From NCBI RefSeq assembly GCF_902713615.1, contig NW_024055447.1, positions 799,072 to 863,071 on the forward strand: DNA of 64,000 bases, in the 5' to 3' direction. Each line of letters begins with the position of its first letter. The first letter of the stretch is position 1. The notes under the pieces are model-generated. The model was not told where the DNA came from. It saw nothing but the letters and a program-made list of their open reading frames with translations, and did not search any database. This stretch comes from Scyliorhinus canicula. Its lineage: Eukaryota. The position numbers and the translations under genes are program-made. This document shows positions 1-64,000 of this stretch, piece after piece.

Positions 1-659
1 ACGCACACCCACAATTTCCCATTCAACTTAAGATCCCATCTTAACTTCCTTGGAGGCTTTGGAGACAATGACCCCAACCGTCTTTCAGCTGGTATAATGA
101 ACCAACAAATTCGCCCCAACATCATGTACGTTAAGTTGAATGTTAAATTTCCTATGGGCTCCATACAGGGCCCAGGAAACACTCCTCCATTAAACAAACA
201 TGAACAAAAACGCGCGACCAGGGATTCAGCCGCTTTGCTCTGGTGCTGACCTCACTGCGCAAGAATTAGCCACCAACACCTGCAATGAGTTAAACCTTAG
301 ATTATAGCGGCTCCGCAGAAGGCGATGTGAAAGTACATTTGTGGAAATGAATTATTGACCCCTCAACATCATGGATCATACCTGACAACGACATTTTCAT
401 AGTAACTGCAATTGCAAAGTCTGGCCAGCAGATGGAATTTAAATCGAGATGCTTTACATTACATGAAGCAGCCATTGCCTCAATAATTACTGCACTAATC
501 CCTGTCTCTGTTAATTTTAAATTGGACTCCATCTGTATTTTTGTTAGACTAGACCCTGCCTTTGTTTATAATACAGGACACTCTGTTTCTATTAGTACTG
601 CACCGGTACATGTCAATGTTTATATCACACAATCACTGTGATCCTATTTTTAATGCAGT

Positions 660-2060
660 TCACCAACATCCAGTCCTGAATAGTAATGCACAATTAAACA
701 AATAGCCGGAGCAGGAGCCTCAACACAATTCCCCTCTTCAATGATGCGGAAGTCTAGCACATCAGTGCAAAAAACAAGATTGAAAGTTCCTGCCAGAGGT
801 GCCGAGAGGATGATCCATCTCGGCCTACTCCGGTGGTCTGCATCATCATGGATGTCAGTCTTCAGGAAATTAGATCCCTCCACACGATATCAAGAAATGG
901 CTGAAAGCGCTGCAAACGTTATTAGACCTGGCAACATTATATCAACAATTCTGATGATTTGTGTTCCAGAACTGGCTGGGCCCCAGAAAACTTGCTCCAG
1001 TGCAGGCACAGCACTGACATGTACCCAACAATGTGTAACATTGGCAAACATGACCCGTCCACATAAGGCAGGATAAATCCAACCCAGCCAATTATTTCCC
1101 GATCAGTCCGCCTTTGATCCATCAGGAACTTTATAAAAAGTGTCAAGGATCATCCAGTAACGTATAGTGTCCTGGGATAGTGTCCCCGGCCCTAGCTTCA
1201 TCCTTCATCATAAGGTCAGAAGTGAGGATGTTCGCTGATGATTACCCAATGTTCTGCACCATATTCAACTCCTCAAATACTGAAGCAGTTTGTCTTCAAA
1301 TGCAGCAAGCCGTGGACAACATTCCGGCTTGGGCTGGCAAGTATCAGGCAATCACCATCCCAAAAATCTCTTCTAGATTTGAAATTATACCACCGTGATT
1401 GAACCCCCCACCATCAATATCCTAGGGATTATAATTTCTCAAAAACTGAACATTTAAAAAATATGGCTACAAGAGCAGGTCAGTGGCTGAAAATTCTGCA
1501 GTGAGTAACTCACCTCGCGACTTCCCAACCCCCATCCATCATCTATACGGCAGAAGTCAGGTGTTTGACTGAATATTCTCCATTGGTCTTACGTGTGCCC
1601 CTTAAGCAACACGTGAGATCTTGACACCATCCAGGGCAGAGCAGATGGCTCGACGAACACCCCATCCACCAACTTCAACATTCTCTCCCTGCATCACGGG
1701 TGCACAATTCTAGTAGCTTGAATGACGCACAAGGATCTAATGCAGCAACTGCCTCCTCCTGTAGCACCTTCCAACACAGGAACTCAGCCATCTAAAAGGA
1801 CCAGGCCCGGCAGATGCATTGTAACAGCAGGACCTGCAAGTTACCCACCAGGCCTCACACCATCTTGATGGGAACTATGTCTCTGTTCCTTCACTGTCAC
1901 TGGTCAAAATCCTGGAACTCCCTTCCTGTCAGCTCTGTGGGTGTACGTACTCAGTATGGAGTGCAATGGTTCAATAAGAGGGCTCAACACCACATTCTCA
2001 AGGGAAATGAGGAATTGACAGCAAATGTTGACGTTACTGGCAACTCAAAGATCCCATTAA
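660..2060 (+). mobile_element. Degenerate non-LTR retrotransposon (CR1/L2 group) ORF2/RT fragment with 3' end
   Basis: Broken frames give ICVPELAGP (CAPELA.P-like) and VRMFADDYPMF...AVDNIPAWAGKYQ (RT FADD motif). The same family recurs at 62.1-62.7 kb. Confidence 0.7.
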
Positions 2061-2597
2061 ATCATTTTAAACATATAATTTTCTGCTTACATTCACCTTG
2101 CCCCCGCCTCTGTTTACATTACACTCGGCCATGTCTCGAGCACATTGCAGCAGGTCCTGGCTCAGTTTTCCTGCACTCGGCTGAATATCAGTAATTAAAG
2201 ATCCGGGGCCCACACCCTGTTTATATTACAAATCCGTAATTATGATGCACTGACCCATGTCTTGGTTAGTCTAGTAAGAAACACGTCACAATGGTTACAG
2301 CATCAGAACGTTTTTCTGTGCATTGTAACTGGAACAACATTCTGTTTGCATCACAAGTTGTTCGGTCTCAGTTATTGTCAATGTCAAATTCCAGTAAACA
2401 CAATCCTGCTTTAGTTAATGCCACACATGTGCATGCCCCTGTTTATATAATACTAGGCCCTGCCTCTGTTATTCTTGGATTGTACGATATCCCTCTTATT
2501 GCTGCATTGATCATGTCCCAATTTGTATCAATCTGCATTCCGCTAGACCAGAATTCAGTTGATATTGCACTTGGCCCAGTCTCTGCTTATGCCTTCG

Positions 2598-3100
2598 GCG
2601 GAGGGTGGCGCAGTGGGGAGCACTGCTGCCTCATAGCGCCGGGGTTCAATTCCTGACTGTTTGCGTGGAGTTTTTACTTTCTCCCTGTGTCTGAGTGGCT
2701 TTCCTCCAGGTGTGGAGATGCCGGCGTTGGACTGGGGTGAGCACAGTAAGAAGTCTTACAACACCAGGTTAAAGTCCAACAGGTTTGTTTCAAACACGAG
2801 CTTTCGGAGCACGGCTCCATTCACCTGAAGAAGGAGCCGTGCTCCGAAAGCTCGTGTTTGACACAAACCTGTTGGACTTTAACCTGGTGTTGTAAGACTT
2901 CTTACCTTCCTCCAGGTGCTCCGGTTTCCTCCCATAGTCCGAATATGTACAGGTTAGGTGGATTGGCCATTCGAAATTGCCCCTCGGTGTCCAAGGATGC
3001 ATAGGTCATGGTGCAAGGGCGGGGGATTGAGGAGGGTGATATTTCAGAGGTTGGTGCAGATGCAATGGGCCGAGTGGCCTTCTGCCTTGTAGGGATTCTG
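2598..3100 (+). mobile_element. tRNA-derived SINE (HE1/V-SINE-like) interrupted by a nested insertion
   Basis: A/B-box-like head (gggttcaattcc), V-domain ggtgctccggtttcctcccatagtcc, tail gggccgagtggcct. Interrupted at 2713-2906. Confidence 0.75.
2713..2906. mobile_element. Palindromic Penelope-derived short element with 12-bp target-site duplication
   Basis: 71-bp inverted arms at 2748-2818 and 2833-2903 (1 mismatch). TTCCTCCAGGTG is duplicated at 2701-2712 and 2907-2918. Related partial copies lie at ~7085-7250, ~24930-25055 and ~45108-45195. Confidence 0.75.
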
Positions 3101-4389
3101 TATTTGATCCTGATTCTAGCCTACTTTTTCCGAGACCTGCGCATTTTTATTAATGCACTGAATGGTACCTCTGCTTTTTACTGTGGCCGCATTATTGCAG
3201 ATGTCTTTGAGATGGAAAGCTAATATAATAATACATATTTTGGACGATAAATCAGTATATGATAACAACCTGCAACGGATGTATAGTGTATACAGTGTAT
3301 GCTATGCAACATTTGATATACATTTTCAATGCAGTCAGCAGAATTAAATTTAAGATATAATTTCCTCTTTGCTGGTGCCCAAGACCAATTCCTACCCCAG
3401 AGAGTTGTATGTGTAGGAGGATGCAGAGTATTGTGTTCCCATGTGATTGTTGCCCTTGTGATTCTCGGAGGTCTCGGGTATGGAAGGTGCTGTTGAAGAA
3501 ATCTTGGCGAGTTGCTGCAGTGCATCCCATCGATGTTACACAATGCAGCTACTGTGTGCCTGCTGTGAAGAGAATGAAGTTGCTGTAACATTAGCTTCTG
3601 TCTCAGTTATTTATTTAATTGTCCTTTGTTTATGTTACACAATTACAACTAGTCCATTCCCTTAGTTTATTGCATTAGGCCCAGGGAATAGAAGTTAGGC
3701 TGTACAATTTGAAGTGGCTGCAAGAAGATCAGAGATCTGTGGTTGTAAGTACACACATCTAGGGTGCTGACAAGACAGACGATGACGTTTATCTGGACAT
3801 AGATCAGCATTGCTCTCTAAAGAATTTTAGACTATCACTGTTCCCTCAGTTTTTTTTAATCTTCACAATTTCCACCTCAGCCATTTTCCAAATTACTATG
3901 CATGGTCTACCGCAGCAATTACTGAGGCCGGGTAATATGAAGAGACATGGCCCAGCGCAGAACTGAGGCTTTATCTAATGTAATACAAACAGAGACAGGT
4001 TTAAATTACTAGAAACAGAGTCAGGTTCTAGGTTAATGTAAAGAGAGACAAACAGGGTCCCTAAGTCCAAAACATGGAGGAGCGGAATTAGGCCATTCAA
4101 CACATCGCGACTGCTCCGCCATTAAATCATGGCCAATATGTTCCTAATCCCCATTCTCCTGCCTTCTCCCAATAACTCCTGAATGCCTCGTTGATCAAGA
4201 CATGTCCTCTAATTGGTGGCCTAGTTTAATATGAACAAAGATAAATAGGCTCTTATTTAATATAAACTGACAAAGGTACAAGGTAGTATAACATAAACAG
4301 AGACGGGCTCACGGCCTGGTACAAAACAGCGGCAGGGCCTAGTGTCCCTTCAAATACTAGCAGGACAGGGGCATCACAGGTTGGAGACA

Positions 4390-4930
4390 AAGAGAAACTC
4401 CCTGACACTGTCCCCAGCAAACATTCTCAGAGCAGCTGCAGATTGTTTAGATATAGAATGAAATTCCCTCTACATAACTCGCTCAAACATATTAAAGGCC
4501 GAAAAACCAAAGGTTCTATATCAGGTAAAACCTCTTCTGCCCTCTTCCTTCAGAGATCTCCAAGACAGGTTGACAGTGGGGTTAGTTACAGGGTAAGAAA
4601 CCTCTGCATTTTCCTATCAAACTCACCCAGGTCAGGTACAGCACTGTTCAGATACGGAGTATATCTCCCTATGCACAGTGAGATCAAACACTCACAGGGC
4701 AGGTTCAGTGCACGTTACATGCAAGTAAACTTGCTCTACACTCTTCAGTCAAATGCTCCAAGGTCTCGGCAGCTGGATAAAGTGCAAGGAAAGATTCTTC
4801 TGCCTTGCCACATCAAATCCTCAACCACCACGTGCAGCCCAGATCAGATATAGAGGAAACTTGTCTCTACAGTTCTCATTAAACACCCCAAGATCATTGA
4901 ATACTCCAACCTCATTTTAGCATAAAACTC
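4390..4930. repeat. Degenerate ~68-bp tandem repeat (shark tacagagtaaagctccctctacactgtcc-type)
   Basis: Recurrent variants of ttagatacagagtaaa..ctccctctacact...atcaaacactc.cagg.caggtacagca. A similar array lies at ~23270-23700. Confidence 0.5.
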
Positions 4931-5002
4931 CCTCGCCGGATTCCAATACATTGGATTCGGTGCATTTAGTTGGAAGCCAACGGGGTGAGTTCAGGCTGAG
5001 AG

Positions 5003-5135
5003 GGCTGGTTTAGCTCAGTGGGCTATACAGCTGGTTTGTGATGCAGAACAAGACCAGCAGCGCGCGTTCAATTCCTGTTCCAGCTTACCGGAACAGGCGC
5101 CAGAATGTGACGACATGGGGCTTTTCACAGTAAAA
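5003..5135 (+). mobile_element. Short SINE (gggctggtttagc family), truncated
   Basis: gggctggtttagctcagtggg...gttcaattcc...gggcttttcacagtaa. Absent from duplicate copy 2. Confidence 0.7.
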
Positions 5136-5899
5136 TTGTTATTATTGTTGCCACATGTCGATTAAAGACAATGACCCTTCGTGGAGAGACATGAGATAGA
5201 ACCAGATATGAGAAAGACATAGAGAGAGATAGGATACAGGAAAATTCTACGAACACACTTGCATGCTCTCATATTTAGAGATTAGAGGGGATCTTTCCTA
5301 ATTATGAACATGGATATCATAATGACATTTTTCTCATATAACTGATTCATAAAAAAATGTCGAAAAATAAACACTACTGGAATCCGTTGATCTATTTCCA
5401 TCTTTGGCTCTATTTCTGTGCTGTGTTGGTGGGGAAACATTTGTTTCTCTTTTCTCAGTCCGCAATCTGATCTGGAACTTCTATTTCTGTGTTTATTTAC
5501 ATAAACACCTCACTGGTCACAATGAAATGTTCATGTCAGCAAAACGAGATAAACACATTCACATATTGATCAGTTTTACCTCAAAATAGCGGTTTATTTT
5601 AGGAATATTGACAGTAGGTTAAAATGAATAGAAACTTCCATTAGAACAGATGTTACTTAATTGAAATAAAAAAATACTTTAAATTAAGTATTCATTCTGA
5701 AAGTTCTGATGCCTCAATTAATAATGCATCTTTAACCAGCTACTTTTCCACTGAATGTTAATTTGATTGAAATATTAACCGATTTAAAGTAGATAGATTC
5801 AAACATCAGGCAGAGGAGTGATCTATAGTCACATTAATCTCTGATCAGTCGACATATTACAACTTGCATTTTAAAATGTTAACGTTTGGAAAGAGCTTG

Positions 5900-6150
5900 A
5901 TTTTGTAAAACGCTTTACCCGACCTCAGGTCATCCCAAAGCCCTTAAAACTCACTGATATATTTTTGCTGAATTTAGTCACTGCTGTAATGTCGGAAACG
6001 GAGCAGGGAATTTGTGCACAGCAAGCTCCCACAAACTGAGATGTGATAAGTGACCAGCTAATTTGTGATTTTAGATGAAGAATGGACATTGGTCCAAGAT
6101 ACTGGGAAAAGCAGCTCTGCTCTTTAGAATTATATCAGTGAGGTAACCCC
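5900..6150 (+). mobile_element. Ancient DeuSINE-like (SacSINE1/AmnSINE Deu-domain-like) remnant
   Basis: gcacagcaagctcccacaaactgagatgtgataagtgaccagctaat...ccaagatactgggaaaagcagctctgctcttt resembles the Deu core as recalled; not database-checked. A paralogue lies at ~11160-11400. Confidence 0.5.
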
Positions 6151-8324
6151 CCTGAACTGTGAATCTGTTTCTCTCTCTGCTGATGCCCACTGTCCTGCTC
6201 CTCAGTCTTTTTTGTTGTTTTTGTTTTAGATTTCCAGAATCTGCAGCACTTTGCACAGTTTTATATTCATTCACGCCATATAGCCATCATTAACTGTCCA
6301 TCCTGAGAAGCCGGATGTGAACCACCTTTTTGATGAGGTGCACTTCGAGCGATTTTATTCACATTTGACTTTCAGTAGCAGCTTCCCTTCAACTGACTTG
6401 CTTGCTCGGCAATATTAAAGATAGTTAATAGTCAACCACATCACTGTTGAACTAGAGTCACATATAGGCCAGACAGAGTAAGGAAGGAAGCGTTCTTCTC
6501 CTGAAGGACGCTGGTGAACCTGCTGGGCGTTGCGAAATTTCGATTGCTTCGGAAGTATTATAAACGACGCGACGATTTTTGGCTGATTGATTAAGTCATT
6601 CAATAGAAAGTCTCTACAACTGCCACAAAACCATAAGATTTGCAGCAGAACTTGGCCATTCGGCTCATGTAATATGATCCGCCATTCAATGAAATCGTGG
6701 CAAATCTGGTAAAATCCTCAACTCCACATTTCCACTTTATCCCCATAACCCTTGATTCGCTTACTGATTAAAAATCTGTCTGTCTCAGCCTTGAACATAT
6801 TTATTGACCAGGCGAACTCTCTACAGCAAATGATTCTATAGAGGCACTACGCTCTGAGAGAAGAAATTCCTCTTCATCCTCGTCTGAAATGAGTGGCACC
6901 TTACTCTGTGATTGTGTCCTATGGTCCTAAACTCTCCCAAAAGTGGGAACAATCTACAGCATCCACACTGTCAAGCCCCCTGAGAATACTATATATCTCA
7001 GTAACTTCGCCTCTGATTCTTCTAAACTCCAATTCGTGTAGGCCTAACCCACTTAAGCTCTCCCCATTTCAGTCACTGTGGTCACAGTAAGAAGTCTTAC
7101 AACACCAGGTTAAACTCCCTCCTCAGGTGGGAGCAGTGCTCTGAGAGCTAGTGTTTGAAACAAACCTGTTGGACTTTAACCTGGTGTTGTAAGGCTTCTT
7201 ACTGTGTTCACCCCAGTCCAATGCCAGCATCTCCACATCATGGCCACAGTCTCCATGGTGCAATTGGTCAGCGTGTTTGGCTGTTTACCGCAAGGTCTGT
7301 GTTTCAAGGCCAGATTCTTCTTTATTTGCTGACAGGTAGAGTAACGATGGGCCGAGGAGACTCTTTCTGTGCTGTGAAATGCTACCTACCTTTGAAAATC
7401 CCTCCACACTCGGGATTTACCTAAAGAACCTTCTCTGGACTGCCTCTAAAATATCAATCCTTATAAAAGACCAAAACTGTTCACAACATTTCAATATGCC
7501 CTGGTGGAATGTGTACTCCTGTGTATGGAGTATTAGCTCAGGCCTCCAGATTACCCGTTCTGTAATAATATTGCGAGACTATCCAGAAGACTGTAATATC
7601 ACCGCATCGGAAAGATGGAACAATTGAACATTAAACACTCCTTCTGCATTGGATCACAGGTCTGGAGCATGTGCTCAGGTATCTGTTGTGGGAGGTGATA
7701 GTGATTCCACTGAGAAAAGACTGTTAACCTATCATGGTTTGCATTTTGACATTCTGAAATATTGCTCGGTGAATCTAAAGTTCAAACTATGGGTCCAGTC
7801 TTACATGAGTCAATTTAATTTTCAGAGGCTGGTCTTTTACTAGACTTGGGTCTTATTCTGACGGGATGGCAATGGTGAATGGGAATTCCACTGGCTCCAT
7901 ATAAAATATCAGTTATTCCAAAAATAGCACACCAGTCTCTGTTTATATTACACCGAACCATATTCCTGTTGCCTGTCTCGATATTATAAATTATATTATA
8001 TATTTGCTTGTTTGTACGAGTACAATCATTGCTGATTTGGAGATTATATTAATTCTTGTTAATACCTATAAGTAGTTCTCGGAAATGTGTATTTGCTCTG
8101 CTATCATGTGGGTAATATTGAGTTGAATATTTTACCAACGTCCCAGTAATGAACTGGGCTTGAGGGACAGGTCTACATGTGAACATCGCTGCACAGCACT
8201 TTCCAAAAGTTAATGGAAATCTCTGTTTTGTTCAAAATGATGAATTTACTCTTGTATTATACTCTATCCATTGCAAAGTTGTTTCATGGTGAGGATTCTT
8301 TTCCTGCCTCGTTTTAACATAGAC

Positions 8325-8710
8325 ATAGAACAGTACAGCACAGAACAGGCCCTTCGGCCCTCAATGTTGTGCCGAGCCATGATCACCCTACTCAAACCCA
8401 CGTATCCACCCTATACCTGTAACCCAACAACCCCCCCCCCCCCCTTAACCTTACTTTTATTAGGACACTACGGGCAATTTAGCATGGCCAATCCACCTAA
8501 CCCGCACATCTTTGGACTGTGGGAGGAAACCGGAGCACCCGGAGGAAACCCACGCACACAGGGGGAGGACGTGCAGACTCCACACAGACAGTGACCCAGC
8601 CGGGAATCGAACCTGGGACCCTGGAGCTGTGAAGCATTTATGCTAACCACCATGCTACCCTGCTGCCCAGATGCTACCCTGCTGCCCAGTGCTACCCTGC
8701 TGCCCAGTAT
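8325..8710 (-). mobile_element. HE1-like SINE
   Basis: Reverse complement of the full SINE including the CR1-shared tail (acatagaacagtacagcacagaacaggcccttcggccc). Confidence 0.85.
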
Positions 8711-9289
8711 ATTCACTATACGCCTAATATACTGACAGTGTTAGACAGAACAGTGCTCTAACAGAATCACCAGATTGGCACCCACAGGATAAATGTCCGC
8801 CCAATCATAGAACTCTCATCTGGTTAAGAAGAGCAAGTGACTTCACTTCAAAAAAGGATTGGCCGTTCGCATAGGTGTGCATATAAAATATTGTTCTTGG
8901 GTTTTGCAACTGTAATTCATCAAGACATTAAGTTATGTTCAGAATTAATTGTTTCGCTTTGCGATGTCTTCATACGTCTCGGCCCTAAGCTCTGGTATTC
9001 ATTCCCTACTCCTCTTTACCTCAATTCCCTTAATACAATCATCCCAAATAACCAAGTTTTTAATCATCTGACCTATTAAGCCTTTACACATATATTAATC
9101 CAGACCCTGCAGCAGGAATGACTGCAATAGAGCATGCCTCAGTTTATAATATTCCAGACCCTGAATCAATAATCACTGCTTTATATCCTATATCATTTAA
9201 GGGTAATCTCGTCTGCACGAGAACCTGTCTCCGTTTACGTTAGTCTAGACCTTGCATCAGGAATCACTGCACTAGATCCAATCTCAGTA

Positions 9290-9545
9290 GCACAATTGCT
9301 TCACAGCGCCAGAGTCCCAGTCTATGCGGAGTCGGCACGTTCTCCCCATGTCCGCGTGGGTTTCCATTGGGTGCTCCGGCTCCCTCCCACAAGTCCCGAA
9401 AGATGTGCAGTTCTGTAATTTGGACATTCTGAATTCTCCGCCTGTGTACCCAAACAGGCGGCGGAATGTGGCAACTGGGATCTTTTCACAGTGACTTCAT
9501 TGCAGTGCTAATGTCAGCTTACTTGTGATAAAAATATTATTAGAT
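9290..9545 (+). mobile_element. SINE (V-domain plus ttcacagtgacttcattgc tail)
   Basis: gcttcacagcgccagagtcccag...gtgctccggctccctcccacaagtcccgaaag...cacagtgacttcattgcagtg. Confidence 0.65.
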
Positions 9546-10117
9546 TAGTTTCGGTTAATCTCCACCCTATGTGAGTGAAAATCGTTTTAGACCTTGTCAT
9601 AGAGTCATGGAGAGTTAGAGGTTTACAATACAGAAAGATGCCCTTCACCCACCATATCTGCGATGGCAATCAGGTACCTATCTATTCTAAGATAGTCCAT
9701 AGATTGTCTTCCTACCATAAAACTATAAGACACAGGAGCAGAATTCGACGATTAGGCCAATCGAGTGCGCTCCACATTCAATCACGACTATTATGTTTCG
9801 AAAAGTCTATCTCCTGCCTTCGTGCCATAACCCTTGATCCCTTATTAATCAAGAAACTATCTATCTCTGGTTAGAAAGAGGGAAAGATCCTTCGGCACTG
9901 CCACATCAAATCCTCACCACCCTCTTCAGCTCAGGGTAGACACAGGGTAAATGTTTCTCCACAGTTCTCATTAAACACTACAGGGTAATTGAATGCTCCA
10001 ATCACATTTTAGAGTAAAACTCCCTCTATGTATTCCAATTAATTGGATTCGATCCATTTAGTTGGAAGCCAATGGGGTGAGATTGCGCTGAGAGATTATA
10101 TTCGGCACATGTTGACT

Positions 10118-10395
10118 TCATAGAACATAGAACATAGAACAGTACAGCACAGAACAGGCCCTTCGGCCCTCGATGTTGTGCCGAGCAATGATCACCCTAC
10201 TCAAACCCACGTATCCACCCTATACCCGTAACCCAACAACCTCCCCCCCCCCCCCCAACCTTACTTTTTAGGACACTACGGGCAATTTAGCATGGCCAAT
10301 CCACCTAACCCGCACATCTTTGGACTGTGGGAGGAAACCGGAGCACCCGGAGGAAACCCAAGCATACACTGGGAGGATGTGCAGACTCCACACAG
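10118..10395 (-). mobile_element. HE1-like SINE, 5'-truncated
   Basis: Near-identical to the 3' part of the 8325-8710 SINE. Confidence 0.85.
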
Positions 10396-11600
10396 TTGTT
10401 GATTGTCATGTTGTCGATTAAAGGCAATGACCCATTGTGGGGAGACATGAGACAGAACCAGTTAGGAAAAAGGGACAGGTATCAGATGCAGGAGAACTGG
10501 AAAACTTTATGAACATATTTTGCATGTAACTATATTTCGAGATTAGAGGGAATCTTTCCTAATTCTGAACATGGATATCATGATGACCTTTTTCTCATAT
10601 AACTGATGAAGAATCAAATGTCAAAAACAATCATTACTGGAATCCGTTGATCTATTTGCGTGCTTGCCTCTATTTATGTGCTGTGTCGGTGGGGAAATAG
10701 TTGCTGTGCTTTTGTCAGTGTATAATCTAATCTGAGACTGCTATTTCTGTGTTTATTTACATAAACACCTCACTGGTCACAATGAAGTGTTTGCATCAAC
10801 AAAACGAGATAAACAGTCATTTATTGATTAGGTTCAACTTAAAATAGCGGTTTATTTTAAGAATATTGACAGTTGGTAGAAACGTATAGAAACATCCATT
10901 AGAACAGATGTTACTTAATTGAAATTAAAAAATAAATTTAAATTAAGTATTAATTCTGAAAGTTCTAATGCCTCAATTAATAAATCATCTTTAACCAGGC
11001 TGTTATTCCACTGAATATTAATTTAATTGAAACATTAACCGATTTAAAGGAGATAAATTAAAACATCTGGCAGAGGAGTGACCCATAGTCACGTTAATCT
11101 CAGATCTTTCAACATATTGCAACCTGCATTTTAAAATGTAAACGTTTGAAAAGAGCTTGCTTTTGTAAAACGCTTTACCCGACTTCAGGTCACCCCAACG
11201 CTCTTGAAACTCACTGATGTATTTTAGTTGAATTTAGTCACTGCTGTAATGTCGGAAACAGAGCGGAGAATTTGCGCACAGCAAGCTCCCACAAACTGAG
11301 ATGTGATAAGTGACCAGCTAATCTGTGATTTTAGTTCAAGAACGGATGTTGGTCCAAGATACTGGGAAAAGCAGCTCTGCTCTTTACAATTATGCCTGAA
11401 ATGTGAATCTGTTCCTCTCTCTGCTCACTGACCTGCTGAACAGCCTTTTGTTTTGTTTTTGTTTTACATTTCCGGAATCTGCAGCACTTTGCACAGTTTT
11501 TAACATTCATTCTCGGAATATAGCCCTCACTGGCAAAGTCAGCATTAACTGTCCATCCTGAGAAGCCGGATGTGAACCACCTTTTAGATAAGGTGCACTT

Positions 11601-14600
11601 AGAACATAGAACACAGAACTATACAGCGCAGTACAGGCCCTTCGGCCCTTGATGTTGCACCAACATGGAAAAAACTAAAGGCCATCTAACCTACACTATG
11701 CCCTTATCATCCATGTGCTTATCCAGTAAACTTTTAAATGCCCTCAATGTTGGCGAGTTCACTACTGTTGCAGGTAGGGCATTCCACGGCCTCACCACTC
11801 TTTGCGTAAAAAACCCACCTCTGACCTCTGTCATATATCTATTACCCCTCAATTTAAGGCTATGTCCCCTCGTGCTAGCCACCTCCATCCGCGGGAGAAG
11901 GCTCTCGCTGTCCACCCAATCTAACCCTCTGATCATTTTGTATGCCTCTATTAAGTCACCTCTTAACCTTCTTCTCTCTAACGAAAACAACCTCAAGTCC
12001 ATCAGCCATACCAGGCAACATCCTTGTAAATCTCCTCTGCACCCGTTCCAAAGCTTCCACGTCCTTCCTATAATGAGGCGACCAGAACTGTACGCAATAC
12101 TCCAAATGCGGCCGTACTAGAGTTTTGTACAACTGCAACATGACCTCATGGCTCCAGAACTCAATCCCTCTACCAATAAAGGCCATCACACCATAGGCCT
12201 TCTTCATAACCCTATCAACCTGGGTGGCAACTTTCAGGCATCTATGTACATGGACACCGAGATCCCTCTGCTCATCCACACTACCAAGAATTTTACCATT
12301 AGCCAAATATTCCTCATTCCTGTTATTCTTTCCAAAGTGAATCACCTCACACTTCTCCACATCAAACTCCATTTGCCACCTCTCAGCCCAGCTCTGCAGC
12401 TTATCTATGTCCCTCTGTAACCTGCAACATCCTTCCGCACTGTCTACAACTCCACCGACTTTAGTGTCGTCTGCAAATTTACTCACCCATCCTTCTGCGC
12501 CCTCCTCTAGGTCATTTATAAAAATGACAAACAGCAACGGCCCCAGAACAGATCCTTGTGGTACGCCACTCATAACTGAACTCCATTCTGAACATTTCCC
12601 ATCAACCACCACTCTCTGTCTTCTTTCAACTAGCCAATTTCTGATCCACATCTCTAAATCACCCTCAATCCCCAGCCTCCGTATTTTCTGCAATAGCCGA
12701 CCGTGGGGAACCTTATCAAACGCTTTACTGAAATCCATATACACCACATCAACTGCTCTACCCTCGTCCACCTGTTCAGTCACCTTCTCAAAGAACTCGA
12801 TAAGGTTTGTGAGGCATGACCTACCCTTCACAAAACCATGCTGACTATCCCTAATCATATTATTCCTATCTAGATGATTATAAATCGTATCTTTTATAAT
12901 CCTCTCCAAGACTTTACCCACCACAGACGTTAGGCTACTCGGCCTATAGTTACCGGGGTTATCTCTACTCCCCTTCTTGAACAAAGGGACCACATTTGCT
13001 ATCCTCCAGTCCTCTGGCACTATTCCTGTAGCCAATGATGACCTAAAAATCAAAGCCAAGGGCTCAGCAATCTCTTCCCTGGCTTCCCAGAGAATCCTAG
13101 GATAAATCCCACCAGGCCCCGGGGACTTATCTATTTTCACCTTGTCCAGAATTGCCAACACTTCTTCCCTACGCACCTCAATGCCATCTATTCTAATAGC
13201 CTGGGTCTCAGCATTCTCCTCCACAATATTATCTTTTTCCTGAGTGAATACTGACGAAAAGTATTCATTTAGTATCTCGCTTATCTCCTCAGCCTCCACA
13301 CACAGCTTCCCACCACTGTCCTTGACTGGCCCTACTCTTACCCTAGTCATTCTTTTATTCCTGACATACCTATAGAAAGCTTTAGGGTTATCCTTGATCC
13401 TACCTGCCAAAGACTTCTCATGTCCTCGCTTGGCTCTTCTTAGCTCTCTCTTTAGATCCTTCCTCACTTCCCTGTAACTATCAAGCGCCCCAACTGAAAC
13501 TTCACGCCTCATCTTCACATAGGCTTCCTTTTTCCTCTTAACAAGAGATTCCACTTCTTTGGTAAACCACGGTTCCCTCGCTCTACCCTTTCCTCCCTGT
13601 CTGACTGGTACGTACTGATCAAGAACACGCAATAGCTGTTCCTTGAATAAGCTCCACATATGCAGTGTGCCCAACCCTTGCAGCCTACTTCTCCAACCTA
13701 CACATCCTAAGTCATGTCTAATGGCATCATAATTGGTCTTCCCCCAGCTATAACTCTTGCCCTGCGGGGTATACTTATCCCTTTCCATCACTAATGTAAA
13801 GGTCACCGAATTGTGGTCACTGTCTCCAAAGTGTTCACCTACCTCCAGATCTAACACCTGGCCTGGTTCATTACCCAAAAGCAAATCCAAAGTGGCCTCA
13901 CCTTTTGTTGGCCTGTCAACATATTGTGTCAGAAAACCCTCCTGCACACATTGTACAAAGAACGACCCATCCAATGTACTCGAACTATATCTTTTCCAGT
14001 CAATATTAGGAAAGTTAAAGTCTCCCATAACAACTACCCTGTTACTTTTGCTCTTTTCCAGAATCATCTTCGCCATCCTTTCCTCTACATCTCTAGAACT
14101 ATTAGGTGGTCTATAGAAAACTCCCAGCAGTGTGACCTCTCCTTTCCTGTTTCTAACCTCAGCCCATACTACCTCGGAAGAAGAGTCCCCATCTTGCATC
14201 CTTTCTGCCACCGTAATACTGTCCTTGACTAGCAGCGCCACACCTCCCCCTCTTTTGCCCCCTTCTCTGACCTTACTAAAATACCTAAACCCCGGAACCT
14301 GCAACAACCATTCCTGTCCCTGCTCTATCCATGTCTCTGAAATGGCCACAACATCGAAGTCCCAGGTACCAACCCATGCTGCCAGTTCCCCTACCTTATT
14401 TCGTATACTCCTGGCATTGAAATAGACACACTTCAAACCACCGACCTGAACACTGGCGCCCTCCTGCGAAGTCAAATCTGTGCTCCAGACCTCTCTACTC
14501 TCAATCACCCGTACCCCAAAACTACAATCCAGATTCCCATGCCCCTGCTGAATTAGTTTAAACCCCCCCCAAAGAGTACTAACAAATCTCCCCCCCTTAG

Positions 14601-14697
14601 GTTCAGATGTAGACCATCCTGTCTATAGAGGTCCCACCTTCCCCAGAAAGAGCCCCAGTTATCCAGAAATCTGAATCCCTCCTGCCTGCACCATCCC
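11601..14697 (-). mobile_element. CR1-clade LINE, 5'-truncated, near-intact ORF2 (APE endonuclease + reverse transcriptase)
   Basis: ORF 14508-11956 (850 aa) has YFNARSIRNK, GVFYRPP, MGDFNFP, DHN, DFSKAFDKV, GVPQGSVLGP and SKFADDTK. The C-terminus continues in ORF 12002-11691 after a small deletion/frameshift near 12008. The (ttctatg)n-type 3' tail lies at 11601-11625. Confidence 0.95.
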
Positions 14698-14979
14698 GGT
14701 TGAATTCACATCTGACTTTCTGTGGCAGCAGACCTTGAACTGATTGGCCTGCTCGGCAATATCAGAGATAGTTAAGCGTCAACCACATCACTGCTGAACT
14801 AGACACATTGAGACCAGACAGGGTAAGCAGGGAAGATTTCTTCTCCTGAAGGATATTGGTGAACCTGCTGGGATTTGGGAAATTTCGCTAGCTTCATGAG
14901 TATTATGAATGACGCAACAATTTTATTTCTGATTTATTAATTCATTCAATTGAAAGTCCCCCAGCTGCCATAAAACCAG

Positions 14980-15157
14980 CGGCTGGTTTAGCTCACTGGG
15001 CTAATTCGCTGCTTTTTAAAGCAGACCAAGCAGGCCAGCAGCATGGTTCGATTCCCGTACCAGCCTCCCCGGCCAGGTGTCGGAGTGTGGCGACTAGGGG
15101 CTTTTCACAGTAACTTCATTGAAGCCTAGTCGTGACAATAAGCGATTTTCATTTTCA
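14980..15157 (+). mobile_element. Short SINE (gggctggtttagc family)
   Basis: ggctggtttagctcactgggctaa...ggttcgattcccgtaccagcc...gtgacaataagcgattttcattttca. Confidence 0.8.
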
Positions 15158-15297
15158 AACTATAAGATGTAGGAGCAGAAGGTGGCCATTCGGCCCATGG
15201 AATATGATCTGCCATTCAATGAGATCGTGGCTGATCTAATAAATCCTCAACTCCACTTTTCCGCCTTATCCCCATAATCCTTGATTCCCTGACTAAG

Positions 15298-15627
15298 GGC
15301 CTCACGGTAGCATGGTGGTTAGCATCAATGCTTCACAGCTCCAGGGTCCCAGGTTCGATTCCCGGCTGGGTCACTGTCTGTGTGGAGTCTGCACGTCCTT
15401 CCCGTGTCTGCGTGGGTTTCCTCCGGGTGCTCCGGTTTCCTCCCACAGTCCAAAGATGTGCGGGTTAGGTGGATTGGCCATGCTAAATTGCCCATAGTGT
15501 AAGGTTAAGGGGGGGATTGTTGGGTTACGGGTATACGGGTTACGTGGGTTAAGTAGGGTGAGCATTGCTCGGCACAACATCGAGGGCCGAAGGGCCTGTT
15601 CTGTGCTGTACTGTTCTATTCTTCTAT
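15298..15627 (+). mobile_element. HE1-like SINE, full length
   Basis: gggcctcacggtagcatggtggttagc...ggttcgattcccggctggg...ctgtactgttctattcttctat tail. Confidence 0.9.
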
Positions 15628-16544
15628 ATGTCTGTCACAGTCTTGGACATATTTATTGACCCGGCCTCTCCAATTGTCTGCACCATAGAATCACTCCCCA
15701 CTGAGAGACGAAATTCCTCTTCATCCACGTCTGAAATGAGCGACACCTTACTCTGAGATGGTGCCCTACGGCCCCAGACTCTCCCACAAGCAGAAACAAC
15801 CTCGAGCATCCATACTGTCAAGCTCCTTGAAAATACTACATATCTCAGTAAGTTCGCCTCTCATTCTTCAAAACACCAATGCGTGTAGGTCTTCCCAACT
15901 TAGACTCTCCTCATGTCAGTCTCTGTGGTGCAATTGGTCAACGTTTTTCGCTGCAAACCGAGAGGTCTGTGTTTCAAGACTTTCCACGGCCGGATTCCTC
16001 TCTATTTGATGACAGGCGCAGTAACGATGTGCCGAAGAACCTCTTTATGTGCTGTGAAATTCCAGCTACCGATGAAAATCCATCCACACCCGAGATTAAC
16101 CTAATGAACCTTCGCTGGACTGCCTCAAAAATATCTATCCTGAGGTAAGTAGACCAAAACTGTTCACATCATTGCAATATGCCCTGGTGGAATTTGTACT
16201 CCGAGTCTCTGGAGTAATAGTTCAGGCCTCCAGATTACCAGTCCAGTAATAATGTTGCGAACCAGCCCTAAGACTAATATCATCACATCTAAAAGATGGA
16301 GCAACTGAAACATAAAATATTCCTGCATTGGATCACATCTGGGTCATGGGCTCAGGTATCTGTTGTGAGAAGTGATATTGATTCCACTGAGACAAGACTG
16401 TTAACCTATCATGGTTTGCATGTTGACATTACATTCTGAAATATTGCTCAGTGTATCTAAAGTTCTTATTCTGGGTGCAGCCTTACATGGGTCAATTTAA
16501 TTTTCAGAGGCTAGTCTTTTCTTCGTCTTGTGTCTTATTCTTGT

Positions 16545-16765
16545 TATAAATTTAGAGTACCCAATTATTTTTTTCCAAATCAAGGGGCAATTTAGCGCAG
16601 CCAATCCACCTACCCTGTACATCTTCGGGTTTTGGGGGTGAAACCCACGCAGACACGGGGAGGATGTGCAAACTTCACGCAGTCAGGGACCGAGGTCGGG
16701 ATCGAACCTGGTACCTCGGCACCGTGAGGCAGCAGTGCGAACAACTGCATGACCATGCTGCCCCC
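16545..16765 (-). mobile_element. SINE (V-SINE family)
   Basis: Reverse complement of gggcagcatggt...caggttcgatcccgacc...aattgccccttgatt. Confidence 0.8.
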
Positions 16766-17094
16766 GTCTTGTGTCTAATTCGGACACTATGGTAATGGTG
16801 AGCGGTAATTCCACTGGCTCCATGTAAAATGTCAGTAATTCCAAAAATAGCATCTGAACACAAGCAAGGCAGAAACATATACACAACTGGGTCTTCACAC
16901 TGCATGAGCTGCACGGTCATATTGGTTGGAAGCTCGGATTGTTTTCCTTCGAACCGAGCAGTTTTTGGGAGGCGTGGTAAAAATGGTCAAAATTATGAAT
17001 GGCTTTGTTTGATTAATTAGGAAGAAAGTTGATTCACTGGCAGGAGGGTCAGAAATCAGAAGACACTAATTTATGAAATATTAATTTCCCCCTC

Positions 17095-17470
17095 ATTATA
17101 AACCTATCAAATTGTAAAAGGACTGGACAGGGAAGATGCAGAAAGGATGTGTCCGATGGCGGGGAAGGTAGAACCAGGGGTCACAATCTAAGGATACGGG
17201 GTAAACCATTTAATACTGAGATGAGGAGTAATATCTTCACCCTGGGAGTTGTGAACCTGTTGAATTCTCTACCACAGAACGACGTTGACTCCAAAGTATT
17301 GTATGTTTTCAAGGAGGAGGTAGATAAAGCTCTTGGGGATCAAAACTCTGAAGGGACCAAATGATATGGGGGAAAGTGGGAACAGGTTACTAAGGTGGAT
17401 GATCAGCCATGATCATAATGAATAGCGGAGCAGGCTCGAAGGGCATAATGGTCTACCCCTGCTCTACTTT
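17095..17470 (+). mobile_element. CR1 3'-end fragment
   Basis: RTRGHNLRIRGKPF.TEMR.NIFT.GVVNL motif and 3' UTR gagcaggctcgaaggg. Confidence 0.75.
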
Positions 17471-18604
17471 CTCTGGCACTGTATTACATCAAATCTGTTT
17501 ATTCTCATGTTAAATGAGACCTGTCTTTATTTCTATTAAAGTAACCCCTGTCCCTGTCTATACCACACTGTACTGTTTGTGCTGCACTCAATTAAGAATA
17601 CGCTAGAACATACATAGGATTAGATCACATTAAGTTCCGCCTCTTCTATATTCCACACGAATTTGCATCTTCACCTCACGCCAAGGCCTGTCTCTGTTGA
17701 TATTAACCGGACCATGTTCCTGTTACCTGTCTCGATATTATAAATTATTGGGCATGTTTGCTTGTTTCTCCAAGTACAATCATCGTTGATTTTGAGATTA
17801 TGTTAATTCATGTTAATATCTATAAGTAGTTGTATTAAATGTGTATTTGCTTTGCTATCATGTGGGCAATATTGAGTTGAATATTTTACCAACATCCCAG
17901 TAATGAATTGATCTTGTGAGACATGTCTACATGTGAACACCGGTGCACTGCAATTTCCAAAATTTCGTGGAAATTTCTGTTTTGTTCAAAATGATGAATT
18001 TACTCTTGTGTTATACTCTATCGATTGGAAAGTTTTTTTTCATGATGATGATTATTTTCCTGCCTCGATTTATATTAACCGATCACCTGATGCACTGGCA
18101 GAGTTAGACAGAACCGTGTTCTCACAGTATCGCCACGATGGTAATGGTGGGCACCCATAGGAGAAATGTCCACCCAATCATAAAACACTCATCTGGTTAA
18201 GAAGAGCAACTAAAATCGCTGCAAAAGCGTATTGGCCGTTTGTGTAGGTATGCATGTGAAACATTTTTCTTAATTTTTGCAACTCCAATCGATCAAGACG
18301 TATTGCTATCTTCAGAATTATTTGGTTGATTTTGCGATATCTTCATATGTCTCGGTCCTCAGCTCTGGTATTCATTCCCTACACCTCGTTACCTCAATTC
18401 CCTTATTAAAATCATCCCATAACCGGCCTCATCAACCACATTTTTAATCATCTGGCCTAATAACTCTGTACACGTATATTAATCCAGACCTTGACCAGGA
18501 ATGACTGCAATTGACCCTGCCTCAGTTTATAATATTCTAGATACTGTATGAGTAATCACTGCTTTAGATCCTCTCTCATTTAAGGTTAATGAAACTTTGT
18601 ATCG

Positions 18605-18768
18605 GCAATCGCTGGCTTTTGAAGCAGACCAAGTAGGCCAGCAGCACGGTTCGATTCCCGTGCCAGCCTCCCCAGACAGGCGCAGGAATGTGGCGACTTG
18701 GGGCTTTTCACAGTAACTTCATTGAAGCCTACTCGTGATAATAAGCGATTTTCATTTCATTTCATTTC
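18605..18768 (+). mobile_element. Short SINE (gggctggtttagc family), 5'-truncated
   Basis: aatcgctggcttttgaagcagacc...gcgattttcatttcatttcatttc tail. Confidence 0.8.
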
Positions 18769-18814
18769 AATCTCAATTTAGGTTAACCTACACCCTGTAC
18801 CCCTGAAGGATAGG

Positions 18815-20125
18815 ATCTATTCACATTTGGAAGAAAATAGACTTATCAGTGACAGGCAGCATGGTTTTGTGCAGGGAAGGCCATGTCTTACAAACCTAAT
18901 AGAATTCTTTGAGGAAGTGACAAAGTTAATTAATGAGGGAAGGGCTGTAGATGTCATATACAGGGACTTCAGTAAGGCGTTTGATAAAGTTTCCCATGGC
19001 AGGTTGATGGAAAAAGTGAAGTATGCGGCTCAGGGTGTACTAGCTAGATGGATAAAGAACTGGCTGGGCAACAGGAGACAGAGAGTAGCGTTGGAAGGGA
19101 GTGTCTCAAAATGGAGAAAGGTGACTAGTTGTGTTCCACAGGGATCCGTGCACAGACCACTGTTGTTTTTGATACACACCTGGGCGAAGGTATAGGTGGT
19201 CTGATGAGCATGTTTGCAGATGATACTAAGATTGGTGGAGTTGCAGATAGCGAGGAGGACTGTCAGAGAATACAGCAAAATATTGATAGATTGGAGAGTT
19301 GGACAGAGAAATGGCAGATCGAGTTCAATCCAGGAAAATGCGAAGTGATGCATTTTGGAACATCTAATTCAAGAGCGGACTATATGGTAAATGGAAGAGT
19401 CCTGGTGAAAATTGATGTACAGAGAGATCTGGGAGTTCAGGTCCATTGTACCCTGAAGATGGCAACGCAGGTCGATAGAGTGGTCAAGAAGGCATACAGC
19501 ATGCTTGCCTTCATCCGACGGGGTATTGAGTACAAGAGTCGGCAGGTCATGTTACAGTTGTATAGGACTTTGGTGAGGCCACGTTTGGAATACTGCGTGC
19601 AGTTCTGGTCGCCACATTACCAGAAGGGTGTGGATGCTTTAGAGAGGGTGCAGAGGAGGTTCACCGGAATGTTGCTTGGTATGGAGGGTGCAAGCTATGA
19701 AGATAGGTTGAGTAGATTAGGATTGTTTTTGTTGGAAAGACGGAGGTTGAGGGGGGACCTGATTGAGGTCTACAAAATTATGAGAGGTATGGACAGGGTG
19801 GATAGCAACAAGCTTTTTCCAAAAGTGGGGGTGTCAATTACAAGGGGTCACGATTTCAAGGTGAGAGGGGGAAAGTTTAAGGGAGATGTGCGTGGAACTT
19901 TTTTACGCAGAGGGTGCCTGGAATGCTTTGCCAGCGGAGGTGGTCGAGGCGGGCACTTTAGCATCATTTAAGATGCATCTAGACAGGTATATGAACGGGC
20001 GGGGAACGGAGGGAAGTAGATCCGTGGGAAATAGGCAACAGGTTTAGATAAAGGATCTGGATCGGCGCAGGCTGGGAGGGCCGAAGGGCCTGTTCCTGTG
20101 CTGTAATTTTCTTTGTTCTTTGTAT
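18815..20125 (+). mobile_element. CR1 LINE RT fragment with 3' tail, frameshifted
   Basis: ORFs 18827-19195 (QHGFV.GRPCLTNLIEFFEEVT, DFSKAFDKV) and 19129-19971 (MFADDTKIGG, RPRLEYCVQFWSP) are in different frames. Confidence 0.92.
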
Positions 20126-20269
20126 TAGTGATCATTGCTTTAGACTCTGTCATAGGGTCATGGAGTCTGAGAGCTTTACAGTATAGAAAGATGCCCTTCC
20201 ACCGATCATTTCTGCGGCGACAATCAAGCACCTATCTATTCTAATATCGTCCATAGATTGTCTTCCTGC

Positions 20270-22370
20270 CATAAAATCATAAAACATCGAAGCAGAACCC
20301 GGCCTTTTAGTCCATCGAGTCTGCTCCACATTGAATCATGACTGTTATGTTTCTAATCCTCATTCTCTCGCCTTCTCCCCATAATCCCTGGTCCCGTAAT
20401 TAATCAATAATCTGTCTGCCTCTATCTTATAGGCACTCAGTGATTTGGCCTCCACAGCCTTCTGCGGGAATGAGTTCCACAGATTCAAGACCCCCTGGTT
20501 GAATAAATTTATCCTCTTCTCTGTTGTGAAGGATCGTCCCTTAAATCTGAAGCTGTGCCCTCGGGTTCTCGTTTCACCTACTAGGCCTCTCGCTATTCTG
20601 AAAGTTTCAATGTGACCCCACCCCCGCCCCGCGCCCCACTCCCCTCATGACGCCTCATCCTTCTAAACTCTATCCAGCATAGACCCAGAGTCCTCAACCG
20701 CTCCTCATATGACAAGTCCGTCATTCCGAGGATCAGTCTTGTGAATCTCCTTTGGAGCTTCTCCAAGGCCAGCACATCGTTTCTTAGATAAGGCGACCAA
20801 AACTGCTCACAATATTCCAAATGGGGTCTGATCAGAGCCTTATAGAGCCTCAACAGTTACATCCCTGCTCTTGTAATCTGGTCCTCGCGACATGAATGCT
20901 AACCTTGCATTTGTCTTCCCAGCTGCCAACTGAACTTGCATGTTAACCTTAAGAGAATCGTCAACTAGAATTCCTAAGTGCATTTGAGCTTCTGATTTCC
21001 TAAGCCCTACCCCAATTAGAAAATACTCTATGTTTCCTCCAAAATGCAGAAGGTACACTTTTCTACATTGTATTCCATCTTCCACTGCTTTGCACACTCT
21101 CTTAGCCTGACCAAGTCTTTCTGCAGCCTCTCTGCTTCCTCAGCACAACCTGTCCCTCTACGTATCTGAGCATCATCTGAAAACGTAGCATCAGTGCCCT
21201 CAGTTCAAAGGTAATAATAAAATCTTTCTTAGCTTTTACATTACATCAGCCTTTAAAGGCTTCCGTATCCTCTGGCATCCCAGTAATCTTCTACACATTG
21301 CATCCTTTGCTTTTATGCTGTCCTTGACTTCCCTTGTCAACCATGGATGCCCTGTCCTCCCCTCAGCATGGTTCCTCCTCTTTGGGATTAATTTGTGCAG
21401 TGCCTGGCGAATAACCCCCAAAACGTCCTGCCACTGCTGTTCCACTGTCTCCCTGCTGGGCTCCCTTTCCAATCAAATCTGGCCAGCTCTTCCCTTTATC
21501 TTTGTAGTTACCTTTATTCAATTGGAATACCGTTCCATTTGATTCCAGCTTCTACCTCCCAAACTGCAGGGTGAATTCTATCATATTGTGGTCATTGCCC
21601 GCGAGTGGTCCTTCATCTTAAGTTCCCTACTCAAGTCTTATTATACATCACCAAATGCCTGTTCCCGACTTAGATCTATCACAAGCTGCTCCAAAAAAAA
21701 CATCTCGTCAGTATTTCACAAAATTCCTTTTCTTGGGATCTGCTACCAAACTGACTTTCCCTGTCCTCCTCCATATTGAAGTCCCCCATGATTATTATAA
21801 TATTTCTCTCTTATGTGCCTTTTCTGTCTGCTGATTGATATTGTGCTCCACATTCTGACTACGGCTAGGGGGCTGTACGTACCTCTCATCAGGGTCTTTT
21901 TTCCTTTGAGATTCTTCAACTCTGCTCACAGGGATTCTACACCTTCGGACTCTTAATTGCTTCTTGCTATCGAGTTAATTTCATTCCTTACTCACAATGC
22001 AAACCAGCCGCCTTTTCCCATGCATGCCAATTTCAATGTGTGCAATGAGTTCATTTACCTTGTTCCGTATACTGCGCATATTTAGGTCCAACACCCTCAG
22101 TTCTGCGTTGACCACCCCTTCTCAACGTTGTCCCTTTTTCTGCTGTGCCTGAAGTTGCATACACACTTCTATCCATATTCCCTACTCTAGCACGTGTTCA
22201 GGAAACTTCACTAACCTCCCCTAAGCCCTCGGCCCGTTTCACTCGGTTAATGTCCTGATCATTAACCTGCACTCTCACCTTCTCTTTTAACTTTGGTTTT
22301 CTAATTTTTCATACAACCGACCGCCTTCCCCCCAATATTTCGTTTTAAAGCATCACTTCTCAGCATTGAA
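20270..22370 (-). mobile_element. Degenerate CR1 LINE fragment(s)
   Basis: LYKALIRPHLEYCEQFWSPYL (20853-20593), further RT and endonuclease-linker pieces to ~21760, and probable ORF1 remnants beyond. Confidence 0.75.
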
Positions 22371-22419
22371 TTTTATCTGCCACCTACCTACCTGTGAATA
22401 TGAAAAAGCCAGTGACCTG

Positions 22420-22935
22420 TTGCAGCCTAGGCTGGACGCATCCTAGGCTGGTTACAGCACCAGGGACGGCGGGACTGTCATGTGAGGAGAGATTGACTAC
22501 GTTAGGAATGTTCTCGATGGAGTTCAGAAGAATGAGTGGGGATCTCATAGAGACTTATAAAATTCCCGCAGGACGAGACAGTGTAGATGCAGGGAAGATG
22601 TTACCGATGATGGGTGTGTCCAGAACCAGGGGTCACAGCCTGAGGATTCAGGATTCATTTCGGACAGAGATAAGGAGACATTTCGTCACCCAAAGAGTGG
22701 TGACCCTGTGGAATTTATTAGCACAGGAAATAGTTGATTCTAAAACATTGAATATGTTCAAGGGGCGGCTAGATATAGCACTTGGGGAGAATGGGATGAA
22801 AGGCTGTGGGGAGAATGCAGGATGAGGTTATTGAGTTGGATGATCATCCATGATCGTGACAAATGGCGGAGCAGGCTCGAAGGGCCAAAAGGCCTCCTCC
22901 TGCTCCCAACTTCTATGTATCTATGTATGTAATCC
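22420..22935 (+). mobile_element. CR1 3'-end fragment
   Basis: LSCEERLTTLGMFSMEFRRMSGDLIETYK...RTRGHSL and the (tatg)n tail. Confidence 0.85.
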
Positions 22936-24134
22936 TCTTCCTTGTTTACTGCATTGTCAATTTGGGAGACAAATGAAACATTTCAATTGATATCATGTGA
23001 AACCGAGTCCCGAATCCTGTCTATTAATATATAACAGAAAAAGCAGTGCTGCTAACATTACCCACTGGAGAATAGCACTCTGTACCCCACCCAATCTGAA
23101 ACAATTGTTAAGAACTGTCCCTTCGTCACTGTTGTACACATTCTGCTCCTGCCCCTTTAATCACCTGAGCATCAATTTTCCCCACTTTTCATATATGACA
23201 CAGACATTAAGATATTTGTCCCAGACCTCTCCATTCCTCGTGTCCCATCAGAATTCCAAGGACAGCTTCAGTAACGCTCTGCTTGTCTAAACAATTCCGT
23301 CGAATACTCGCAGGTCAGGTACAGAACGGGGTTGTATACAGAGCAAAGCTTCCTGCACTCTGATCCAGCAAACACTCTCAGGCCAAATGCATCACAGGAT
23401 CAGATAAAGACGAAAGCTTCCTGAAACCTGTCCCATTATACACTCCCAGGGCCCCAACAGTAAACATTTAGTTACTGAGTAAACTTCCCTTAACAATCTC
23501 GCCTCAAATACTCGAAGGACAGGTACAGTACAGAGCAAAGCCCCCACCACAACATCCGCCATCTATCATGTGAAGGACAGGCAAAGCACACGTGAGGAAC
23601 AGAGTAAAGCTTCATCTTTGCCCTACCATCAGATACTTGCAGAGCATGAAAAACGCAGGGCATGTGGAGAGTAAAGTTCCCCATACTCCGTCCCATTAAT
23701 CGGTATGAAACAGGAATTTGTGCAGGGGTTTGGTGTGAAAATGTCCACAAACACGGACAAACACTCAGAAAAAAACGGACATGTGTCTTAATGTATATAA
23801 TCTCAACCGTGTAACGGTGAATCTTGGGCCGACCCTGCAATCGACCCTGTCATGTTTTGTACGAATGTATACCCTGAATCAGTAATCACTGCATTAGACC
23901 TTACCTCAGTTTTCGTTAATCTAGACCCTGCATCAATAATTACGGCACTAGAATCTGTCTCAGATTAATCTCGACGCTCCATCAGCAATTAGTGCTCTAG
24001 AATCCTGTCTAAATTTCCATGACTGAAGACACCCGCTCCATCAGAAATCACTGCACTCGGCCTTGTCTCAGTTTATATTAATCTAGACCCTGTATCAGAA
24101 ATGACTGTACTAAACCCTGTTTCAGTTTATGTCT

Positions 24135-24450
24135 AACTTAGGCTTTGTTGCATTACATAGAACCATATAAGTATAGAAGCATAGACAATAGGTGAAGGAG
24201 TAGGCCGGTCGGCCCCTTGAACTTGCTCTTCCATTCATTGTGATCGTGGCTGATCATCCAGACTCTGTAGACTCTTCTCGCTCTTCCTCCATATCCTATG
24301 ATCCCTATAGCCACAAGAACCATATATAATTCCTTCCAGTAAACATACAAAGTTGTGGCCTCAACTGTTTTGTGTGGTAGAGAATTCCACAGGCTCACCA
24401 TTCTAGGTCAATAAATTTCTCCACATCTATATCCTTAGACTGTGTCCCTG
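24135..24450 (-). mobile_element. CR1 3'-end fragment
   Basis: VSLWNSLPHKTVEA motif plus the 3' UTR in reverse. Confidence 0.7.
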
Positions 24451-24579
24451 ATTCTGGACTCCCCTCCATTAATCATTGCTGCACACCACCTTGTCTCCGT
24501 TATTATGAATATTTACCCTGGAACAGTAACCCCTGCATTAGAATCCTGCACCAGTTATTGTGAATCCCGGTCTTTTCAA

Positions 24580-24778
24580 AGTATCATAGAATCCCGACAG
24601 TGCAGAAGAAGGCCAGTCGGCCCATCGAGTCTGCACCCGCCCTCCAAAAAGGCACCCCACTGAGGACCACTCCTCCAACCTATCCCCATAATCCCACCTA
24701 TCCTTTGCACACTCAGGGGAAATCTTTTAGAATGGCCAATCCACCTAACCTGCGCATCTTTGGACTGTGGGAGGAAAT
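24580..24778 (-). mobile_element. SINE 3' portion
   Basis: ggccagtcggcccatcgagtctgcacc...atggccaatccacctaacctgcgcatctttggactgtgggagg. Confidence 0.75.
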
Positions 24779-25414
24779 TCTCGGTTTGCACTGCACTGCA
24801 CTGTCTCCACTTGTATTAATCGAGACCCTGTTTTAGTCATTTCGGGACACCGCTGGCTCTGTTTATTTAATGTCAGTTTCTCTCTGTTTTAGTTATTAAT
24901 GTGCGGGACAATACCAATATTAATCGTGATGTGGATGCCGGCGTTGGACAGGGGTGAGCACAGTCAGAAGTCTTACAACACCAGGTTAAAGTCCAACAGG
25001 TTTGCTTCAAACACTAGCTTTCGGAGCACTGCTCCTTCCTCAGGTGAATGAAGAGGTATGTTCCAGAAACATATATATCGGCAACTTCAAAGATGCAAGA
25101 CAATGCTTAGAACGCGAGAATTTGCAGGTAATTAAGTCTTTCCAGATCCAGAATCTGTAGATATTCACTTCATCACCAGGCTGAGGAACAGAAACACAGG
25201 AGCCATATTGAACTTTACATTGCACAACACAGTCACAAACTCCATTGTGTTGGATATGACTAATTCAGCCTTGTGTTCATCTGTGGCAATTACCCACTGT
25301 TTCCTTTCATGGTCCGAATTGTCTTTCACCCTTTTTGATGAGTGGATTTCTGTTTGCTTTTGGTGTGGTCACTGATTATGAGAGACAGAGTCTGAAACTG
25401 TGTGTGTATGAAAT

Positions 25415-36638: not shown

Positions 36639-36971
36639 CCTCACGGCACAGAGATAGGTGGCGGCGTCTGTAACATGCGCCTCTCTCACAGTCAGGATAC
36701 TGAGCTTGTTGTCTCCACCGATTGAAGCTGTAATCCTCCCGTGTTGATCGGTTCCTCTTGTGGCCATCACCAGATGCTGGGGTGCCTGGTTCGGGTACTG
36801 TCTGTACCAGAATACGAGGTCAAATGCAATGCTGATGGTGCAGTTCATGGACACATTACCCGCTTCACTAACAACCATCCACCCAGGGAGCTGCTGCACC
36901 TCATCTTCTCCGGTCACCACCGTGCAGATCAGAGTGAAACACAGCACAATGTCTGTGTGAACCCGAAGCAT
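36639..36971 (-). CDS. TRAV/TRDV: TCR alpha/delta V gene segment V-c (intact; leader apparently intronless)
   Basis: Single ORF MLRVHTDIVLCFTLICTVVTG-EDEVQQ...SMNC...FWYRQ...DAATYLCAVR ending at a consensus RSS. Confidence 0.9.
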
Positions 36972-37215
36972 TATCAGTTCTCACGGAATACCGAGCTCGG
37001 CTCAGAACCGGGAGGTGAAAACTATATTCTGAAAAATTAACCGGGAACCAAACACTAACTTCGGGTTCACCTAGTGACGTGTTGCTGTTGAACTAACTAA
37101 ATAAGCTGAGTATCCCTTAAGGTTTAACAACCCATTCTCCACGTTTCACACTGACACCAGCTCGCACTGTGAGCACACACCTGACCATCACCTTAAATAC
37201 TTTTCATACATCACA

Positions 37216-37229
37216 CTGCCCTCTGGCGG
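37216..37229 (-). promoter_or_regulatory. CTCF-like motif upstream of V-c
   Basis: CCGCCAGAGGGCAG, 245 bp upstream of the ATG. A CRE half-site TGACGT lies at 37075-37080. Confidence 0.55.
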
Positions 37230-37686
37230 TGTGAACTGGTAAGCGCATGGTGCAATTATTCACTTCAAATGCCAACAAGTTGCAGTTCACGATATAGTAA
37301 CGAATGAGGACATGTATTCCCACCTTCCTGCTTTAGCTATTTTATTGAGGGAGAGACTAAATCTCACCTTCATGTCTGCTGTCCAACGATTGCGGTGCCT
37401 TTTGTTCACTCACTCTTCCTGCAAAGCTGACCACTCGGTTTGACAAGACGAATATCCTGATGAAGGTCCTTATATCATTTTCCAATTTGAACCCGTCAAA
37501 TGCGAACTCGTCTATCTATCGGACATTTGTAACATCCCAACAGTAACAGCAGCAGTGAAAACACATGATAATAAATAACTTTTTAAAAAATTCAAGTTTC
37601 ATATGAGTGTTAAAATAATGTTTCTGTTCCCGCATTGGCTCCCTCCATCACATTTTCTTCACTAAAGATACTCACCCAGTCTCCCA

Positions 37687-37700
37687 CTGCCCTCTGGTGG
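37687..37700 (-). promoter_or_regulatory. CTCF-like motif
   Basis: CCACCAGAGGGCAG matches the core consensus. Confidence 0.5.
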
Positions 37701-38233
37701 CAGCTACAATCACTACAATGTGCGCTTAAAAATACCTGTCCCATTTCTGGAACCAAAGGCCATAAGACATAGGGGCAGAATGAGGCCATTTGGCCCGTCA
37801 CGTTTGCTCCGCCGGTCAATCACAGCTGATGTGCTTCTCATCCCCATTCTCCTGCCTTCTCTGCATTACCCTGATCCCCTTATTAATCAAGAAGCTATCT
37901 ATCACTGTCCGGTGCGGGGCAGCTGAGGCTCAGTGAGGTAAGAAACACTCATTTTTTGCAGCACAAGCTGGCGTAAGGGAAGTGTTTAAAGGGACGATTA
38001 AAAAGGTAAGTGGGACAGACAAGGCGGGGTATGGGACGGGGGACGGGGGGGGGGGGGGGGTTGATACAATGGTGTGTGGGGGGGGGGGGCCGTGATCGAA
38101 CAGCAAGGGAGGGGGTCTGCTCAGACCGGACGTGCGTCGGATCACAAGGTGGGGCCGGGTCAGACCAGGGGGCTCCGAAGGAACAAAGAAGAGGGAATGG
38201 GAGGCTCAGGAGTCGAGTGGGATCGGACGGAGA

Positions 38234-40284
38234 GGGGTCAGGCTGGAATGGAATGGGAGGGTCAGGCTGGACTGGAGTGGAAGGGTCAGGCTGGTCTGGA
38301 GTTGAAGGGTCAGGGTGGACTTGAGTGGGAGGGTCAGGCACACTGGAGTGGGAGGGTCAGGCTTGACTGGAGTGGGAGGGTCAGGCTGGACTGGAGTGGG
38401 AGGGTCGGGCTGGGCTGGAGCGGAGGGTCAGGCGGACTGGAGTGGGAGGGTCAGGCTGGATTGGAGCGGAGGGACAGGCTGGACTGGAGCGGAGGGACAG
38501 GCTGGACTGGAGTGGGAGAGTGAGGCTGGACTGGAGAGGGAGGGTCAGGCTGGATTGGAGCGGAAGGACAGGCTGGACTGGACTGGGAGGGTTAGGCTGG
38601 ACTGGAGTGGGAGAGTGAGGCTGGACTGGAGAGGGAGGGTCAGGCTGGAATGGAGTGGGAGGGTCAGGCTGGACTGGATTGGGAGGGTCAGGCTGGACTG
38701 GAGTGGGAGGGTCAGGCTGGACTGGAGTGGGAGGGTCAGGCTGGACTGGAATGGGAGAGTCAGGCTGGGTTGGAGTGGGATGGTCAGGCTGAACTGGAGT
38801 GGGGTGGGTGGGGTTCAGGCTGGACTGGAGTGGGAGGGTCAGGCTGGACTGGAGTGGGGTGGGTGGGGTTCAGGCTGGACTGGAGTGGGAGGGTCAGGCT
38901 GGACTGGAGTGGGAAGGTTAGGCTGGGTTGGAGTGGGGGGAGGGGTTAGGCTGGACTGGAGTGGGGGGAGGGGTTAGGCTGGTCTGGAGTGGGGGTGTCA
39001 GGCTGGACTGGATTGGGAGGATCAGGCCGGACTGGAGTGGGAGGGTCAGGCTGGACTGGAGTGGGAGGGTCAGGCTGGACTGGAGAGGGAGGGTCAGGCT
39101 GGACTGGAGTGGGAGGGTCAGTCTGGATTGGATTGGGAGGGTCAGGCTGGACTGGAGTGAGAGAGTGAGGCTGGACTGGAGAGGGAGGGTCAGGCTGGAT
39201 TGGATTGGGAGGGTCAGGCTGGACTGGAGTGGGAAGGACAGGCTGGATTGGAGTGGGAAGGTCAGGCTGGCCTGGAGTGGGAAGGTCAGGCTGGATTGGA
39301 GTGGGAAGGTCAGGCTGGACTGGAGTGGGAAGGTCAGACTGGACTGGAGTGGGAAGGTCAGACTGGACTGGAATGGGAGTGTCAGGCTGGACTGGAGTGG
39401 GAAGGTCAGGTTGGACTAGAGTGGGAGGGTCTGGCTGGACTGGAATTGGAGGGTCAGGCTGGACTGGATTGGGAGGGTCTGGCTGGACTGGAGTGGGAGG
39501 GTCTGACTGGAGTGGGAGGGTCTGGCTGGACTGGAGTGGGAGGGTCAGGCTGGACTGGAGTGGGAGGATCAGGCCGGAGTGAGAGTGTCAGGCTGGACTG
39601 GAGTGGGAGGGTCAGGCTGGACTGGTGTGGGAGGGTCAGGCTGGACTGGAGTGGGAGGATCAGGCCGGAGTGGGAGTGTCAGGCTGGACTGGAGTGGGAG
39701 GGTCAGGCTGGACTGGAGTGGGAGGGTCAGGCTGGACTGGAGTGGGAAGGTCAGGCTGGACTGGAGTGGGAGGGTCAGGCTGGATTGGAGAGGGAGGGTC
39801 AGGCTGGACTGGAGTGGGAGGGTCAGGCTGGACTGGAGTGGGAGGGTCAGGCTGGACTGGAGTGGGAAGGTCAGGCTGGACTGGAGTGGGAGGGTCAGGC
39901 TGGACTGGAGTGGGAAGGTCAGGCTGGACTGGAGTGGGAGGGTCAGGCTGGACTGGAGTGGGAGGGTCAGGCTGGACTGGAGTGGGAGGGTCAGGTTGGA
40001 CTGGACTGGGAGGGTTAGGTTGGACTGGAGTGGGAGGGTCAGGCTGGATTGGAGTGGGAGGGTCAGGCTGGATTGGAGTGGGAGGGTCAGGTTGGACTGG
40101 AGTGGGAGGGTCAGGTTGGACTGGACTGGGAGGGTCAGGTTGGACTGGACTGGGAGGGTCAGGTTGGACTGGAGTGGGAGGGTCAGGCGGGACTGGAGTG
40201 GGAGGGTCAGGCTGGATTCGAACGCGGAGGGTCAGGCTGGACTGCAGTGGGAGGGTCAGGCTGGACTGGAGTGGGGGGTCAGGC
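38234..40284. repeat. G-rich 24-bp tandem array, ~85 units
   Basis: Consensus GGAGTGGGAGGGTCAGGCTGGACT (13 G and 3 C per unit), more homogeneous toward the right end. Confidence 0.97.
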
Positions 40285-40371
40285 ATTTTGTCCATCCAGT
40301 CTGCACCGACACTCTGAATGAGCGCCCTACCTCGGCCCAGACCCAGCCTTCATCCTGCAACTCCACTTAAC

Positions 40372-40720
40372 CTGCACGGTAGCATTGTGGATAGTACAAT
40401 CGCTTCACAGCTCCAGGGTCAGAGGATTGATTCCGGCTTGGGTCACTGTCTGTGCGGGGTCTGCACATCCTCCCCGTGTGTGCGTGGGTTTCCTCCGGGT
40501 GGCCCGGTTTCCTCCCACAGTCCAAAGATGCGCAAGTTAGGTGGATTGGACATGATAAATTGCCCTTAGTGTCCCAAAATTGCCCTTAGTGTTGGGTGCG
40601 GTTACTGGGTTATGGGGATAGGGTGGAGGTGTTAACCTTGGGTAGGGTGCTCTTTCCAGGAGCCGGTGCAGATTCGATGGGCCGAATGGCCTCCTTCTGC
40701 ACTGTAAATTCTATGATATA
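40372..40720 (+). mobile_element. HE1-like SINE
   Basis: gcacggtagcattgtggatag...gggtcactgtctgtgcgggg...ctgcactgtaaattctatgat. Confidence 0.85.
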
Positions 40721-41245
40721 TGAACCTGCACATCTTTGGACACTAAGGGACAATTTTCGCATGGCCAATCCAGTTAGCCTGCACATTTATGCTGCTGATG
40801 GCTCAGTATATCATCATATTCGCAAGGCCTAACGTTGACGCAAAATACAGAGTTCTCATCCAAACGCCATTGTTTACAACAATGCCCACCAAATTCATTC
40901 GAATGTCCTTTGTCCAGCTCTGGGCGAAACAACTGCCCACCTCACATTATAAATAAGCCTATTCCTGTTAACATATTTAAGGATTAGCATGGAGATTAAT
41001 CAATTTAATTTGGTGTTTTCGATCTGCGCCAATAGGATGAATTGGAGATCCAATGCCCTGTGAGAACATTGGTTGAATTGAAGAGAAAAATAGCTTTCAG
41101 GCAATTGGATGTGACCCGATGACGTTGTGAGCAATGTACCAATCACCAGGCACTCGGATGTGACTCAACCTCTTCTCAACTCTTGACGAAAACAATTTCA
41201 GCTTCAACCATTTCTGTTCAAAGCTGCCACGATCTCTCTGCAAAC

Positions 41246-42132
41246 ATGTGGCCTGTTACTGTGTATTTCTTCCTCACAGCGGCCGCTCTTTTAACCGGTA
41301 AGTTCACAAGTTGCTCAACTCTTTCTGTCACAGCTTTTCCATACATGACATTCTGTCAGACAGGTCGCTCAATACAAGGGTGTGGGTGGTCGGACAAATA
41401 GATTGACCCCAACTTCGAAACGTCACCCGGATCTTGTTGGTCTCAGCACAGAACACTGTTTGCTGGAAGTCGGCACATTTCCCAAGGGAATGAGAGCGGA
41501 AGAGTTAGGCTGAGATTGAAGCTTCTCTGCTGCTCGTGAATGACCTTGACAAACAGCGGACTGTCAAACCCACAGGTTGTTAGTACTATCCGCTTCCAGT
41601 TACAGTGACTGAAGCTGAGGACCGGACCTCGTTAGAAAGACCGGACTAAAAAGATTTACAATTTCCAAACATTTTCCCGTTACAGCCACTAAGCTGTGGG
41701 ATATATATTTCTGTTCTGCTGTCTGTTCACTCTCTGAGGCTATTGTTCAGGATGACGGGATGGTTCTGCGGTATAGACTCAGTGAATTCGCATTATTTAA
41801 TTTAAAATCACTCTGGGTTCTTACAGGACATTGTCGAGGAGATTCCGTTTCTCAGACACCGGCTGCAGTCACAGTGAGTGAAGGAGAAGATGTTCAGTTA
41901 TTCTGTAATTATACAGCTACAAGCTCGAGCAATCCTTACCTATTCTGGTACCGTCAGTATCCCAGCCGATCCATGGAGTACCTGCTGCAGATTATAAATA
42001 CACCGGGAACATAGAGAGATACCCAGAGGACCGTTTTGCAGCGGAGCTCAATGATACAATCCGCACCGTCCTGCTGAATGTGTCTAAAGCAGAGCTGACA
42101 GACTCCGCGGTGTATTTCTGCGCACTGAGACC
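41246..42132 (+). pseudogene. TRAV/TRDV: TCR alpha/delta V segment V-d, single-base frameshift in CDR2
   Basis: Leader 41246-41297 MWPVTVYFFLTAAALLTG|gtaagt; V exon from 41827 GHCRGDSVSQ...LFC...FWYRQ...LLQI. After a 1-nt deletion near 41991-42000 the frame continues YTGNIERYPEDRF...DSAVYFCALR. Confidence 0.88.
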
Positions 42133-42171
42133 CACAGAGACACAGAGCTGGGCTGAACCTGTACAAAAACT
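42133..42171 (+). other. 23-RSS of V-d
   Basis: CACAGAG + 23 bp + ACAAAAACT. Confidence 0.92.
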
Positions 42172-42585
42172 GTCAAAGTGCTACTCAGCATAACAGAGCG
42201 TGAGGCAAACACGGTGATCAGCGGCGAGTCTGAAATGGCGCCTGAAATCGAGGTGATATCTCAACTTTTCAATTCTAACATACATTTTTAACACGAATAA
42301 ATGTATTGCCAAAATAAAGCAATGGAAGAGGGCAGTTTCGAGAATGAAAATTAGAATATTTATCGAGCTTCAGGTTCCAAAGTGTTTCACCGTCACTGTT
42401 ATAATACAATGTGGAAAACCTTGCAGCCAATTGGACCCAGCATATCACTCCATACAGTAATGTTTAATAGCCTCGCTGTTACAGTAATTGTGATTGGTGG
42501 ATGGATATCGGACAGGGCATTTCTCCTGTTCTTTTTTTTGGAAATGGTGGCCATGCGATCTTAATCCCTCCATTGTTATATGTCT

Positions 42586-42760
42586 CACTGTGTCTGCTTC
42601 GCACAGAGATACATTCCGGAGGAAGGCGGTGTCCACAATTTAACATATTATTCAGAGGCCAGGAACTGACAGTGCAGCATTCCCTGAGGGATGCACCGTC
42701 TCCTCGGTAAATCCCAGGATTCTTGTTCCTGACGGACTGCCGGTGCCCTGTTGAGAGGAA
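42586..42760 (-). pseudogene. V-segment remnant V-e (3' end GMYLCAKQ + heptamer; nonamer lost)
   Basis: 42586-42618 nearly matches the 3' end of V-g (ggaatgtatctctgtgcgaagcag.cacagtg). The upstream part is not collinear with a full V. Confidence 0.5.
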
Positions 42761-43029
42761 AGAACCTGTGAACAGACTGGAGACAGAATCCTGGAAAATC
42801 CCAGGAGGTGGTGACCTCTCATTAATCCAATCTGGGAAAAGGAGACTGGAATAAAGAAAAGGGAATTAATATCAAATTAATTATCTCCATGGAAAAAGGA
42901 GGACAATTAATTTAACCCTGGAGTAAATTATTCCTCGGTAAGCAAAATATTTTTACTGATGTCGCGCCTTTTACCGACTCCGGATGCCCGAAAGCACTTT
43001 TCAACCTCAGGACGTTCATTTCATTCCAG

Positions 43030-43385
43030 GTAGGGCAGCACGGTAGCACAGTGATTAGCACAAATGCTTCACAGCTCTAGGGTCCCAGGTTCGATTCCCG
43101 GCTGGGTCACTGTCTGTGTGGAGTCCGCACATCCTCCCCGTGTGTGCGTGGTTTACTCCGGGTGCTCTGGTTTCCTCCCACTGTCGAAAGGCGTGCAGGT
43201 TAGGTGGATTGGCCATGATAAATTGCCCTTAATGTCCAAAATTGCCCTTCGTGTTGGTTGAGTGGGGTTACTGGGTTATGGGGATAGGGTGGTGTGGGCT
43301 TGGTTAGAGTGCTCTTTCCAAGAGCCGGTGCAGACTCGATGGCCCGAATGGCCTCCTTCTGCACTGTAAATTCTATGATCTATGA
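43030..43385 (+). mobile_element. HE1-like SINE, full length
   Basis: gggcagcacggtagcacagtgattagc...ggttcgattcccggctggg...gcactgtaaattctatgatctatg. Confidence 0.9.
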
Positions 43386-44143
43386 TTCCCACTGCAGTCG
43401 GTGTTGTGATGTCGGAGATATTATTAACACAGACGTCATTGGGAATGTTTAATTCTCCGACAGAAAGTGTTGTCATCCTAATGCTTGAGCAAAGGGATTT
43501 GAGAGCCTAGGTATTTTCCTGGCACTTTGACCTTGTTGCAAATAGTAACCAGAACATTCTGTAACGAATTGGTGCACATCCCTTTCTCTCTCTCTTTCTC
43601 TATGATATATTGAGGAATCACATTGATTTGAAACCTGTTAAATCTCTTAGTCAGACCACCCAGTGATATTGGAATAAAACAATTTATTCTGTTCACTGTC
43701 TAAGTGTCCACTGTCATCCTCCTCATCCTCCAGGTACCATCAACTCAGGTGGCGCTGGTTGACCATTGGCTTCCATTAGATTGGCCCATGATTATGTTTG
43801 ACTGCAGTGATTTCAATTGTCTCCTGCATTTTGGTTGACCAGAAAACTCTCCAGCTCTTACGACCTGTCAATGGGCATCTTGGAAGAATTTACAAGCATC
43901 AATCGGTTTAACCAGACTGCGAACCAGAAAGTCCTGAAGTGGGGCTGGATTCCAGAGCCTCAGGCCCAGAAACGTGCTCTGTACCAGAGCATCTGTAATT
44001 CATACATCGGCTCTTGCCCTAAATACATATCGTTTACCGGGAAATGACACGAAGCATAGACATTTCCTGTATTCCTCAGCTGTCAGCTGAGACGGCGGTG
44101 AACTGACGCCTCTGTAAATTTTGGACACAGATACTGTCCTAGC

Positions 44144-44157
44144 GCACCATCTAGCGG
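44144..44157 (-). promoter_or_regulatory. CTCF-like motif
   Basis: CCGCTAGATGGTGC, near-consensus. Confidence 0.35.
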
Positions 44158-44689
44158 AATATTCTCTGTCAAGCAGCGATTCTCGATTTATCCTCGAATA
44201 TTGGGGAGATTTTATTATGGCAACTTATTACGGGGTTTATTACTTTGATGTCTTTATTACCGCATCTGAGGCATTTTTCATCACATTGCTTTTGCTACAC
44301 TTGCTATTTCGGATTGACGCGAGCTCATTTGCCTCAATCTTCTGGCGTGCCTACGTCATTTGTAAAGTACTTGTTATTTGCATAAATAGCTTAACGAAAT
44401 AAACTGATATATCCACAACTGATAAATTTGGAATATTAATTTCGGAACAATGGAAGGCTTGAAGGTTCCCTAAACATCAAACAACGATGGTAACCAAATT
44501 CCAGTAAGCCAATGTATCACCCAATGATTTACGTGTTTCTACTGAGGATTATCTGCAAATTAGATTATTAGGAACAATAAAGCATATGTTTTAAGTCCGT
44601 AAGGAAGAACCTTTTAATCGATTTTGCTTGTATCACACTCACTTCTAAAGCCCATTCGCTACATGTCTCTGCAGTCCCCATATCGAGTG

Positions 44690-44728
44690 AGCTCTTGTAC
44701 AGGGTTCTCAACTCTTCGTTTCACAGTG
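44690..44728 (-). other. 23-RSS of pseudogene V-f
   Basis: CACTGTG + 23 bp + ACAAGAGCT. Confidence 0.75.
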
Positions 44729-45000
44729 TCTCACTGCATTGTAATACACCGCACAGTCTGTCAGCTCAACCGTGATAACACTGAGAGTGGTGGAGCCTTT
44801 CTCAAGGTCCAGGGATACTTTAATCCTTCCCTGAACTCTTTAACCTCCGAGTGTGGAGACCAGATACTCGGGAGCTTGATTGGAGAACTGCCGGCACCAG
44901 TCATTTGTAGTGAAAGTAGCGTTGTGATGAAGCGAGATAGTCTGACATTGTGTTACTCGAGATATCGATATCTGAAATGTCTCTGAATGACAAGGAACAG
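44729..45000 (-). pseudogene. TRAV/TRDV: TCR alpha/delta V pseudogene V-f
   Basis: After the ttttaacag acceptor: AVPCHSETFQ...QTISLHHNATFTTNDWCRQFSNQAPEYLV...GG*RVQGRIKVSLD...TDCAVYYNAVR. Both canonical Cys are lost, there is an in-frame TAA, and no leader was found. Confidence 0.85.
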
Positions 45001-45617
45001 CTGTTAAAACAGAAATAAAATTAACGTCACGATATGTCCAAGGAGAAATAGATAAAGTGCTTGAGTATATAGGCAGAATAGGCTAATCTAACAGTCTATC
45101 TATCATGATGTGAAGATGCCGGACTGGGGTGGGACAGTAAGAAGTTTTACCACACGAGGTTGAAGTCCAACAGCTTTGTTTCGGAACTTCTTACTGAATC
45201 TATCTACCATTCTATTTGTCTGTCTGTGTTCCCATGACTATCTAACCATCTATATACCGACTATCATTTTTTAAAATCTATCTGCATCATTCATTATCTA
45301 TCTTTCTCTTGCACGTCAAGCTAAGTATTTGAAAGAGAAAGAAGAGTCAGATTTTCTGCCTGTGTCTTAACTTTTTAGTTTGGGACAATTAAATAGAGAA
45401 CTTTACTTAACCTGCCCTGTTCCTCTATATCTCCTGTAACAGCTATAACAGACGTTATTCCTAAGCACCGCGTTCTCAACCTTGTCCCTCGACAGAGGAT
45501 GTGGTGATCATCCGGTTAAATCACCACCAGTCAGCATTCCACTCAAAGTGGAGAGCAGCCTCTGCTGATTTGGGTCTATGGCGGCTTTACTTTACTAGTA
45601 ACAGCTATAATGTTTTA

Positions 45618-45907
45618 TCATAGAATTTACAGTGCAGAAGGAGGCCATTCGGCCCATCGAGTCTGCACCGGCTCTTGGAAAGAGCACACTACCCAAGGTC
45701 AACACCTCCCAATAACCCAGTAACCCCACCCAACACTACGTGCAATTTTGGACACTAAGGGCAATTTATCATGGCCAATCCACCTGGCCGGCACACATTG
45801 GGAGGATGTGCAGACTCCGTACAGGCAGTGACCCAAGCCGGAATCGAACCTGGGACCCTGAAGCTGTGAAGTCATTGTGCTATCCACAATGCTACCGTGC
45901 TGCCCTT
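45618..45907 (-). mobile_element. HE1-like SINE
   Basis: Reverse complement of a full SINE ending ctaccgtgctgccc. Confidence 0.85.
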
Positions 45908-46033
45908 GTGTTGGAAGATTGTCCAGATAGAAGTTTGAACATGGGAAAGTAACATTTATGACCATCACCGGCATCTCTAAAGGTTCTGGTTTGGGGAAAG
46001 GTTAGCGGGGCAGCGGAGACCCGACAGAGAACA

Positions 46034-46072
46034 AGATATTATCCAGCCGGATCCGCTCTGTGTGTCACTGTG
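46034..46072 (-). other. RSS of V-g with degenerate nonamer
   Basis: CACAGTG + 23 bp + ATAATATCT (5/9 consensus matches). Confidence 0.7.
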
Positions 46073-46497
46073 GCTGCTTCGCACAGAGATACATTCCGTA
46101 GTCCTGGACCGTGCTCTCATCTATACAGATGGAAATGGACTTCTTTGTTCTGTCCAAGGACAGGGTGGAGCGTCCTTTGGTCTCAGTCCCCTGGTAAATG
46201 GAGGCGATAAATGTGGGAGCCCCTGTCAGTGTCTGTCTGTACCAGACTACGAAATAGCCAGAACCAATGGAGAGCCAGCAATTCAGTTCAGCCCGATCCC
46301 CTTCCCGAGACACCGCCTGCTCAGGGTGGGAGCTCTGATCCTCACACTGAACAGCTGGGAACAAAATAAAATCCACATAACCACACGGTGTTATGTGATT
46401 GTTAAAACAATGCATCAGATAAGAAAATAAACTCACCCAATATCAGCAGCTTCATAGTTCCAGCTGGAAACAGCTCTTTCCTGGGATTCCTGGTCAT
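46073..46497 (-). CDS. TRAV/TRDV: TCR alpha/delta V gene segment V-g (open frame)
   Basis: Leader 46497 (or 46455)-46437 ...MKLLIL|gtgagt, 82-nt intron, V exon 46354-46073 with AELNC, VVWYRQ and DYGMYLCAKQ. Confidence 0.87.
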
Positions 46498-57325: not shown

Positions 57326-58027
57326 CTATCAGCTGGGGAGTGATTGCGGCTGGTTCTCTCCAATCACATTCCAACTCTGACTGTGTGTTTTGGTCTTTCT
57401 TACTCACTTTCTCTACGTCACATTGTCAGCCATTCTGCTTCTTTCTCCGTTTAAATCGTTTTGCTTCGATCTCAGTGTTTACAACCTTCCTGACGTAGAT
57501 ATTTTACGCTAATTATGGTGAAAGGTTAAATAAATATCTTATAATCAGTCAAGTGCCATCCAGTGCATGAAATATAATGCATAATTATTGATTTAAAGGT
57601 TCCCGGGATAAATAGTCACCCAATTCCACACCAAGATGCGTTTCCACTGGGGTCTCTTGCACCGGTAAAGTACTGATTTCAGTCAGTATTTATTTCTGCC
57701 CTAGGGAATTTAGAATGTGACATCTCTGAAATTAGATCACTTTTAAAAGGTACGGCCTGATATGTTGTCATCTGATCTAGAACGTTTAAAGTTACAGATA
57801 TATTCAGTTGTTCACCCGGGAGACTTGCAGGTTTGTGCGAATGAGGTTTGAAAATGATGGAATCTGATCCTGGAGTTAGAAACATGATACATTTTCCAAC
57901 AGCGACAATCATTGAACTCAGGGGGGGAGGGGGGGGGGGCGGTAGAGAACCATTCAAATGGTGTTCATTATCTGAACATTGTCTATGGGAATTCCTGATA
58001 CCGAGCCCTTGATTGTCGACCTGCTCC

Positions 58028-58066
58028 AGTTTTTGTATGAGCCCCGCCGGCCCCTCATCCACTGTG
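58028..58066 (-). other. 23-RSS of V-i
   Basis: CACAGTG + 23 bp + ACAAAAACT. Confidence 0.95.
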
Positions 58067-58549
58067 GGTCTCAGCGCGCAGTAATACACGGCGCTGTCTG
58101 TCATCTTCAAATCTGTCACAGACAAGTGAAAAGTGCTTTGTGTCGGGTTGAGATTCCCGCTGAAGTGTTCAAAGCCGGGAGCCGTCTCGTTAAACCCATA
58201 TCTGTCGGTTCTGAGCAGATACTGGGGAGCTCGGTGTGGATACTGGCGATACCAGAAGACGTAATAGCTTGTAGCTGAACTCGATACCGAGTAACTGCAG
58301 GGTATGGCTGAACCTTCACCCTCTTCTGCGTCGACTCGTTGTTCTTCCTGAGACACTGAGTCTCCCTTACTCATCCCTGAAAATAAACAACAGACACAAA
58401 GCGGGTTAGAAGGAGGAACGTCAGGAGGAGGAGTACCAGGACATGGAAATAAGAATACATTTGGGAATTGGGGGATTTCGAACAGCGGTTCAATATAACA
58501 AACCTGTGGTCAGGACAATGACCAGAGACAGGCAGCGTGACAGCCCCAT
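58067..58549 (-). CDS. TRAV/TRDV: TCR alpha/delta V gene segment V-i (intact; inverted paralogue of V-a)
   Basis: Leader 58549-58504 MGLSRCLSLVIVLTTG|gt; V exon 58376-58067 (310 nt, same length as V-a) with AIPC, VFWYRQ and DSAVYYCALR. Confidence 0.93.
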
Positions 58550-58753
58550 GGTTCGTGTCTGAACTCCAGAAACAGAGACAGTTTTCACTGACTGTATCAG
58601 AGCTGCAATTGGAGAAGATGATGGAGAAGATGAAGATGAAGTTCTGGAGATGTTATGAGTTCGAATCCGATTTCTTCGCTCCGCCCACTTTCACGTCTTA
58701 AAACAGTCGCTTCCTCTGGAACTGGTCGGTGATGTTTGATAAGTGATCAGAGA

Positions 58754-58767
58754 GCGCCCTCCTGTGG
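58754..58767 (-). promoter_or_regulatory. CTCF-like motif upstream of V-i
   Basis: CCACAGGAGGGCGC, 205 bp upstream of the ATG; homologous to 32225-32238. Confidence 0.5.
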
Positions 58768-60329
58768 ACAGAACAACCGCCCATTGGAAACACACACGGC
58801 CACGTGCAAAGACATGGACGTAAAACATCCATACAGACATGCACAGACACTGAAATAAATTCCAACAAGTGTTGACATGATTTTCGATTACGTATGAGTC
58901 TGAATTGTCAACGATGAAAGTAAGTGAATAGGTCCACCTCCCGTGTTCAGCAGGAGCCTCGTTTACAGCACAAAATCAACACAAACGTAGACATGCTGAT
59001 AAATAAACACAGTTATAGATCCCCAAACTGATCTCTCAAACAGACGCACAGACAACCACTAAGGTAGATAAGGAACCAGATTAACACAGCCATAGAAACA
59101 CAAAAGAGAAATGCCATCGGAGACACTATCAGAATCCTTGGACGTTTCAGAGTGAGCTTTCTAAAATGGAATCCCTAAGGTTGTCAGTGTGGTAATGTGT
59201 TAGATAGTAATCCTGGGATGTATTTTTCATTAACCATGAGGATCGATTTATAAAAACGACTACACAGAGGACTCTTTTGGAGAAAAGTTTTGAATGGATG
59301 GGTTTATATTTTGCAGACAGGTGCATTCTGGATGCATCCGTGATGTGAATGAGGCTGGTGAGGAAAGGATACAAGCTGCACCCATTCCCGAGGTCTTGGA
59401 TCGGATTTTAGGCAAACATGTTGACAGCACAAGAAGACTGATTCCGTGGGCGGCCGGTAAGTGGGGTTCACGCGGACAGCGCCAATGTTCACAGGCAACT
59501 CATTGAAATCCCATTGTTGTTTTGATGCAGAAAGTCTCAGGGATTCTATGTCTTAAAGGAAACCTGTCAAATTCTTCTCATTCTGTCTGTAAATTGGACA
59601 TTCTGAATTCTCCCTCCGTGTACCCGAACAGGCGCCGGAGTGTGATGACTAGGGGCGTTTCACAGTAACTTCATTGCAGTGTTAGTGTACGTCTACTGTG
59701 ACACTAATAATGAATATTGTTATGAAATGAGGCTAAAGCGTTCAGAAGGGATGATGTGGAGTCGAAATGAATACAGAGCAGTAAATGTTCATTTCCTTTC
59801 AAGCAATGGAAATAATTAATCAGGATTTTAACTTTGATTAATTTCACTTCAGGTTTAGGTTATTAGGTCTATTCAATTGCTCAGATCATCACATTTCAAC
59901 ATGTGGTTCCCATAGCTGCACATTCCCCCGTTCAACTAAGGTAATCAGAAAAATAAATTAACAGCACTTGAGGCGCTTTGCCATTTAGCTGACTTTAACC
60001 TACACTAATCTGCAATTAGCTGCAACTTGAATTTTGGGACCACCAGTGAAGGTGATGAACTGGTACATCAGTGGAAATGCTTTGTTGATAAATTAAGCCG
60101 TGCGAGGATTTATTAAGGGCAAAACGTGATTAATTAAGTTGTTTAAGTGTTCAGATGAGAAGCAGAGATGGTTGATCTGAGTATTGCTGTTGATGAACTT
60201 CCAAATAACATTTGATAATGTGCTGCAGCGCCACCTTGTGAGCAACAATGGAGCTCCTGGGGAAAAATGGGCAGCAGCAAGATCGAAAGGAAATTTCCAG
60301 GAAACAATTAACAGTGTCGACCAGCTGTT

Positions 60330-61480
60330 TTTCGGAGTGAAGGGAGATTTGTAGTGAATGTTCCAGGGATCAGCATTGCGGCATTTTATATGACATATTA
60401 ATGACCTGGACCTTGGCTGAGAGGGGCGATTTTCAATATCTATGGATTATATGAAATGTGACAACATTGCGAACCATCAGTCGGATAATGTACAACTTCA
60501 AAACAACAAGAACAGGTTTGTGGAATGGGCGGGAAATTGGCAGATTAAATTTAGTGCAGAAAAGTGTGAAATAATTCAAATGTCCTGCAGAATGCAGAAA
60601 GGCAAAATAAAATAAAACGAATAATTCAGGATCGGAGGGAGCTTTGACAAAGGGTCATCTGGACTCTTTTCTCTCCTTCCAGATGCTGTAATAATAATAT
60701 TCACTGTCACAAGTAGGCTTACTTTTCAATGAAGTTACTGTGAGAATTGCCAGACCTGCTGAAATTTTCCAGCATTTTCTCTTTTGGTTTTTGATTCCAG
60801 CATCCGCAGTAATTTGCTTTTATCAGAGGGACCTGTATGTATGTGTTGATAAATTACTGATGAGGGTAGGACAATTGTAAGACCGGTCATTAAAACAATT
60901 AATGGGAATTATCAATGGGTATATAAAATACAGAGGAAAGGACATTACGTTAAACTTGTATTATATCCTGAACCCACTGAACTGAAGCAGTATGGGTATC
61001 ACACTTCGGGGAGAATGTGAGTCATTAGGGTGGGTGCAGAAAATGCTCACGGGAATGGCTCCAGAGATGAGCAACTTAATCTACGAAGATAGATTGGACA
61101 AGTTGCGACTATTTCCCTTGACCATTAGGTTACGAAGTGATCTGACGGAGATATTCAAAATCATGAGGACTCTAGACAGAGTAGATATGGAGGAACCTAT
61201 CCCACTGGTGAGAGGGCCGAGTACCTGAGGTCACAGATTGAAGGAATTGGGGAAATAAGCTTGGAGACATGAGGACAAACATTTTCAACCAGTGAGTGGT
61301 TAGGATGTGGACCGGACTGTTCGTTTGTGTGGTGGTGGTAGGGTTTATTGATGCTTTCAAAACAGAATTAGATTATAATCTCAAAAAGAAAAACAATGCT
61401 GGAGTACGGGGAAAATAATGGCATTCCGCAAATTGCATCATTAGAGGGCCGACGCATATATGTCGGTCCAAACGGCCTTC
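60330..61480 (+). mobile_element. Highly degenerate CR1 LINE RT/3' fragment
   Basis: Decayed WQIKFSAEKCEIIQ and WVQKMLTGMAPEMSNLIYEDRLDKLRLF motifs plus the 3' UTR gggccgac...ggcctt. Confidence 0.7.
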
Positions 61481-62099
61481 TTCTCTACTTAAAACACCCT
61501 CTGACTATGTTTAATGGGAACGGCAGTGGGTTAGCTAGCATGTCACTGGGCCAGTAATTGAGATGCCCAGCCTCAGTCATTGAGGCCGTGTTCAAATCCT
61601 GCTGCAGCTGACAGTGTGCTTGAAAAATGCAAATAGAATGGCCCTGTAACTTCCCAGGTAACATGGTGAACAAACGCTAGCCTTGCCTCTGAGGGCTACA
61701 TCTAATGAAATATATTTTTAAAATCAATAACTGCAATAGCAAGGTTTGGCCAGTTGATGGCAGTGACACCGTGATTGCTGACATTACATGAAGCAGAGAA
61801 TTTCTCAATTGTGACTGCCAAGGACCCTGGATACTGTCTCTTATATTAGGTTAGGTCAGGTTCCTGATTTTATGACAGCAGTTCTCAGTTGTTACTGTGG
61901 TCAATCTCAGCTGTTAACATGATGAACTAAGGCCCATTTTATATTACACTGTATTGAGGAGGTTACGATAGCATGCAATCGGTTATTATAATGTCCATGT
62001 CTGAATTGTTACTTCAGTAGACTCAACTGATACTAACCAGAACTAGCTCCTGTTTGTATTACCTGAGCCACTGTCTCAGTTATTGCTTTACCTGAAGCT

Positions 62100-62720
62100 G
62101 CCACGTTCCTCAGGGTAGTGGTCTGGGCCCAACCATCTCCAGCTGCTTCATGAATGGCCTATTGTCCATCACAAGGACAAAAGTGAGGATGTTCGCTGGT
62201 GACTGCACAATGTTCAACACCGTTTGTGACTCATTAGATGCAATCCATGTCAGAATGCAGCAAGATCTGGACTATATTCAGGCTTGGCCTAACAAGTGGC
62301 GTGGAGGCAGTGGCCCGATCTCACAAGAGAAGATCGAGCCATCTCCCCTTGACATTCAATGGCATTACAACGGAATCCCCAGTATTAACATCCAGGGGCT
62401 GCCGTTGACAGGAAACTGAACTGGTGAACTCGCTGAACTAGCCATATAAATACTGTTGCGACCTGAATAGGTGAAAAGCGAGGAATCCTTCTGCAAGTAA
62501 CTCACTTCCTTACTCCCCAAAGCCTGTCCGCCATCTACAGGGCACAAGTCAGGAGTGTAATGGAATACTCTCCACTTGTCTGGATTAGTGCAGCTCCAAC
62601 AACACTCGAGAAGCTCTCCATCCAGGAGAGAGCAGTCCCCTTGATTGCTAACCCTTCTAAAAACATTAAATCAATCCGCACCGACGAATAATGGCAGCTT
62701 TCTGCCCCCACATAAAAGAT
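62100..62720 (+). mobile_element. Non-LTR retrotransposon RT fragment (same family as 660-2060)
   Basis: VPQGSGLGPT...VRMFAGDCTMFNTV...MQQDLDYIQAW. Confidence 0.8.
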
Positions 62721-63667
62721 GCAAAAGATACAGAAGTCTGAGAACACGCACGAACAGACTCAAAAACACCTTCTTCCCCGTTTTTACCAGACTCCTAAAT
62801 TACCTTCTAATAGACTGACCTCATTAACACTACACCCCTGTATGCTTCATCCGATGCCGGTCTTTACGTAGTTACATTGTGTCCCTCGTGTTGCCCTATT
62901 ATGTCATTTATTTTATTTTGTTTTATTTTGTTTTCACGAACTTAATCATCGGCTTGTACAAAAATACTTTTCACTGTACCTCGGTACACGTGACAATAAA
63001 CAAATCCATCCAGTCATCCACATTCAGCACTTGTATTTTCTTCCTTCAAGACTGTTTATTTCAGGTGAACCGAAGGTAAAAATCAATCTCACATCAATTA
63101 GGGATCAAGCTGTGTGTATTTTCTCGTCACACTCTGATCATCAGAATGTAATAAACATTTGTGGATAAGTAGGTGGCGTCAGACCAATCAGATCCAACTC
63201 ACCCAGCTCTTCCGCTCATTTGGTCCGTAGGTAGTGACATCAGAGCATCCTCAGCCAATGCTGTCAGCTTGATCTTGTTGCGTATTCGGCAGGATTCTGA
63301 GACAGAATTAGTCCCTGGAATCCAGGACCAGCAGGAATTCAGATCCCCGTTCCCGCTGTGATCTGGGTACCATTCATTGATGGTAAGACATTTAAAAAAA
63401 ATTTAAACTTAATTCCTGGAGCAATAAATTTGGAAATCAGTAGACCCGTGTAAAACCAGTATCGGACCTCCCTGAGAGCACACGAGTCTATGCCCCAGTC
63501 TCTTCCTTGCAGGAGTTTATGTTGGCAAAGCATGCACTATTTAGAGTGACGGCAACGAATTGGAGGATGGCATCTATCAGAAAGCAATGTAAATGCTCTG
63601 GGTTTTTTTCTGTACTAAGGGGAAGTCAACCTTGATGTCCCTACAATGATAATTCCACAGGTTCTAC

Positions 63668-63910
63668 ATCTCGATGCCAGAAATCGTTTTTTTTTAATTT
63701 AGAGTAGCCAATTGTTTGATTCCAATTAAGGGGTAATTTAGCATGGCCAATCCACCTGACCTGCACATCCTTGGGTTGTGGGGGTGAAACCCAAGCAGAC
63801 ATGGGGAGAATGTGCAAATTCCACATGGACAGTGACCCAGTGCCGTGTTCGAACTTGCGTCCTCAGCGCCGCAGTCCCAGTGCTAACCACTGCGCCACAT
63901 GCCGCCCTGG
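63668..63910 (-). mobile_element. V-SINE
   Basis: Reverse complement, from gggcggcatgtggcgcagtggttagc to aattaccccttaattgg. Confidence 0.8.
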
Positions 63911-64000
63911 TGCCAGAAATCTAAGCACCACCAAATTCTGTAACTGGGAGATCAGGAGTAACCAGTTGAGAAAGAGAGTCGGTAAAATGTGGCTCAAATT

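Follow-up and report, generated by a model that had tools for sequence, protein, structure and literature searches.

Results

Gene structure at the locus

The window (the whole stretch of 64,000 nucleotides of Scyliorhinus canicula DNA analysed here) carries a TCR V gene on its minus strand, with the ATG at 36971 and a single frame running from 36971 to 36639, or 111 codons. The start context of this gene, hereafter the target, is gaactgataATGc; position −3 is an A, and 9 nt 5′ of the ATG stands an in-frame TGA (36983-36981). Its parts are as follows.

36909..36971, minus strand: leader (signal peptide), 21 codons, running straight into the V region; predicted cleavage after Gly21
36639..36908, minus strand: mature V region, 90 codons, EDEVQQ...YLCAVR, with Cys23, Trp41 (FWYRQ) and Cys104 (YLC)
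36600..36638, minus strand: 23-RSS, with heptamer CACAGTG at 36638-36632, 23-nt spacer at 36631-36609 and nonamer ACAAAAACC at 36608-36600

The leader reads MLRVHTDIVLCFTLICTVVTG and places V at −3 and G at −1 of the predicted cleavage site; Val at −3 and Gly at −1 agree with the usual signal-peptidase rule. Its hydrophobic core has a best 9-residue Kyte-Doolittle mean of 3.10, compared with 3.12 in the spliced leader of one neighbouring gene. The V-set Ig domain was recognised by Pfam (V-set, E = 5e-9), and the MNC, FWYRQ and YLC motifs were read directly from the translation. Directly after the V end, the RSS matches the consensus at 7/7 heptamer and 9/9 nonamer positions with a spacer of exactly 23 nt; by our own arithmetic, chance would supply about 3e-5 sites so perfect per 128 kb. 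The preliminary description of this DNA had reported an ATG with A at −3 opening an unbroken frame from a hydrophobic leader through a V domain to a consensus 23-RSS, and the frame, the Pfam match and the RSS match bear this out. A look-up of the 158-aa ORF of the target in the assembly collection gave no match.

Five other RSS-bearing V genes lie in the window on both strands, with their RSSs at 32911, 35285 and 42133 on the plus strand and at 58066 and 56741 on the minus strand, the target's own being at 36638 (minus). With V genes on both strands, inversional rearrangement would be needed for part of the array. Four of these neighbours are intact, and in each of them a phase-1 intron (127, 127, 85 and 151 nt) separates the leader exon from the V exon. 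The gene with its RSS at +42133 (window 41800-42171) shifts frame partway through the V exon, has the heptamer CACAGAG (6/7), and is probably a pseudogene. The earlier statement that the other five intact V genes all have a phase-1 leader intron thus holds for four of them and fails for this frameshifted fifth.

From ATG to heptamer the target measures 333 nt and the neighbours 438-504 nt, and the target leader is 21 aa long versus 19-20 aa in the spliced leaders of the neighbours. Because its length fits these spliced leaders, the target leader has the appearance of a spliced leader encoded as such in the genome. At the protein level the target is about 30% identical to its neighbours, and with so low an identity we place it in a different family.

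Two further V-like stretches were observed on the minus strand. At window 46075-46436 there is an open frame (…VVWYRQ…YLCAKQ) followed by a CACAGTG heptamer and a degenerate nonamer; at about 44735-45000 there is a V-like sequence with an internal stop in which Asn replaces the second Cys (…YYNAVR), and then CACTGTG, 23 nt and ACAAGAGCT.

Transcript evidence across the leader

Runs X1-X3 consist of assembled contigs that appear to derive from RNA; transcript starts and rare isoforms lie beyond the reach of such contigs. Within a 6-kb stretch, X1-X3 cover V exons and two high-copy repeats only. In both X1 and X2 a joint from 34829 to 34981 skips 151 nt bounded by GT..AG, which is the leader intron of a neighbouring gene; this joint serves as a positive control, and we therefore regard X1 and X2 as holding spliced RNA. 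The two high-copy repeats (32900-33500 and 37700-38100, one of them about 750 nt 5′ of the target ATG) reach depths from thousands to >180,000 in all runs, have many internal joints and A-rich loose ends, and are probably SINE-type elements.

Contigs over the target span 36545-36980, 36644-36985, 36649-36980, 36887-36980, 36954-37011, 36956-37014 and 36954-37072. Contig depth over 36900-37099 is equal to or greater than that of the V body, and is zero at 37100-37299. Among the joints listed for X1-X3 none lies within 36500-37300; the 6-kb stretch holds two more joints. Given the exon-like depth and the lack of any reported joint, the stretch 5′ of the candidate splice acceptor behaves as exon, comprising 5′ UTR and leader.

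36972..37072, minus strand: 5′ untranslated region, at least this long, from RNA-like contigs; in-frame TGA within
36953..36959, minus strand: 'cacacag' candidate splice acceptor, unused by contig evidence; pyrimidine tract 11/20

These data bear on the possibility that the target is a conventional split-leader gene, in which the true leader exon lies further upstream and is spliced into cacacag|AC (36952) or gtgag|AA (36979); on that view the ATG and the hydrophobic stretch inside the exon would be incidental. Both AGs do exist, an exon from 36952 or 36979 would stand at offset 1 of the frame, as a phase-1 intron needs, and several contigs end at 36980 or 36954. However, the contig ends match the variant sites 36947, 36952 and 36953, where assembly graphs branch. 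The pyrimidine tracts are weak (11/20); for cacacag the comparison is with 12-16 in the neighbours (14-16 in A1, A2 and B; 12 in C). The stretch 36954-37072, which lies 5′ of both AGs, occurs in RNA contigs at exon-like depth and contiguous with the genome, and the AG at 36953 is absent from transcribed variants, which read cacacaTT at 36953/36952. Furthermore, four genes from two or more species have kept the ATG, the context around it and the hydrophobic leader (see below), whereas the sequence 5′ of the ATG lacks such conservation, and such splicing would yield a leader of double length. Taken together, these points make a hidden upstream leader exon highly improbable. The splice into cacacag|ACATTG at ~36953 that the preliminary description had proposed to look for is absent among the joints listed, and we reject it on the RNA contigs and on the variants, from which the AG is missing.

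The V-body contigs listed carry 10-17 differences from the window, or about 3-4%, and the contigs listed are a few of >4000 contig pieces. Over 36954-37011 one contig has 0 differences from the window; transcription of exactly this copy is supported over the stretch 36954-37072. When the listed differences are applied to the target the frame stays open, with changes in the leader (D7F, V9L, V18E) and in CDR1; leader position 7 is Asp in this copy and Phe in the transcribed variants. At least two paralogues or alleles, ~96% identical, are therefore likewise transcribed unspliced.

It could thus be argued that this particular copy is unused or weakly used (an 'ORF' gene in IMGT terms), through rare rearrangement or a poor leader, and that its paralogues or alleles do the work. 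The divergence shared by all V-body contigs listed and Asp7 in place of Phe speak in favour of this. We consider it unlikely in view of the perfect RSS, the intact frame, the presence of all canonical V residues and the contig without differences over 36954-37011; moreover, the contigs listed are so small a part of the total that the exact V body may lie among the rest, and the variants may be alleles of the same gene from other individuals.

One X1 contig (36545-36980) runs through a target-like RSS into downstream DNA (36545-36638). X1 contigs at 35285-35465 read through the RSS of a neighbouring V gene into downstream DNA in the same way. These read-through X1 contigs represent V transcripts of the unrearranged (germline) kind. 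In X3, one contig extends beyond the V end by 79 letters, the pattern expected of a rearranged transcript. The raw-read run X6 yielded nothing on the target gene.

Distribution of the single-exon structure among sharks

An exhaustive HMMER search returned three close relatives of the target (P0013, P0010 and P0016), and a word-based search added P0159. P0013 is a hypothetical protein of the bamboo shark Chiloscyllium punctatum with 57% identity to the target, P0010 comes from a JGI metagenome contig and is 65% identical, and P0159 represents a second C. punctatum gene of the same family. The corresponding loci are as follows.

C. punctatum L001: gene 1125-1493, 369 nt = 122 aa + stop
C. punctatum L003: gene 10001-10429
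JGI contig L002: gene 341-874

In all three, gene length equals 3 x protein length plus the stop, so that each is a single ORF, and each ORF runs from the homologous ATG through CACAGTG, a 23-nt spacer and a nonamer. L002 (JGI metagenome 3300026616, contig Ga0262470_19728, 1 kb) is a shark germline V gene present as host DNA, and the 177-aa 'protein' assigned to it arises by reading on through the RSS.

At the DNA level the target, L001, L002 and L003 align without gaps from ATG to RSS. The sequence ctgataATG is common to the target and L001, with variants of it in L002 and L003. Nucleotide identity to the target was distributed as follows.

Leader: 62-75%, no gaps (3 relatives)
V region: 70-76%, no gaps (3 relatives)
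RSS: 77-82%, no gaps (3 relatives)
100 nt 5′ of the ATG: 41-48%, gaps present
−260 to −101: 57-59%, 4-8 gapped positions (two bamboo-shark genes)

A chance ORF was rejected as an explanation of the frame, which is conserved in the four genes.

The remaining relative, P0016 (UniParc UPI0001F848D4), is a nurse-shark V-(D)-J-C cDNA fragment with the homologous leader MSQIYRFLLLLATLIYTEVTG|EDEV. In a maximum-likelihood tree the target and its four relatives formed a clade with 99/100 support, apart from the other V families of the window; this clade joined a Callorhinchus family with 84/90 support, with long branches nearby.

In the comparison of intron presence in elasmobranch relatives, suggested at the outset, the two C. 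punctatum genes are single-exon from ATG to RSS. Of the two origins offered in the preliminary description, the second, a distinct intronless V family, is upheld by the single-exon relatives in C. punctatum (two genes) and on the metagenome contig. As for the first, precise intron loss by cDNA-mediated conversion, we saw no sign of a recent event of this sort confined to the target; the loss is older than the divergence of catshark and bamboo shark. Judged from these sequences, the intron-less state is a family trait older than the carcharhiniform/orectolobiform split and not an event in this copy, because both catshark and bamboo-shark members share it.

Upstream of the target ATG we found two putative motifs, both assigned by their letters.

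37075..37079, minus strand: CRE half-site CGTCA, 108-104 nt upstream of the target ATG (putative, by sequence)
37215..37229, minus strand: CTCF-like motif CCGCCAGAGGGCAGT, 14/15 match to CCASYAGRKGGCRSY, at −258 to −244 (putative, by sequence)
Window 37215-37229 (minus), about 32225-32239 (plus) and about 58753-58767 (minus); L001 about 862-876; L003 about 9754-9768: CTCF-like motif sites (13-14 of 15)

The bamboo-shark relative L001 has gACGTCAa at −96. Matches of 14/15 to the CTCF-like motif number just 5 in the whole window, both strands included, and the 14/15 motifs upstream of an ATG stand at −258 in the target, −263 in L001, −247 in L003 and −203 in neighbour A1. In the family A neighbours the motif is found at −203 and −218, and in families B and C at other positions. 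A CTCF-like motif (13-14 of 15) thus occurs 200-265 nt 5′ of the ATG in the intron-less family in two species and in the family A genes. Scanning of the window found no CTCF-like site beyond (3′ of) the target RSS. Of the earlier claim that a CRE half-site and a CTCF-like motif stand at neighbour-like spacing, the presence of both motifs stood, while the resemblance of their spacing to that of the neighbours proved only rough.

V type and chain usage

When the target was compared with PDB sequences, the best 60 matches were all TCR alpha chains, mostly TRAV12 and led by human TRAV12; by sequence, the target V is alpha-type. Neighbour family A is alpha-like as well: its best named match is a TCR alpha chain from a lizard, and the PDB matches displayed for it include no TCR chain type other than alpha. 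A bona fide nurse-shark Vbeta (P0160) gave no alpha matches.

P0016 links its V, by way of a D-like stretch and a beta-type J, to the start of C-beta. Among TCR chains, the J-C part shows likeness to beta only, and over 28 residues it matches the named nurse-shark TCR beta chain P0160 without a difference. This joining to C-beta argues against simple TRAV/TRDV membership of the target family; P0016 may stem from residence of an alpha-type family in the beta locus, from trans-rearrangement or from chimera formation during cloning. Neither the window nor the 20 kb of bamboo-shark sequence at L003 contains a J or C segment; at L003 an alpha-like V lies 2.6 kb downstream of the family gene. The multi-V matches of the representative search were gene-prediction fusions from lizards and teleosts and were uninformative.

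Discussion

We read the target as a germline, rearranging TCR V segment belonging to a V family with leader and V domain in a single exon, and put the probability of this reading at roughly 0.85. That it rearranges we infer from its RSS and from the nurse-shark cDNA. The contigs show transcription from a point at least about 100 nt 5′ of the ATG and a primary transcript that needs no leader splice; the promoter is probably the gene's own. RAG-mediated joining via the consensus 23-RSS would then leave only the J to C splice, and the 21-residue signal peptide would be cut after Gly21.

As for the origin of the unsplit leader, simple retroposition of a rearranged mRNA was rejected because the RSS is present; on this point the preliminary description, which had drawn the same conclusion from the retained RSS, was confirmed by the perfect 23-RSS. 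Nor does the target have the germline-joined V(D)J structure of the TCR-mu Vj type, given that the RSS is present and no J motif follows it. In a second form of retroposition, a spliced germline V transcript would have been reverse-transcribed and inserted at a new site to found the family, with no loss at the original site. RSS-containing germline transcripts exist, so that such a retrocopy could keep the RSS. However, homology within the family reaches at least 260 nt 5′ of the ATG, past the observed RNA 5′ end, and includes the CTCF-like motif, which stands at a similar distance in intron-bearing neighbours; in addition, the target sits within the V array. We therefore rate the chances of this second form as low.

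The most likely origin appears to be a single, ancient and exact loss of the phase-1 leader intron in situ, with later spread through duplication. Loss at its own site is favoured because the promoter motifs common to intron-bearing neighbours have been kept and because the leader length fits that of the spliced leaders. A plausible route would be recombination with the cDNA of a spliced germline (unrearranged) V transcript, still bearing its RSS; germline cDNA might serve as such a template since read-through germline transcripts were seen in X1. Alternatively, the leader intron may have been removed by an exact genomic deletion, or the lineage may be ancestrally unsplit, with no intron loss. 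We found no sequence signs that separate cDNA-mediated loss, genomic deletion and an ancestrally unsplit lineage.

Division of the leader by a phase-1 intron is regarded as a defining mark of all antigen-receptor V genes and has been used in tracing their ancestor; of the lineages with RAG-based receptors, sharks are the oldest. Exceptions to the standard V anatomy include TCR-mu Vmu-j and other germline-joined V genes, which are attributed to reverse transcription. The marsupial and monotreme TCR-mu Vmu-j lack an RSS, their V(D)J exons being already joined in the germline, whereas the target is unjoined and has a consensus RSS and its native promoter region. Conventional split-leader V genes, represented by the four neighbours, share with the target the V-set domain, the 23-RSS, a leader of ~20 aa and, some 200-260 nt 5′ of the ATG, a CTCF-like motif, and differ from it by their leader intron and their ATG-to-heptamer distance.

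The split leader has been described, in a 2025 paper on the origins of shark antigen receptors, as canonical for every antigen-receptor gene (PMC12227049). In the chicken, leader and V share one exon in all but three of the 48 members of TRAV1 (Valpha1) (PMC10972964), and most genes of TRGV1 (Vgamma1) are single-exon and germline with an RSS (PMC8456604), while other V families of the chicken loci keep the two-exon structure (PMC10972964; PMC8456604). TRAV1-21, -47 and -49 are two-exon members of chicken TRAV1. A V-gene finding tool had to be adapted for the single-exon chicken genes (PMC10972964). The preliminary background statement that V genes nearly always split the leader, and that intronless ones are tied to retro-integration, overlooks these RSS-bearing Valpha1 and Vgamma1 genes (PMC10972964, PMC8456604) and needs to be amended to that extent.

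Like the target family, chicken TRAV1 and TRGV1 are RSS-bearing germline single-exon V families standing beside two-exon families. TRAV1 and the target are both alpha-type and have a (Q/E)VQQ start, the chicken mature start being QVQQ. Their identity, however, is about one third (by eye), no more than that between unrelated Valpha families, and for this reason we do not claim common descent. They differ further in that RSS scores are weak in many chicken TRAV1 genes and the target RSS is consensus, in that the chicken leaders have 19-26 residues and an MKFQW...-type start unlike the target's, and in that one group is from a bird and the other from a cartilaginous fish.

The closest family outside the elasmobranchs is the 'YLCAVE' family of Callorhinchus milii (UniRef A0A4W3..., P0001-P0009), with 40-47% identity when compared as proteins; it has the leader motif H-x-x-I-V-L-C in common with the target family. 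One may ask whether the unsplit leader is ancient in one alpha-type V lineage of elasmobranchs and chimaeras, perhaps including chicken Valpha1, and/or whether an alpha-type family serves the shark TCR beta chain; we regard this broader proposal as doubtful.

An RSS-bearing single-exon TCR V family is of a kind already known from chicken, and is found here in sharks; our literature search retrieved no report of an intron-less TCR V in cartilaginous fish. The shark family reveals no new mechanism, and its value lies in correcting a commonly stated rule and in its consequences for V-gene annotation, as V-gene finders requiring a splice acceptor will miss single-exon V genes. This conserved, transcribed shark family shows that the unsplit-leader exception extends beyond chicken. 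Should the ancient unsplit lineage prove true, the 'canonical split leader of all antigen-receptor genes' would never have been universal, and should the alpha-type family serve TCR beta, a V type would be used across chains. The family also offers a natural test of the role of the leader intron in V expression or in somatic hypermutation of shark TCR genes.
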